DNA of 64,000 bases from an uncultured delta proteobacterium (GTDB lineage Bacteria > Myxococcota_A > UBA9160 > SZUA-336): NCBI GenBank assembly GCA_963704165.1, contig CAVPHD010000004.1:502800-566799 (forward strand), given 5' to 3'. Positions 1-64,000 of this stretch are shown piece after piece; the first letter of the stretch is position 1; every line of letters begins with the position of its first letter. Both the position numbers and the translations under genes were made by a program. The notes under the pieces were generated by a model. The model was not told where the DNA came from. It saw only the letters and a program-made list of their open reading frames with translations, and made no database searches.

Positions 1-973
1 CCCATGGCGACCCCGGCGTTGAGCAGCGCCTGCAGCCAGAGCAGAAGGCTGGCACCGACGGAGACGAGCGTCGCGAACGGTGTCTTCGCGCGCTGCGCGA
101 TGCCGAGCGCCGAGAGCGTCAGCACGGCGAAGCCCACGAGCACGGCCGCGACGCCGAGCAGGCCGACCTCTTCGCCGACGACGGAGAGGATGAAATCGTT
201 GTGCGCCTCGGGAAGGAAGAAGAGCTTCTGTTGTCCCGCACCGAATCCCGCGCCGAAGAGTCCACCCGCGCCGAACGCGAGCTGGGACTGCACGAGCTGA
301 TAGCCGCCGCCGAGCGGATCGGCCCACGGATCCAGGAAAGCGATCAGGCGCGCCACCCGATACTCGCGCAGGATCATCGCCAGACCGGCGAGAGGCGCGA
401 CCACGGCCGCCGTGCAGGCCAGGTGATCGAGGCGCACACCGCCGGCGAAGATCAGCACGCCCGAGAACGTCGCGATCAGCATCGCGCCGCCGTAGTCGGG
501 CTGCAAGAGCAGGAGACACGCGGGAACTCCCGCGAGGATCGCCGGCATGACGATGCTGACGCGGTAGTCCGCCATCCGGTCCTGATTCGAGGCGAGCCAG
601 TGCGAGAGACCGAGAATCACGCCGAGCTTCGCCGGCTCGAGCGGCTGGAAGGGAAGACCGCCGAGCATGACCCAGCGCCTCGCGCCGTTCTCGCCGACGC
701 CGAGCGGCGTGAACGTCGCGATCAGGGCGAGCACGGACGCGGCCCACGCGATGTAGGCGATCTTCTCGATCCAGGCGAGCGGCGTGGCGTAGCAGAGCGC
801 GCCGATCCCGAATCCGATCAGGAGCGCGAGCGTCTGCCGGCCGAGATATGCGAACGAGGTGCCGAAGACCACCTCGGCACGCGCCGCGCTCGCGCTGTAC
901 ACCATGACCAGCCCGAAGCCGAGCAGCAGGATCGCGGCGACGAGCAGCTCCGAGACTCCGAAGCGACTCAGCA
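1..973 (-). CDS. ftsW: FtsW/RodA-family cell division protein (SEDS family peptidoglycan glycosyltransferase), 5' part only; C-terminus lies beyond window start
   Basis: Reverse-strand translation from ATG at 973 gives MLSRFGVSELLVAAILLLGFGLVMVYSASAARAE..., a multi-TM SEDS-like sequence. Position directly downstream of murD in a dcw cluster. Not in the ORF track because it has no in-window stop. Confidence 0.8.
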
Positions 974-2296
974 TCCCACGCCTCCGGCCGCGCTCTCGTC
1001 GGAAAGCGCGGCGGCCAGCTCTGCGAACCGTCGTCCGCGCTCCTCGAAGCCCGAGAACTGATCGAAGCTCGCGCACGCGGGCGCGAGCAAGACGACGTCG
1101 CCGGGCTGCGCGCACGCGGCGGCACGTTCGACGGCCTGTTCGAGCGTCCCGACGCGCTCGACCGGGCAGACCGAGGCGAGCGCTCGCTCGAGCTCGACCG
1201 CAGACTCTCCGTACACCACGGCGCGACGGACGCGAGCGCTGCGTGCGGCGTCGACCAGCTCGCTGAAATCGAGACCCTTGTTTCGCCCGCCCGCGAGCCA
1301 GACGATCGCAGTCGTCTGCGCGAGGAGACTCGCGCACGCGGCGGCGGGATTGGTCGCCTTCGAGTCGTCCACGTAGCGCACCCCCGCGCGCACGCAGACG
1401 TCGCGAACGCGGTGGGGGAGCCCGGCGAAGCTCGCGAGGGTCGTTCGGATCGCGACGGTCGTGGCGCCCGCGAGCTGCGCCGCGAGCGAAGCGGCGAGCG
1501 CGTTCGCGACCGGTCGTCGCGAAGCGGCGGAGAGCTCGTCGACCGGCATGCGCAGGGTGACCTGGCCGTGGGGTGCCAGGACGAGATCGGTTCCGTCGAG
1601 GTAGGCACCGGCCGAGAGCCGCCGTTCGGTCGAGAAACCGAACCTGCGCGCGCGTGCGCGCTCCCCGACGCTGCGGGCCCAGGCGTCGTCCTCGTTCACC
1701 ACCAGGAAGTTCTCCGGGCCCTGGAGCTCGGCGAGTCGCGCCTTCGCGGCGCCGTACTTCGCCAGGCTTCCGTGCCGGTCGAGGTGATCGGGCGCGAGAT
1801 TCAGGAGCACGGCGACGTTCGCCCGGAGCTTTCGCGCGTGCTCGAGCTGGAAGCTCGAGAGCTCCGCGACGATCCTCACGTGACCGCGACCGACCAGCGC
1901 GCAGAGGGGCGTACCGAGGTTTCCACCGACGCCCGTGTCGAACCCGCTGGCTTCGAGCATTTCGCCGATCAGCACGGTCGTGGTGCTCTTGCCGTTGGAA
2001 CCGGTGACACCGACCAGCTCGGCGTCGAGGAACTCGGCCGCGAGATCGACCTCGGGCACGATCTTCTCGCCTGCGGCGACGGGCACGCCGGGGCTCGCGA
2101 CCACGGCGTCGAAGTCCGCGAAGTCGGGCGGGGTCGGCGCGCAGAAACGCTTCACGTCCGGCGGCAATTCGGCGAGCGTGTCCGGTGTGCGGTCGTACGC
2201 GCAGACGCGAGCGCCGGCACGCAGAAGCAACTCGACGGCGCTCCGTCCGGAGCGCGCCATGCCGAGTACGAGCACGTTCTTCCCCGCCCAGCTCAT
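968..2296 (-). CDS. murD: UDP-N-acetylmuramoylalanine--D-glutamate ligase
   Basis: ORF 968..2380(-); likely start at internal M (MSWAGKNVLVLGMARSGRS...) overlapping the mraY stop. Mur ligase motifs (GTNGKST) and dcw context. Confidence 0.9.
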   Translation of the reverse strand: MSWAGKNVLVLGMARSGRSAVELLLRAGARVCAYDRTPDTLAELPPDVKRFCAPTPPDFADFDAVVASPGVPVAAGEKIVPEVDLAAEFLDAELVGVTGSNGKSTTTVLIGEMLEASGFDTGVGGNLGTPLCALVGRGHVRIVAELSSFQLEHARKLRANVAVLLNLAPDHLDRHGSLAKYGAAKARLAELQGPENFLVVNEDDAWARSVGERARARRFGFSTERRLSAGAYLDGTDLVLAPHGQVTLRMPVDELSAASRRPVANALAASLAAQLAGATTVAIRTTLASFAGLPHRVRDVCVRAGVRYVDDSKATNPAAACASLLAQTTAIVWLAGGRNKGLDFSELVDAARSARVRRAVVYGESAVELERALASVCPVERVGTLEQAVERAAACAQPGDVVLLAPACASFDQFSGFEERGRRFAELAAALSDESAAGGVGC

Positions 2297-3371
2297 CGCA
2301 GCTTCAACAGCGAGATCGCGACCAGCCCCAGGATCACCGAGATGATCCAGAAGCGGACGATGATCTGCGGCTCGGGCCAACCTCGAAGCTCGTAGTGGTG
2401 GTGAATCGGCGCCATGCGGAAGACGCGCTTGCCGCGCGTCTTGAACGACGCGACCTGGATCATCACCGAGAACATCTCGACCAGGAACAGGCCGCCCACG
2501 ATCACGAGCACCACTTCCTGCCGGATGATGATCGCCACCGTCGAGAGCGCGCCACCGAGGGCGAGCGCTCCGGTGTCACCCATGAAGACCGACGCCGGGT
2601 ACGTGTTGTACCAGAGGAAGCCGAGCCCGGCTCCCATCAGCGACGAGCAGAAGATCGCCAGCGTACCGGCCGCCGGGACGTGCTTCAGTTCCAGATAGCT
2701 CGCGATCACGCTATTGCCGACGACGTAGCTGAAGAGCCCGATCACGCCGGCGCTGATCATCGTCGGGCCGATCGCGAGGCCGTCGAGCCCGTCGGTCAGG
2801 TTCACCGCGTTGGAGAAGCCGACGATGAAGACGACCGCGAACGGAACGTACATCCAGCCGAGCATCGGATGGAAGTTCTTCAGCAGCGGAAGCGACATCG
2901 CTCCGTCGAAGCTCGGCAGCAGATACAACCAGACGGCCGCGACCGTCGCGACGCCGATCTGTCCGAAGAGCTTTGCGCGCGCGCTGATGCCCTTGGGGTT
3001 CTTCTCGACCGCCTTCTTGTAGTCGTCCACGAAGCCGATCGCGCCGCAGCCCAACGTCACGAAGAGCACCACCCAGACGAACGGGTTGGTCCACTCGGCC
3101 CAGAGCAGCGTGCTCGCGAGCACCGCGGACAGGATCAACACTCCCCCCATCGTCGGTGTGCCGCGCTTGGTCTGGTGGCGGTCGGGCGTGTCTTCGCGAA
3201 TCGTCTGGCCGATCTGGCGATGCTCGAGCAGGCGGATCAGCGTCGGTCCGGCGATGAACGCGATCAGAAGCGCCGTGAGCGCAGCCCCGACGCTGCGGAA
3301 CGTCAGATAGCGGAAGACGTTCAGGCCCGAGATCTCCGCCGACAAGAGCTCGTAGAAGAGGTGATACAGCA

Positions 3372-3372
<1 letters not shown>
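2293..3372 (-). CDS. mraY: phospho-N-acetylmuramoyl-pentapeptide transferase
   Basis: 359-aa polytopic membrane protein starting MLYHLFYELLSAEISGLNVFRYLTFRS..., with conserved MraY motifs (DDYKK, NLTDGLDGLA, HHHYE). ATG overlaps the murF stop. Confidence 0.92.
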
Positions 3373-4750
<1,378 letters not shown>

Positions 4751-4754
<4 letters not shown>

Positions 4755-6226
4755 GCGGCCACCCCCCGAGCGACGAGCGCCCGGCGCGCCTCTTCCCGGT
4801 CGTCGAACGGGAACCTCTCCCGACCGACGATCTGGTAGTCCTCGTGGCCCTTGCCCGCGATCACGATGCAGTCCTCGGCGCGGGCGATCGCGATCGCGCG
4901 AGAGATCGCCTCTCGCCGATCGCGAAGAACCTCGTGCGAGCCCGAGAGACCGACCGCGACGTCGCGCAGGATCGCGTCGGGATCCTCGCTGCGCGGGTTG
5001 TCGCTGGTCGCGATCACGTGATCCGCGCGCGCGCAGGCCGCACGTGCCATCGGCGCGCGCTTGCTTCGATCGCGGTCGCCACCACAGCCGAAGACCGCAA
5101 TCAGCCGGCCCTCGACGAGCGGTCGCACCCGCGCGAGCACGCGGTCGAGGGCGTCGGGCGTGTGCGCGTAGTCGACGAGCACGATCGGTCGGCATTCGCC
5201 GACGCGCTCGAGGCGACCCGGCACCGCGGGGCAGCCCTCGAGCCCGCGCCGGATCGCGTCCCAGGCGAGGTCGAGCGTGCGCCCGGTCGCGAGCGCGGCG
5301 AGCGCGTTGTCGATCTGGAAGTCGCCGGCGAGCGGAAGGTCGATCTCGATCTCGGCGTCGGGACCCCGCACGCGCAACCGCGACCGCGCGAGCTCGATGC
5401 GCTCCTCGATCGTGCAGTAGTCCGCGCCCACCTCCCGGCCACGCGCGTAGGTGACGACCGGACGCCCCGAGGCCCGCGCGATCTCCGCGAGGCGCGGCGT
5501 CCAAGGATCGGCCGCGTTCAGAACGGCCGTACCCGAAAGGTAGTCCGCTCCGAAGAGCAACGACTTCGCGCGCCCGTAGCTCTCCATGTCCGGGTGGAAG
5601 TCGAGGTGGTCCTGCGTGATGTGCGTGAAGACGGCGACGGCGAATCGAAGCCCGCGTACGCGTCCGAGCGCGAGGCTGTGGGAAGAGACCTCGAGGGCGA
5701 CGGCCTCGACTCCCGCGTCGCGCATGCGGCGGAGCCAGCGCTGCAGGTCGAGCGACTCGGGCGTCGTGAGCGATGCCTTCTCTTCGAAGCCCGGATAGCG
5801 GATCGAGATCGTTCCGAGGCTTCCGGCGGGTCTGCCGGACGCGAGCAGGATCGACTCGATCATCCGCACGGTGCTCGTCTTGCCGTTCGTCCCCGTGACT
5901 CCGATCAGCGTGAGATCGCGTGCCGGAAATGCGAAGAAGCGCGCTGCGACGCTCGCGAGTGCCGCGCGCGTGTCGGGGACGCGGGCGATGGCGACGTGCG
6001 GCGGGCGATCGCCCGGTGATTCCTCGACGAGGAGGGCGTTCGCCCCGGCCTCGATCGCTTGCGGGATGAAGCGGTGTCCATCGCTCTGTGCGCCGCGCAG
6101 CGCGACGAAGAGAGCGCCCGGGCGAACCGTGCGGGAGTCGTAGGTCACGTCGCTCACCGGTGCACGAGCCGGGCCGTCGATGATCGCGTCGAGTCCATCG
6201 ACGAGTCCCGCCAGTGTCTCGGTCAT
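4751..6226 (-). CDS. murE: UDP-N-acetylmuramoyl-L-alanyl-D-glutamate--2,6-diaminopimelate ligase
   Basis: 491-aa ORF MTETLAGLVDGL...GVTGTNGKTST...; Mur ligase family in dcw order between ftsI and murF. Confidence 0.9.
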
Positions 6227-7989
6227 CCTGCTCGGCCTCGCGCGGCTTTCTCTCGCGTCCCGGATCGCGGCATGCTTGCGGTCGAGCTCGGCGCGACGGC
6301 ATTCCGAGGCGTCGGATACCCGATTCCCAGCCGATCGATCGCGTAGCCCGCGACCTCCTTGAAGACGGGTGCAGCGACCACGCCGCCGGTGCGGAACCCG
6401 CGCGGCTCGTCGATGAAGACGCCGATCACCAGTCGCGGATTCACGACCGGGACGATCCCGACGAACGATGCGACATAGTCGGTCTGCGAGTACGTGCCGT
6501 TCTTGACCTTCTGCGCCGTCCCGGTCTTGCCCGCGACCGAGACGTGCGGGAGCCCCGCCGCCTTGCCGCTGCCATCGACGACGACCATCCGCATCATCTC
6601 GAGCACGGTGCGCGCAGTGCGCTCGGAGATCGCACGCTCGCCTGCCACGGCGGGCGTGTCGGCGGACGCACGGGTAATGCGTGGGGTCACCCGCACGCCT
6701 CCGTTCGCAAATACCGCCATCGCCGCGACGAGCTGCACGGGAGTCACGGTGACGCCCTGGCCGAAGGACAGATTCGCGCGCTCGATGGCCTGCTTCTCGC
6801 GGATCTCTCGCACGCTGCCGGCGACCTCGCCGGGGAACCCGCTACCGGTCGTGCGGCCGAAGCCGAAGCGGCGCACGCCGTCGACGAGTCGCTGCGATCC
6901 GAGCCGCGCGATGATCTTGGCCGTGCCGATGTTGCTCGAGACGCGCATGATGTCGCTGACGGTGAGCAGGTCGTGGGGCCGGTAGTCGCGGATCGTGCGT
7001 CGCCCGATCCGGTAGCGTCCGCCCTCGCAGTCGAAGACCTCGCCGGGGCTCGTCACTCCGGCTTCGAGTGCGAGCGCGATCGAGAACGGCTTGAACGTGC
7101 TTCCAGGCTCGAAAGTGTCGACAAAAGCGCGTGCGCGGTACGCCGAGGTGTCTTCGAGCCAGAAACGGTTCGGATCGAAGCTCGGTGACTCGGCGAGCGC
7201 CAGGATCTCGCCTGTCCTCGGGTCGAGCGCGACCAGCGTCGCGTGTCTCGCGCCGGTCTTGCGCAGTGACTCGGCGAGCGCCTTCTCCGCGAAGTGCTGA
7301 AGCTCGAGGTCGAGCGCGAGGGTGACCGGCTGCCCCTCTCGCGTCTTGGGCGCCTTCACCTCCGACGGCAGGTACCGCCCGCCACCGTCGCGGTTCACCC
7401 GCAGCTCCGCGCCCGCACCGCGCAGGTCGCGATCGAAGAGCAGTTCCACACCCGAGAGCCCACGCCCGTCGCGATCGGCGAATCCGAGCATCGGGCCCGC
7501 GAGCGAGCCGTTGGGATAGAAGCGGCGCCGTTCGCTGTGCAGGTGGACTCCGGCGATCTCGAGCGCGCGCACGCGATCGGCCGCATCCGGCGTGACCCAG
7601 CGCTGCAGCCAGACGAAGCTCGTCGCCTGCTCGAGCCGACGCTCGATCTCCTTGGCCGGCAGATGGAGCGCCTTCGCGAGCGAGCGCGCCGCGCCGGCTC
7701 GATCCCGGATCTGTCGCGGGGACGCGGCGACCGACTCGACGCTCGCCGATACCGCGAGCGGTCGTCCGCTTCGATCGCGCAGCTCCGCGCGCAGCGCGGT
7801 GAGTTCGACCTTTGCAGCACCCTGACGCGCCGCGCGCGTGGCGAGGAACTCGGCGTCGAGTGTCTGCAGCTGGATCGCGCGCCCGAGCAGCGCGGCGAAG
7901 CCGAGCAGGCCGACGAGCGCAACGGCCTGCAAGCGGCCGGGCTTCAGGCCCGAGCTTCGTCGCCGGCGCGTTCTCCGCGCGGCGCTCAA
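6223..7989 (-). CDS. ftsI: peptidoglycan D,D-transpeptidase (penicillin-binding protein 3-like)
   Basis: 588-aa ORF with N-terminal TM anchor, PBP dimerisation and transpeptidase motifs (STFKP, SSN, KTGT). Confidence 0.88.
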   Translation of the reverse strand: MSAARRTRRRRSSGLKPGRLQAVALVGLLGFAALLGRAIQLQTLDAEFLATRAARQGAAKVELTALRAELRDRSGRPLAVSASVESVAASPRQIRDRAGAARSLAKALHLPAKEIERRLEQATSFVWLQRWVTPDAADRVRALEIAGVHLHSERRRFYPNGSLAGPMLGFADRDGRGLSGVELLFDRDLRGAGAELRVNRDGGGRYLPSEVKAPKTREGQPVTLALDLELQHFAEKALAESLRKTGARHATLVALDPRTGEILALAESPSFDPNRFWLEDTSAYRARAFVDTFEPGSTFKPFSIALALEAGVTSPGEVFDCEGGRYRIGRRTIRDYRPHDLLTVSDIMRVSSNIGTAKIIARLGSQRLVDGVRRFGFGRTTGSGFPGEVAGSVREIREKQAIERANLSFGQGVTVTPVQLVAAMAVFANGGVRVTPRITRASADTPAVAGERAISERTARTVLEMMRMVVVDGSGKAAGLPHVSVAGKTGTAQKVKNGTYSQTDYVASFVGIVPVVNPRLVIGVFIDEPRGFRTGGVVAAPVFKEVAGYAIDRLGIGYPTPRNAVAPSSTASMPRSGTREKAARGRAG

Positions 7990-8321
7990 CGTGGCTCGCC
8001 ATCCGCGACGCCATGAAGCGCTGCGAGATGCGGGTCGGAGAGCGACACGACCTGTTCAGGAGACGGGTAGATCAGGCCGAGCTCGAGGGCGCGTGGCTCG
8101 ATGCGCTCGGGCGCGGCGAGCGCCGCGACCTCGACACGCAGCCGCTCGACGACGAGCGACAGCTCGTGTTCGTGAGAGACGCGGCGACCCAGCTCGTAGC
8201 GCAGCGACGTCACGTAGGTGCGCACGTAGACGAGCACGCCCGAGGCCGCGATCGCGCCGAGCGCGAGGGCCACGAGGGCGCCGAACCAGGGTCTGTGGTC
8301 TTGGAGCCGCGAGTTCAGCAT
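7986..8321 (-). CDS. ftsL: cell division protein FtsL-like (small bitopic membrane protein)
   Basis: 111-aa ORF with single TM (WFGALVALALGAIAASGVLVYV) and coiled-coil; position between rsmH and ftsI. Confidence 0.6.
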   Translation of the reverse strand: MLNSRLQDHRPWFGALVALALGAIAASGVLVYVRTYVTSLRYELGRRVSHEHELSLVVERLRVEVAALAAPERIEPRALELGLIYPSPEQVVSLSDPHLAALHGVADGEPR

Positions 8322-9235
8322 CGCTCACCTCCGCGCAGGCGCGCGCTGCGCGCGCGTGGGTTGCGTCGGATCTCGGCCGCCGAGGGCTTCGTTCCGCGCG
8401 CGACGATGCGCAGGCGCGGCACGTGCCCGCAGCCGCACACGGGGAGATCCGGCGGACAGATGCAGCCCTTCGCTTCGCGGGCCATGAACTGCTTCACCCG
8501 GCGGTCCTCGCCTGAGTGATACGAGAGCACGGCGAGCCGCCCCCCCTCCGCGAGCACGTCGAGCGCGCTCTCCAGCCCCGCGTCGAGCTCCGCGAGCTCG
8601 TCGTTCACGGCCATGCGCAGCGCTTGGAACACGAGCGTCGCCGGGTGATGTCGCCGTTCCGGAAGTCTCACGCCGTCGAGCGCCGCCACGAGCTCCTGCA
8701 CGGTGCGGATCGGTCGCCGAGCGTCGAGCGCGTGCGCGACGCGGCCGGCGGCGGGAACGCCACCGTCCCGGAGCAGCTGCACGAGCTCAGCACCGCTGAC
8801 CCGGTCGAGCAGCTCGGCCGCGGTCTCCCCCGTCGACCGGTCCATGCGCATGTCGAGCGGCACCGGTGTGTCGCCGACGCGGAAGCTCATGCCGCGCTCG
8901 ATCTGGTCGAGGTGGGCGGAGCACACACCGAGATCGAGCAGCACGCCATCGACGGGCAGGGCGTTCGCGGCCGCGGCGACCTCGCGCACGAACGAGAAGC
9001 GCGCGTGAAAGAGCTTCGCGCGCGCGCCGAAGCGGCGGAGACGCTGCTCGGCGACCTCGAGCATCTCGGGGTCCCGATCGAGCCCGACGAGCAGACCATC
9101 GGGGCCGAGCCGCTCGAGGATCTGCTCGGCGTGACCTCCGTGTCCGGTCGTCGCATCGACGATCCGCGAGTCCTCGCGGGGCGAGAGCAGCTCGAGGACT
9201 TCGGCGACCATCACCGGGGCGTGAGAGGGGTTCAC
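8315..9235 (-). CDS. rsmH: 16S rRNA (cytosine1402-N4)-methyltransferase
   Basis: Within ORF 8315..9430(-): ...HAPVMVAEVLELLSPREDSRIVDATTGHGGHAEQILE... (MraW/RsmH SAM-MTase). Probable GTG start overlapping the mraZ stop. Confidence 0.9.
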   Translation of the reverse strand: MNPSHAPVMVAEVLELLSPREDSRIVDATTGHGGHAEQILERLGPDGLLVGLDRDPEMLEVAEQRLRRFGARAKLFHARFSFVREVAAAANALPVDGVLLDLGVCSAHLDQIERGMSFRVGDTPVPLDMRMDRSTGETAAELLDRVSGAELVQLLRDGGVPAAGRVAHALDARRPIRTVQELVAALDGVRLPERRHHPATLVFQALRMAVNDELAELDAGLESALDVLAEGGRLAVLSYHSGEDRRVKQFMAREAKGCICPPDLPVCGCGHVPRLRIVARGTKPSAAEIRRNPRARSARLRGGERC

Positions 9236-9666
9236 CGCGTCGCGCCGCGCAGGTAGCGCGAGTTCTCGGCCTCGTGCTCCTGGGTGCTTTCGATCTCCGC
9301 CTGGTAACGCACGCGATCCCAGATCTCGACGCGGTCGGTGAGTCCCAGGAACGTGATCTCGCGGTCGATCCGAACCAGGCGCCGCAGCGTCGGTGGAATC
9401 AGGATGCGTCCGGCTCGATCGACACTGCATGGCGTCGCGTGTCCGATGATCAAGCGTTCGAGCGCCTCGGCTGCGTCGTTCAGCACGTCGTCCGACAGCC
9501 GCTGTCGGATCTTGTCGAACTTCTCGGCCGGGTAGATCGCGAGACAGCGCGATCGTGCGGTGAGCCAGGGTGGCTGGCTTCCGCGCGTCAAAAGGTCGCG
9601 GAAGTCCTTGGGAAGGCTGGTGCGCCCCTTCTCATCGAGAACGTGCTCGTGGCACCCCCAGAACAT
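9232..9666 (-). CDS. mraZ: transcriptional regulator MraZ
   Basis: ORF 9232..9690(-); MFWGCHEHVLDEKGRTSLPKDFRDLL... matches the MraZ duplicated-domain family. First gene of the dcw cluster. Confidence 0.85.
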   Translation of the reverse strand: MFWGCHEHVLDEKGRTSLPKDFRDLLTRGSQPPWLTARSRCLAIYPAEKFDKIRQRLSDDVLNDAAEALERLIIGHATPCSVDRAGRILIPPTLRRLVRIDREITFLGLTDRVEIWDRVRYQAEIESTQEHEAENSRYLRGATR

Positions 9667-9702
9667 TCTTCCACCGGCCCCCGCACGCACCGGTGGGAAG
9701 GG

Positions 9703-9779
9703 GGTTCCAAGGACCCGGCACTCCCCCCCTGAACAGCACCTTGGGTCCTTGGAACCCTATCCCACTGCGTCCCACCATA
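9703..9779 (-). promoter_or_regulatory. candidate MraZ operator / dcw promoter region: GTGGG-N5-GTGGG direct repeats plus 14-bp inverted repeat
   Basis: On the mraZ-coding strand, positions 9762-9778 read GTGGGacgcaGTGGG (two GTGGG boxes with a 5-nt spacer, as in characterised MraZ boxes). Immediately adjacent is a perfect inverted repeat GGTTCCAAGGACCC (9703-9716) / GGGTCCTTGGAACC (9743-9756). An AT-rich stretch follows further upstream (9775-9840). Confidence 0.35.
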
Positions 9780-9925
9780 CAGCCACTTCATCCCAGCGGT
9801 CAACACTTTTTCACGAAAAAACCGAAAGAAATCCGGTCTCTGCGGGCGATCTCGCCAAGTGCGGCTGGAGCCCCTGCCGGTTGAGGTGAGTCGAGTCACA
9901 GCCGCAATATCTGGGGCCTCGGGAG

Positions 9926-10978
9926 TCACGCTTGAACGCGCCGCGCGAGGGTCGGCCAGAAGCCGGCGTGCGCCTCGCGAAGAAATCCGACGAGCTCCTT
10001 CCCGTGCTCGCTCGCGGATTCGAAGTCGTGTGTCGCCGGCGCGGGGCTCGCCAGCACGCGGACGGTCTCGGCGACCGAATCGGCGAGCGCATCGAGGTCG
10101 TACCCGCCCTCGAGTGCCAGGACGATGCGCCCACCGCAAGTCTCGTCCGCGATCGCACACAGGCGCTCCGTCAAGCGACCGAACCCGCGCGTCGTCACGC
10201 GCATCGCACCGAGCGGATCGCGTTCGTGCGCATCGAACCCGGCCGAGACCAGGATGATCTCGGGCTCGAACGCGAGCAGGGTCGGCGTCAACACCTGATC
10301 GAAGAGCGGTCCGTACTCCGCGTCCCCACAAGCCTCGGGCAGCGGGAGGTTGAGGGTCGCGCCGAGGCCGTCCCCTTGTCCGTGCTCGTCGAGCGCTCCG
10401 GTCCCCGGATAGAAGGGAAACTGGTGCAGCGACGCGAAGAGCACGTCGCGATCCGACTCGAAGGCGTGCTGCGTGCCGTTGCCGTGGTGTACGTCCCAAT
10501 CGACGATCGCGATCCTTTCGATGCCGGTCTGCGCGAGCAGCGCGCGCGCGGCGATCGCGATGTTGTTCAGCAGGCAGAAGCCCATCGGCGCGTCGTGCTC
10601 CGCGTGGTGGCCGGGCGGGCGAAGCGCCGCAAAGGCCCGGGTGGCCTCGCCGCGAGCGACGCGGAGCGAAGCCTCGACGAGCGATCCGGCTGCGAGTCGC
10701 GCGATTTCGACCGAGCGCGGCGAGCAGTAGGTGTCGGGATCGAGTCGGCGCGTCTGGCCCACACACGAATCGAGCGCGTCGAGGTAGCCGCGCTCGTGAA
10801 CTTCGAGCACCTCCTCGTCGGTCGCCGCTCGCGGCTCGAGCGTGCGGATCGAGTCGCCAAGCGTTTCGAGCGCGCGATCGACGGCGACGAGCCGCTCCGG
10901 GCGTTCGGGATGCGCGCGAGCGGGCACGTGTTCGCGAAAACGGGGATCACGGACGACGAGCGGTCGGGGGTCACGCAT
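9926..10978 (-). CDS. histone deacetylase-family protein (acetoin utilisation AcuC/HDAC-like deacetylase)
   Basis: 350-aa ORF with HDAC signatures (GFCLLNN, DWDVHHGNGTQ, active-site HH, Tyr near the C-terminus). Confidence 0.85.
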   Translation of the reverse strand: MRDPRPLVVRDPRFREHVPARAHPERPERLVAVDRALETLGDSIRTLEPRAATDEEVLEVHERGYLDALDSCVGQTRRLDPDTYCSPRSVEIARLAAGSLVEASLRVARGEATRAFAALRPPGHHAEHDAPMGFCLLNNIAIAARALLAQTGIERIAIVDWDVHHGNGTQHAFESDRDVLFASLHQFPFYPGTGALDEHGQGDGLGATLNLPLPEACGDAEYGPLFDQVLTPTLLAFEPEIILVSAGFDAHERDPLGAMRVTTRGFGRLTERLCAIADETCGGRIVLALEGGYDLDALADSVAETVRVLASPAPATHDFESASEHGKELVGFLREAHAGFWPTLARRVQA

Positions 10979-11035
10979 CGAAATCGATCATAGCGGTGAT
11001 TGACACCCTCTCACCCATGACCGATACAGGCCATC

Positions 11036-12034
11036 GTGAGCGCGAGACGAGCGCCCCGCAGCGTCGAGCCGCGGCCGACGGTCGCGATCACGGGCCTCGG
11101 TACCTTCACGGGTGCGCACATTGCAGAGCGGCTACTCGAGCAGGATCCGCCCGTGCGGGTCGTCGGCCTCGACCTGCGCCAGCCGAGGCGTCTCGAGGGA
11201 CGCGTGCGGTTCCACCGCGTCGATCTGACCGAGCCGACCGCCGACAGCATCGTCGCCGAGATCCTCGAGAAGGAGCGCTGCGAGACGATCCTGCACGCGG
11301 CCTTCTTCACCGATCCCCATCCGGACGTCGAGTACTCCCACGAACTCGAGGTGGTCGGGTCGCTGCACGTGATGAACGCCGCGGCCGCTTCGGGAGTGAG
11401 GAAGCTCGTCGTCACCAGCACCGCGCAGGTCTACGGACCGCACCCGGACAACCCGAACTTCCTGACGGAAGAACACCCGCTTCGACCGCCCCGCGGCGCA
11501 CATTCGCTCCGCGACCGGGCGGAGGTCGAGGGACTGCTCCGCATCTTCGCGCAACGCCACCGTTCGCTCGTCGTGACGTCGCTTCGGCCCTGCTGGATCG
11601 TCGGTCCGAGCTATGCATCGGCGGTCACGCGAAGGCTCGAGGTCGGTCGCGTGCTCACGCTGCTCGGCTACGACCCGCTGCTGCAGTTCCTGCACGAATC
11701 CGACTGGCTCGATGCCGTCGAGCTCGCACTCGAACGTGATGCGCCCGGCGCCTTCAACCTCGCCGCGGACGGCGTGCTGCCGCTCTCGACGCTGCTGCGA
11801 CTGGCGGGAAAGCGCGCCTTGCCGCTCCCGCATCCGTTGCTCCATCGAATCACCTACCTCGAGTCGATCGCGCGAACCGGAGATCCGCCCGCGGCCTTCT
11901 TCGACTACCTGCGCTTCCTCTGGATCGTCGATACCGCCCGCGCTCGCTTTGAGCTCGGCTTCGATCCCGTCTACACGACGAAGGAGGCGTGGATGAGCTT
12001 CGTCGTCGAGCGCAAGCTCCGGGGCTACCGGTGA
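11036..12034 (+). CDS. NAD-dependent epimerase/dehydratase family protein
   Basis: 332 aa; N-terminal Rossmann TGLGTFTGAHIAERLL, extended-SDR features (YxxxK-like context). Confidence 0.8.
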   Translation: MSARRAPRSVEPRPTVAITGLGTFTGAHIAERLLEQDPPVRVVGLDLRQPRRLEGRVRFHRVDLTEPTADSIVAEILEKERCETILHAAFFTDPHPDVEYSHELEVVGSLHVMNAAAASGVRKLVVTSTAQVYGPHPDNPNFLTEEHPLRPPRGAHSLRDRAEVEGLLRIFAQRHRSLVVTSLRPCWIVGPSYASAVTRRLEVGRVLTLLGYDPLLQFLHESDWLDAVELALERDAPGAFNLAADGVLPLSTLLRLAGKRALPLPHPLLHRITYLESIARTGDPPAAFFDYLRFLWIVDTARARFELGFDPVYTTKEAWMSFVVERKLRGYR

Positions 12035-13110
12035 GCCCGCCGGGCGCATCCGACGAGAGCGAGCGCGCTCGGCTCGAGCTTCTCGACGAGCTGCGCGCAT
12101 CGGTGCGCTCGCTGCGCTTCGAGCTCGACCATCGGTTCGGCATCCGCGATGGCGGTCCGCCCGAGAGCGAAGCTGCGATCGACGACCCGGAGATCGAGGA
12201 CCCGCCGGCCGAGTCCGGTAGCGGCTTCTTCGAGGGGCTCGCCCGCCAGCTTCGCGGGCGCCTCGAGGACATCGACATCGTGAAGCTCTACGAGGCGCTG
12301 CGCGAACGCGTCTCGATCCCGGGCGCGGCGGACGTGTCCGCCGAAGTCGACGAGCTCGGGCTCGATGCGCAGTACCTGACGCGCGCGCGACGCTGGCTCG
12401 ACTGGCTCTTCGACTCGTGGTGGCGCGTGCAGGTCACGGGAATCGAGCTGATCCCGGACGCGAGCCGCGTGCTCTTCGTCGCCAACTCGTCGGGGATCCT
12501 GCCGTGGGATGGCCTGATGGTCGCGCACGCGGTCGAGCGTCTGCACCCCTCCGGCCGGCGTCCCCGTCCGCTCGTCGCGGACTGGCTCGCGACGCTGCCT
12601 TTCTCTCAATCGAGGCTGGCGCGTCTGGGCGCGGTTCGAGCCTGCACCGAGAACGCCGAGCGGCTTCTGCTCGCCGATCAATGGGTGATCGCGTTTCCGG
12701 AGGGACAGAAGGGCGCGCTCAAACCGTTTCGCGATCGCTACCGACTGCGGCGCTTCGCGCGCGGCGGCTTCGTGCCGCTCGCCGCGCGCCTGCGCGCCGC
12801 GATCGTCCCCGTCGCCGTCGTCGGAGCCGAGGAGCTCTACCCGATCCTGTTCGAACCGCGACTGCTTCGACGGCTGTTGGGCGTTCCCGTTCCGATCACC
12901 CCCACGTTCCCACTCCTGGGTCCGCTCGGAGTCATTCCGCTTCCGAGTCACTGGCGGATCCGTTTTGGCGAGCCCATCTGGTTCGACGACGATTCGCGGG
13001 AGCGCGTCTCGGATCCCCTCTACGTGAATCGCACCCGCGAGCAGGTGCGCGGAGCCGTTCAAGCCCTGCTTGAAGAAGAGCTGCCACGTCGCCGATCCAT
13101 ATTCTCCTGA
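12031..13110 (+). CDS. lysophospholipid acyltransferase (PlsC-like) family protein
   Basis: ORF 11989..13110; FPEGQKG motif typical of glycerolipid acyltransferases. Probable GTG start overlapping the upstream stop. Confidence 0.6.
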   Translation: MSPPGASDESERARLELLDELRASVRSLRFELDHRFGIRDGGPPESEAAIDDPEIEDPPAESGSGFFEGLARQLRGRLEDIDIVKLYEALRERVSIPGAADVSAEVDELGLDAQYLTRARRWLDWLFDSWWRVQVTGIELIPDASRVLFVANSSGILPWDGLMVAHAVERLHPSGRRPRPLVADWLATLPFSQSRLARLGAVRACTENAERLLLADQWVIAFPEGQKGALKPFRDRYRLRRFARGGFVPLAARLRAAIVPVAVVGAEELYPILFEPRLLRRLLGVPVPITPTFPLLGPLGVIPLPSHWRIRFGEPIWFDDDSRERVSDPLYVNRTREQVRGAVQALLEEELPRRRSIFS

Positions 13111-13126
13111 TGCGAGATCGTTCCTG

Positions 13127-14689
13127 ATGGCATCGGCGGCCGCGGACTCCTTGCCGGACGAACGGTCGCTTCACGTCTCGCGCGGTACGGGAGCGGCGTG
13201 CGTTCTGGCGCTCATCCTCGCCGTGACGCTCGAGGCGTCCGCACAGGGCGGAGGAGAACGCATCGCGCTGAAGCTGCGCGATGGAAGCCAGGCATCGCTC
13301 GAACGCGGTCAGCTCGTCGCGCGGGGGGCCGATCTGACCGAGCTGCACCGAGTACTGGCGGAGTTCGACCTCCGTCCGGGCGCGTTGTCCCCCACCTTCG
13401 TGCGAAGTCCGGCGGCTCTGCGAGCCGAGCACGCGCTCGCCGAGCGCAGGGGCGGACGCCGGCTCGGTGAGCTCGCGCTCTTCTTCAACCTCGAAGTCGC
13501 GCCGGGAACCGACGTGGCCGCATTCGTCGCCGCGCTCCGCGCGCTCCCCGAGGTCGAGAGCGCCGACCCCTGGCCGAAGCCCGCACCACCGCCGTTCGAC
13601 CTCGATCCACCCACGCCCGACTACTCCGCGCTGCAGACGTTCAAGGCGGCTGCGCCCGTCGGCATCGGCGCCGCCGGCTTCGTCGGAATCACGGGCGCGG
13701 ACGGCTACGGGACACGCTTCGTCGATGTCGAGTACGAGTGGCGCCTCGACCACGAGGATCTCGAGCTTGCCGCGAGTACGGTGGTCCCGGTTGGAACCGC
13801 GGTGAATCCGTTTCCCGACGACGGCAGTCACGGAAATGCGGTGCTCGGCCTGTTGTCCGCGCGCGCGAACGGGTACGGCGTCACCGGGCTCGTGCCGGCG
13901 TCGCAGGTCCGTGTCGCCGCCGCGCAGACGGCGGAGCACGGCTGGGACGTCGGGCGCGCGATCGAGCAGGCGATCGTGGCCTTCGGCCCGACCGTGGGCC
14001 CCGGTGACCTGATCCTGATCGAGCAGCAGATGTACGTCTGCGGTTTCGATGGCTCCGGCGGGGGCCAGACGGGCGCGGGTCCAGTCGAGGGATATCCGGC
14101 CTGGCGTGCCGCGATCGCGACCGCCACGGCGCTCGGTGTCATCGTCGTCGAGGCGGCGGGCAACGGCGGTGTCGATCTCGACGCGCCGAGCTGCAACGGC
14201 GTCTTCGATCGCGGGCTCGGAGATACCGGTGCGATCGTGGTCGGTGCGGGATCGGCTTCGTCGCGCGCGCCGCTCGCCTATGCGTCCTACGGCAGCCGCG
14301 TCGACGTTCAGGGAGTCGCGGAGGGCATCGTGACGCTCGGCGGGGGCTCGCTCTTCGGCGGCGGCGACCCGTTGCAGAAGTATCAGTCGAACTTCGGGGG
14401 CTCTTCGTCCGCCGCTGCGATCGTGGCCGGCGTCGCGCTCGCGGTGCAAGGCCTGCGACGGGCGGGCGGCCACGCGCCGCTCGACCCGTTCGCACTTCGC
14501 GACCTGCTCGTGCAGACCGGCACGCCGCAGGCGCCCGATCCGCGTCAGATCGGGCCGCTGCCGGATCTCGGTCAGGCCTACGCCATCGGTGTACCGGCGC
14601 TGTTGATCCGGACGCTGCCCTACTGGGCGGCGCTCGCGCTGTGTGGGCTGCTGCTCGCCGCCGTCGCGATCCGGATGCGCGCGCGCTAG
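13127..14689 (+). CDS. secreted subtilisin-like serine protease (peptidase S8) with C-terminal Cys-containing TM segment and Arg-rich tail
   Basis: ORF 13070..14689; signal peptide (AACVLALILAVTLEASAQG). S8 His (DGSHGNAV) and Ser (FGGSSSAAAIVAGVA) motifs. C-terminal LALCGLLLAAVAIRMRAR. Confidence 0.85.
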   Translation: MASAAADSLPDERSLHVSRGTGAACVLALILAVTLEASAQGGGERIALKLRDGSQASLERGQLVARGADLTELHRVLAEFDLRPGALSPTFVRSPAALRAEHALAERRGGRRLGELALFFNLEVAPGTDVAAFVAALRALPEVESADPWPKPAPPPFDLDPPTPDYSALQTFKAAAPVGIGAAGFVGITGADGYGTRFVDVEYEWRLDHEDLELAASTVVPVGTAVNPFPDDGSHGNAVLGLLSARANGYGVTGLVPASQVRVAAAQTAEHGWDVGRAIEQAIVAFGPTVGPGDLILIEQQMYVCGFDGSGGGQTGAGPVEGYPAWRAAIATATALGVIVVEAAGNGGVDLDAPSCNGVFDRGLGDTGAIVVGAGSASSRAPLAYASYGSRVDVQGVAEGIVTLGGGSLFGGGDPLQKYQSNFGGSSSAAAIVAGVALAVQGLRRAGGHAPLDPFALRDLLVQTGTPQAPDPRQIGPLPDLGQAYAIGVPALLIRTLPYWAALALCGLLLAAVAIRMRAR

Positions 14690-15255
14690 AGGGAGCGCTC
14701 GCGCGGACGATCCACGGTCGCGAGTCGGGCCTCGAAGCTCTCGAGCGCGGTCGCGAGCCGTTCGAGGTTCTTGTTCAGCGCCTCGAGGTCGCCGCGCGTC
14801 GGCAGATCGGCCACGTGCAGCACGTGCTCGACCGCGGCGTGGACCGTTCGCGTGATCTCGGACGGGTCGAACGGTGCGCCGTCGCCAGGAGTACGAATCC
14901 AGCGTCGCATGTTGTCGCGCATCTCGTTCAGGTTGGTCTCGACGTCCCCTACACCGCGCCGCACCAGGCTGTAGAGGGCGTCTCCACCGCGTTGGATCAG
15001 CTCGGTGAGAAGCGTGCCGGAGACTGCAGAGTCGCGGTCTCCGCGATTCCCCCGCTGATCATCCACCAGGATCTGCGACAGCACGATCGGCGTGATCTCC
15101 TCGCCGGTCTCGTTGTCGATCACGCAGATGTCGTGACCCTCGCGCACGAGCTCGGAGATCCCTTTCAACGTGATGTACCGGCTCGACTCCGTGTTGTAGA
15201 GCTTCCGGTTCGCGTAGCGCTTGATCAGGATCGCCATCGGTCGCGAGTATCCCAC
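14686..15255 (-). CDS. phaR: polyhydroxyalkanoate synthesis repressor PhaR
   Basis: MAILIKRYANRKLYNTESSRYITLKGISELVREGHDICVIDNETGEEITPIVLSQIL matches the PhaR N-terminal DNA-binding domain; likely start at the internal M (about 15237). Confidence 0.8.
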   Translation of the reverse strand: MGYSRPMAILIKRYANRKLYNTESSRYITLKGISELVREGHDICVIDNETGEEITPIVLSQILVDDQRGNRGDRDSAVSGTLLTELIQRGGDALYSLVRRGVGDVETNLNEMRDNMRRWIRTPGDGAPFDPSEITRTVHAAVEHVLHVADLPTRGDLEALNKNLERLATALESFEARLATVDRPRERSL

Positions 15256-15542
15256 CGCACCTTGGGTCGGTCAAACCCTTCGCGCTCGCGCTTCCGTCGC
15301 GTGTGGACGCTCGGCGCGATCGCATCGGAGAGCGCGGCGAAGATCTCGCGCACGCGCTCGGCGGCCGGATCGTGGGCGGCGCGCTCCGCCCAGCGCTTCT
15401 CTTCCGCGCGAAGTGCGGCGCGCACGCGCTCGAGGGAAGGCGCGCTTCCGCCGAGCACGCTGGCCCCGGAAGCGAGCGCGAGAGCGAGCTCTTGCGCGGA
15501 GCGCACGAGATGCTCGAGCGCGCGTTGACCGGGGTCAGGCAT
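15225..15542 (-). CDS. hypothetical small helical protein, translationally coupled between ArsA-like ATPase and phaR
   Basis: 105-aa ORF; start overlaps the stop of the upstream ArsA-like gene and its end overlaps the phaR start. Alpha-helical Ala/Glu/Arg-rich composition. Confidence 0.35.
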   Translation of the reverse strand: MPDPGQRALEHLVRSAQELALALASGASVLGGSAPSLERVRAALRAEEKRWAERAAHDPAAERVREIFAALSDAIAPSVHTRRKREREGFDRPKVRWDTRDRWRS

Positions 15543-16713
15543 CGGCCTTCGGCGCGAAGATCAGACTCCCGATGCGCGCGAGCGCCTCGAGCTCGTGAAC
15601 GTCCTCGCTGAAGAGCGGCACCACGCGCACGGCATCGGCCTCGAGCGGCAGTGCCTTCTCGAGCCGTGCCCGCACCGCGAGGTCGCGACGCGCGAGCGCG
15701 GCCTGCGCCCGCGTCGACGCGACCAACGCGCGCGCGCTGCTCGCGGAGTCGAGTTCGGGCGCGGCCGCGTCGATCGCGCCCGTCAGCCACGAGATCGCGC
15801 GCTCCACTTCCTGAACGTCGTCGGCGGGAGGATCGCCGGCGCCGGGCCAGGTGTGCACGCGATTCAAGACCAGTCCGGCGAGCTGGATCCCTTCCTCTTG
15901 CAGACGCCGCCAGAAGGATTCCGCGCTCTTCGCCTGTTGGAGATCGGGCCCCGCCACCAGCACGAAGCCGCAGATCGGGTCGCGAAGCAGACCGGCGACC
16001 TCGCGCGCGCGCTCGGAGAAGCCGCCGAGCATCTCCTCGAAGGCGAGCAGGAACTCGGAGATCGACGTCAGGAACTCGAGTCCGGTGATCCGCTCGAGAC
16101 CGCGCATCATCAGCTCCGACCCGGAGCGGAAGAGGCGAAAGCTGGCCCGTCCGACGACCGCGGCGGGGTGGAGGAGCACCGTCAGGAACTGGCTCTCGAG
16201 AAATCCGGCGAGCCGGCGCGGCGCGTCCAGGAAGTCGAGCGCGTGGGAGGCGGGGGGCGTGTCGAGCACGATCAGATCGTACTCCCCGTCGGCGTGGATC
16301 TGGCGCAGCTTTTCCATCGCCGAGTACTCGCGGCTCCCGCCGAGCGCGTCGGTCAGGTTTCGATAGATCGGATTCGAGTAGATCCGCGCGCGCGCGTCCG
16401 GATCGGAGGCGAAGCGCTCGACGAGCTCGTCGAACGTGCGCTTGGTGTCGAGCATGAGTGCGGCGAGCTTGCCGTCGCCCGTCACACCCGCTTCGCGCAG
16501 TCGGTCGCGCGGAACCTCGCGGGGAACGTGGTCGAGCGCGCCGGTTCCCAGCGCGTCCGCGAGCCGTCGCGCGGGATCGATCGTCATCACGAGCACGGAC
16601 TTCCCGGCGCGCGCGCCGGCGAGGCCCAGCGCTGCGGCGATGGTGGTCTTGCCGACGCCTCCGGTGCCGACGGTGACGAGAACGCGACAGTCGAGCCAGC
16701 GTTCGGGTTTCAC
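15535..16713 (-). CDS. ArsA/GET3-family anion-transporting-type ATPase (second of tandem pair)
   Basis: Lower part of ORF 15535..17763; VKPERWLDCRVLVTVGTGGVGKTTIAAALG... with deviant Walker A and ArsA signature DTPPASHALDFLDAP. GTG start overlaps the stop of the upstream ArsA gene (GTGA). Confidence 0.85.
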   Translation of the reverse strand: MKPERWLDCRVLVTVGTGGVGKTTIAAALGLAGARAGKSVLVMTIDPARRLADALGTGALDHVPREVPRDRLREAGVTGDGKLAALMLDTKRTFDELVERFASDPDARARIYSNPIYRNLTDALGGSREYSAMEKLRQIHADGEYDLIVLDTPPASHALDFLDAPRRLAGFLESQFLTVLLHPAAVVGRASFRLFRSGSELMMRGLERITGLEFLTSISEFLLAFEEMLGGFSERAREVAGLLRDPICGFVLVAGPDLQQAKSAESFWRRLQEEGIQLAGLVLNRVHTWPGAGDPPADDVQEVERAISWLTGAIDAAAPELDSASSARALVASTRAQAALARRDLAVRARLEKALPLEADAVRVVPLFSEDVHELEALARIGSLIFAPKADA

Positions 16714-17711
16714 TTCGAGACCTCGGCTCGCGACTGCGCGAGCGCCGCTCCGAGATGATCGGCGAGCGCGGCGACGCCGGATGGACCATCCACGCCCTGA
16801 TCGAGCCAGGGCAGAACGACCGGAGCGACGCCGAACTCGCCTTCGAGTCGGGCGAGGAACCCCGCCTGCATGCGCGTGCGAGAGAGCCGATGTCGCACGG
16901 AGGCACAGAGCGCGACGGGCTCCACGAGCGGAGACGGGGCGCTCGCGGCGTCGAGGGACGCGACGACCTCCAGCACGCGCTCGGCGTCGGGCAGCGCGAG
17001 CGGGGGCTCGACTCCGTTCGCGATCACCGGACCGAGCGCGAGCCCGAGCTCGCGAATCCGCGCGCGCAGCTCGAGCGTCTCGTTCACCGGTAGCTCCTCG
17101 AGCAGGCTGACGATCAGGACCGCCGTTCGAGCGGGGTCCGTGAGCAGCGCTTGAACCAGATCGGTGTTCCGGCGAAGCGGGCCGATCCGCACGGTGTCGA
17201 GGATCACCGTCGGGGTCGAGAGCAGGGAGAGCCCATGGCCGGTCGCGGGTGCGTCGATCACGATCAGCGGCCAGAGCGCTGATCCCTTCGAATCCTCGAG
17301 CGAGACCAGGTGCCAGAGCTTTCCCAGCGTGATCAGCTCGCGCCAGCCGGGCGCCGCCTCGAGAAAGCGTTGGAAGCCCGCGTTCCCGACGATCGCCCGC
17401 GCCAGGGCGCGCACGCGGATCTGCAGCTCCAGGTATTCGAGCAGGGCCTCCTCGGGAAGGATCCGAAGCGTGAACAGATTGGGCGCAGCCCGGACCGGAT
17501 CGCGCCGCGGGTTCGCACTTGCGAGAGGCCGGTTCTCGCAGAGCAGATCCGGCAGCACCGACGTGTGGCCGAGCTCGACGACGAGCGTTTTGACGCCGGC
17601 GTCCGAGGCGAGTCGGCCGAGCGCCGCGGCGACGCTCGTCTTGCCGGTGCCACCCTTGCCGGTGACGAGCAAGAGGCGCCGCGCGAGCAGTTGCTTCGTC
17701 AGTTCCGACAT
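16710..17711 (-). CDS. ArsA/GET3-family ATPase (first of tandem pair)
   Basis: 333 aa: LLLVTGKGGTGKTSVAAALG..., IVIDAPATGHGLSLLSTP (ArsA DTAPTGHT-like motif). Confidence 0.85.
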   Translation of the reverse strand: MSELTKQLLARRLLLVTGKGGTGKTSVAAALGRLASDAGVKTLVVELGHTSVLPDLLCENRPLASANPRRDPVRAAPNLFTLRILPEEALLEYLELQIRVRALARAIVGNAGFQRFLEAAPGWRELITLGKLWHLVSLEDSKGSALWPLIVIDAPATGHGLSLLSTPTVILDTVRIGPLRRNTDLVQALLTDPARTAVLIVSLLEELPVNETLELRARIRELGLALGPVIANGVEPPLALPDAERVLEVVASLDAASAPSPLVEPVALCASVRHRLSRTRMQAGFLARLEGEFGVAPVVLPWLDQGVDGPSGVAALADHLGAALAQSRAEVSK

Positions 17712-17765
17712 CGGCGCACCTCAAGCGGAGCGACGCTCGCGCCGACCGGGGAGTGGGGCCCATGA

Positions 17766-19217
17766 ATGACCGTTGAGTGCGAGAAATGCCAGACGCGCTT
17801 CCACGTCGCCGATGCCCGCATTCCCGCCAAGGGTGCGCGCGTCCGCTGCTCGCGTTGCCACCATCGGTTCCACATCACCCTGTCTTCCGCCGCGCCCGGG
17901 CAGTCGACCGCCGCAGCCAAGGATAACGCGGCCGAGGAGATCCTCGGCGGCGAGGCCGCGCGCGAAGAAGACCAGCTCGACAATCCGGAGTTCATCTTCG
18001 ATCGGCCGGAGGGTGACCACGGAAGGACCGGTTCCGTTCGTACCGACCTCGCCGACTCGGGACGCCAACAGCCGCATCTCGCCGAGCCGCCGGAACCCGC
18101 GACGCCGCCCGCACCTCGGGAGGAGCGCGTCGTTTCGAGCGGAGGGGTGACCGCGCAGCAGATGCTCGACGAGGGTGTTCCGGATCTACCGACGGGCCGC
18201 ATCGACGTTCTCGGCTCGCTCGGCGAGACCGACAGCCTGATCGGCAGCCCGGACGAACCGAATGTCTCGACCGCGAGCACGGAGCTCGATGACGCGTTCA
18301 CCGAGTCGAGCGAATCGCTCGCGGTCGTTCCGCCCGCTCGCCCGGCCTCCGCCGAGATCGCCGCGATCGCGGCGGAGCTCGGCGAGGACGAGGACAGCTC
18401 CTTCGCCGATTGGGATCCGCTCTCGACGCCCGCATCCACGCCGGCCGCGGGGATGGTCGAAGCGCCGGCGCCGGCGCCGACACCGGCGACGAAGACGGTT
18501 CTCGACTCGATCCAACCCAAGCCCGCAGCTCGACCCAAGCGGCGTGCGTTGGCCGAGGCCCCGACCTTCGATCCCGAAGCGGTGAGTCCCATCCGTCTGA
18601 TTCTGCGGGTCGCCGCCGTGATCGTCGGCTTGGCGCTCCTGGGTGCCGCCGGCCGCATACTCTGGCTCCAGCGCGGCGGCGATTCATCGGCGCCCGAGGT
18701 CGTGCAGGCGGCGGGCTGGATCGCGGCGGATCTCGAGACCTTCGTCGCGCGAAACGCGGACGGCGAGCGCGTGGTCGTCGTGCGGGGAAACCTGTTCCCG
18801 GAGGGCTCGGCCCCGCCTCCCCGGGTCGAGGTACGACTGCTCGGCGCAGATGGTGAGGCGCTCGTGGTCTCCCCGAGGACCTGGCTCGAGCGGATCGACG
18901 ACGCCGAGATCGCGCCTGAGCGACTCGAACTCCGACTGGCGCAGGCGGGTGGCGACATCGCCGGCATGGGCCAGATGGTCACAGGCTTCACGGCGGTGAT
19001 TCCCGATCCGCCGCCGGGCATCCACCGCGTCGAGGTTTCGCTGAGAGCGCCCGAGCGAACCCCGGCCGGTACGGCCACGGCCGACGTTCCAGCGGCGCCG
19101 CCCGCCGACGAGCCCGCGGCCGCCCCAGCGACCGAGACCGCGTCGCCGAGTCCTGCGGCGTCCTCGGGCCTCCCGGAGTCGGACGCGGTCGTTCCCGCTG
19201 CACCCGCGCCGGAGTAG
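17766..19217 (+). CDS. MJ0042-type zinc-ribbon domain protein with Pro/Ala-rich linker, TM segment and DUF3426-like C-terminal domain
   Basis: N-terminus MTVECEKCQTRFHVADARIPAKGARVRCSRCHHRFHI (CxxC...CxxC zinc ribbon). Long low-complexity P/A/E-rich middle. TM (ILRVAAVIVGLALLGAAG) followed by a globular C-terminal domain. Confidence 0.75.
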   Translation: MTVECEKCQTRFHVADARIPAKGARVRCSRCHHRFHITLSSAAPGQSTAAAKDNAAEEILGGEAAREEDQLDNPEFIFDRPEGDHGRTGSVRTDLADSGRQQPHLAEPPEPATPPAPREERVVSSGGVTAQQMLDEGVPDLPTGRIDVLGSLGETDSLIGSPDEPNVSTASTELDDAFTESSESLAVVPPARPASAEIAAIAAELGEDEDSSFADWDPLSTPASTPAAGMVEAPAPAPTPATKTVLDSIQPKPAARPKRRALAEAPTFDPEAVSPIRLILRVAAVIVGLALLGAAGRILWLQRGGDSSAPEVVQAAGWIAADLETFVARNADGERVVVVRGNLFPEGSAPPPRVEVRLLGADGEALVVSPRTWLERIDDAEIAPERLELRLAQAGGDIAGMGQMVTGFTAVIPDPPPGIHRVEVSLRAPERTPAGTATADVPAAPPADEPAAAPATETASPSPAASSGLPESDAVVPAAPAPE

Positions 19218-19231
19218 CCTCGAGGCTACTC
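19214..19231. terminator. perfect palindrome between convergent genes (putative bidirectional terminator hairpin)
   Basis: GTAGCCTCGAGGCTAC lies exactly between the stop of the zinc-ribbon gene (+) and the stop of tatA (-); no obvious U-tract. Confidence 0.3.
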
Positions 19232-19414
19232 GTTCTTCTCGTCGTCACCGTTCTTGGGCGTGACGTCGATCGCGGTCGGCTCCTTCAGCGCGCCCCGGAA
19301 GTTCTTGATGCCCTCGCCGAGGCCCTTTCCGATCTGCGGCAGACGGCTCGCCCCGAAGATCACGATCACGATCGCGAGGAGGATCAGGAGCTCGGTTGCG
19401 CCAATGCCGAACAT
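19226..19414 (-). CDS. tatA: twin-arginine translocase subunit TatA/E
   Basis: 62 aa: [43 protein letters not shown], a canonical TatA. Confidence 0.9.
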
Positions 19415-19476
19415 GACCGGAGGTTCGGCGACGGCCGAGTTGAAGTCAACCGGTCGACCCGGAACACTGCACGCAC

Positions 19477-20829
19477 ATGAAGTCTGCGATCTTCAAGGCC
19501 TACGACATCCGCGGTCTCGTTCCCGAGGAGCTCGACGCGCCCGCCGCGCTCGCGATCGGCCGCGCGCTCGCGCGAAAGCTCGGCCCGGGCACCGTCGCGG
19601 TCGGCTTCGACATGCGCACCAGCGCCGCCACGCTTCACGAGGCGTTCGTCGCCGGACTTCGCGGTGAGGGGGCCGACGTCGTCGACATCGGACGCGTCGC
19701 GACGCCGATCCTGAATTTCGCAACGGCGAAGCTGCGAACCGTCGGCGGCGCGATGATCACGGCTTCGCACAATCCCGGCGCTTACAACGGGTTCAAGCTC
19801 TGCGGTCCGAATGCCGCGCCGATCGGGATCGAGTCGGGACTTCGCGAGGTCCGGGACGTCGCACTCGGTCTCCACGGGCAACCGGCGCCGGCCCCGCGCG
19901 GAACGCTGCGCCGCGAGGACGTGAAGCCGCGCTACTACGAGATGCTGCTCGAGCTGTTTCCATCGCGGCCGCGACTGCGCGCCGTGATCGATGCCGGAAA
20001 CGGGATCGCGGGCGAAGCCTTCTCGGGCCTGCTCGACCGGCTGCCGCTCGACGCGAAGCGCTTGTACTTCGAACCCGACGGGACCTTTCCCAACCACGAA
20101 GCCGACCCGCTCAAGCTCGAGAACCTCGCGGACTTGCGAGAAGCGGTACTCGCCGAGCGCGCGGACCTCGGCATCGCGTTCGACGGCGACGGCGACCGGG
20201 CGGTCTTCGTCGATGAGACCGGAGAGCCGATCCCCGCGGACCTTCTGACCGCGCTCTTCTGTGAAGTCATCCTCGAGCGCGGGCTGCTCGGCGCGGGAGC
20301 GGGCGCCTCGATGCTCTACGACCTGCGCTCGAGCCGGATCGTGCCCGAGACGCTTCGCGCGCGCGGCGCGGTGCCGATCCGCAGCCGCGTCGGCCACGCC
20401 TTCATGAAGGCCGTGATGCGCGAGCGCGGCGCCTGTTTCGGCGGCGAGCTCTCGGGCCACTACTACTTCCGGTTTCCCGCGGGATACATCGGCGACGATG
20501 GCGCGGCCGCGGTGATGCTCCTGCTCGAGGCGCTCGCGACGCGCAAGCAAAAGCTCTCGACGCTGTGGCGGCCGTATCGACGATACCGGCAGAGCGGCGA
20601 GATCAATCGGCGCGTCGCTGACGTTCCCGCGACGCTCGCGCGCGTTCGTGCTGCGCACGCGGCGGGTGAAGCCGACGAGCTCGACGGGCTCACCGTCAAC
20701 TATCCCGACTGGTGGTTCAATCTGCGCCCGTCGAACACCGAGCCTCTTCTGCGCCTGAACCTCGAGGCCGCGAGCGACGCCGAGGTCGCCGCGAAGCGCG
20801 ACGCCCTGCTCGCGCTGATCGAAGGCTGA
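19477..20829 (+). CDS. phosphomannomutase/phosphoglucomutase (alpha-D-phosphohexomutase family)
   Basis: 450 aa: KAYDIRG N-terminus, active-site [13 protein letters not shown], metal-binding DGDGDR. Confidence 0.88.
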
Positions 20830-20884
20830 GATCGCGCGCCGGGGTTTCCTCGCCGGGCCGGACGTCCTCCGGCGCGGCTTCGCA

Positions 20885-21637
20885 TTGCTGCGCGGCGAAC
20901 CTTCGCTCTGGCCCTGGGCCGCGCTTCCCCTCTTGTTGAACCTGACGGCGTTCGGGCTGGCGATCTGGGCGTTCGTCGCGAACCTCGACGGGATCGCGGC
21001 GCCGCTCGAGCGCGCGCTCGACCCCGGCGAGCCGGCGGAAGTCTGGGGTTGGATCTGGGCCGGGCCGCTGCTCGTGCTCGCGTTCCTGGCGCGATGGTTT
21101 CTGCTCGCGGTGCTCGGCGTCGCGATCTACTTCCTGTTCACGGTTCTCGGCGGCGTCGTCGCGGCCCCATTTCTCGACGTGCTCTCCGAACGGGTCGAGC
21201 AGATCGTGACGGGTGCGTCTCCGCGCGCGGACTCCACGCTCGCGGATTTCGTTCGCGGCGCGCTCCGCAGCATCGTCGAGGAGGGCAAGCGCGCGGCGTT
21301 CTTCCTGTCGGTGCAGCTCGGGATCCTGCTCTTCGGCCTGATTCCCGGTGTTCAGCCGATCGCCGCTCTCGCGAGTCTCGGCTTCACGTCGCTCTTCCTG
21401 CCACTGGATTACACCGCCTACGCGTTGGATCGGCGCCGAGTCCCGTTCCGGCTGCGGAGGCGATGGATCTTCGGTCACGCGCCCGAGATGCTCGGCTTCG
21501 GTGGTTTCGGAGTCGTGCTCTTCTTCGTGCCCGGCCTCTCGTTCCTCTGCCTGCCGTGGCTCGTGACCTCGGGCACGTTGCTCGCGCTCGACCTCGGCCC
21601 GCCGGACGGGCGAACGGCCGTCACGCCGGGCGAGTGA
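20885..21637 (+). CDS. EI24/CysZ-family (DUF540) membrane protein
   Basis: 250-aa polytopic membrane protein; general resemblance to the CysZ/EI24 family (4 TM, conserved Pro/Gly pattern). Confidence 0.55.
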   Translation: MLRGEPSLWPWAALPLLLNLTAFGLAIWAFVANLDGIAAPLERALDPGEPAEVWGWIWAGPLLVLAFLARWFLLAVLGVAIYFLFTVLGGVVAAPFLDVLSERVEQIVTGASPRADSTLADFVRGALRSIVEEGKRAAFFLSVQLGILLFGLIPGVQPIAALASLGFTSLFLPLDYTAYALDRRRVPFRLRRRWIFGHAPEMLGFGGFGVVLFFVPGLSFLCLPWLVTSGTLLALDLGPPDGRTAVTPGE

Positions 21638-22190
21638 CGCGGTCGGCGATCTTCCGGAACCAGATCGCCTTTGGATTCGCGCTGGCTTCGAACTCGAGCC
21701 GGGCGACCCCGTTCGGGGCCGCGGCGAAGGCGCGTGCGAGCTTGGCGCCCAGACCGACACCGACGAATGTCACCCGCGTCTCGTCGAGCGCCGGGTCGGT
21801 GGCGACGAGCCCGAGCAGTTGCGCGAGGTCGGCCGCGACCTGCGCTTCGATCTCCGGTCGGAGCCGCTTGGCGAGCGCGGTCGTCGTGCCGAGCGCGAGC
21901 GCCGAGAGCTTGTCGCTCTTGCGCGCACCACAGAGCGGCAGGTCGAACGTCACGAGCGCCGCGTGCGCGCACCAGGCCGAAGCGGCGCTTTCGACGAAGG
22001 CGGAGCTCGCGCAGCCATCGGGTCCGGCGAGCAGGATCACCGGGTGGGGACCGCGGCCCGTCGGTCGAACGGTGCACCCGTGCACGCGGTCGCCCCGCGA
22101 GAGCAGACTCCACGCCGTCCTCGCGCCGTCGCGGCGCAGCGCGAGCCCGGGAACGCCCGCGATCGACTTCGACTCGGTCGAGCGGCGCAT
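21621..22190 (-). CDS. small alpha/beta-hydrolase-fold protein (dienelactone-hydrolase-like), third gene of the ParA-CBM48 operon
   Basis: Lower part of ORF 21621..22712: MRRSTESKSIAGVPGL...PHPVILLAGPDGCASSAFVE...VGVGLGAKLA (GxGxG-like nucleophile elbow). ATG overlaps the stop of the upstream ORF. Confidence 0.55.
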   Translation of the reverse strand: MRRSTESKSIAGVPGLALRRDGARTAWSLLSRGDRVHGCTVRPTGRGPHPVILLAGPDGCASSAFVESAASAWCAHAALVTFDLPLCGARKSDKLSALALGTTTALAKRLRPEIEAQVAADLAQLLGLVATDPALDETRVTFVGVGLGAKLARAFAAAPNGVARLEFEASANPKAIWFRKIADRVTRPA

Positions 22191-22932
22191 CAGGCGGCGA
22201 GCCGCTGGCCGAGCCGCTGACAGAGCGCTCGCAGATCCCGGGCCGTCGCGCTCCCGGCTTCGAGCGCGTGCAGCGATTCGCCCCGGAGCAGCAGGCGATA
22301 GCTCGCGGCGTCGCGGGTGAGCCCGCCGAGGAGCTCGATCTCGACCCCGTACTGGCGGCGCGACGCCGCGGCGAGTCGCCCGATCAGCTCCGCAGCAGCC
22401 GCCGGTGAATCGGAGCCGACGACCAGAGCGAGTACGCGCCGGTTCGTGAGCGCCGGAGCGTACTCGCGCAGGAATCCGAGCGTCTTGCCGAGACCCCAGG
22501 GCGCGAGCTCGACCGGAAGCAGCACCGCGTCGAGGCCGTCGGTGGGGATCCGGCCGAGCATCGCCCCAAGCCGTGCCGGACTCTCGATCGCGATCGCCGG
22601 CACGTCGTCTGGAACCGCGGCGAGCGCTTCGGCCGGATCCTCGCTGATCTGCCACACGACGCCGGGGACGCGCGGCAGCAGGGGAGACGCAGGGAACGAG
22701 CTGATGACGCACGCGCCGTGGGCCTCGGCGATCATGCCGCCGGCGAGCTCGAGCGCGAGCGAACAGGTCAGGGGCCGATCGGGATCCGCGGGCAGGCCGT
22801 AACGGGCCGCGCGCGACGCCGAAGCCGAACGGGGGCGCTCGCGTGCATCTGCCGCCTCGCGAGCCTCTCTCTGCTCCTCCTCGGAGATGAAGTAATGAAG
22901 GACGTCTCCGAGGTTCCTGCGCGCCAAAGCCG
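22190..22932 (-). CDS. hypothetical protein, putative partner/adaptor of the ParA-CBM48 ATPase
   Basis: ORF 22190..23020(-). The frame is continuous from just after the ParA stop (possible TTG/other start near 22930, or ATG at 22732). No recognisable Walker A. Coupled downstream to the hydrolase gene. Confidence 0.4.
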
Positions 22933-22941
22933 GCTCTCGTG

Positions 22942-24039
22942 CTAGCTGATGATGAGCACCGAGTTTACCCCGCCCGCGGGGCCTTCGACGCGACGGGGAT
23001 TGCTCGGGTCCGGCTGCCATTCACCATCGACGAAGTAGCGGTACTGATACACGCCCGGTCCCAGACGCACGACCTTCTCCCAGGTGCCCTTCGGGCCCAG
23101 CCTCGTCTCGACGCCCTGGTCGGGGATCCAGTTGTTGAAGTCGCCCGCGAGCTGGACCTCGCGCACGTTCGGGTTCTTGAACGTGAAGACCACGCCCTTG
23201 GCGGAGGCCGACGCGACCTCGATCGGATCGGGCTGCGGAGCCTTGGGTTTGGCGGGCAGCTGCTCCTCTTCGCGGTCGTACAGGACTTCGAGAGCGAGCG
23301 ACATGTAGTCGACGAATCCGTACGAGCGGCGGTCGAGCTTCGCGATCGGAATCCCGCGCTGCGCCGCTTCGCGCAGGCGCACGTTCGAGCGGATCACCGT
23401 GTCGAAGACGAGGTCCTTGTAGGTCTCGCGGATCTCCGCCAGCGCTCGCTTCGCGAATCGCGTGCGGCCGTCGAAGAGCGTCGGCAGGATGCGGATCTTC
23501 AGCGAGTGGCCGATCCGATCCTCGAGCAGGCCGATCGTCTCGAGCAGCTTGCTCACGCCGTGCATCGAGAAGTAGCTCGTCTCGAGCGGGATGATGACTT
23601 CCTGCGCGGCGCGCAGCGCGTTGAACGTCAGGATCCCGACGTTGGGCGGGCAGTCGATCAGGATGAAGTCGTACTGCTTCTCGAGCTTCGCGATCGCCGC
23701 GGCGAGTCGCTCCGTGCGACCCCTCGCTCCCTCGGCGCCGAGCTTCTGCTCGAGCGCGGAGAGGATCACGCCGGACGGAGCGACGTCGAGGTTCTGCGAG
23801 GCGTTGGTGATCACCTCGTCGAGCTTCGCACCGGCGCCATCCGGTTCCGCCAGCACTTCGTAGAGGTTCTCGTCGACTTCTTCGGGATCGATGCCGAGGC
23901 CGAGCGTGGCGTGCGCCTGCGGATCCATGTCGACCACGAGCACCGCATGACCCTCGGCGGCGAGACATCCCGCGAGACTCACGACGGAGGTGGTCTTGCC
24001 GCAACCACCTTTCTGATTCATGACCGCGATGCAGCGCAT
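22942..24039 (-). CDS. ParA/MinD-family ATPase fused to a C-terminal CBM48 / AMPK-beta-type glycogen-binding domain
   Basis: N-terminus MRCIAVMNQKGGCGKTTSVVSLAG... (deviant Walker A KGGxGKT, Walker B FILIDCPP). C-terminal about 90 aa VVFTFKNPNVREVQLAGDFNNWIPDQG...GVYQYRYFVDGEWQPDPSNPR...GVNSVLI matches the AMPK-beta GBD/CBM48 fold signature. Confidence 0.85.
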   Translation of the reverse strand: MRCIAVMNQKGGCGKTTSVVSLAGCLAAEGHAVLVVDMDPQAHATLGLGIDPEEVDENLYEVLAEPDGAGAKLDEVITNASQNLDVAPSGVILSALEQKLGAEGARGRTERLAAAIAKLEKQYDFILIDCPPNVGILTFNALRAAQEVIIPLETSYFSMHGVSKLLETIGLLEDRIGHSLKIRILPTLFDGRTRFAKRALAEIRETYKDLVFDTVIRSNVRLREAAQRGIPIAKLDRRSYGFVDYMSLALEVLYDREEEQLPAKPKAPQPDPIEVASASAKGVVFTFKNPNVREVQLAGDFNNWIPDQGVETRLGPKGTWEKVVRLGPGVYQYRYFVDGEWQPDPSNPRRVEGPAGGVNSVLIIS

Positions 24040-24241
24040 GCCTGTCCCTCCCCTTTACGAGACAGAGATCCGAACGGGGGCGTGCAACGGCAAGCGAATG
24101 AGCGACAACGGAAGGGGCGGCCTAGCATCCCGCGGATCACGCGTGGATGCTCCGCTCGATTCCGACGAGGCAGATCGCAAGATCTCCCTCAACTCTCCAC
24201 CCCCATTCGAACCGAACGAAACGTAGCAGCAGGAGAATCCG

Positions 24242-25201
24242 ATGGCCAACTCCGGACAGCCACACCGGACGAGAATCGGGGTGCTCGACCTGGGCTCGAA
24301 CACCGTCTTGCTGCTCGTAGCCGATGCCGAGGGCAACGTGATCCGCGACACCGCGCGAATCACGCGTCTCGGCCAGGGAGTCTTCACGAGTTCGGCGCTC
24401 GCGCCCGACGCGATCTCGCGCACACGTGCAGCGATCGCGGAGCTATCAGCGCTGGCTCGCGCGGACGGCGTCGAACGCCTGATCGCCGTCGGCACCGAGG
24501 CGCTTCGCTGCGCACGCGACGGCGCAGACTTCCTTGCGGGGCTGGTGAGCGATGGTGTCGTGGATGCTGCGAGCGTTCTCTCCGGTGAGCAGGAAGCCGA
24601 GGTCGCCGTCGAGGCGACGCGGCAGCGGATCGGCGCGCGGGCCGAATCGCTGGCCGTGATCGACGTGGGCGGTGGCAGTACGGAGATCGCCTGGCGCGCG
24701 CGCGCGGATTCGCCGATCGAGGGGGTCTCGCTACCGCTCGGGAGCGTGCGCCTGACCGAGGCGATGCTGCCGCGTCATCCGGTTCCGGAGTCCGATCTCG
24801 ATCTCGTCCGCGCCGAGGTACGGCGCGCGACGGAGCCGCTCGCACGCGCTCTGCCGAGCGGCCTGCCCGTGGGCGCGGCCGTGGTCGCGGTCGCGGGTAC
24901 CGCAACCACGCTCGCCGCGCTCGATCTCGGGCTCGAGCCCTATGACGAAGCGCGGATCGAGGGACTCGAGCTCGACGCGGAGACGCTCGCCACGTGGATC
25001 GAGCGGTTGGCACGGCTCGGTGTCGCCGAGCGCAAGCGACTTCCGGGTCTCGAGGCCGGGCGTGCGGACGTCATCGTCGCCGGCCTGCTCGCGCTCGCCG
25101 GCGTTCTCGAGCGACTTCGCGCGCGGCGCTTTGCGGTGTCGGGCCGGGGTGTACGGCACGGCGTCGCGCTCCGCGTGCTCGCTGGCGAGATGGTCATTTG
25201 A
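24242..25201 (+). CDS. Ppx/GppA-family phosphatase (exopolyphosphatase / pppGpp phosphohydrolase), short single-module form
   Basis: 319 aa: IGVLDLGSNTVLLLVAD..., with actin-like ATPase fold motifs of Ppx/GppA (DVGGGSTE). Lacks the C-terminal HD-like extension of the long Ppx. Confidence 0.85.
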   Translation: MANSGQPHRTRIGVLDLGSNTVLLLVADAEGNVIRDTARITRLGQGVFTSSALAPDAISRTRAAIAELSALARADGVERLIAVGTEALRCARDGADFLAGLVSDGVVDAASVLSGEQEAEVAVEATRQRIGARAESLAVIDVGGGSTEIAWRARADSPIEGVSLPLGSVRLTEAMLPRHPVPESDLDLVRAEVRRATEPLARALPSGLPVGAAVVAVAGTATTLAALDLGLEPYDEARIEGLELDAETLATWIERLARLGVAERKRLPGLEAGRADVIVAGLLALAGVLERLRARRFAVSGRGVRHGVALRVLAGEMVI

Positions 25202-25217
25202 TAACGTCCATCGGTCT

Positions 25218-26363
25218 GTGGAACAGACCATCCTCGTCGTCGTCGGTCCGGACGGGCCGCGTCCGTTCATGCGCGGGATCCTGGTGCAATCGCTCGTCTC
25301 ACGCGGCGTGCCATTCGATGTCGCGCTGGAGACCGCGACCGCGATTCGCGACCGCATCGCGGCCAAGCAACAGGTACTCGTCGCCGAGCTCTCGAGCCTC
25401 GTCGACGAGTTGCTCGACGATCGATACGACCTCGACGCGCCCGTCATTGCCGCCATCGCCGAGCCTCCGCGCGTGCTCGAGGAGACGGGATCCGGCAGCC
25501 CGTTCTCGAAGGGGATCCTCGCGGTCTCCCTGATGGGCGCGGGGCTCGAGCCGGATGTCGCGCAGGACGCGGCGCGCGAGATCGAGGCGCGACTTCTTCG
25601 CCAGGGTGTGGCGAACATCGACCGCACGAAGCTCCGCGACCTGGTCGCCGAAACGCTCGAGCGCACGCACGGGGAAGGCCCCGCGAGCCGCTACCGGATC
25701 TGGCGCGCCGCGCGCGACGACGGAAAGCCGAGTCTGGTGCTCCTCGGAGGCGCCACGGGCACGGGCAAGACGTCGATCGCGATCGAGGTCGCGCGACGGC
25801 TCGAGATTCCGCGCGTGATCGGCACCGACTCGATACGTCAGATCATGCGCCTGATGTTCTCTCCGGACCTGATGCCGGAAATCCACTCCTCGACCTTCGA
25901 TGCGCACATCGGAATGCCGCACACGGTCGCGCCCACCGGCGAGCCCGTCGTCGTCGGATTCCGCGAACAGGCACAGAAGATCGCGGTTGGCGTGCACGCG
26001 CTCTTCGATCGAGCCGTCGAGGAGAACACGAGCATGCTGATCGAGGGTGCGAATCTGGTTCCCGGCATGCTCGATCTCGCCCGCTATCGCGAACGCGCCC
26101 ACGTTTCGTTCATCATGACCGGAACGCTCGATCGCGAGGCCTATCGCAGCCGGTTCACTTCTCGCGCTGCCAAGGCGCGCGGCCGTTCGGCCGATCGGTA
26201 CCTGGAGCACTTCGAAGACATCTTGATGATCCAGAACTACCTGCTCGCCGAGGCGGAGCGCCACGAGTTGCCGATCATCGACAATCGGCACTTCGACACC
26301 GCCGTCGTCGCGGTGATCCGATCCGTGATCGCGACCCTGCCGGCCTTGCGACCACAGGCGTAG
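25218..26363 (+). CDS. ATP-cone domain + 2-phosphoglycerate-kinase-like P-loop kinase
   Basis: In-frame part of ORF 24942..26363 after the Ppx stop. ATP-cone-like N-terminus (ILVVVGPDGPRPFMRGILVQSLVSRGVPFDVALETATAIRDRIA). P-loop LLGGATGTGKTSIAIEVARRLEIPRVIGTDSIRQIMR typical of the 2PGK family. Confidence 0.65.
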   Translation: MEQTILVVVGPDGPRPFMRGILVQSLVSRGVPFDVALETATAIRDRIAAKQQVLVAELSSLVDELLDDRYDLDAPVIAAIAEPPRVLEETGSGSPFSKGILAVSLMGAGLEPDVAQDAAREIEARLLRQGVANIDRTKLRDLVAETLERTHGEGPASRYRIWRAARDDGKPSLVLLGGATGTGKTSIAIEVARRLEIPRVIGTDSIRQIMRLMFSPDLMPEIHSSTFDAHIGMPHTVAPTGEPVVVGFREQAQKIAVGVHALFDRAVEENTSMLIEGANLVPGMLDLARYRERAHVSFIMTGTLDREAYRSRFTSRAAKARGRSADRYLEHFEDILMIQNYLLAEAERHELPIIDNRHFDTAVVAVIRSVIATLPALRPQA

Positions 26364-26374
26364 AAGGAGGAAGC

Positions 26375-27223
26375 GTGCCACGAGTGGGAATGCGGCTCTG
26401 GCTCTGCGCGTTCGCGCTCGCGCTCTCCGCCTGCGGGACGCTCAGCGTCCAGGAGGAGAAGCAGATGGGCGCGCAGGCTCAGGCGCAGCTGCGCAAGCAG
26501 CTCACCTTCGTGCGCGATCCCGTCACGGTGAACTACGTGCGGAAATTCGGCGAGAGCCTCGCGGCGGCGGCACGTCCCTCGCCGTTCGAGTTCCGCTTCT
26601 ACGTGGTCGAGGACGAGACGCTGAACGCCTTCGCGATCCCCGGCGGCGCGATGTACGTGAACACCGGGCTGATCCTGGCCGTGGAGAATTCGGCCGAGCT
26701 CGCGGGCGTGCTCTCGCACGAGATGGGGCACGTCACCGCACGCCACGTCGCGCAGATGGCGAACCGCAGCCGCAACACGGGCTTCGTCGCGAACATCTTC
26801 TACATGCTGGTCGCGATCCTCACCGGAAATCCGTATCTCGCGAACGCGGGTGGACTCGCGGGCTCCGTCGCGGGTCAGGCGTACATCAACACCTACACAC
26901 GCGATGCCGAACGCGAGTCGGACGCGCTCGCGGTCGAGACGATGGTGCACGCGGGGTGGAATCCCGAGGCCCTCGTCACGATGTTCGAGACGCTCAAGAA
27001 GGAGTCCGGCGGCTTCAGCGGTCCGCAGTTCCTCTCGAGTCACCCGGCCACGGACGAGCGCATTCAGAACGTCCAGCGTGACATCGCGAAGTATCCAGGC
27101 TCCGACAAGCTGAGGCTCGACGACGGGAAGCTTCCGATCATCCAGGAACGCCTGCGCCTGATCGTCGGCACCGACCGGGAAAAGCCCGCCGACGACGAAG
27201 AGGGTGAAACGGACGACGAGTAG
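26375..27223 (+). CDS. M48-family zinc metalloprotease lipoprotein (BepA/LoiP-like)
   Basis: Lipobox LALSAC; HEMGHV zinc motif with downstream Glu ligand; 282 aa. Confidence 0.85.
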   Translation: MPRVGMRLWLCAFALALSACGTLSVQEEKQMGAQAQAQLRKQLTFVRDPVTVNYVRKFGESLAAAARPSPFEFRFYVVEDETLNAFAIPGGAMYVNTGLILAVENSAELAGVLSHEMGHVTARHVAQMANRSRNTGFVANIFYMLVAILTGNPYLANAGGLAGSVAGQAYINTYTRDAERESDALAVETMVHAGWNPEALVTMFETLKKESGGFSGPQFLSSHPATDERIQNVQRDIAKYPGSDKLRLDDGKLPIIQERLRLIVGTDREKPADDEEGETDDE

Positions 27224-27278
27224 TGTTCCGGCGTACAATTGGATCGCTGCACGGGACTGCAGCCGGAGGCGCGAGAGA

Positions 27279-28673
27279 GTGGGACGACCTGGACGGCTCG
27301 GCGAGCTCAAGGCGTCGGGCTACCGATCGCGCAGCGTGCGCGAGGAACTGCGCGCGAACCTGATCGCGCGGATTCGCAAAGGACAGCCGCTCTTCCCGGA
27401 CATGATCGGGTACGCGACCTCGGTCGTGCCCGCGATCGAGAGCGCGATCCTCGCCGGCCACGACATGATCTATCTCGGCGAGCGCGGGCAGGGCAAGAGC
27501 AAGATGATCCGCAAGCTCGTCGAGCTGCTCGACGACGTCGTACCGATCATCGCGGGCAGCGAGGTCAACGACGATCCGCTCGCGCCGATCAGCCGCTACG
27601 GACGCGATCGGATCGAGAAGGAAGGCGACGCGACGCCGATCGAATGGATCGAGCGCGAAGCCCGCTACGGCGAGAAGCTCGCCACTCCCGACGTCTCGAT
27701 CGCCGACCTGATCGGCGAGATCGACCCGATCCGCGTCGCCGAAGGCCGCTACCTCGCAGACGAATCCACGATCCACTACGGGCTGATTCCGCGCACCAAT
27801 CGCGGGGTCTTCTGCATCAACGAGCTGCCCGATCTGGCGGAGAAGGTTCAGGTGGGGCTCTTCAACGTGATGGAGGAGCGCGACTTCCAGGTGAAGGGAT
27901 TCAAGGTGCGGCTGCCGCTCGACGTGCTCGTGGTCGCGAGCGCGAATCCCGAGGACTACACGCGACGGGGTCGCATCATCACCCCGCTCAAGGACCGCTA
28001 TCAGGCGCAGATCCGCACGCACTACCCGCCCACGCGCGAGCTCGAGATCGAGGTGATGAAGCAGGAGCGGCGCAAGCCGCTCACCGAGGCCGTGCCGCTT
28101 TGGACACCCGGCTTCCTCGAGCAGATCGTCGCCGAGCTCACCATCCAGGCGCGCCAGAGCGTCGACATCAGCCAGGTTTCCGGCGTGTCGGTGCGCGCTT
28201 CGATCGCGAACTACGAGACGCTGCTCGCCGCCGCGGAACGCCGCGCGCTCAGGCTCGGCGAGGACGAGGCGGTTCCGCGCCTCACCGATCTGCCCGGGCT
28301 TCGCGCATCGATGGGCGGCAAGGTCGAGCTCGAGTACGCCGGCACCGACAAGACCGAGTCCGAGATCCTGGAAAACCTGGTGCGCCGCGCGGTGCTCGAG
28401 GTCTTCACCGAGATGTGTTCCTCGTTCGATCTCGATGCGGTCGTGCGCGCGTTCGACGACGGTTGGAAGGTCGAGGTCGGCGACGAGCTGCCGGCGAGCG
28501 AGTACGCCGAAGGTCTCGACAACATCGCGGGCCTGCGCAAGGCGGTCGAAGAGCTCGGCTGCGGACAGAGCCCGGCGCGGATCGCGGCCGCGGTCGAGTT
28601 CGTCCTCGAGGGCCTGCACCTCGCGAATCGGCTCAATCGCGAGATCTCGGGCGACCGCGTCGTCTACGGATAG
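27279..28673 (+). CDS. BchI/ChlI-like AAA+ ATPase (MoxR/Mg-chelatase-I-like)
   Basis: In ORF 27204..28673: Walker A GERGQGKSKM, Walker B/sensor VFCINELPDLAEKVQVGLFNVMEERDF...VVASANPEDY. Probable GTG start at 27279. Confidence 0.75.
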   Translation: MGRPGRLGELKASGYRSRSVREELRANLIARIRKGQPLFPDMIGYATSVVPAIESAILAGHDMIYLGERGQGKSKMIRKLVELLDDVVPIIAGSEVNDDPLAPISRYGRDRIEKEGDATPIEWIEREARYGEKLATPDVSIADLIGEIDPIRVAEGRYLADESTIHYGLIPRTNRGVFCINELPDLAEKVQVGLFNVMEERDFQVKGFKVRLPLDVLVVASANPEDYTRRGRIITPLKDRYQAQIRTHYPPTRELEIEVMKQERRKPLTEAVPLWTPGFLEQIVAELTIQARQSVDISQVSGVSVRASIANYETLLAAAERRALRLGEDEAVPRLTDLPGLRASMGGKVELEYAGTDKTESEILENLVRRAVLEVFTEMCSSFDLDAVVRAFDDGWKVEVGDELPASEYAEGLDNIAGLRKAVEELGCGQSPARIAAAVEFVLEGLHLANRLNREISGDRVVYG

Positions 28674-28675
28674 CG

Positions 28676-30292
28676 ATGCCGGTGCTGCGCTACAGCCGCT
28701 GGGACGGCACGCAGCGGCCGTTCTCGCTCGCCGCGGAGGCCGCGCTCGACGAGCTGGCGCGCCACCTGATGGAGGGCATGAGCGTCGACGAGGCGCTCTC
28801 CTGGATGCGCTATCAGGGCTTCGAGCTCGCCGGTCAGGACTTCCGCGTGATGGGCGTCGAAGAGCTGCTTCAGCAGCTCCGGCAGAGGGCGCGCGAGCTG
28901 ATGTCCGGCCGGAACATGGATCACGTCTTCGACGAGCGCTGGGCGCGACTGCAGGACGCGCTCGACCGCGAGCAGTCGGCGCTGCGCGGGCGACACGGAG
29001 ATGAGTCGCAGCGCCTGAACGAGTTCCGCGACCGGCGCGAGCCGCTGCCCAGGCGCCTGTCCGAGGCCCTGCGCCGCTTCGAGAGCCACGAGTGGGAGGA
29101 CGGAGACGCCGAGGCCGACTACCGCGAGCTGCTCGAGGAGCAGAACGAGATCCGCGCGCTCGAGGATTTCCAGGCGCGGAACCGTCAGCAGCTCCGCGGC
29201 GGGCAGAGCTTGAGCTTCGAGGAGGCGCTCGAGCTGATGCGGCAGGTCGAGCAGCTCGGTCAGATGGCCCGCAATCTCCTCGAGGGGAATTTCGAGTCGA
29301 TCTCGCTCGACGACCTGCGCGAGCTCGCGGGCGAAGAGGGCGTCGAGTCGCTCCTGATCCTGCGCGACCTGCGCGGACGTCTCGATCAGGCGGGCTACGT
29401 TCGCGACGGTTCGGGCGGGCTCGAGCTCACGCCGCGTGCGATCCGGCGCATCGGCGAGCTCGCGCTCGAGGACATCTACGGTGCGCTCAAGCGCGGCGCG
29501 CCCGGAGCACATGCGACCCTGCACCGCGGCGGTGGCGCGATCACGATCGAACGCAGCCGGCCGTACGTCTTCGGCGAGCCCGCGCACATCAACGCCGTGG
29601 CCACGGTGCGCAACGCGCTGCTTCGCGACCCCGCGCACGCGAGCGTGCCCGTCGCGATCGAACCTCAGGATCTCGAAGTCTGGGACACGGATCAACAGAC
29701 CGACACGACGACGGTGCTCCTGCTCGACATGAGCTGGTCGATGTCGTGGTCGGGCCGCTGGCCGGCGGCCAAGCGCGTCGCGATCGCGATGGACCAACTG
29801 ATCCGGACACGGTACCCACGCGACCGATTCTTCACCGTCGGCTTCTACACGCGCGCCCGCGAGCTGCGGATTCCCGAGCTGCCCGAGCTGGTCTGGAACA
29901 TGGAGGACCCGTTCACGAACCTGCAGGACGGGCTTCGCGTCGCGCAGCGCCTGATCGATCGACATCCGTCGGCGAACAAGCAGATCATCGTGATCACCGA
30001 CGGCCAGCCGACCGCCTACTTCGTCGGCGAGGAGCTGCGCGTCGAATGGCCGAGTGGCGTGGGCGGTACGAGTCCGCGCGCGAACAAGGAGACGCTCGGC
30101 GAAGTCTCGCGCGTCACGCGCAAGGGCATCACGATCAACACGTTCATGCTCGACGACGCGCCGGAGCTGATGCACTTCGTCGAGGCGATGACCCGGATCA
30201 ACAAGGGTCGTGCCTTCTACACCACGCCGGGTCAGATCGGCGAGTACGTGATGGTCGACTACCTGTCGCGGAAACGCCGGAAGATCCGCTGA
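28676..30292 (+). CDS. von Willebrand factor A (VWA) domain protein, partner of the upstream AAA+ ATPase
   Basis: ATG at 28676 (frame of ORF 27239..30292). C-terminal VWA with MIDAS DMSWSMSWSG ... ITDGQPT; long coiled-coil/acidic N-terminal region. Confidence 0.8.
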   Translation: MPVLRYSRWDGTQRPFSLAAEAALDELARHLMEGMSVDEALSWMRYQGFELAGQDFRVMGVEELLQQLRQRARELMSGRNMDHVFDERWARLQDALDREQSALRGRHGDESQRLNEFRDRREPLPRRLSEALRRFESHEWEDGDAEADYRELLEEQNEIRALEDFQARNRQQLRGGQSLSFEEALELMRQVEQLGQMARNLLEGNFESISLDDLRELAGEEGVESLLILRDLRGRLDQAGYVRDGSGGLELTPRAIRRIGELALEDIYGALKRGAPGAHATLHRGGGAITIERSRPYVFGEPAHINAVATVRNALLRDPAHASVPVAIEPQDLEVWDTDQQTDTTTVLLLDMSWSMSWSGRWPAAKRVAIAMDQLIRTRYPRDRFFTVGFYTRARELRIPELPELVWNMEDPFTNLQDGLRVAQRLIDRHPSANKQIIVITDGQPTAYFVGEELRVEWPSGVGGTSPRANKETLGEVSRVTRKGITINTFMLDDAPELMHFVEAMTRINKGRAFYTTPGQIGEYVMVDYLSRKRRKIR

Positions 30293-31992
30293 TGCCCGCG
30301 AGAACGAGGGGCGGCGCGAACGCGGCGGCCCAGGCACTGCGTGCGGCGCGCAACGTCGGGAGCTGGGCGCGCGACGCGGCGACGCTGCCGACCGCCCTTC
30401 GCGTCCCGCGCGACTGGCTCGCGATCGGTCTCGAGCGCGGCATCGCCGAAGCTCCCTCGACCTTGCCGCGCTTCCTGCAGCAAGGGCGTGCGCGGGTGCC
30501 GTTGCTCGTGCTCGACGAAGCGCTCACCCGCGCCGCCCGCGACGAGCGGGTCCGCGGGGTGATCGTCAAGCTCGGGCAGGCGCCGCTCGGGTTCGCGCGC
30601 GCGGCCGAGCTCGCGCGCGCGTTCGCGCGGCTGCGCGGCGCGGGGAAACGCGTCGTCGTCTGGGCGGCATCGACCGGAAACGCCGGCGCCTGGCTCGGTG
30701 GACTCGCCGATCGCTTCTGGCTCGCACCCGAAGGCCGTCTCGACCTCGTCGGGCTTCGCGTCGAGAGCGTCTTCCTGCGCCGGGCGTTGGACCGTCTGCG
30801 CGTCCGGCCCGACGTGTTCGCAACCGGAGAGTACAAGTCCGCCGGCGAGATGTTGGAGCGCGACTCACTCTCCGATCCCGCGCGCGAAGCGCTCGAGGCC
30901 ACGGTCGACGATCTGTACGAGGCGCTCATTGCGGGACTCGCCTCCGGCCGCGCCGGCAGCGACGAGCGTGCGCGTGCGTGGGTCGACGCGGGTCCCTATA
31001 CGGCGAACGAGGCGAGGGCGTCCGGCATCGTCGATGACCTGCTCTACGCGGACGAGCTGCCGGCCAGGCTCGCAGCTCTCGAGGACGGGAGTGAAGCCAA
31101 GAGCGAGCCGGTGGGGGATGCGTCGGAGCCGCGTGAGGCGCGGCTGATCTCACTGGGTGCGTACCTGCGCGTCGCGCGAAAGCGCTTCGTCTGGCAGCCG
31201 GTCCGGTCCGGTGGCACGGAGATCGCCGTGGTTCCGCTGCTCGGCGCGATCCGACCGGGCGCAGGCGAGCCCTCCGGATGGGTCGGCGTGTTGCGCTCGC
31301 TGCGTGAGCGCGAGCAGGTTCGAGCGGTGGTGCTGCGCATCGACAGCCCCGGTGGCGATCCGCTCGCCTCCGATCTGCTCTGGCGCGCCGTTCGCTTGCT
31401 CGCGGAGCGGAAGCCCGTGATCGCGAGCCTCGCCGACACGGCGGCGTCGGGCGGGTACTACGTCGCGATGGCGGCGCACGAGATCGTCGCCGATCCGTGC
31501 AGCCTCACCGGCTCGATCGGGGTCGTGCTCGCAGGCCTCGAGATCGACGGCCTGCTGGACTGGATGGGCATCTCGCTCGACGGTGTGCAGCGGGGCAAGC
31601 ACGCGGGCATCCACGACCTCTCGCGCCCGCGCACGCCCGAAGAACGCGCGCTCCTCCACCGCCAGGTCGAAGGCATCTACGCGCGCTTCGTCGGCAAGGT
31701 CGCCGAGTGCCGCGGGAAATCCGAGGTCGAGATCGAAGCCGTCGCCCGGGGCCGAGTCTGGACCGGGCGCCGAGCGCACGATCGCGGGCTGGTCGATTCG
31801 CTCGGCGGGCTCGACGCCGCACTCGTCCGCGCGCGCTCCCGCGCCGGGCTCGAAGGCGACGCGGGGGACGTCTACTACTACACGCCGAACGTCCGACCCT
31901 GGGAACGGTTTCTCACGCGTCGTCCATTCGAGGCGCGCGCACGCGCATTCGCCCCGGAGCTCTGGTGTCCGATCCGCATCCCGTTGCGCTAG
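30291..31992 (+). CDS. sppA: signal peptide peptidase SppA (protease IV, two-domain 67K type)
   Basis: ATG 30291 overlaps the upstream stop. Two ClpP/crotonase-like S49 modules; Ser-Lys dyad context (ASGGYYVAMAAHEIVADP...). About 567 aa. Confidence 0.85.
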
Positions 31993-32582
31993 CGCCGGTC
32001 GTCTCCGCCGAGACGCTGCGCGAGCGGGGCCTGCGCGCGTGTCTCGGCGCGGAGCGGGTCGTGCTCGAGCTCGGATTCGGCCGCGCGGAGCTCTTGCTCG
32101 ACCTCGCCGAGTCGAATCCGAAGCGCGTGTATCTCGGCGTCGAGGTGTCGCGCAAGCGTGTCGAGAAGGCGGGAAAGCGCGCGCAGCGGCGCGAGATCGC
32201 GAACGTCTTCATGATCCACGCGCCGGCCGAGTACGTGCTCGAGCGCGTGCTGCCCGCGGACTCGGTCGAGGAGTGCTGGGTGAACTGCCCGGATCCCTGG
32301 CCGAAGAAGCGCCACTGGCGGCGGCGGCTCGTGCAGGCGCCGCTCATCGAATCGCTCGCACGCATCCTCCGTGCCGACGCGCTCCTGCACGTCGCGACCG
32401 ACCACGAGGGCTATCGCGACTGGATCGCAGAGGTCTTCGCCAACCAGACCGCGTTCGTGAACCTGCACGCACCCGTGCCTTTCGTTTCGATGCAACCGGA
32501 TCGCCGCGAGACCGCCTACGAAGCCGAGTGGCGCGCGGAAGGTCGCACGATCGCGTACTTCGACTATCGTAGATCCAAGTGA
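31966..32582 (+). CDS. trmB: tRNA (guanine46-N7)-methyltransferase
   Basis: ...LELGFGRAELLLDLAESNPKRVYLGVEV...WVNCPDPWPKKRHWRRRL... matches the TrmB family; probable GTG start. Confidence 0.85.
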
Positions 32583-33643
32583 ACTCCCTGCTCGCCCGCA
32601 CCCCCGACGAGCTGCGCGCAGCGTTCGCCGCCGAAGGCGTGCCCGGCTTCCGGGCCGCTCAGGTTTCGAACTGGCTGTACGCGCGACACGTCCGCGACTT
32701 CGAGGCGATGGCCAACCTGCCGCGCGCGCTTCGCGCGTCGCTCGCCGCGACGTGGGATCCGCGGGCGCTCGAGCGACTGGCTTTGCACACGGCGTCGGAC
32801 GGCACGCGCAAGCTCGTGCTCGGCACGCGCGACGGCGCGCGTATCGAAGCCGTGCTGATCCCCGAGGGCCGCCGACAGACGCTCTGCGTCTCGTCACAGA
32901 TCGGCTGCAGCCTCGACTGCTCCTTCTGTGCGACCGGCCGCATGGGATTCGGACGGAATCTGCGCGCCGAGGAGATCGTCGATCAGGCGCTCCACGCCAG
33001 CGAAATCCTCGCGGCGGACGGGCACGCGCTGACCCACGTCGTCTTCATGGGCATGGGCGAGCCGCTTCTGAATCTCGCCGCCGTCGTGCAGGCGATCCGC
33101 GTGCTCACGCACGGCGAAGCGTTCGCGCTCTCACCCAAACGCATTACGGTGTCGACCGCGGGTGTCGTGTCGAAGCTGGCCGAGCTCGGCCGGGCTTCGC
33201 CCGTGCGCCTGGCCGTCTCGCTCCACGCCACCACGGACGCGCTTCGCGACGAGCTCGTGCCGCTGAACCGCCGCTTTCCGCTCGCGGCCCTGCTCGAGGC
33301 CTGCGCGGCGTACCCCGTGGCGAAGCGCGACCGCCTCTCGTTCGAGTACGCGCTGCTCGCGGGCGTGAACGACAGCGATGCGGACGCGCGGAGGCTCGCG
33401 CGGATCGCGCTCGACATCCGCGCCAAGCTGAATCTGATCCCGATGAACGAGCACCCCTCGAGTCCGTACCGCCGGCCGACGGAGGCGCGCATCGACGCCT
33501 TTCTCGCCGTCTTGACCGAAGCCGGCGTCCAGGTAACGGTTCGGCGCTCGCGCGGGGACGACATCCTCGCCGCGTGCGGCCAGCTCGGCGCGCTCTCCGA
33601 GTCGCAGGACCGCGCGACAAGCCGAGATGCGGTCGGCCGATAA
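32579..33643 (+). CDS. rlmN: 23S rRNA/tRNA adenine-C2 methyltransferase, radical SAM
   Basis: 354 aa: CVSSQIGCSLDCSFCATG (CxxxCxxC) and RlmN-specific flanks. Confidence 0.92.
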   Translation: MNSLLARTPDELRAAFAAEGVPGFRAAQVSNWLYARHVRDFEAMANLPRALRASLAATWDPRALERLALHTASDGTRKLVLGTRDGARIEAVLIPEGRRQTLCVSSQIGCSLDCSFCATGRMGFGRNLRAEEIVDQALHASEILAADGHALTHVVFMGMGEPLLNLAAVVQAIRVLTHGEAFALSPKRITVSTAGVVSKLAELGRASPVRLAVSLHATTDALRDELVPLNRRFPLAALLEACAAYPVAKRDRLSFEYALLAGVNDSDADARRLARIALDIRAKLNLIPMNEHPSSPYRRPTEARIDAFLAVLTEAGVQVTVRRSRGDDILAACGQLGALSESQDRATSRDAVGR

Positions 33644-33652
33644 GACCGTCGA

Positions 33653-34321
33653 ATGCTCTACGCCATCGGCGATATTCACGGCATGCGCGACGAGCTCGCC
33701 AAGCTGATCGAGCTCCTGCCGCTCGAGCCGGGCGACCGGCTGATCTTCATCGGCGATTACGTCGATCGCGGGCCGGACCCGAAGGGCGTCGTCGACTATC
33801 TGATCGAACTCGCACGGCAACGCGAGTGCATCTTCCTGATGGGCAACCACGAGTCGATGTTCCTGTCGTTCATCGGCTGGCAGGGGCCGAACTACTTCGG
33901 GAAAGAGGCCTTCCTGCACAACGGGGGAGAGACGACGCTGGCGAGCTACGGCTACTTCGAGTTCGACGGCAGCTTCGAGCTTCCTCCCGACCATGAACGC
34001 TTCTACCGCGACCTGCGGATCTGGCACCTCGAGGGCGAGTACGCGTTCGTCCACGCGGGACTCTCGAAGTCGGCGCTCGGGCTCTCCGACCCGAAGTACG
34101 CGCTCTCGCGAGAGCGGGTCAAGGATCTGCTCTGGCAGCGCGAGACGGCGGACCTTCCGCACAGCCTCGGCGTGACGACCGTCTACGGCCACACGCCGCT
34201 TCCCGACTTTGGGGTAAGATGGAACGTGCCGTACTCGATCGGGATCGACACGGGCGCGGTCTACGGCGGACCGCTCTCCGCGATCCGGCTGCCCGACGAG
34301 ACGATCTTCCAGACCTCCTGA
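33653..34321 (+). CDS. serine/threonine protein phosphatase (PPP-family metallophosphoesterase)
   Basis: GDIHG, GDYVDRG, GNHE motifs; 222 aa. Confidence 0.8.
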
Positions 34322-35463
34322 TGCACTTCACCCCCGAACACGAACAGATCCGCGACACCGTCCGGCGCCTCGCCGAGGAAGAGCTCGCTCCGATCGCGGC
34401 TCGCGTCGATGCGGACGACTGGTTCCCGCGCGACTTCTTCGCGCGCCTCGGGGAGATCGGCGCGCTCGGCGTGCTCGTGCCCGAGGAGTTCGGCGGCAGC
34501 AACGGCGACTACATCGGCGCGACGCTGATCATGGAGGAGCTCGCGCGTCACAGCGGTTCGGTCGCGCTCTCCTACGGCGCCCACGCGGTCCTGTGCGTCG
34601 GCGCGATCGCCCGCGACGCGACCGACGATCAGAAGCAGCGTGTCCTGCCGAGGCTCTGCACGGGCGAGGCGATCGGCGCCTGGGCGCTCACCGAGCCGGG
34701 CTCCGGCTCCGACGCGCTCGGGATGCGAACGCGCGCCATCCGCGAGGGCGACGTCTACGTCCTGGACGGGAGCAAGACCTTCATCACCAACGGCTCCGAG
34801 GCCGAGACGCTCGTCGTCTACGCGCTCACCGATCCGACCCTCGGGGCGCACGGAGTCTCGACGTTTCTGGTCGATGGAAAGACGCCCGGATTCTCGTGCA
34901 GCCGGAAGCTCGACAAGATGGGCATGCGCGGCAGCCCGACCGCGGAGCTCCGGCTCGACGGCGTGCGCGTTCCCGTCGCCGATCGGCTCGGAGACGAGAA
35001 CCGCGGCGTCGCGATGATGATGCGCGGCCTCGACGTCGAGCGCGCGACGCTCTCGGGGATCTCGGTCGGGCTCGCGCAGGCCGCCCTCGACCACGCGCTT
35101 CGCTACGCGCGCGAGCGCGAGCAGTTCGGGCGGCCGATCGCCGACTTCCAGATGATCCAGAAGATCCTCGCCGACATGTACGTCGAGCTCACCGCCGCGC
35201 GGCTGCTCGTCTACGAAGCTGCGGAGCTGTGCATCCGCCAGAGCGGTGGAGTCTCGAAGCTGGCCTCGGCCGCGAAGCTGTTTTCATCGGAGATCGCCAC
35301 GCGCGCGGGTCTCGCCGCGGTTCAGGTCTTCGGCGGCTACGGCTACACGCGCGACTATCCCGTGGAGAGAATCGCGCGCGATGCGAAGCTGATGGAGATC
35401 GGTGCGGGCACGTCCGAGATCCAGCGCACGATCATCGCGCGCGAGCTGATCAAGGGGCGCTAG
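34321..35463 (+). CDS. acyl-CoA dehydrogenase
   Basis: [30 protein letters not shown]... canonical ACAD; catalytic Glu near the C-terminus ([32 protein letters not shown]). ATG overlaps the upstream stop. Confidence 0.9.
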
Positions 35464-35475
35464 GGCGCGCTTCGA

Positions 35476-37467
35476 TCAGCTCGCCTTCTCGACGATCGGG
35501 ATCACGAGCACCACCCCCGGCACGAGCTTCGCGAGATCGACGTCGGGGTTGTAGCGTCGGATCAGCCACGTCGGCACGGCGTACTTCTTGTGCGACAGCA
35601 GCCAGAGCGTTTCCCCCGGTCGCAGCTTGTGCTCGACCGTGGTCGCGACGCGGAAGCTGCCGAAGAAGTCCTCCTCGATTCCCTTGTGGAACTCGAGGCG
35701 GCGCTGAAGGAAGACCTCGGCGGTGACTTTCGCGAAGTCGAGCTTCAGGCTCTGGCCGACCCGGATGGCGCGCCCCCTCTTCAGCTTGTTCAACGCGATC
35801 AGACGCTGTGGGGTGACCTGCAGCCAGTCCGCGAAGTGGCCGAGCGTCTCGCCGGCATCGACGATCACCCGGTCGCCATCGACGCGGAGGAAGTCCGAGC
35901 TGTCGGGCGCCAGCGGTGGAACGGGTGCAGGAGGACTCACGGCGGCGACGAGGGGGGCAGGCGGCGCCTCGGCCGAAGCGCGCGCCGTCGGCTCTGCGGA
36001 CGTCTTGGGCGCAGGCTTCGGCAGCGTCGAGGCCTGCGCCGTCCGCACGACCTCGAAGGCGGGCTTGGATGCGGGAGCCGCGCCCGCGCGATCGGGAAGC
36101 TGGAGCACCTGGCCGGGGTAGATCGTCTTTCGCGCGCCGATGTCGTTCTCGGCCACGAGTGCGGCGACGCTGGTGCGGTGGCGCTGGGCGATCCGGCCGA
36201 GTGAATCGCCACGCCGAACGGTGTAGTAGCGGTTCTCGTGCTGGGTCGCGTGCCGGCTCGCCTTCGGCACGGCGGCGAGCCAGGTCGAAGCGTCCCCGAC
36301 GACGGTGCCCGCGGGGAGCCGAAGCGTGTAGCCTTTCGGGATCCGTTTGTCGGAGCGGAGCACCGGCGGACGCAGGGCCGGGTTCAGCGCCGCGATCGTC
36401 TCGCGCGACACCCCGAGGCCCGCCTCGAGATCGGCGACGTCCGCGTAGAAGGGCAGCACGACGGAATCGACCACGCGCGGTTCGTCGCGAACGAGCGGGC
36501 CGAAGTACGACTCGTAGCTGGGCAGGATCTTTCGCGCGGCGAGGAACTGCGCGTAGAAGTTCCTCGACGCGAATCCGAAGGTGGGGCCGTCGTAGCGCGC
36601 GACGATCACGTCGATCTTGCTCGTGCCGAGCTTCTTGACCGCGCGGTTCATGCCGGCCGCACCGTGGTTGTAGGCGGTGAGCGCGAGCGGCCAGTTTCCG
36701 AGCACGGAGTAGTTCTCGCGCAGGAGTCGCGCCGCGGCATCGGTCGCGGTCACCGGGTCGAGGCGCTCGTCGACCACGTAATCGACCTTCATGAAGCGTT
36801 TGCCGGTGCTGCGCATGAACTGCCAGACACCCGCGGCGCCGTACTTCGAATACGCGTGCACGTTGAACGACGACTCGACGTGGGGCAGGTACGCCAGATC
36901 CTCGGGCATGCCGCGGTCCCGGAAGTGGGCGCGCATCTCGGCCTCGTATCCGCCGGAGACGATCACGCCCTCGCGGAACTTGTCGCGCTGCCCGAGCTGG
37001 AAGCGCAGGCGCTCTCGCGCCTCGCGGAAGTCGCCGCGTCTGGGCGCGCGGCCGAGCGCTGCCTCGAAGGCGAGCAAGACCTCGCGCTCGCGGTCGTCGC
37101 GCGCCTCGGAGCCGGCGGAAAAGCGATCGAGCGCGGCGCGCCAGCGATCCTTCGAGTTCTCGACGATCGCCTCGCGTCTTCGCGCGTTCCGTTCGCCCTC
37201 GAAGCGCAGCACGTCGTAGACCACGCCGAGATTTCGCGCATCGTGCAGGAAGCCGCCGTCGGTGCTCGATTCCAGATACACCCGCATCCAGAAGGCGACG
37301 GCCGGCCGCAGGCTCTCCGGCTCCGGGAACGGATCGCTCGGAGCCGCCGCTTGCGCGCGCAGACCCGCGCATACGCAAATCAGCGCAACGATGCCGAACA
37401 CGCGCGGGAATCCACTCACGAATCCTACCCCCGACCGACAAGCCCTCTTCGTCGCCACGACGAGCAC
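35476..37467 (-). CDS. membrane-bound lytic murein transglycosylase D-like (SLT domain + LysM repeats)
   Basis: Signal peptide; SLT catalytic motif ...YLPHVESSFNVHAYSKYGAAGVWQFM; C-terminal LysM modules (YTVRRGDSLGRIAQRH..., LWLLSHKKYAVPTWLIRRYNP). Confidence 0.85.
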   Translation of the reverse strand: MLVVATKRACRSGVGFVSGFPRVFGIVALICVCAGLRAQAAAPSDPFPEPESLRPAVAFWMRVYLESSTDGGFLHDARNLGVVYDVLRFEGERNARRREAIVENSKDRWRAALDRFSAGSEARDDREREVLLAFEAALGRAPRRGDFREARERLRFQLGQRDKFREGVIVSGGYEAEMRAHFRDRGMPEDLAYLPHVESSFNVHAYSKYGAAGVWQFMRSTGKRFMKVDYVVDERLDPVTATDAAARLLRENYSVLGNWPLALTAYNHGAAGMNRAVKKLGTSKIDVIVARYDGPTFGFASRNFYAQFLAARKILPSYESYFGPLVRDEPRVVDSVVLPFYADVADLEAGLGVSRETIAALNPALRPPVLRSDKRIPKGYTLRLPAGTVVGDASTWLAAVPKASRHATQHENRYYTVRRGDSLGRIAQRHRTSVAALVAENDIGARKTIYPGQVLQLPDRAGAAPASKPAFEVVRTAQASTLPKPAPKTSAEPTARASAEAPPAPLVAAVSPPAPVPPLAPDSSDFLRVDGDRVIVDAGETLGHFADWLQVTPQRLIALNKLKRGRAIRVGQSLKLDFAKVTAEVFLQRRLEFHKGIEEDFFGSFRVATTVEHKLRPGETLWLLSHKKYAVPTWLIRRYNPDVDLAKLVPGVVLVIPIVEKAS

Positions 37468-37569
37468 GCTTGAGATCTCGCAAGGTAACAGACGCGCCAG
37501 ACGCGGCCGCCCCGGTGGTATGCTCGCCGGTCTCCAGGTGAGTGGTGTGGAGTCGGAGGAGCGTGGCGC

Positions 37570-38712
37570 ATGGGTCCTTTGTCAGGAATCCGGATTCTCG
37601 AGTTCGCAGGCATCGGTCCAGGACCGTTCTGCGCGATGCTGCTCGCGGACATGGGTGCCGAAGTGGTGCGCATCGATCGCGCACAGAACGCCCGCGGCGG
37701 CGATCCGGCGAAGCCGCCCTCCGACCCGCTCCTGCGCGGCCGACGCAACATCGCCCTGGACTTGAAGCAACCTCAGGCGATCGAGGCCGTGCTCCGGCTC
37801 GTCGCAGGTGCGGACGCGCTGATCGAGGGATTTCGTCCCGGCGTGATGGAGCGCCTCGGTCTGGGTCCCGACGTCTGTCTCGCGCGGAATCCGCGCCTCG
37901 TCTACGGCCGCATGACCGGCTGGGGGCAGGACGGCCCGATGGCCCAGGCCGCCGGCCACGACATCAACTACATCGCGCTCGCCGGTGCGCTCGAGCCGAT
38001 CGGACGCAGGGGCGAGCCGCCACTTCCGCCGCTGAACCTCGTCGGCGATTTCGGCGGCGGTGGGATGTTGCTCGCGTTCGGTGTGCTCGCGGCTCTTCTC
38101 GAAGCCAGGAGCTCCGGGAAGGGACAGGTGGTCGATGCGGCGATGGTCGATGGCGCTGCGCTGCTGATGTCGATGTTCTGGGGCATGCGGCACTCGGGAT
38201 TCTGGAGCGAGGAACGCGGCACGAACCTGCTCGACACCGGCGCGCACTTCTACGAGGTCTACGAGTGTGCCGACGGCAAGTACATCTCGCTCGGCTCGAT
38301 CGAGCCGCAGTTCTACGCGGAGCTCCTGAAGCTCTCGGGCCTTGGCGACGAGAAGCTGCCCTCGCAGATGGATCGATCGCAGTGGCCGGCGATGAAGGAA
38401 CGGGTCGCGGCCCTGGTGAAGACCCGCTCGCGCGACGAGTGGTGCCGGATCATGGAGGGCAGCGACGTCTGCTTCGCGCCCGTGCTCGCGATGAGCGAGG
38501 CACCCGCGCACCCGCACAACGCCGCGCGCGAGACCTTCGTCGAGATCGCCGGCATGACGCAGCCCGCGCCCGCGCCACGCTTCAGCCGCACGAAGCCCGA
38601 GATCGCTCGGCCGCCCGCTCACGCGGGGCAGCACAGCCTCGAGGTGCTCGCGGGTTGGGGATTCTCGGAGGCCGAGATCCGCGCGCTGCGGGAGTCCAAG
38701 GCGATCGTCTGA
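37570..38712 (+). CDS. family III CoA-transferase, alpha-methylacyl-CoA racemase-like (CaiB/BaiF/Mcr family)
   Basis: [33 protein letters not shown]-terminus and overall similarity to Mcr/AMACR. Confidence 0.85.
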
Positions 38713-38731
38713 TTCGAAAATCGGTCGCGCG

Positions 38732-40264
38732 ATGAGTGAAGCGATCGCAATCGACTCGCGCCAGTACCTCGAGGGGCTGCAGTGCGAGCGGCGACTCTGG
38801 CTCGGATCGCATGCTGCGGAGCGTGGCTCGGACCCGGCTCGCGCGGCGGAACGCGCGGCGCGCAGCCGGACCCGGCGCGAGCTCCGCGAGATCGCGGCCG
38901 AGCTGTTTCCCGGTGCGCGCGAGGTCTCGGAGCCCGACGAGCACCGGGCGATCGCACGCACGCGCGAGCTCCTCGAGAACGTCTCGGTCGGGGTGGTCCG
39001 GTCCGCCGTCTTCGCGGCCGGCTACGCGCGCGCGCGGATCGATTTCGTCGAGCGGCTCGGCGATCGCGGATTCGGACTGCGCTCGGTGCGTGCCGCGCTT
39101 CGCCCGAGCGAGACGGCGCTCGACGAGCTCGCGTTCGGCTACCACGTCGCGCGCGGCTCGGGAATCGAGATCACGTCCGTCGAGCTGATCCTGCTCGACG
39201 CCGAGTACACGCGCGGTCCGCTCGCGCCCGATCCGCGGGCGCTCCTGCACCGCGTCGACGTGACGGGACAGGTCCGGTTCCTGGCCGGTGATCTCGAGGT
39301 GCGTCTCGCGGCGCATCGCGCGGTTCTCGCGCGCGCCGCCGCGCCCGACGTCGAGCCCTCGCCGCACTGCCGAAGGCCGGACACGTGCGAGTTCCTCTCG
39401 CACTGCACGGCGGACAAGAGACAGGACTGGATCGGCTACCTGCCCGGGCTGCGCCCGAATCCGCTCGCCGAGCTTCGCGCTCGCGGGATCGAGCGGATCT
39501 CGGACCTCTCCGACGACTTCTCCCGCGCACCCGCGCAGCGCAACGCCCGCCACAGCTTGCAGCGCGGAGCCGCGTTCGTCTCGGCCGATCTCGCGCGCAG
39601 ACTCACGGGCTTCGGCCCGCCCGCCGACGGCCTCGACTTCGAGGCGATCCTGCCCGAGATCCCGATCTTCCCGGGCACCCGGCCGTTCGAGGTCGTGCCG
39701 TTCCAGTGGTCGGCGTGTCTCGCATCCGACGGCGCGGAGCTCACGCGCGCGGAGTTCCTCGCCGATGGCAGCGGGGATCCGCGACGGGAGTTCGCCGAGA
39801 GCCTGATCGCCGAAATCGCAGACCGGGAGCTCCCGATCCTGGTCTACTCCGGATTCGAGTCCGAGGTGCTCGCCGCGCTCGCGCGGGTGTTTCCCGATCT
39901 CGCGGACGGGATCGAGCGCATTCGCGCACGGCTCCGCGACCTGCTGCCGGTGGTACGCCGTTCGGTGTACCACCCGGCATTTCTGGGCTCGTTCTCGCTC
40001 AAGCGGGTCGCGCCCGCGCTGTGTTCGGGGTTCACGTTTCAGGATCTGCCGGGGATCGCGGATGGTGGGGCCGCGTCGCGCGGCTGGCTCGCGCTCGCAC
40101 GCGGCGAGCTCTCGCCGGAGCGCGGGGTCGAGCTTCTCGCGGAGCTCCGCGAGTACTGCGCCCGCGACGCGCTCGCGGTCGCGAGACTCCTGGCGACGCT
40201 GCGCGAGCTCGACCGGGCGCAGCGTGGGACGACGAGTCCGTCCCCGACTCACTCCGAAAGGTAG
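38732..40264 (+). CDS. DUF2779-family protein (PD-(D/E)XK / Cas4-like nuclease fold with Cys cluster)
   Basis: 510 aa; Cys cluster CRRPDTCEFLSHC typical of Cas4/RecB-like Fe-S nucleases; family-level resemblance to DUF2779. Confidence 0.6.
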   Translation: MSEAIAIDSRQYLEGLQCERRLWLGSHAAERGSDPARAAERAARSRTRRELREIAAELFPGAREVSEPDEHRAIARTRELLENVSVGVVRSAVFAAGYARARIDFVERLGDRGFGLRSVRAALRPSETALDELAFGYHVARGSGIEITSVELILLDAEYTRGPLAPDPRALLHRVDVTGQVRFLAGDLEVRLAAHRAVLARAAAPDVEPSPHCRRPDTCEFLSHCTADKRQDWIGYLPGLRPNPLAELRARGIERISDLSDDFSRAPAQRNARHSLQRGAAFVSADLARRLTGFGPPADGLDFEAILPEIPIFPGTRPFEVVPFQWSACLASDGAELTRAEFLADGSGDPRREFAESLIAEIADRELPILVYSGFESEVLAALARVFPDLADGIERIRARLRDLLPVVRRSVYHPAFLGSFSLKRVAPALCSGFTFQDLPGIADGGAASRGWLALARGELSPERGVELLAELREYCARDALAVARLLATLRELDRAQRGTTSPSPTHSER

Positions 40265-41184
40265 GAGAGCGTCGAGCGAACCCAACGGATTCGCGCCTCG
40301 CGCAGCGACGCCGGGCTGGCCGTCGGGATCTCGACGGTGAATCGCGTGCTGCTCCCGGCGGAGATCCGGCCGACGCTGAACGGGAGCTCACGGCCGGCGA
40401 CCGTCAGCCGGAACTCGGCGCGGGTCTGATCGACGCTCGTTCCGTTGACGAGCCGGCCCTGCACCCGCAGGGCGCCGCTCTGGTCGGAGATCGAGAGACG
40501 GCCGACGTACAGACCGCCGCCGATCGGCTGAAGCGCGGGGTCGTTCAGATCGACCACCGCTCCCTGCTCGGTTCCTCGCGAGGGGGCCCGCGCGATTGCC
40601 GGGGCCTCGACGCGCAGGCCCGCGCTCGACGCCGCAGTCCGCTTGCCGGGCGCTTTGCCTTCGTCGCGTTCCGACACGAGTCGCGAGTTCTCGCCGCGGC
40701 GCAGCTCGAGCAACGCGCCGCTCTCACCGGCGAAGATCGAGCTCGAGCTCGTGCCGTCCGAAGTGCTGAGCGAGAGCGCCGAACCGAGCCCCGAGGTCGC
40801 AAGTCGGATCGTCTGCGTCGGCGCCGTCTTGCCCGAGCCCGCGAAGAGCCCGATCACGGCCTGCCCGGATCCCGCGCTCGCCCCCGCGGGAGCGGCTTCG
40901 CGACCGATGAACACGAGACTTCGCCCCGCGTCGTCCACCACGCGGAGCGAACCGCGAACCGTGAGGTCGTCCACTTCGGTGCTCACGCCGCGCTGCGCCT
41001 TGGTTCCCGGGCTCAGCATGCCCGGTACCGTGACGGTCGCGGCCAGGAACACTGCCGCGATGCAGAGTCCGATCAGCGTCATTCCCAGCGCCGCGACTCC
41101 GGCCCAGAGCCTCCGGTTCCCGCGCTCGAGTGCGGCGAGCCGTGCGGCCACCCACGCGTCCTGGTCGCCCGCGGTCTCCGGCAT
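40249..41184 (-). CDS. hypothetical membrane-anchored Ser/Gly/Ala-rich protein
   Basis: 311 aa; N-terminal TM (LWAGVAALGMTLIGLCIAAVFLAATV); the rest predicted extracytoplasmic and beta-rich. Same strand and tightly spaced after the histidine phosphatase gene. Confidence 0.45.
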   Translation of the reverse strand: MPETAGDQDAWVAARLAALERGNRRLWAGVAALGMTLIGLCIAAVFLAATVTVPGMLSPGTKAQRGVSTEVDDLTVRGSLRVVDDAGRSLVFIGREAAPAGASAGSGQAVIGLFAGSGKTAPTQTIRLATSGLGSALSLSTSDGTSSSSIFAGESGALLELRRGENSRLVSERDEGKAPGKRTAASSAGLRVEAPAIARAPSRGTEQGAVVDLNDPALQPIGGGLYVGRLSISDQSGALRVQGRLVNGTSVDQTRAEFRLTVAGRELPFSVGRISAGSSTRFTVEIPTASPASLREARIRWVRSTLSYLSE

Positions 41185-41196
41185 GCAATTCCCCCG

Positions 41197-41811
41197 CTAC
41201 AAGTGATCCGTCTGGTTCCAAGCGACGAGTCTGGGCTCCGGCTCGAGCACGAGCTCCGAGAGACCGCAGTTCGACAGGTGGTAGTGCTGCCAGCGCATCG
41301 GATCGCGATCGAGGATCTGACCGAGCGCGATGCCGAGCGCCGCGCCGTGACTGACCACGACGACCTCGTCGCCGCGATGCGAGCCCGAGATCCGAGCGAG
41401 CGCTGCGGTGACGCGCGCCATCACGGCGTTCGCGGACTCGCCTCCGGGCGGCGCGAAGTCACGGTCGTGGCTTATTCGCGCGAAGAAGCCGTGCACGTTG
41501 AGCAGCGCCTCGTACGAGATCCCCTCGAGCTCGCCGATCCCGTACTCCGCGAGATCCGGCTCGACGATCGCTTCGAGTCCGAGCCGCGCGCCGATCTCGG
41601 CTGCGGTCTGGCGCGTGCGCAAGAGCGGACTCGTGTAGAGCGCGCGCACGCTCGGCCGGGTTCGGGCGAGGTGCTCGCCGGTGCGCCGCGCCTCGAGCTG
41701 TCCATGGTCGGTGAGCGGGCTGTCCGTCGATCCGTGCCAGATCCGCGCGGTGTTCGCCGCGATCTGTCCGTGACGCACGAGCACGAGCTTCGCCGATGTC
41801 TCCGACTCCAT
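41197..41811 (-). CDS. histidine phosphatase family protein (phosphoglycerate-mutase-like)
   Basis: LVLVRHGQ...RTRQTAAE...SHGAALG motifs (RHG catalytic His). Confidence 0.8.
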   Translation of the reverse strand: MESETSAKLVLVRHGQIAANTARIWHGSTDSPLTDHGQLEARRTGEHLARTRPSVRALYTSPLLRTRQTAAEIGARLGLEAIVEPDLAEYGIGELEGISYEALLNVHGFFARISHDRDFAPPGGESANAVMARVTAALARISGSHRGDEVVVVSHGAALGIALGQILDRDPMRWQHYHLSNCGLSELVLEPEPRLVAWNQTDHL

Positions 41812-41831
41812 TCCGATCCGTGCCTCCGAAG

Positions 41832-43172
41832 CTAGCCGCGAATCCAGCTGCCGTGGAAGCCGTGCGGGACGCGGCGCGGCATGTGAATCGTCGCGACCGG
41901 TTTCTTCGCGGGGTCGGTCCCGTCGAGGATCACGAGGTCCGAGGCGTCGCGTGCCTTGTCGTAGACGAAGCCGAGCGCGTACCCTTCGTCCTCGGCAGCC
42001 GAGTCAGTCGACTCCGCGAAGACGAACTCACCGGGCTGGGAGCTCGGCCCGAAATCGTGCATGACGGACGTGCCGCGCTCGAGATCGTATTTCAGCAAGA
42101 CCCCCGCCGAACCGAAGCCAGCCTCCTCGCCGGGTCGCGACGCGACGGCCCAGCCGTAGCGGTTTCGCAGCCCGACCACGCGGTCGTCCACGCGCGGAAA
42201 CGCGTGCGAGACGTCGTCGAGCTGCCGCTCGCTGACCTTGCCCGTCGAGAGATCGAACTCCCATCGGTGCAGATAGGAGGGGGGGAAGTCGTTCATCGAC
42301 TCGCGCCACATGTACGCGTGCCGGCCGACGTCGCAGATCACCTTGTTTCCCTCGACCCAGGAATTCATCGGGTGGAAGACGTAGCACGGGTCGATCTCGA
42401 ACCAGCGCACGTCCTTGTCCTGCCCCATGCGCGGCAGGATGCCGATGCGCGCGCCGTAGTCCGGATCCCAGCCGAGAGGGATCTCGCCCTTCATCGCCTT
42501 CTCGATGCTGAAGGTGACGGGCAGATCCATGAAGATCGCGTGATCCCGCGTCACCATGAAGTCGTGCATCATCGTCGGACCGGGCACGGTGATGTCGGCC
42601 GTGTGAACGAGCGCGCCCTTCGAGTCGAGCACGTGATAGACGAGATGAGGCGCGAGATACCCATAGCCGAAGAAGTGAAGCTCGTTCGTGATCGGGCAGA
42701 GTTTCGGATGCGCGGTGAAGGCGGTAGTGAGTCGACCGCCGTAGTCGTCACATCCGAGTGTTTCGAGCTCACTCGACAGCTCGTACGGAAAGTGGCCTTC
42801 TTCGAGCGCGAGGATGCGGCCCGCGTGACCGACCACATGGGTGTTCGCGGCGCTCGCGGTGCGGTCCATCATGGTCGCGGGATCCATCGCGTCGAGATCG
42901 CGCTCGAGCTTGGTCGTGCGCACGTAACGGTTGCGGTACCAGACCGCGCGACCCGCCTCGAGCCGGACGCCGTGAACCATGCCGTCGCCCATGAACCAGT
43001 GGCTCGACACGCCGCTCTTCGGATTCGCACCGTTGCGGACATACAATCCGAGAAGCTCCGGCGGAATCGACCCGGTCACCGGCAGATCGAAGCGGGTCAG
43101 CTCGTCCGCGACCGGTCCGTAGTTGCCGGACAGGTGCCAGGGTTTTTCGTCCTTCGGGATCGCGTTCGCCAT
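41832..43172 (-). CDS. carotenoid cleavage oxygenase (RPE65/CCD family)
   Basis: 446 aa with conserved His ligands and FDGDGMVH-like motif (WFMGDGMVHGV), seven-blade propeller family signature. Confidence 0.85.
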   Translation of the reverse strand: MANAIPKDEKPWHLSGNYGPVADELTRFDLPVTGSIPPELLGLYVRNGANPKSGVSSHWFMGDGMVHGVRLEAGRAVWYRNRYVRTTKLERDLDAMDPATMMDRTASAANTHVVGHAGRILALEEGHFPYELSSELETLGCDDYGGRLTTAFTAHPKLCPITNELHFFGYGYLAPHLVYHVLDSKGALVHTADITVPGPTMMHDFMVTRDHAIFMDLPVTFSIEKAMKGEIPLGWDPDYGARIGILPRMGQDKDVRWFEIDPCYVFHPMNSWVEGNKVICDVGRHAYMWRESMNDFPPSYLHRWEFDLSTGKVSERQLDDVSHAFPRVDDRVVGLRNRYGWAVASRPGEEAGFGSAGVLLKYDLERGTSVMHDFGPSSQPGEFVFAESTDSAAEDEGYALGFVYDKARDASDLVILDGTDPAKKPVATIHMPRRVPHGFHGSWIRG

Positions 43173-43206
43173 CGTCGATCTCCCTTCGGTGGTGCCGGAA
43201 CCGAGC

Positions 43207-44510
43207 TTACACGGTTCCGCGCGCTTCGCGGCGTCCTGCGTCGCGCGCGCGCTCGACGTCCCGTTCCAGCGTGCGCGAAGCCAGATAGAAGTGGAGCCCA
43301 GACCAGATCAGGAGCGTCGAGACGATCATCAGCGCCCAGCGCAACGAGTCCGCACCGTAGCGCGGCTCGAGCGCATCGCTGAGCGCGCCGGTCGCGAGCG
43401 GACCGAGCGCGAGCCCGATGATGTTGATCACGAACAAGAGCACCGCCGCCGCGGTGGCGCGCATCGTCGGCGTGGCCAGAGACTGCGTGATCGCGAAGGC
43501 CGGTGCCTGGTACATCAGCCCGAGCCCCGTCGGCACCACCAGGAGGATCAGCGCGACCGTCGCGTTCGGGGTCAGATAGATCGCGAGCGAGAACGGCGCC
43601 GCGATCGCCATCGCGATCGCGGGCACGAGCGCCCGACCGCGCACGTCCTTCGCCCCCCAGCCGTCCGCGAAGACGCCGCCGAGGTAGTTCCCGATGCCGC
43701 CGCCGACGCCGATGATCAGCGCGAGCCACGAGCCGACCTCTCCGCTGCTCATCTGATGGGTGCGAATCAGGAACGACGGCACCCAGTTGATCACCGAGTA
43801 GCCGACGAACGCGTACAGACCCGACGCGAACGAGAGGTGGCGGAACGTGCGGTGAGCTCCAGAGGAAGCGGATCACGTCGAGTGCGGACGGTGGCGTGCC
43901 CTCGCTCTGCAATCCCTCGGAGTGTCCGCGCGGCGGCTCGCGAAGCGTGAGGGCGACGATCATCGCGATCAGTACGCCCGGTAGACCGACGACGACGAAC
44001 GCCATCCGCCAGCCCAGGCTCTCGTTCAGCCAGCCTCCGGCCAGAAAGCCGACGAGAATTCCGAGGGGCACGCCGAGCGAGAAGATCGCGAGCGCGGTCG
44101 CGCGCCGCTCGGGCGGGAAGTAGTCCGAGATCATCGAGTGCGCGGGCGGGCTGCCGCCGGCCTCGCCGACGCCGACACCGACGCGGAACGCGAGCAGGCT
44201 CGCGAAGCCGACGGCCGAGCCGCAGAGCGCGGTCATGCCACTCCAGAGCGCGAGGCAGATCGCGATCACCCACTTCCGCGAGACGCGATCCGCGAGCCGG
44301 GCGATCGGAACACCGAGCGTGGCGTAGAAGAGTCCGAACGCGGTGCCGGAGAGCAGGCCGAGCTGGGTGTCCGTGAGCTGAGAGGTCCGCCTTGATCGAC
44401 GGCAGCAGGATCGCGAGGATCTGACGATCGACGAAGTTCACCACGTACACGACGCAGAGCAGGCCGAGCGCGTAGCGCAGATAGGCGGGCGAGAAGGTCT
44501 GTGTCGTCAC
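43207..44510 (-). pseudogene. MFS transporter disrupted by at least two 1-bp frameshifts
   Basis: N-terminus (MTTQTFSPAYLRYALGLLCVVYVVNFVDRQILAILLPSIKADL) in frame of ORF 43791..44510. Middle (..IAICLALWSGMTALCG...FRVGVGVGEAGGSP...) in frame of ORF 43097..44269. C-terminus (..INWVPSFLIRTHQMSSGEVGSW...) in frame of ORF 43207..43794. Junctions near 44360 and 43850. Confidence 0.7.
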
Positions 44511-44583
44511 GCGCGCATCGTATCAGCCCGTGAGCTCGATGCGTTTGGAATCGGTCGTCTTCGGGTTCGATCCGCGCGGCGCG

Positions 44584-45395
44584 TCAGACCAGCAGCGCGA
44601 GCTGACGCGACTGCACCAGCAGGATTCCGTCGCGTGTCCAGATCTCGCCGTCCTCCTCGACGTAACCGTCGCGCGCGATATGACTGCGGAACAGACACAG
44701 GTAGTGGTCGTCCGGCCGGGCGTTCGCGGGGATCGCGCCGCGGAAGTGCACGGTCAGGTCGATCGGTCGGCACGCCGCGCAGCGAACGCGCCGCCGATCG
44801 AGTGGCGCTGCGAGATCGCGGGCGGCCAGGCGTCGCTGAAGAGCGCCAGCGCCGGCGCATCGGGAACGATCGGCTCGGCCAGGCGCAGCCAGCCACCGCT
44901 GATCGCGCGCGAGCGACGTCCCGGGTCCGACGGCTCCGAAGGCGGGCCGCATCTCGAAGCGCTCGTGCATCGGGAGCGCCGGCCCGCCCGTCGGATCGCG
45001 CGCGGGCAGGCTCTCGGGATTCGCGACCTCGGGCATGTGCAGCTCGTGGAACTCGACCGACTCGCGCGAGCGACCGAACGACGCGAGCGCGAGCGCGATC
45101 AGCTCGCCGTTCTGTTCGAGTCGCGCCGAGAGCGCCGTCATCGAGCGGCCGCTCCGCTCCACGCGCACGTGCACGCGCGCCGGGACCTTCGACGGCGGGT
45201 GCGACGTAGTGGATCGTCAGTGAGCGCGGCAGCCGCGTCTCGTCCCCGACCGCGGCCGTCAGACGCGCGCAGCACGATCGAAGCCAGATAGCCGCCGTTC
45301 GCGCCCATCACGATCCACCAGCCGCGATCGATGCGCGCGTCGAAGGCGCCGTCGGCTGCGAGCGCGACGGCGCTGTCCCGTTCGAAGCGGGTCAC
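44584..45395 (-). pseudogene. acyl-CoA thioesterase II (TesB-like, double hotdog) with two 1-bp frameshifts
   Basis: N-terminus (VTRFERDSAVALAADG...WWIVMGANGGYLASIVLRA) in the C-terminal frame of ORF 45138..46334. C-terminus (..HVRVERSGRSMTALSARLEQNGELIALAL...DGILLVQSRQL) in ORF 44584..45174. Shifts near 45230 and 45185. GTG start overlaps the LLM stop. Confidence 0.65.
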
Positions 45396-46334
45396 GAGTC
45401 TGCGAACGCGGGCAGGACGCGTTCCGCGAAGAGCCGCGCGGGCACGCGCGTGTCGCGACCGAAGAACTCGATCACGAGCAATCCGCAGCCGAGCTTGCGA
45501 TGCCGCTCGATGCCGTCGATCACGCGCTCGGGCGTGCCCCAGATGCCGTGCTCCTCGAGCGCGCCGCCCATGTGGCCGCCGTAGATCTTCTTGGCCTTCT
45601 CGAGCGACTCCTTCGCGCGGGCCTCGGTCTCCTCGATCACGACCACGCACTGCTGCGAGATGCGGATCTCGCCGACGTCGCGCTTCACGTCGTCGCAGCG
45701 GCGCCGCAGCGCCTCGATCTTCGCGCCGAGCTGGGCCTGGAAGACCGCGAGGTTGTTCCAGATGTCGGCGTGCTGCGCGGCGATCCGCAGCAGCACCTTC
45801 TCGCCGGCGCCGCCGATCAGGATCGGCGTGCGGCGCAGCGGCTTCGGCTCGCTCCAGGCGTCCGACACCGAGAAGTGACGGCCCGCGAACGTCACTCGCT
45901 CCTCGCTGAACAGGCGGCGCAGCAGGATCGCGGTCTCCTCGAGCGCCTTCATCCGCTCGCCGAGCGGCGGGAACGGGCTGCCGGTGCCCGTGAATTCGGC
46001 CTCGAACCAGCCCGCGCCGAGGCCGACGATCGCGCGCCCGCCCGAGATGTGGTCGAGCGTGGCGACCTGCTTGGCGAGGATCGCGGGATTTCGGAAGAAC
46101 GGCGGCGTGACGAGCGTGCCGAGCTCCACGCGCGAGGTGACGGCCGCGACGGCGGCGAGCTCGGTCCACGCCTCGAAGATCGGCAGGTTCGGCACCGGCA
46201 CGCCGTACACGTGATCGCAGACCCAGGCGGAGTGGAAGCCGAGCTGGATCGAGCTCCTCGGCGACGGCGCGCGCCTCCTGCCAGCTGCGCTTGATCTGCG
46301 GCAGCGTCCCCCCGAACTGCATCGAGCCCGACAT
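45392..46334 (-). pseudogene. luciferase-like monooxygenase (LLM-class, probably F420/flavin-dependent oxidoreductase) interrupted by a 10-bp insertion
   Basis: N-terminus MSGSMQFGGTLPQIKRSWQEARAVAEEL in frame of ORF 45138..46334, then GFHSAWVCDHVYG...LIGGAGEKVLLRIAAQHADIWN... in frame of ORF 45392..47191. The break falls exactly where the conserved AEELGF(D/H)S motif is expected (about 46241-46250). Confidence 0.7.
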
Positions 46335-46356
46335 CGATTCCTCCTCGCTCGCGATT

Positions 46357-47191
46357 CTACGCGATGACGCGATTTCGTCCCTCGGCCTTGGCGCGGTACA
46401 GGCGTGTGTCGGCCGCCTCCATCAGCTCGGCAGCCGTCTTTCCGTCGGCCGGCGTGCTCGCCACTCCGGCCGAGACCGAAAGCGCCGCGCCCGCGCCGGT
46501 CGGCGAGGGCGACTCGAAGGCCGCGCGCACCTTCTCCGCTACGGCACGTGCGCCGTCTCGGGTCGTCTCGGGCAGCACGAGCACGAACTCGTCGCCGCCG
46601 TATCGCGCCGCGGTATCGCTCGCGCGCGAGCGCTCGCGGAGCAGCGATGCGATGCGCACCAGGGCGGCGTTTCCGGCCGCGTGACCGAAGCGGTCGTTCC
46701 ACCCCTTCAAGTCGTCGACGTCGAACATGACGACGGCGAGCGCCCGTCCGTAGCGTTGGGCGCGTTCCAGCTCCCGATCCAGCGCCGAGACGATCCGGCC
46801 GTAGTTGGCGAGCCCGGTGAGTGCGTCGCGCTCGGCGCGCAGGAGGGCCTGCTCGTGGTCGCGCGCATTCGCGAGCGCGAGCGCGCCGTGCGTGACGAGA
46901 GCCCGGAGCGCAGACTCGTCGATGCCCGCGCTCGCGAAGACCCGCAAGCCTCCCGATGCGCTCGCCGCGCGCGTTCAGCTCGAGCGGACGGGCGGGCCCG
47001 GCGCTCGTATCGCCCCGGCCGACCTCGCGCGCATCCCTCTCTCCGTAGGAGTCGAGCTCGAGAACCGCGCCGATGGCGCCCGCCACCCGAATCGAAGCGT
47101 CGAGGAGGCGTGCGACGACGTCGGAGACGCGAAGGCTCGAGGACATCTCGCGCAGGGCTTCGAGCAGGGCCTCCGCGCGTCCTTCGTCCAT
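46357..47191 (-). pseudogene. GAF-GGDEF diguanylate cyclase with frameshift
   Basis: N-terminal GAF-like region in frame of ORF 45392..47191 start (MDEGRAEALLEALREMSSSLRVSDVVARLLD...). GGDEF domain (RYGGDEF) in ORF 46357..46947. Shift near 46950. Confidence 0.65.
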
Positions 47192-47255
47192 TTCGGGATT
47201 CTACGCGCCCGCCGCGCTTTCTCGCGTTCGGCGCGTGTGTCACCCTCCCGCGCCC

Positions 47256-48423
47256 ATGCCCCGCTCCGTCGGCTTCGCCGCGCTCACCGCGTTCGTGCTC
47301 ATGCTCGGAATCGGCGTGCTCTTTCCCGTGCTGCCGTTCCTGACCCGCGAGCTCGGCATCTCCGATGCGCACGCCGGCTGGCTGCTCGCGTCGTATCCGC
47401 TGGCCTCGTTCGTCGCGAGCCCGCTCTGGGGGCGGTTCTCGAGCGCACACGGTCGCAAGCCGGCGCTCGTCGTCGGACTCGTCGGCTACTCGATCGGGTT
47501 CATTCTCTTCGGCCTCGGCGAGACGCTTCACCCAGCTTCTCGCTGCGCGCGTGCTCGGCGGGCTCGTCTCCGCGGCGGCGCTTCCGGCGCTCTTCGCCTA
47601 CGTCGCCGACGTCACGACTCCAGAGAAGCGCAGCTCCGGAATGGGCGCGCTCGGTGCCGGGCTCGGCCTCGGCGTGACGCTCGGCCCGGTGCTCGGCTGG
47701 CTCACCTACGCCGCCTACGGATTGCGTGCGCCGTACTTCGTGTCGGGTGCGATCGGGCTGGCGAACGCGCTCGTGGTCGCGCGCGCGCTGCCCGAGAGCC
47801 TCGACGCGGCCACGCGCGCGGCTCGCGATCGCGAGGCGACGCCGCGACGTCCGCTCGCGCAGATCGCACGTCCGCTCGCGCCGTTCCTCGTCTGCAGCTT
47901 CCTGACCTCGACCGCGCGCATGGCCGTCGACACGACGTTCGGCTTCTTCGCCCAGAACGCGCTCGGAGCGTCACCGCGCGGTGTCGCCGGCGTGCTCTTC
48001 GTGATGGGCGTGACGTCGGCGCTGGTGCAGGGCGGACTCCTGCGCCGGATCGAGGGACGCATCTCCGACGAGACCCTCTTCGCCGCCGGCTGCGTCGCTG
48101 ATGACCGCGGGCCTCGCCGTGTTCGGCTTCGCGGAAGCTGGACGGGCGTGCTCGCGGGGGGCATCCCGGTCGCGGTCGGCTTCGCGCTGCTCGCTCCGAC
48201 GCTGACCGCGTTGATCTCGCGCGCGGCCGAGGACGTGCAGGGAGAGGCGCAGGGGCTGAACGGAAGCGCGACCGCGCTCTCGCGCGTGGTCTCGCCGCTG
48301 CTCTTCACGACGGGTCTCTGGCCGAGCTTCGGCGGGCCGGGGACCTACGGCGTCGCCGCGATTCTCTGCGCGCTCGCGCTCGTCGTCGCGCGGACGAGCT
48401 TCAGAACCCGGGCGGAGGCGTGA
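47256..48423 (+). pseudogene. MFS transporter with frameshifts (one near 47520, a compensating pair near 48095-48140)
   Basis: N-terminus MPRSVGFAALTAFVLMLGIGVLFPVLPFL... (ORF 47073..48101 frame) continues as ..FTQLLAARVLGGLVSAAALPALFAYVADV... in ORF 47365..48423. The segment ADDRGPRRVRLRGSW is non-hydrophobic, whereas the alternative frame gives TM-like LMTAGLAVFGFAEAG. Confidence 0.7.
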
Positions 48424-49863
48424 AGCCGCCGAGCACCTCCGAGATCCGCTTGCCGAGATCGAGCGTCGTGCGGTCCTCGAGGTAGGGCCCCGCGATCTGC
48501 AAGCCGACGGGCAGGTTCTCGCGCGTGCGACCGGCGGGGACCACCGTCGCGGGCAGCTTGCACATCGTCACCGGCGCGATCCAGCCGAACAGATCGGTGT
48601 AGGGGCGCTTCTCCGCAGTTCACCGTGATCGTGCGGGTCGTGAACGGACCGTCGTGCTGGTGCGGGATCGCCGCGACCTGATTCACCGGCAGGAGCAGCG
48701 CGTCGTAGCCCGCCGAAGAACTCGGCGAAGCGCGCGCGCATCGCCTCGCGCTGCTCGTGGGCTGCGAGCCACTCGTGATGGGTTGCTGCCGTCGTGCGCG
48801 CGGTGAAGATCATCTCGGAGTCGTCGTCGGGAGCCGCGTTCGCGGCGAGCTCGCGCAGGCTCTCGGATCGCGTCGGCGGGGAAGCTCGCGCCCATGACCG
48901 GCATGAGCAGCCGCTGATAGGCTGCGCACCGCCTCGCGCAGGCCGAACGGCGGGCGCGCGCGCTCGTCGATCCTGGCACCGGCGCGGCGCAGCTTCTCGA
49001 TCGCCTCGGCGTGGACCCGCTTCACTTCGGCATCGACGGGGTAGTCGGCGTCGTCGAGCCAGGCCGCGATGCGGTACTCGGAGAGGGTCGCGCGCCGCGG
49101 CTTCGGCAGCTCGAGCCGCCAGCCCTTCGACTCCGGGTCGCTCGCGCCGGCGAGCACGCCGAGCGCGAGCTCGAGATCCTCGACGCAGCGCGCGATCGGC
49201 CCGTGCACGTTCAGATCGGGCTCGGCGAACGATCCGGGCGGAAAGGGAATGTGCCCGCGCTGCGGGATGATCCCGTAGCTCGGCTTGTGCCCGAAGACGC
49301 CGCTCCAGTGCGACGGCACGCGGATCGATCCGCCGATGTCGGAGCCGAGCTCGAGCGCGGTGAAACCCGCGGCGACGGCCGCCGCGGCGCCGCCGGAGGA
49401 TCCGCCGGGCGTGCGCTCGAGGTTCCACGGGTTGCGCGTGGTGGGGAAGAGCTCGTTGTAGCTCTGCCAGTCGCTGGTCATGTACGGCGTGTTGGTCTTG
49501 CCGAAGACGATCGCTCCCGCGCCGCGCAGCCGCGCGACCGCGACCGCATCGCGCGCGGGAACGTGCTCCGCGAGCTCCGGCGCTCCGCAGGTCGTGCGGA
49601 TCCCCTCGGTCTCGAAGCTGTCCTTGATCGTGATCGGAAGCCCGTGCAGCACTCCGACCGCGCGCCCCTGCGCGAGCTCGCGATCGGCCTCGTCCGGCCT
49701 GCGCGCGCGCTCGCTCGGCGTCGACCGTGACGACCGCGTGGATCTTCGGATCGAGCTTCGCGACCCGCGCGAGCGCGCGCTCGAGCAGGTCGCGGCTCTT
49801 GAGCTCGCCGCTGCGCAGGCGCGTACAGAGGTCGGTGGCGGTGCGGAACTCGAGCTCGCTCAT
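48424..49863 (-). pseudogene. amidase (amidase-signature family, GatA-like) with multiple frameshifts
   Basis: N-terminus MSELEFRTATDLCTRLRSGELKSRDLLERALARV (frame of ORF 48568..49947). Core LHGLPITIKDSF...GGSSGGAAAAVAAG in ORF 48810..49652. C-terminal pieces alternate between at least three frames (48345..48686, 48683..48979, 48568..). Confidence 0.7.
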
Positions 49864-49958
49864 CGAAAATCCCTCGTTGGCCTCGGGCGTCGGGCATCGT
49901 ACCATGCACCCCGTCGGGGCAGAGCGACCGGAGGCAGAGTTGGGCAAGCTCGGAAGCG

Positions 49959-50330
49959 TTGACGCGGAGCATCCGCGTGAAGGTCGCGTCGAAGTACGTG
50001 CCGGAACGATCGCGCCCGATGATGAACGAGTACTTCTTCGCGTACTCGATCCAGATCTCGAACGAGGGTCGCGAGACGGTGCAGCTGATCTCGCGCTTCT
50101 GGCGGATCACGGACGCCGAAGGCCACATCGAGGAGGTGCGTGGGCCTGGCGTGGTCGGTGAACAGCCGGTGCTCGGACCCGGCGACGCGTTCGAGTACAC
50201 ATCTGCGTGTCCCCTGGTGACGCCGTTCGGCTCGATGAGCGGCACCTACCAGATGGTGACGGACTCGGGAGAGAGCTTCGATGCGGTGGTGGGGCTCTTC
50301 GAGCTCGCCGAGCCCTACGCGATCAACTAG
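49959..50330 (+). CDS. apaG: ApaG domain protein
   Basis: 123 aa: ...YFFAYSIQISNEGRETVQLISRFWRITDAEGHIEEVRGPGVVGEQPVLGPGDAFEYTS, a canonical ApaG/DUF525. Intact. Confidence 0.85.
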   Translation: MTRSIRVKVASKYVPERSRPMMNEYFFAYSIQISNEGRETVQLISRFWRITDAEGHIEEVRGPGVVGEQPVLGPGDAFEYTSACPLVTPFGSMSGTYQMVTDSGESFDAVVGLFELAEPYAIN

Positions 50331-50374
50331 GCAAGGCGGCGATCCGATCGCCGGATGGAAGGGGAGGAGCGGAA

Positions 50375-52469
50375 TTGACCGATCGCACGGTTCACACGTT
50401 CTGCCGGGTTTGCGAGCCCGCCTGCGGGCTGCTGGCATCGGTGCGTGACGGCCGGCTCGAGTCGCTGCGTCCAGACCCGGAGCATCCGGTGACGCGCGGC
50501 TTCGCGTGCAACAAGGGTCTGGCCGGCGTCGAGATCCACCACGACCCCGACCGACTGAATCATCCGCTGCGCCGTCGCGCGAACGGACGGACTCGAGCGC
50601 ATCTCCTGGGACGACGCGACGTCGGAAATCGCAACGCGACTGCGCGAGATCATCGCCAAGCACGGCCCCGACGCGGTCGCCTCCTACATCGGCAATCCGA
50701 GCGCGTTCAATGCGCAGCTCGGTCCGGCCGCGGGAGCGTTCTTCACCCAGCTCGGTACTCGGCGATCGTTCAGCTCGGGTACACAGGACTGTGCCAACAA
50801 GTTCGCTGGCAGCGAGGCGGTCTTCGGGTCGACCACGATCCACCCGATTCCGGACCTCGAGCACACCGACTTGCTGCTCGTCTTCGGCGCGAACCCGCGC
50901 GTGTCGCACGGCAGCTTCATCTCGATCGCCGACCCGGCGCGCGCCCTCAAGAACGCACGAGGGCGCGGCGCCCGGATCCGCTTCGTGAACCCGCGCGAGA
51001 CCGAGTCGGCCGAGCCGGGAGAGACGATCCTGATCCGTCCCGACACGGACGTGTACTTGATGGCGGCGCTGCTGCACGAGCTCGATCGCATCGGCGCCTT
51101 CGACTCGGCCGTGCTCGACGCGCACGGGGCGAACGTCGCCGGAATGCGCGAGTTCATCGCGCGCCATCCGGCCGAGCGCGCCTCTCGCGTCACGGGCGTT
51201 CCCGCGCAGGCCGTGCGCGAGCTGGCGCGCGAGATCGCAGCTTCGCGGAGCTGTTCGGTGCACCTCTCGACGGGCGTGAACATGGGAAGACAGGGGACGC
51301 TCGGCTACTGGCTCGGGCACATGCTCTCGTTCGCGACCGGCAACCTCGATCGGCGCGGCGGGAACATCCTCTCGGTGGGATTCTACGAGGCCGCGAAGGC
51401 CGGTCGGCGCGGATTCGAGAGCTCCTTCTCCGACACCGAATTCGGTCGGCTGCGGAAGGGCGCACTGCCCGGCAACCTGCTCTCGCACGCGATCCTCGAC
51501 GCCGAGAACCCGGTGCGCGCCCTCTTCGTCGTCGCGGGAAATCCGCTGCTCTCGATCGCCGGCGAAGCGCGCCTGCGAGAGGCCTTCGGATCGCTCGACC
51601 TGCTCGTCTGCATCGATCTGTATCCGAACGCGACGGGCGAGTACGCCGACTATTTGCTGCCGTCGACCGACATGTTCGAGCGCGCGGACGTGAACATCAC
51701 CGGACTCGGTCTTCAGCACGAGCCGTGGATCCAGTGGAGCGACGCCGTCGTCCCCGCGCAGGCGGAGCGGCGCGAGGAGTGGTGGATCCTCGCGCGGCTC
51801 TCGCAGGCGCTCGGCTTGAAGTCCGCGCTCGACGCGGGCCCCGATCCCGACCTGTGGGGCCGGATCGATCACATGCTGAAGACGCGCGGCCACTCGCTGG
51901 CGGAGCTCCGCGCGACGCCGCACGGCATCGTCTTCGAGCCCCTGACACCGGGGAGCTTCTACGAGAAGCAGATTCAGACGCCCGACCACCGCGTCGATTG
52001 CTGTCCGCCCGCGTTCGCCGACGCGCTCGAACGCGCCGAGCGGATCTTCGTCGAGCTCGAAGGCGAGGGGCTCGCGCGCCTGAAGCTGATCACGCTCCGC
52101 GACCCGTACATGCACAACAGCTGGTACGCGAACGTCGCGAAGATGAAGCGCGGGAGCCGCGATCGGAACCGGCTTCACGTGAACCCGGAGGACGCGGCCG
52201 CTCGCTCGCTCGCGAACGGCGCGAAGGCGCGGATCTGGAACGAGAACGGCGCGCTCGAGCTCGAGGTCGAATGCGACTCGACGCTGATGCGCGGTGTGGT
52301 GGCGCTGGTCCACGGCTGGGGAAATCAGAGCACGCCGGGCATGCGGCTCGCGGCGCGAACGCCGGGCGTGAACGCGAACGCGCTGCTTCCGATCGGCCCG
52401 GATTCCTTCGAGCCACTCTCCAGCCAGGCCTTCATGACGGGCATCCCGGTCGAGCTGGCCCCGCTCTAG
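50375..52469 (+). pseudogene. molybdopterin-dependent oxidoreductase (MopB superfamily, formate-dehydrogenase/assimilatory nitrate reductase-like catalytic subunit) with one frameshift near 50590
   Basis: TTG start with upstream GGAGGAG. N-terminal 4Fe-4S CRVCEPACGL...CNKG in frame of ORF 50207... Remainder (..ERISWDDATSEIATRL...GTQDCANKFAG...) in frame of ORF 50871..52469. Confidence 0.75.
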
Positions 52470-52513
52470 CGCGCTCCGAGCGGGCTTGCGGCGAAAACTG
52501 AATACGATCATAA

Positions 52514-53192
52514 TTGATCGCGTTCGGGGAGGTTCGAATGCCTGAAGCCGCGGTCGGCCTGCGGGAGCGGAACAAGCGCGAGAAGCTCGAGCGGATCACC
52601 GCTTCGGCGCGCGAGCTCTTCCGCTCGAAGGGCTTCGACGAGACGACCGCGCGCGAGATCTGCGAACGCGCGCGGATCGGCACGGGCACGCTCTTCCTCT
52701 ACGTTCGCGACAAGCGCGAGCTGCTCTTCCTGTGCTTCGAGGCCGACGCGCGGCGCCTGTTCGCGGAGGGTCGGGCGGAGGCCGTGCGTACCGTCGGCCT
52801 CGTGCCCCAACTGATGTGCCTGTTCCGCCGCTTCATCGGCGTACTACGCCGACGACCCCGCGCTCTCGAAGGCGATCGTTCGCGAGCTCTTCTTCCGACC
52901 GCACGAACCCGAAGGCATCGGCCGGCTCACGCTGGAGTATTCGGATCACGTCGCGGAACTCGTGCTCGGCGCACAGAAGCGCTTCGAGATCCGCAACGAC
53001 GTCGAGCCCGAAGCTGCCGCGATGGCCTTCTACGCGCACTACGCGTTCTGGATTCTCGGCTGGCTCGGCAGCGAGATGCTTCGAGTCGAGAGCGTGGAAC
53101 CGGGCCTTCGGCGGGCGCTCGAGCTCCAGCTCGAGGGACTCGCCACCGCCCGCCCCGCAGGAACGCGCAAGAGCGCCGGGAAGAGCAGATAG
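52514..53192 (+). pseudogene. TetR-family transcriptional regulator with a frameshift near 52845
   Basis: HTH ETTAREICERARIGTGTLFLYV in ORF 52514..53242. C-terminal ligand-binding part (..YYADDPALSKAIVRELFF...LGAQKRFEIRND...) in the frame of ORF 52962..53192. Confidence 0.6.
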
Positions 53193-53256
53193 GCATCTCT
53201 GGATCTCGACCCGTTCGGAGATCCATCGGTCGCGCGGGCTAGAATGCGCGCGCTCG

Positions 53257-55428
53257 ATGGGGGTCCCGAAGGCGCGCTCTTGGCTCGTGGCCGCGCTCGC
53301 GCTCTGCGTGTGCGCGCTTGCCGCCGTGCGCGCGCAGGCAGACGCATCGATCTCGGCCTCGCGCATCTCGATCCCACCCGTGATCGACGGCCGGCTCGAC
53401 GACGAAGCCTGGCGGTCGGCGGGTCGGAGCGACGCGTTTCGCGAGGTCGACCCGATCGAGGGCGGAGCGCCGAGGCAGCGGACCGAGGTCTGGGTCGCGT
53501 ACGACGACGAAGCGGTCTACGTCGCCGTGCGCTGTCACGACACCGATCCCGGAGGCATCGTCGCGAAGACGCTGCTCCCCGACGTGGACATGCGCTCCGA
53601 CGACCGCGTGAACTTCGTCTTCGACACGTTTCACGACTCGCGCAACGGCTACTTCTTCCAGATCAACCCGGTGAGCGCGCGCTCCGACGCGCTGATCGAG
53701 AACAACGCGATCTTCCGGCGAGAGTGGGACACGATCTGGTACGGGCAGGCGCGGGTCGACGCCGGCGGATGGAGCGCCGAGATCGCGATTCCGTTCCAGA
53801 GCCTGACGTTCCGGCCCGACGATCCGGTCTGGGGCTTCGAGGTCGAGCGCATCGTGCGCCGCGACAGTCAGAAGATCCGCTGGGCGAATCACTCGCAGAA
53901 CCACTTGATCACCAACGTCGCCGGAATCGGCCGGATCGAAGGGCTCGAGGGTGTGTCGGGAACGGGTCTCGACCTGAAGCCGACGTATCGTGCGGGACTC
54001 GACCGCAGGTACGACTCCGGCGACGACGACTGGCTCGGACGGCCCGGCCTCGACGTCTTCTACAAGCCGACCTCGTCGATCACCACGGTCGCGACGTTCA
54101 ACACCGACTTCTCGGACACGCCCGAGGATCTGCGCCAGACGAACCTCACGCGTTTTCCGATCTTCACCCCCGAGACGCGTGACTTCTTCCTGCAGGACGC
54201 GGGGATCTTCGACTTCGCCGGCATCATCGACAACGGCCGCCCGTTCTTCTCGCGCCGGATCGGAATCGTTCCGGGTGAGGTCGCTCCGATCGACGCAGGC
54301 CTGAAGGCGACGGGCCGCGTCGGTGAACTGAACTTCGGCGCGCTCTCGGTCATGACCGCCCCCACCGGAGCGTACGACCGCGAGAGCCTGACGGTGGCGC
54401 GCGCGAGCTTGAACTTCCTGGGCGAGTCGTCGGTGGGCACCGTCCTGACGCGCGGCGACCCGACGTCGCGCGACTCGGACACCGTGAGCGGAATCGATCT
54501 GCGCCTGCGCGACTCGGAGTTCCAGGGCTCGAAGATCATCGCGGCGGATTTCTTCGCGCTGCGCGCGGGAACGGGCGCGAAGGAGCACGCGTACGGCGCG
54601 CGACTCGACTACCCGAACGACAAGGTGAATTTCGGGCTCGGCTACCAGTGGTTGGGCGACGAGTACGATCCGCCGCTCGGCTTCGCGCCGCGCGTGGGCG
54701 TGCAGTCCTGGATCGGTCGCTACCGGCAGCGCTGGCGCCCGAGTAACACGATCCTGCGCACGATCGACACCGGCTTCACCGGGTTCATGTTCACCGGGCT
54801 CGACGGAAAACGTCAGTCGACGAGCATCCTGATCACCCCGCTCGACCTCACGAGCAACGACGAGGACCGGGTGTACTTCGGCTACCTGATCCGCGAGGAG
54901 AGACTCGAGGCGCCCTCGACCTTCTTCACCGACTCTCTCGTCCCCGCCGGGGACTACGACTTCCAACGCTGGGTCGTTCACGCGGAGACCTCGCTCGGTC
55001 GCCCGGTCGCGGGAATCTTCGAGCTGATCTGGGGTCCGTTCTACGACGGCACGCTCTACGCCTGGCTCGCGCGCGTCGAGCTCCGGCCGTCCCCGCATCT
55101 CTTCTTCTCGCTCGAGTACCGGCAGAACGACGGCCGTCTCGAGCCGCGGACCGGTCCGGGTGGCGAGCGTTACGACGGGAACTTCACCGACCGGCTCGCG
55201 ATCGCGAATCTCGCCTTCGCGTTCACGGAATCGATCTCGTGGACGAACCTCGTGCAGTACGACAACGCCTCGAAGACGGTCGGCGTCAACAGTCGTCTGC
55301 GCTGGGAGGTCGAGTCGGGGAGGGACCTCTACCTGATCTGGAACAACGGATGGAACGCGGACCACGAGCACGTCCGCCCGCTCGTCACGCAAGCGTTCGT
55401 GAAGATCGCCTGGACGTTCCGCTTCTAG
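53257..55428 (+). CDS. DUF5916 / CBM9-like domain protein, probable outer-membrane beta-barrel
   Basis: ATG at 53257 inside ORF 52732..55428. Signal peptide (WLVAALALCVCALAAVRAQA); CBM9-like N-terminal domain (PPVIDGRLDDEAW). C-terminal ...KIAWTFRF ends in an aromatic residue typical of OMP beta-barrels. Confidence 0.7.
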   Translation: MGVPKARSWLVAALALCVCALAAVRAQADASISASRISIPPVIDGRLDDEAWRSAGRSDAFREVDPIEGGAPRQRTEVWVAYDDEAVYVAVRCHDTDPGGIVAKTLLPDVDMRSDDRVNFVFDTFHDSRNGYFFQINPVSARSDALIENNAIFRREWDTIWYGQARVDAGGWSAEIAIPFQSLTFRPDDPVWGFEVERIVRRDSQKIRWANHSQNHLITNVAGIGRIEGLEGVSGTGLDLKPTYRAGLDRRYDSGDDDWLGRPGLDVFYKPTSSITTVATFNTDFSDTPEDLRQTNLTRFPIFTPETRDFFLQDAGIFDFAGIIDNGRPFFSRRIGIVPGEVAPIDAGLKATGRVGELNFGALSVMTAPTGAYDRESLTVARASLNFLGESSVGTVLTRGDPTSRDSDTVSGIDLRLRDSEFQGSKIIAADFFALRAGTGAKEHAYGARLDYPNDKVNFGLGYQWLGDEYDPPLGFAPRVGVQSWIGRYRQRWRPSNTILRTIDTGFTGFMFTGLDGKRQSTSILITPLDLTSNDEDRVYFGYLIREERLEAPSTFFTDSLVPAGDYDFQRWVVHAETSLGRPVAGIFELIWGPFYDGTLYAWLARVELRPSPHLFFSLEYRQNDGRLEPRTGPGGERYDGNFTDRLAIANLAFAFTESISWTNLVQYDNASKTVGVNSRLRWEVESGRDLYLIWNNGWNADHEHVRPLVTQAFVKIAWTFRF

Positions 55429-55431
55429 CTT

Positions 55432-57105
55432 CTAGTGGATCAGCTGCTTGAAACGCATGCGATGCGGCTGGTCCGCGTCGGTGCCTTTGCGGCGGTGCAG
55501 GTCGGCTTCGTACTCCTGGTAGTTCCCCTCGAAGAACTCGACGTGGCTCTCGCCCTCGAACGCGAGCATGTGGGTCGCGATGCGGTCGAGGAACCAGCGG
55601 TCGTGGGAGATCACGACGACGCAGCCCGCGAAGCCGAGCAACGCTTCTTCGAGCGCGCGCAGGGTGTCGACGTCGAGGTCGTTCGTCGGCTCGTCGAGCA
55701 GGAGCACGTTGCCGCCCTCGCGCAGCGTGCGCGCGAGGTGGAGGCGGTTGCGCTCGCCGCCCGAGAGCATCGAGACGCGCTTCTGCTGGTCGGGCCCCTT
55801 GAATCCGAAGCTCCCCACGTACGCGCGGCTCGGCAGCTCGCGGCTTCCGACCTTCATCTTCTCCTCGCCGCCGCTGATCGCCTCGAAGACCGTCTTCTTC
55901 GGGTCGAGATCGGAGCGCGACTGATCGACGTAGGCGAGCTTCACCGTTTCGCCGAGGCGGATCGCGCCGGAGTCGGGCTTCTCGCTGCCGGTGATCATGC
56001 GGAAGAGCGTCGTCTTGCCGGCGCCGTTTCCGCCGATCACTCCGACGATGCCGCCCGGTGGAAGCTCGAAGGAGAGATCGTCGATCAGGAGCAGATCGCC
56101 GTATCCCTTCGAGAGATGCTCGGCTTCGATCACCACGTCGCCGAGGCGCGGTCCGGGCGGGATCGCGATCTCGACCGTCTCGGGCGCGCGGTTGGCTTCC
56201 TCCGCGCGCAGCTTCTCGAACGCGGAGAGCCGCGCCTTGCTCTTCGCCTGCCGCGCACGCGGCGCCATCTGCACCCACTCGAGTTCGCGCTGCAGCGTCC
56301 GTTGGCGCGCCGTCGAGCGCTTCTCCTCGACCTCGAGGCGCTTCTGCTTCTGCTCGAGCCAGGAGCTGTAGTTGCCCTTGTACGGGATTCCACGGCCGCG
56401 ATCGAGCTCGAGGATCCAGCCGGCGACGTTGTCGAGGAAGTAGCGATCGTGCGTGACGGCGACGACCGTGCCCGGGTACTCGTGCAGGAAGCGCTCGAGC
56501 CAGGCGACCGACTCGGCGTCGAGATGATTGGTCGGCTCGTCGAGCAGGAGCAGGTCGGGCTTCTGGAGCAGGAGCCGGCAGAGCGCGACGCGCCGCCGCT
56601 CGCCACCCGAGAGCGTACGCACTTCGGCGTCACCCGGCGGGACGCGAAGCGCGTCCATCGCGACTTCGAGCGTGCGGTCGAGCTCCCACGCGTTCACCGC
56701 CTCGATCTGGTCCTGGAGCTTCGCCTGCTCCTCGATCAGCGCGTTCATCTCGTCGTCGTCGAGAGGCTCGGAAAAACGCGCGGAGACCTCTTCGAAGCGC
56801 TGGAGCAGGGCGCGTGTCGGGGCGACACCTTCCTCGACGACGCCGAGCACGGTCTTGGACTCGTCGAGGACCGGCTCCTGCGCGAGATAGCCGATGCGAA
56901 GGCCCTCGGCCGGGCGCGCGACGCCGACGAACTCGGGGTCGAGCCCCGCCATGATCTTGAGCAGCGTGCTCTTGCCCGAGCCGTTGTGTCCGAGCACGCC
57001 GATCTTCGCGCCCGGCAGGAACGAGAGCGAGATCTGATCGAGCAGGATGCGATCGGGCGGGACGACCTTGCGCAGATCCTCCATCACGAAGACGAACTCG
57101 GGCAC
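55432..57105 (-). CDS. ettA: energy-dependent translational throttle ABC-F ATPase
   Basis: 557 aa: [54 protein letters not shown] closely parallels EttA; two ABC modules with an arm/linker. Confidence 0.92.
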
Positions 57106-57164
57106 GGGCGACTCCTCGGGTCGGGGCCGCGGAATATAACCGGGGCGCTACTTTTCGCCGAGCG

Positions 57165-58236
57165 TCAGCTGGCCCAGCCGCGCATGCGCGCGGCCTGATC
57201 GCGCAGAAGCTCCGGGCCGCCGAGCAGCTGGCGCGACAGCGCGACGCGCCGGAACCACAGGTGCAGGTCGTACTGCTCTGTGAAGCCGATCCCGCCGTGG
57301 ACCTCCGTCGCCTTGCGCAGGATTTCCGAGGCGACCTCGGAGAGGTGCGCCTTCGTCAGCGTCGCGAGCCGCACCGCCTCTTCGGGATCGTGATCGAAGG
57401 CGTGCGCGCCGTACCACGCGAGCGAGCGGGCGGGTTCGAGCTCGGCGGCGATCTCGGAGAGCATGTGCTTCACCGCCTGGAAGGAGCCGATCACGCGGCC
57501 GAACTGCTTGCGCTCCATGGCGTAGGCGAGGGACAGCTCGAGCGCGCGCGTGCAGCAGCCGAGCGAATCGAAGGCGAGGGCGAGTCGGCCCGCGGCGAGC
57601 ATGCGCGTCGGGTTTTCGAGCACGGCCATCGACTCGACGCCGTGGAAGCGGAGCTCGGCGATCCTCCGCGTGCGATCGACGCTGTCGAGCGGAACGATTT
57701 CGACGCCGCTCGAAGCCGCCGGGACGATCGCGACCCCGCCCGTGCAGTGCACGAGCAGCCGGTCCGCACCGACGGCGTCGAGCGCGAAGAGCGCGCTGCC
57801 CACGAGGCGCCCGCGCTCGAGTCGGACCCCGGCTCCGTCGCGGGCGGCGTAGCTCTCGGCGAGCGCGACTCCGAAGCGCGTCCGTCCGGCGGCGATCTCG
57901 GGCAGGAGTTCCTTGGCCAGCGGCTCGGAGCCGCCGTCGCGAATCCCGATCGCGGCGACGACGCCGGTGGCGACGAACGTCGCCGGGGCGGCGGCGCGAC
58001 CGAGCTCCTCCGCGACCAGCATCGCGTCGAGAAAGGACAGGTCGTTCCCGCCGTGTGCCTCGGGCACGAGCGTTCCGAACACGCCGAGCTCGCAGAGCTG
58101 GGCGTGGAGATTCGCATCGTGCCCGACTGCGGAGTGGGAGACTTCTCTCGCCCGCGTCGTCGGATACGCGTCCTCGAGCAGCCGCCGAACCGTCTCCTGC
58201 AGAAGTCGCTGCTCGTCCGACAATCCGAAGTCCATC
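57165..58236 (-). CDS. acyl-CoA dehydrogenase family protein (second, shorter subunit of a paired ACAD)
   Basis: MDFGLSDEQRLLQETVRRLLEDAYP...; ACAD fold. Start abuts/overlaps the stop of the upstream ACAD. Confidence 0.8.
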
Positions 58237-58237
58237 G

Positions 58238-59431
58238 TCAGGCCGCCTTCGGCTCGCGCGGCAGCCCGAGGCCCCGCTCGCCGATGATGTTTTTCTGGAT
58301 CTGCGCGGTGCCGCCGCCGATGATCAAGCCGAGCGAGAACATCCACTGCCACGGCCAGCCGCCGCGCGCGCGTTCGTGCGGGGTTCCGCGGACGAGAGGA
58401 CCGAGCTCGCCGAGCACGTCGAGCGCGAGCGCCGCGATCTGGTGATTCAGCTCGCAGCCGCGAAGCTTCACGATCAGCCCCGCGACACCCGGACTTTCGC
58501 CGCGGAGCCCGCAGGTCAAGAGACGGAGCGCGTGGTACTTCATCGCCAGCACGTTCGCTTCCAGTCGGACCAGGCGATCGCGCAGCACCGGGGATTCGAT
58601 CGCGCTCCTCGAGTTGATGGTCTCCTGATTCATCAGGGCCACGAGCGAAGCGAACAACGATTCGGTCTGCGTGGTGCTGCCGAGCATGTTCCGCTCGTGT
58701 CGCAGCGTGGTGTTGCCGATCTTCCAGCCCTCGCCGCGCCTTCCGACCAGCGACGACTTCGGGACCCGCACGTTCGTGAAGAACACCTCGTTGAACTCGG
58801 CGTTCCCCGTCAGCGTGTGCAGAGGTCGCACCTCGATTCCCGGCGTGCTCATCGGGAACACCAGGTAGGAGATGCCTTCGTGCTTTCGCGCCTCGGGCTC
58901 GGTGCGCACCAGCGCGAACATCATCTTCGACTCGCGGGCGGTCGAGGTCCAGATCTTCTGGCCGTTGATCACGAAGTCGTCGCCGTCTTCGACCGCGCGG
59001 GTCTGCAGCGACGCGAGGTCGGAGCCCGAGCCCGGCTCGCTGTACCCCTGACACCAGACCATCTCGCCGCGGATCGTCGGTCCCACGTAGGCGCGCTTCT
59101 GCTCCTCGGAGCCGTGCTCGAGCAACGTCGGTACGAGCATCGAGACGCCCTGATTGCCGATGCCGCGCGAGACTCCGGCGCGGGCGAACTCCTCGTCGAT
59201 GATGATCGACTTCAGCATGTCGGGCTCCGCGCCGTACCCCCCGTACGCCTTGGGAATCGTGCGCCCGGCGTAGCCGTTCTCGATCAAGAGGCGCTGCCAC
59301 GCGAGCGTGCTCATGGGCGAGCCGACCGCGCCTCCGATCGCCGCGCTCGGTGCGCCCTCCGCGTGCGCGTCGAGAAACGCGCGTACTTCGGACCGGAACG
59401 ACTCGTACTCGGGTCCGTACTCGAGGTCCAT
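58238..59431 (-). CDS. acyl-CoA dehydrogenase
   Basis: MDLEYGPEYESFRSEVRAFLDAH...YSEPGSGSDLASLQTRA...; catalytic Glu region (GGGTAQIQKNIIGER). ATG at 59431 inside ORF 58238..59719. Confidence 0.88.
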   Translation of the reverse strand: MDLEYGPEYESFRSEVRAFLDAHAEGAPSAAIGGAVGSPMSTLAWQRLLIENGYAGRTIPKAYGGYGAEPDMLKSIIIDEEFARAGVSRGIGNQGVSMLVPTLLEHGSEEQKRAYVGPTIRGEMVWCQGYSEPGSGSDLASLQTRAVEDGDDFVINGQKIWTSTARESKMMFALVRTEPEARKHEGISYLVFPMSTPGIEVRPLHTLTGNAEFNEVFFTNVRVPKSSLVGRRGEGWKIGNTTLRHERNMLGSTTQTESLFASLVALMNQETINSRSAIESPVLRDRLVRLEANVLAMKYHALRLLTCGLRGESPGVAGLIVKLRGCELNHQIAALALDVLGELGPLVRGTPHERARGGWPWQWMFSLGLIIGGGTAQIQKNIIGERGLGLPREPKAA

Positions 59432-59489
59432 GGGGGCTCCTTCGCGGCCATTATCGTTGCTGGCACCGCGCACTGTCCAACGCCCGCTA

Positions 59490-60779
59490 CACTCGCAGCC
59501 GATGGATCCTCTTCTCGGTGCCCTGATCATCGTCGCGTGTCTTCTGTCGTCGGCCTTCTTCTCCGCCAGCGAGACGGCGCTTCTGCGGATGCGTGCGCAC
59601 GAGCTCGAGAAGGACATCCGAGAGGCGCGCGGACCCGCCGCGTTCGCGATCCGTGACCTGCTCGGCTCGACCTCGCGGCTGCTCGTGACGATCCTGCTTG
59701 CGAACTCGCTCGTGAACATCCTCGGTCCGAGCGTCGCGACCGCGCTGGCCGTCGAATGGCTGGGCGCTCAGCCCGGGGTCCTGGCCTCGACGGCCGTCAT
59801 GACGGCGCTGATCCTGGTCTTCGGCGAGGTTCTGCCCAAGGCACTCGCGGCCTCCCACCCGCGCCGCGTCTCCCACGCGGTGGCACTGCCCTTGTACCTG
59901 CTCCACAAGATGCTCTGGCCGGCGCACCTGGTTTTCGCGCGGATCATCGAGCCGTTCGTTCGGCGAGTGGCGGGAACCGCCGAGGAGGGGCCGCCGATGA
60001 CCACGGTCGAGGACGTGCTCCGGCTCGCGCGTGCCGCGTCGGCTTCCCAATCCGATGCGCACCCCGACGCACACCCGCTCGAGATCATCGGCTCCGCCGC
60101 GGGTGCCGCGAACATGACCGTGATGGAGATCATGGTGCCGCGCGCCGAAATCGTCGCATTTCCGAACGACATCTCCCCGTCGGACCTGCTCGAGAAGGTG
60201 ATGGAGGAGCGCTACACGCGCGTCCTCATCTACGAGGGCTCGATCGACAAGACGCTCGGGATCGTCCACCTGAAGGATCTGATCAAGCTGCTCTCGTCGG
60301 AAGGCGGGGATCTGGCGTCGATCGTGAAGCCGATCCTCCGCGTACCCGGGCGCAAGCCGATCCTGCGGTTGCTCGCCGACATGCAGCGGAACTTCGTGCA
60401 CCTCGCCGTGGTGAAGGACGAGTTCGGCGTGACCCTCGGTCTGGTCACGCAGGAGGACATCCTCGAGGAGATCGTCGGCGAGATCCGCGACGAGTTCGAC
60501 CGCGAGGAGCTGCTCACCATCCGAGAGCTTCCCGACGGAGCCTGCGAGGCGCTCGGCCGGGTCAAGGTCGTCGACTTCAACCGCGAGACGGGTTGGGAGG
60601 TTCCGGCCGAGCGTGGCGACACGCTCGCCGGCCTGGTCTTCCACGAGCTCGGCCGCGCGCCGCGCGAGGGTGACGTCGTGTGCGTGCCCGGCTACGAGTT
60701 CCGCATCGCCGACATTTCGGGCACCCGCATCACGCAGGTGGTCGTGCGACGGAACCCGGACGAGGCCACCGAGCGCTAG
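59490..60779 (+). CDS. CNNM/CorC-family transporter-associated protein (DUF21-CBS pair-CorC_HlyC)
   Basis: ATG 59490 inside ORF 59487..60779. N-terminal DUF21 TM region (ALIIVACLLSSAFFSASETAL); CBS pair (IMVPRAEIVAFPND...); C-terminal CorC_HlyC. Confidence 0.85.
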   Translation, partial: HSQPMDPLLGALIIVACLLSSAFFSASETALLRMRAHELEKDIREARGPAAFAIRDLLGSTSRLLVTILLANSLVNILGPSVATALAVEWLGAQPGVLASTAVMTALILVFGEVLPKALAASHPRRVSHAVALPLYLLHKMLWPAHLVFARIIEPFVRRVAGTAEEGPPMTTVEDVLRLARAASASQSDAHPDAHPLEIIGSAAGAANMTVMEIMVPRAEIVAFPNDISPSDLLEKVMEERYTRVLIYEGSIDKTLGIVHLKDLIKLLSSEGGDLASIVKPILRVPGRKPILRLLADMQRNFVHLAVVKDEFGVTLGLVTQEDILEEIVGEIRDEFDREELLTIRELPDGACEALGRVKVVDFNRETGWEVPAERGDTLAGLVFHELGRAPREGDVVCVPGYEFRIADISGTRITQVVVRRNPDEATER

Positions 60780-61015
60780 ACGTCCTCGTCCTCGTCGATC
60801 GGCTTCAGCAGGATCGGCGAGGGCGCGTACTCGGGTCCGTCCTTCCAGCCCGGGATCCGCTCGGCCTCGGCCAGCCACGACCGCGCGATCGATTCCTCGA
60901 CGACGACGCTCGAGTTGTCGAACGACTCGAGCAGGCTTTCCCAGAGCGCGCGGCCGCCGCTCGCCCACCAGAGCCGCGCGGGATTCTCGAAGTCGATGGC
61001 CAGCTTCACGAGCAC
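60776..61015 (-). CDS. hypothetical small acidic protein downstream of fliA-like sigma factor
   Basis: 79-aa ORF, same strand and 40 bp downstream of the sigma factor gene; acidic C-terminus (DEDEDV). No family recognised. Confidence 0.3.
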   Translation of the reverse strand: MLVKLAIDFENPARLWWASGGRALWESLLESFDNSSVVVEESIARSWLAEAERIPGWKDGPEYAPSPILLKPIDEDEDV

Positions 61016-61055
61016 GGGGCGCAGGGTAGCGGATCGCTCGTTCCGCGCGCCCCGC

Positions 61056-61814
61056 TCAGTTCATCATCGCGGCGCGCATGCGCGAGCGCAGCCGCGAGAC
61101 CGCCTTCGAGTGGATCTGGCAGACGCGGGACTCGGTGATCCCGAGGATCTGCCCGATCTCCTTCAGGTTCAGGTCCTCGTAGTAGTAGAGCGAGATCACC
61201 AGGCGCTCCTTCTCGGGCAGCCCGGCGATGCCGTTCGCGAGCGCCTGGGTCAGCTCGCGCTGCTTCAGCTGAGCGAACGGGTCCTCGGCGTTCACGTCCT
61301 CGAGGTTTCCGCTCGGCAGCGGCTGATCGTTGTCGCTCTGTCCGCGCAGGTCGTCGAGATTCACCATCGACACGCCGCGTGTCTGGTTCACCAAGGTGTG
61401 GAAGTCGTCGATCGGGAGGCCGAGGGTTCCCGCGACCTCGTCGTGGGTGGCGGGCCGGCCGAGTCTCTGCTCGACGGAGTTCGTCGCCTGCTCGAGCTGG
61501 CGGCTCTTCTGGCGCACCGAGCGCGGAACCCAGTCGAGCGAGCGAAGCTGGTCGAGGATCGCGCCACGTATGCGGAACTCCGCATAGGTCTTGAACTTGC
61601 AGTCCTTGGTCGGGTCGTACTTGTCGACCGCGTCCATCAGGCCGATCACGCCGGTGTTGTGCAGATCCTCGAGGTCCACGTGGGAGGGCAGCCGCACCGC
61701 GATCCGGCTCACGATGTAACTGATCAACGAGGTGTGTTCGATCACGATCCGTTCTTTCAGTTCAGGCGGGACCCGCCCATGTCGTGCCCAAGCCTTCCGG
61801 ATCAGAGTCTCCAT
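61056..61814 (-). CDS. fliA: RNA polymerase sigma factor, FliA/WhiG (sigma-28) family
   Basis: Start at METLIRKAW within ORF 61056..61970. Region 2 (YIVSRIAVRLPSHVDLEDLHNTGVIGLMDAVDKYDP...YAEFRIRGAILD); region 4 (LYYYEDLNLKEIGQILGITESRVCQIHSKAVSRLR). Confidence 0.8.
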   Translation of the reverse strand: METLIRKAWARHGRVPPELKERIVIEHTSLISYIVSRIAVRLPSHVDLEDLHNTGVIGLMDAVDKYDPTKDCKFKTYAEFRIRGAILDQLRSLDWVPRSVRQKSRQLEQATNSVEQRLGRPATHDEVAGTLGLPIDDFHTLVNQTRGVSMVNLDDLRGQSDNDQPLPSGNLEDVNAEDPFAQLKQRELTQALANGIAGLPEKERLVISLYYYEDLNLKEIGQILGITESRVCQIHSKAVSRLRSRMRAAMMN

Positions 61815-62130
61815 CCGTTCCCTCTCCTCTACGAGCTTCCGCGAGTTGCTTCGGACCTGCGCGCGCTCGGATGTGCAAGGCGGGTGCCCGGCGCTGAATC
61901 GGCTCCGAATGGCTCGCCCTTGAGGACCGGCAAGTACCGCGCAGCACACCGGAAGATCCCGAGAATGCACGGGAATTCCGGAGCGTCGGGGTCGGGTACG
62001 CGGCTCGGTGAAGCCCCCCCGGAGCGGGCCCGGCGAGGCCCCGCGCCGTCGGATCCTTGACGCTCGAGCGACCGGGTCGCGTTGGCTTTCCGACGCTCAA
62101 TCTCGGCTGCGAAAAGCCGAATTACGCTGC

Positions 62131-62508
62131 GTGGTCTACGAATCCGACTCTCTTCGACCGCTGCCGACGCGACGGGTCGCGACGCGCTACGTCGTCCGGA
62201 TTGGAGTGATTCTCCACGTCGGGGAGCGGGCGATCGAAGCCGCGATGGTGGACATCTCCGCCAGCGGTGCGCTCGTCGAGTGTGCGCCGCTCGGGATCGC
62301 GCCCGGTGCGAGCATCATGATCGAAATCGAGACCTTCAAGGTCGACCCGCCCATCCGCATGCTCGCGAAGCACGTGCGCGACACCGTCACGGGCTGCGCG
62401 CTGCGGTTCGCCGACGTCGATCCTTTCCTGCGCGTCTTCGTGAAGCTGGTGCACTCGAGTGAGGAATCCGAGGAGGACCCGCTCGAGAAGCTGCTGGCGG
62501 AGTCCTGA
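62131..62508 (+). CDS. PilZ domain protein (c-di-GMP receptor-like)
   Basis: Within ORF 62008..62508: RRVATRYVV...MVDISASGALV (RxxxR...DxSxxG PilZ motifs). Start uncertain (GTG about 62131 or ATG 62239). Confidence 0.55.
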   Translation: MVYESDSLRPLPTRRVATRYVVRIGVILHVGERAIEAAMVDISASGALVECAPLGIAPGASIMIEIETFKVDPPIRMLAKHVRDTVTGCALRFADVDPFLRVFVKLVHSSEESEEDPLEKLLAES

Positions 62509-62534
62509 CGCCCGGATTCGCGTAGGATCGCCGT

Positions 62535-63284
62535 GTGGACCTCGGACTCCGCGGCAGGACGGCGATCGTCACGGGCGGCGCCTCGGGCATCGGCCTCGAG
62601 ACGTCGCGCGTGTTGGCGCGCGAGGGCGTGCGGATCGTGATCGCGGATCTCGACCCCGCGCGCATCGCGAGCGCGCGGTCGGAGCTGGAGAAGATCGGCG
62701 TCGAGACGGCGGGCGTGGAGACCGACGTCTGCCGCTACGCGGACTGCGAGCGACTGCTCGGTTCGACGATCGACCGCTTCGGCGACGTCGAGATCCTGGT
62801 GGCGAGCGCCGGAATCAACCGCGAGGACTTCTTCCTGAAGCAGCGGCCCGAGGACTGGCGCGCGCTCCTCGACGTGAATGTGATGGGCGTCCTCCACGTG
62901 AACCACGTCGTCGGCGCACACATGGTCGAGCGCCGAGCCGGAGCGATCGTGAATCTGGGATCCGAGGCGGGCAAGGTCGGAGAGAAACGCATGGTCGCCT
63001 ACTCGGCGACGAAGGGTGCGGTGATCGCGTTCACGAAGGCCTTCGCCACCGAAGTCGGCCGCGCGAACGTGCGGGTGAACGCGGTCTGCCCCGGCGTGAC
63101 CCGAACGCCGATGACGGCGAGCATGAGCGACGAGATCCGCGAGCGGGCGGCACGGCTCTACCCGCTCGGCCGGCTCGGCGAGCCCGCCGACATCGCGTCG
63201 ATGATCGTCTTCCTGGCCAGCGACCAGGCGAGCTGGGTGACGGGGCAGGCCTTCAGCGTCTCGGGCGGGTTCGGCCGCTCCTGA
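62535..63284 (+). CDS. SDR-family oxidoreductase (3-oxoacyl-ACP reductase-like)
   Basis: TGGASGIGLE Rossmann motif, NAG, catalytic YSATK; 249 aa. Confidence 0.88.
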   Translation: MDLGLRGRTAIVTGGASGIGLETSRVLAREGVRIVIADLDPARIASARSELEKIGVETAGVETDVCRYADCERLLGSTIDRFGDVEILVASAGINREDFFLKQRPEDWRALLDVNVMGVLHVNHVVGAHMVERRAGAIVNLGSEAGKVGEKRMVAYSATKGAVIAFTKAFATEVGRANVRVNAVCPGVTRTPMTASMSDEIRERAARLYPLGRLGEPADIASMIVFLASDQASWVTGQAFSVSGGFGRS

Positions 63285-63397
63285 GGGCGCAGATCCGGCG
63301 CTCCTGTCCACGAGAGGACGCGGCCCTCGCGCGGTCGAGATCTTCCGCTGAACCTCCTCACGCGCTCCGCCGATACCAGAGCTACCGAAGCTCACCA

Positions 63398-64000
63398 TGG
63401 CGGAACCAAGCACGGCATTTCCGAGCACGCTTCTGCGACAGCGCTTCGAGCGCGCTCGCAGCCTGCCGATCGCGGCCCAGGTGCGCGAGTGCGTGGACTA
63501 CCTGCAGAACCCCGAGGTTCTGATCGAGGAGTTCATCGACGCCTATACCGCGGTCGAGAGCTGTTGCGATCCCGCGGACCAACGCTTCTCGGTGTGCACG
63601 CCCGCCGACGCCTCGGCCAAGGAGCGCAAGGCGTCCCTCGACCAGCTCTTCGGGAAGGGGATGGTCTCGGTCTTCGACCTGGTGCCCTACGAGTTTCTCT
63701 GCGTCGCGCGCGACGTCTCTTCAGTTTCCCGGAGCCTGGATCTCAAGCGGCCTCGCGCGGACGGGCTCGACTACGTGGGTCGGATCGTCGGTGAAGAACC
63801 GCTCGCGGTGATCGGCGTCGCGGAGTACGGCGAGGAGACCTCGCCGTACGCGCTCTTCCTGCGCTTGATCACGTGCCTGTCGGAGCTCGCGCCGGACGCC
63901 CAGCTGCGCGCGGCCGATGAAGCCATCTTCAAAGGCGGGCTCGGCGCCGAGCCCAAACTCGACCTGCACCTGCTGCTTCGGGAGTCGGAGGACGAGGTCG
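63398..64000 (+). CDS. hypothetical protein, 3'-truncated by window end
   Basis: ATG 63398 with continuous frame to the window end (MAEPSTAFPSTLLRQRFERARSLPIAAQVRECVDYLQNPEVLIEEFIDAY...). Not in the ORF track because no stop is reached. Confidence 0.4.

Follow-up and report, generated by a model that had tools for sequence, protein, structure and literature searches.

Introduction

Get3-like ATPases of the BagAB kind are widespread in bacteria, and the structure of the Mycobacterium tuberculosis complex of BagA (Rv3679) and BagB (Rv3680) has been solved (PDB 6BS3, 6BS4, 6BS5). In mycobacteria bagAB is reported to be operonic, and mutants show altered phenotypes with respect to glycerol, nitric oxide, citrate and streptomycin (PMC10597346, PMC12216072). 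Actinobacterial bagAB is preceded by a DUF4177-like small gene and followed by whiB4-like and ponA2-like genes. To our knowledge no cargo of BagAB has been identified in any organism, and a 2019 study of M. tuberculosis by Hu et al. reportedly found no tail-anchored client.

The relatives of BagAB differ in how their ATP sites are built. Get3 forms homodimers in which the two sites are equivalent and a CxxC motif provides a zinc clasp. ArsA is a single polypeptide of ~580 residues whose two non-identical halves make up one functional unit, each half carrying both catalytic residues, with a metalloid site formed by Cys114, Cys173 and Cys422 and a location in ars operons. In the structures of both, the P-loop lysine acts in trans on the ATP of the partner and the switch-I aspartate activates the catalytic water in cis (PMC12415280). 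Get3-like proteins also occur in Myxococcota, where the Group 8 double-domain homologues of Myxococcales consist of two domains fused in one polypeptide and have a TRC40 insert and CxxC (PMC6593721).

Here we describe a locus in a stretch of 64,000 nucleotides (the window) from a Myxococcota-type metagenome-assembled genome, and compare it with these systems. What is new is a set of neighbours that recurs beside bagAB in non-actinobacterial lineages, namely a small helical protein, a protein combining a PHB_acc_N domain with amphipathic helices, and tatA, which are candidate partners of the ATPase and a clue to its function.

Results

The locus comprises four minus-strand genes that overlap at every junction (Table 1), just as the first-pass annotation had described them. 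The stop codon of bagA and the GTG start of bagB overlap in GTGA (4 nt), and the stop of bagB overlaps the ATG of the small ORF in ATGcCTGA (8 nt); the same 4-nt and 8-nt overlaps are found in loci L001-L003, and overlaps of 4 and 4 nt in L004. The bagA and bagB genes and the gene for the 105-residue protein are translationally coupled. That all of these are real genes rather than chance ORFs follows from matches of both ATPases to Pfam ArsA_ATPase above the cut-off (73.5 and 79.7 bits against 24.3), from their motifs, from a GC3 of 0.79-0.85 in the three genes retained by the ORF caller (bagB was dropped by the caller), and from the existence of hundreds to thousands of homologues.

Table 1. 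Coordinates of the bagAB locus and adjoining features in the window.
Feature	Position	Strand	Remarks
PhaR-like gene	14686-15237	-	183 aa
Small helical protein gene	15225-15542	-	105 aa
Sigma-70-type promoter of PhaR-like gene (predicted)	15246-15274	-	inside 3' end of small ORF
bagB-like gene	15535-16713	-	392 aa, GTG start
bagA-like gene	16710-17711	-	333 aa; Get3/ArsA-fold ATPase subunit
Divergent intergenic region, bagA / zinc-ribbon gene	17712-17765		54 bp
MJ0042-type zinc-ribbon protein gene	17766-19217	+	483 aa, divergent
tatA	19226-19414	-	62 aa; PF02416 at 60.9 bits

The ATPase pair belongs to an already named family, which the first-pass annotation had missed. The bagA-like protein matches the NCBIfam model for BagA best (NF053622, 140.8 bits over its full length, against 32 bits with the BagB model), and the bagB-like protein matches that for BagB (NF053621, 313.3 bits over its full length, against 49 bits with the BagA model). 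Because both scores fall below the equivalog cut-offs of 400 and 521 bits, the orthology must be regarded as distant, and the pair, lying outside the training range of the models, may differ in function. The top PDB matches are 6bs3_A (Rv3679, E=3.9e-24) and 6bs3_B (Rv3680, E=2.5e-61, residues 10-383), which together make up the solved complex, in keeping with the earlier suggestion that two half-size paralogues form a heterodimer; with the bagB-like query, Get3/TRC40 and archaeal ArsA-like proteins rank after BagAB. Judged by sequence, the pair are distant orthologues of M. tuberculosis BagA/BagB, BagAB-class proteins of the Get3/ArsA fold within the 'intradimeric Walker A' family. They share with the M. 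tuberculosis proteins full-length subunit matches, an adjacent bagA and bagB in that order, and the absence of ars genes and of a CxxC motif, but come from a different phylum and are diverged, the window BagB being 40% identical to its M. tuberculosis counterpart and BagA less so. Nearly all of 80 genome loci have the bagA gene immediately before bagB, in a sample that spans Actinomycetota, Myxococcota, Gammaproteobacteria, Acidobacteriota and Binatia, and the BagB-like query alone brought up over 7,800 relatives (E<=1e-10).

The two subunits carry complementary catalytic motifs. Window BagA has the P-loop GKGGTGKT, the first lysine of which (Lys19) is the trans-acting one, together with VVELGH, and lacks a DPA switch-I motif. 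Window BagB has the P-loop GTGGVGKT, which lacks the trans lysine, together with the switch I TIDPARRLA, containing Asp46, and DTPPASHALDFLDAP. The M. tuberculosis proteins are alike in this respect (GKGG without DPA in BagA; GxGG, TIDPA(K/R)RLA and DTPP...LDFLDAP in BagB), and the ArsA-type motifs quoted previously for the two window ATPases, DAPATGHG and DTPPASHALDFL, are indeed present. Across 83 loci from several phyla, actinobacterial ones included, the BagA P-loop reads GKGG[VT]GK[ST] in 71 of 71 readable sequences and the DP[AS] switch-I motif is found in none of 83, while the BagB P-loop reads G[SATGP]GGVGKT in 81 of 81 readable sequences and DPA is present in 81 of 83. Thus, from the motifs, BagA keeps the trans lysine and lacks the switch-I aspartate, and BagB does the reverse. 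This family-wide complementarity predicts one fully equipped ATP site per predicted heterodimer, with only the ATP bound to BagB facing a complete catalytic set. Such a heterodimer would be obligate, and asymmetric in that one site works and the other is probably regulatory. A conserved glutamate two residues before the missing aspartate in BagA might act as a substitute.

The 105-residue ORF encodes a real, fast-evolving helical protein and is coupled in translation to bagB. It has 47 close homologues and 74 representatives in a set of 1.84 billion proteins, a conserved core motif (E-x-R-W-x2-R-A-x2-D-P-x-A) and an equivalent position in L001-L007 and L017; three groups of such proteins (A, B and C) are related to one another by hhalign with probabilities of 99%, 91% and 82%. 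An AF2 model has three to four helices (pLDDT 71). The protein has no fold match and no Pfam or NCBIfam match at E<=0.01, phasin models included. The phasin-like character once suggested for it therefore falls away, and the weak phasin-like match at this locus sits instead in the C-terminal half of the PhaR-like protein. A transmembrane scan found no segment in either protein.

The PhaR-like protein begins with a PHB_acc_N DNA-binding domain (PF07879, 89.2 bits against a cut-off of 25), modelled by AF2 with a pLDDT of ~90 at residues 1-63, and continues into long helices of low model confidence with a phasin-like match below the cut-off (PF05597, 22 bits). It has 2014 homologues, and public sources give homologues the name 'PhaR'. 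Like PhaR (TIGR01848) and PhaF it couples an N-terminal PHB_acc_N domain to amphipathic helices, and by analogy it plausibly follows the same logic, pairing attachment to DNA with attachment to a hydrophobic surface. It differs from PhaR, however, in scoring 78 bits against an equivalog cut-off of 109.45, in having no PF05233 (PHB_acc) match at E<=0.01, and in its linkage to tatA, and sometimes bagAB, rather than to pha genes in the loci inspected; relative to PhaF, a phasin fused to a DNA-binding tail, its domain order is reversed.

The PhaR-like gene has its own conserved, predicted sigma-70-type promoter. This consists of TTGACC, a spacer of 17 nt and TG-n-GATACT, and is the sole promoter-like site in a scan of 14400-18100, where 0.1 would be expected. 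An ATG start at 15237 is more likely than the mechanically listed GTG at 15255, because most homologues have 181-185 residues and because the -10 element lies at 15251-15246; the gene still overlaps the stop of the small ORF. As 8 nt separate the -10 element from this ATG, the mRNA is predicted to be nearly leaderless. The same TTTGAC-N17-(T)GGGATACT or GTGGATACT precedes the PhaR-like ATG in L001-L004, and in L001, where the small ORF ends at 9486, the promoter is intergenic. Conservation of the embedded promoter accounts for the conserved tail of the small ORF, FDRPRxRWDTR.

Three gene orders place the PhaR-like gene next to bagAB, and its association with tatA is more frequent still. The order of the window is kept in L001-L007 and L017. 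A second order (PhaR-like, BagA, BagB) is found in L022, L085, L087 and L088. In L088 the PhaR-like stop and the bagA start share 4 nt, and in L022 a gap of 26 nt lies between the two genes; in both of these loci, TatA, the small ORF, PhaR-like, BagA and BagB are encoded in this order on one strand. A third, divergent order is seen in L136. Of 30 metagenome loci, 20 have tatA no more than 4 kb upstream of the PhaR-like gene, and in many genomes tatA turns up next to members of this PhaR-like subfamily whether or not bagAB is present. Coupling of PhaR-like and bagAB genes is facultative, since most loci of each lack the other: no PhaR-like gene is present at most BagAB loci (among them all of the actinobacterial and nine other, non-actinobacterial ones), and most PhaR-like loci have no bagAB. 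Adjacency within the clade of the window is weak evidence alone because the whole region is syntenic there, the position of the zinc-ribbon gene also being constant throughout. The product of that gene was earlier described as an MJ0042 zinc-ribbon/DUF3426 membrane protein; its zinc ribbon (PF13717 at 48 bits, TIGR02098 at 44.6 bits) and single transmembrane segment (residues ~271-302) are confirmed, but a Pfam search detected no DUF3426 in the window protein, and in one homologue the domain was weak and below the cut-off.

Discussion

On balance the locus is best explained, with rather better than even probability, as a BagAB-class ATPase, predicted to be single-site, with a coupled helical protein and a putative PhaR-like regulator. 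It is not an arsenite pump, and none of these findings ties it to granules of polyhydroxyalkanoate (PHA). ATP would drive the dimer through closed and open states, as it does Get3 and ArsA, so that hydrophobic or amphipathic helical cargo is captured and released, with the small protein serving as adaptor or as cargo. By analogy with PhaR, the PhaR-like protein may be a DNA-bound repressor that is freed once its amphipathic helices engage a hydrophobic surface, and it may control the bagAB locus, tatA, or both.

Other readings draw on the names and folds of the same proteins. The Pfam family name ArsA_ATPase invites the idea of an arsenite-pump ArsA split in two by frameshift or evolution, the probability of which is negligible. 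The pair scores 39.9 and 43.4 bits against an ArsA equivalog cut-off of 650 (TIGR04291), and the separate 333- and 392-residue proteins have separate genes at 83 loci, which rules out a single gene split by frameshift. No arsR, arsB, arsC, arsD or acr3 was found among the ~40 larger window ORFs scanned with Pfam or in the syntenic loci. Each protein has two cysteines (58 and 269 in the bagA-like, 9 and 248 in the bagB-like protein) against the three that bind metalloid in ArsA; those of BagB are not conserved in M. tuberculosis BagB, and Cys9 varies within the clade. The earlier judgement that arsenite efflux is unlikely therefore holds. A true bacterial GET pathway, in which tail-anchored proteins would be held by BagAB at their C-terminal transmembrane helix and delivered to the inner membrane, is harder to dismiss, though unlikely. 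Get3/TRC40 and archaeal ArsA-like proteins are the nearest structures after BagAB, and Get3/TRC40 shares with the pair the fold, the intradimeric Walker A P-loop and a switch II with histidine (DAPATGH in BagA); by analogy the dimer is expected to open and close with nucleotide, and the helical subdomain of BagB appears from its sequence to have many hydrophobic residues. Against this, both window ATPases lack the CxxC of Get3 and of the fused Group 8 proteins, they score 66.5 and 71.7 bits where the Get3/ArsA subfamily cut-off is 135 (TIGR00345), the predicted heterodimer has one complete site and no known Get1/2/4/5 partners, and the conserved neighbourhood offers neither a Get1/2-like receptor nor a tail-anchored protein, the small and PhaR-like proteins being free of transmembrane segments.

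The PHA-granule role proposed in the first-pass annotation, with the ATPase pair positioning, partitioning or loading granule proteins under PhaR and a phasin-like small protein, is not supported, and we consider it very unlikely. It has in its favour the PHB_acc_N domain, the phasin-like C-terminus and the public naming of the neighbour, as well as the positioning of cellular cargo by the related P-loop ATPases ParA and MinD. Set against these are the PhaR and PF05233 results, the separate promoter, the small ORF without phasin match, the linkage to tatA rather than pha genes elsewhere, and the actinobacterial BagAB loci without a PhaR neighbour; moreover, no pha gene was found among the ~40 scanned window ORFs or in precomputed Pfam lists of the syntenic loci, and a crude screen of 1.78 Mb of loci for the PhaC lipase box returned no candidates. 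It is also possible, if improbable, that the neighbourhood has no functional meaning, bagAB and the small ORF having inserted into an older locus of tatA and a PhaR-like gene functionally unrelated to the ATPases. The promoter of the PhaR-like gene, the ~40-48 nt between it and the small ORF in L001-L004 and the many loci with one partner alone, most PhaR-like ones having tatA and no bagAB, fit such a history; three independent gene orders, the tight or overlapping spacing in low-GC lineages (L088, L022) and a rough estimate of ~0.3% for the likelihood that two single-copy genes fall within a few kb of each other by chance speak against it.

More speculatively, and with little probability, BagAB, the small helical protein, the PhaR-like protein and TatA might together form one membrane-homeostasis module. 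Soluble pools of TatA are known in some bacteria. The predicted single-site BagAB heterodimer would hold or deliver small proteins with a hydrophobic helix, such as TatA itself, or the amphipathic PhaR-like protein, and the PhaR-like protein would be a sensor in the style of PspA or PhaR that leaves DNA on contact of its amphipathic helices with a stressed membrane and in this way tunes the expression of tatA and bagAB. If true, BagAB proteins, those of M. tuberculosis included, would gain their first cargo and their first regulatory circuit. Many proteins annotated as 'PhaR' in Myxococcota-type genomes belong to the tatA-linked subfamily, and may be unrelated to PHA.

Alignment of the 54-bp divergent region of the window with those of L001-L004 identified a conserved CTTGAGG at 17719-17725, which is probably a ribosome-binding site, and a palindrome of the TCGG-N2-CCGA type at 17737-17745, imperfect in the window, which is a candidate operator.

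Results

Both ATPases of the tandem gene pair in the window pass the Pfam ArsA_ATPase cut-off, and each is matched best by a different subunit of the Mycobacterium tuberculosis BagAB complex. The bagA-like product scores 140.8 bits against the NCBIfam BagA profile NF053622 (profile 5-322 of 325) and 32 bits against BagB, the bagB-like product scores 313.3 bits against BagB NF053621 (profile 12-367 of 371) and 49 bits against BagA, and the best PDB matches are, respectively, 6bs3_A ('Putative ATPase Rv3679', E=3.9e-24) and 6bs3_B (Rv3680, E=2.5e-61, residues 10-383). BagB of the window is 40% identical to that of M. tuberculosis. Because both scores lie under the NCBI equivalog cut-offs, the two proteins are, judged by sequence, better called distant BagAB family members than equivalogs. 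An arsenite pump had been considered unlikely in the first-pass annotation, and the TIGR04291 scores bear this out (40 and 43 bits against a cut-off of 650); for TIGR00345, which covers a Get3/ArsA subfamily, the scores are 66 and 72 bits against a cut-off of 135. CxxC is absent from both ATPases. Their cysteines number only two each, and M. tuberculosis BagB does not share the two present in BagB of the window. The core of the earlier proposal, a heterodimer of two half-size ArsA/Get3 paralogues unrelated to arsenic, is already known as BagAB.

The two ATPase genes are followed by the small helical ORF and the PhaR-like gene (see the table), in DNA of about 69-70% G+C whose assignment to a Myxococcota-type lineage follows the names given to relatives ('Myxococcota bacterium'). 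Re-reading of the ORFs and their junctions reproduced the coordinates, overlaps and motifs first assigned to the cluster, and bagA, bagB and the small ORF are translationally coupled. GC3 is 0.79-0.85 in three of the four genes; bagB was dropped by the ORF caller and hence has no value. The mechanical ORF list starts the PhaR-like gene at GTG 15255. ATG 15237 fits better, because most PhaR-like homologues have 181-185 aa and a promoter -10 element occupies 15251-15246; whichever start is used, an overlap with the end of the small ORF results. DUF3426, previously assigned to the product of the divergent zinc-ribbon gene, was not detected in the window's protein, and an Rfam scan of the entire window found no RNA family at the gathering threshold.

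Features of the window and of related loci (positions without a prefix refer to the window)
Feature	Position	Strand	Remarks
bagA-like	16710-17711	-	333 aa; first of four consecutive genes
bagB-like	15535-16713	-	392 aa; GTG start overlaps upstream stop as GTGA
Small ORF	15225-15542	-	105 aa; ATG overlaps bagB stop as ATGcCTGA
PhaR-like (PHB_acc_N)	14686-15237	-	ATG 15237 start preferred; opens MAILIKRYANRKLY
Predicted promoter	15246-15274	-	TTTGACC, N17, TGGGATACT; extended -10
Zinc-ribbon gene	17766-19217	+	MJ0042-type
tatA	19226-19414		just past zinc-ribbon gene
Epimerase/acyltransferase	11036-13110	+	NAD-dependent epimerase and PlsC-type acyltransferase; overlapping gene pair
S8 subtilase	13070-14689	+	between PhaR-like gene and acyltransferase
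ParA/MinD-type ATPase	22942-24039	-	fused to glycogen-binding AMPK1_CBM/CBM48 domain
SLT+LysM protein	35476-37467	-
240-254-aa gene	L127:6137-6898, L102:4663-5385, L135:6141-6905	-	between tatA and PhaR-like gene
Glutamate-cysteine ligase (GshA)	L136:3114-4421	-	after bagA/bagB
L061 features	L061:6720-6875 and 9126-9422	-	actinobacterial DUF4177-like/WhiB-like layout

A scan with the BagB alignment, taking one genome per species, gave 80 loci from Actinomycetota, Myxococcota, Gammaproteobacteria, Acidobacteriota, Binatia, Thermodesulfobacteriota and other lineages, and in nearly all of these a BagA homologue lies directly upstream of BagB. A frameshift-split ArsA had been named among the findings that would overturn the proposal; a pair kept as separate genes so nearly universally excludes both a sequencing frameshift and a recent split of one ArsA. 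Motifs were compared at 83 loci where both N-termini are readable. The BagA P-loop is GKGG[VT]GK[ST] in 71/71 readable sequences, and the switch-I motif DP[AS] is found in 0 of 83, a conserved Glu standing two residues upstream instead. In BagB the P-loop is G[S/A/T/G/P]GGVGKT (81/81 readable) and TIDPA[K/R]RLA is present in 81 of 83. The motifs of the two subunits are complementary, and the gene pair is essentially universal.

No match to the small ORF was found in Pfam, NCBIfam or the PDB. All loci of the window's clade (L001-L007 and L017) have a homologous ORF 3' of bagB; the two overlap by 8 nt in L001-L003, as in the window, and by 4 nt in L004. Lengths are 104-128 aa in the window's own alignment set and the L001-L004 set, and 164-210 aa in L006, L007 and L017. 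Profile comparison with hhalign relates the three sets (99%, 91% and 82% probability) through a common core, a helix pair with the motif E-x-R-W-x2-R-A-x2-D-P-x-A-x2-V. The family is small and fast-evolving: a word index gave 47 matches, and when 1.84 billion proteins were searched exhaustively with the profile, no more than 74 representatives emerged, almost all of them 60-175 aa long. AlphaFold2 predicts three to four helices with moderate confidence (pLDDT 71), a transmembrane scan found no segment, and a fold search with the model returned nothing (E>3). By no test run is the protein the phasin that had been suggested. Small proteins encoded in four loci of low-GC lineages (L022, L085, L087 and L088) align collinearly with it and share the motif H-L-x3-R-E-L-x-L-A; with hhalign probabilities of 1-17%, homology is not demonstrated.

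At its C-terminus the small ORF carries FDRPRxRWDTRxRWRS with almost no variation, and the DNA beneath it reads as an extended -10 promoter. Chance would give 0.1 sigma-70-like sites in 14400-18100, and this is the sole one there. L001-L004 share it upstream of their PhaR-like ATG. Because in L001 it is intergenic, beyond the end of the small ORF, it is the DNA that is under constraint, and the embedded promoter restricts the peptide it overlaps (FDRPRxRWDTR). From a -10 element that stops 8 nt short of ATG 15237, a nearly leaderless PhaR-like mRNA is predicted. The PhaR-like gene thus has a predicted promoter of its own and is not simply a fourth cistron; read-through from bagAB is possible in addition. 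Upstream of bagA, a conserved CTTGAGG, probably the bagA ribosome-binding site, and a TCGG-N2-CCGA-type palindrome, imperfect in the window, are candidate control elements.

In the PhaR-like protein PHB_acc_N is matched strongly (89 bits), and the long helices that come after it weakly resemble phasins (PF05597, 22 bits) and BMFP. With 78 bits the protein falls short of the PhaR equivalog cut-off of 109.45 bits; it does not match PF05233 at E<=0.01, and has relatives named by NCBI only as 'DNA-binding domain-containing protein'. AlphaFold2 models residues 1-63 with confidence, but not the helices; a fold search with this model found no resembling solved structure, the N-domain being weakly ExbD/TolR-like (E=0.24), an outcome taken, like that for the small ORF, as uninformative. 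PDB sequence searches with this protein and the small ORF gave no significant match. No pha genes were seen in the scanned window ORFs or the syntenic loci, and a crude screen of all 1.78 Mb fetched for the PhaC lipase box G-x-C-x-G-G, a weak negative, found nothing. A role in PHA granules, raised in the first-pass annotation, is disfavoured by these results and by the linkage of the gene to tatA instead.

Scanning of metagenomes with the PhaR-like alignment yielded 30 loci having at least 2.5 kb upstream; tatA lies within 4 kb upstream of the PhaR-like gene in 20 of them, and in 18 of those 20 it is at most about 1.1 kb away on the same strand, with bagAB absent. Examples of such tatA-linked loci are L089, L096, L108, L112, L127, L133, L135, L139 and L147, among others. 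The two genes immediately adjoin in L089, L096 and L132; in other tatA-linked loci a conserved unannotated gene of 240-254 aa intervenes on the opposite strand. This gene is present in 41 fetched loci, divergent from the PhaR-like gene, and has no Pfam match. Often an SLT+LysM lytic transglycosylase gene lies upstream and a Ser/Thr-kinase-like gene downstream. In L102 the PhaR-like gene is divergent from tatA, the 240-aa gene and a zinc-ribbon gene, which share a strand in that order. The primary linkage of this PHB_acc_N subfamily is to tatA, a stronger partner than bagAB. In other Myxococcota-type loci a gene of the same family as that for the window's SLT+LysM protein immediately precedes tatA and the PhaR-like gene; its position in the window, about 16 kb off, suggests that an ancestral tatA/PhaR-like neighbourhood was rearranged in this lineage.

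Loci of the window's clade, in which BagB identity falls as low as 47%, have the zinc-ribbon gene and, divergent from it, bagA, bagB, the small ORF and the PhaR-like gene. Synteny there extends from PGM/EI24/tatA to the acyltransferase, epimerase, deacetylase and dcw genes, and because the whole region is syntenic the adjacency of bagAB and the PhaR-like gene within the clade proves little on its own. Rearranged loci tell more. Low-GC lineages have (tatA), small ORF, PhaR-like, bagA and bagB on one strand, an order with the PhaR-like gene first found in L022 (a 43% GC MAG), L085, L087 and L088; in L088 the PhaR-like stop overlaps the bagA start. In L136, a metagenome locus of 48% GC, the PhaR-like gene is divergent from an operon encoding an Mrp/NUBPL-type ATPase, an esterase, BagA, BagB, GshA and a 192-aa protein. 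Three gene orders argue for a functional link between bagAB and the PhaR-like gene. The link is facultative: the PhaR-like gene is missing from all actinobacterial and nine other non-actinobacterial bagAB loci, and bagAB is missing from most PhaR-like loci.

Discussion

Recurrent linkage connects bagAB to a PhaR-like gene and to tatA. Within the searchable literature, three points are new: the reach of the BagAB family into Myxococcota-type and other lineages, the accessory set of small helical protein, PhaR-like protein, tatA and zinc-ribbon protein, and an explicit single-site reading of the BagA and BagB motifs. They make a good lead for the question of BagAB function, not a new kind of system. 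Hu 2019 and Whitaker 2020 reportedly describe BagAB as a Get3-like heterodimer with no part in anion transport. Searches on BagAB, on Get3 with phasin and on PhaR with Myxococcus and TatA returned nothing relevant beyond mycobacteria. In mycobacteria bagAB (Rv3679-Rv3680; MSMEG_6193/6195) is described as an operon of two ATP-binding proteins and is linked to the toxicity of glycerol and of nitric oxide, to killing by citrate and to survival under streptomycin (PMC10597346, PMC12216072).

In ArsA/Get3 proteins the first P-loop lysine crosses the dimer to the partner's ATP, whereas activation of the catalytic water falls, in cis, to the switch-I aspartate (PMC12415280). Since the trans lysine is kept in BagA and the switch-I aspartate in BagB, nucleotide on BagB alone would see both catalytic elements, and BagAB would be an obligate, asymmetric heterodimer with one working site. 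By what is known of the Get3/ArsA family, its ATP-driven closing and opening would capture and release hydrophobic or amphipathic helical cargo. One may speculate that the small protein is an adaptor or cargo of BagAB, that the PhaR-like protein is a repressor released on binding a hydrophobic surface, and that the module has to do with TatA or with homeostasis of the membrane. In Myxococcota-type genomes, many 'PhaR' annotations may be unconnected with PHA.

The actinobacterial arrangement, known from M. tuberculosis, is DUF4177-like, bagA, bagB, whiB-like and ponA-like. Three actinobacterial loci (L061, L013 and L084) have a DUF4177-like gene of 51-68 aa divergently upstream of bagAB, L061 has a WhiB-like gene downstream, and L061 and L084 a large PonA-like gene downstream, a layout matching M. 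tuberculosis Rv3678A to Rv3682. In L136, bagA/bagB are followed by gshA, and the two genes ahead of them encode an Mrp/NUBPL Fe-S carrier ATPase and an esterase. This single pointer hints at a thiol/redox context for bagAB, reminiscent of the methylglyoxal and nitric oxide phenotypes that have been reported in mycobacteria.

Several neighbouring genes deserve mention. No locus of the window's clade lacks the epimerase/acyltransferase pair beside the module, and the acyltransferase of L002 gives a weak DAGAT signal. The S8 subtilase gene is limited to the window, being absent from L001-L004, and its stop overlaps the convergent PhaR-like stop at 14686-14689. Its product has a hydrophobic, signal-like N-terminal region; at the other end a hydrophobic segment leads into an Arg-rich tail (...LPYWAALALCGLLLAAVAIRMRAR), an arrangement reminiscent of a C-terminal sorting signal. 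The ParA/MinD-AMPK1_CBM/CBM48 fusion, which L001 and L004 conserve within the syntenic region, may be a ParA-like protein with polysaccharide granules as its binding target.
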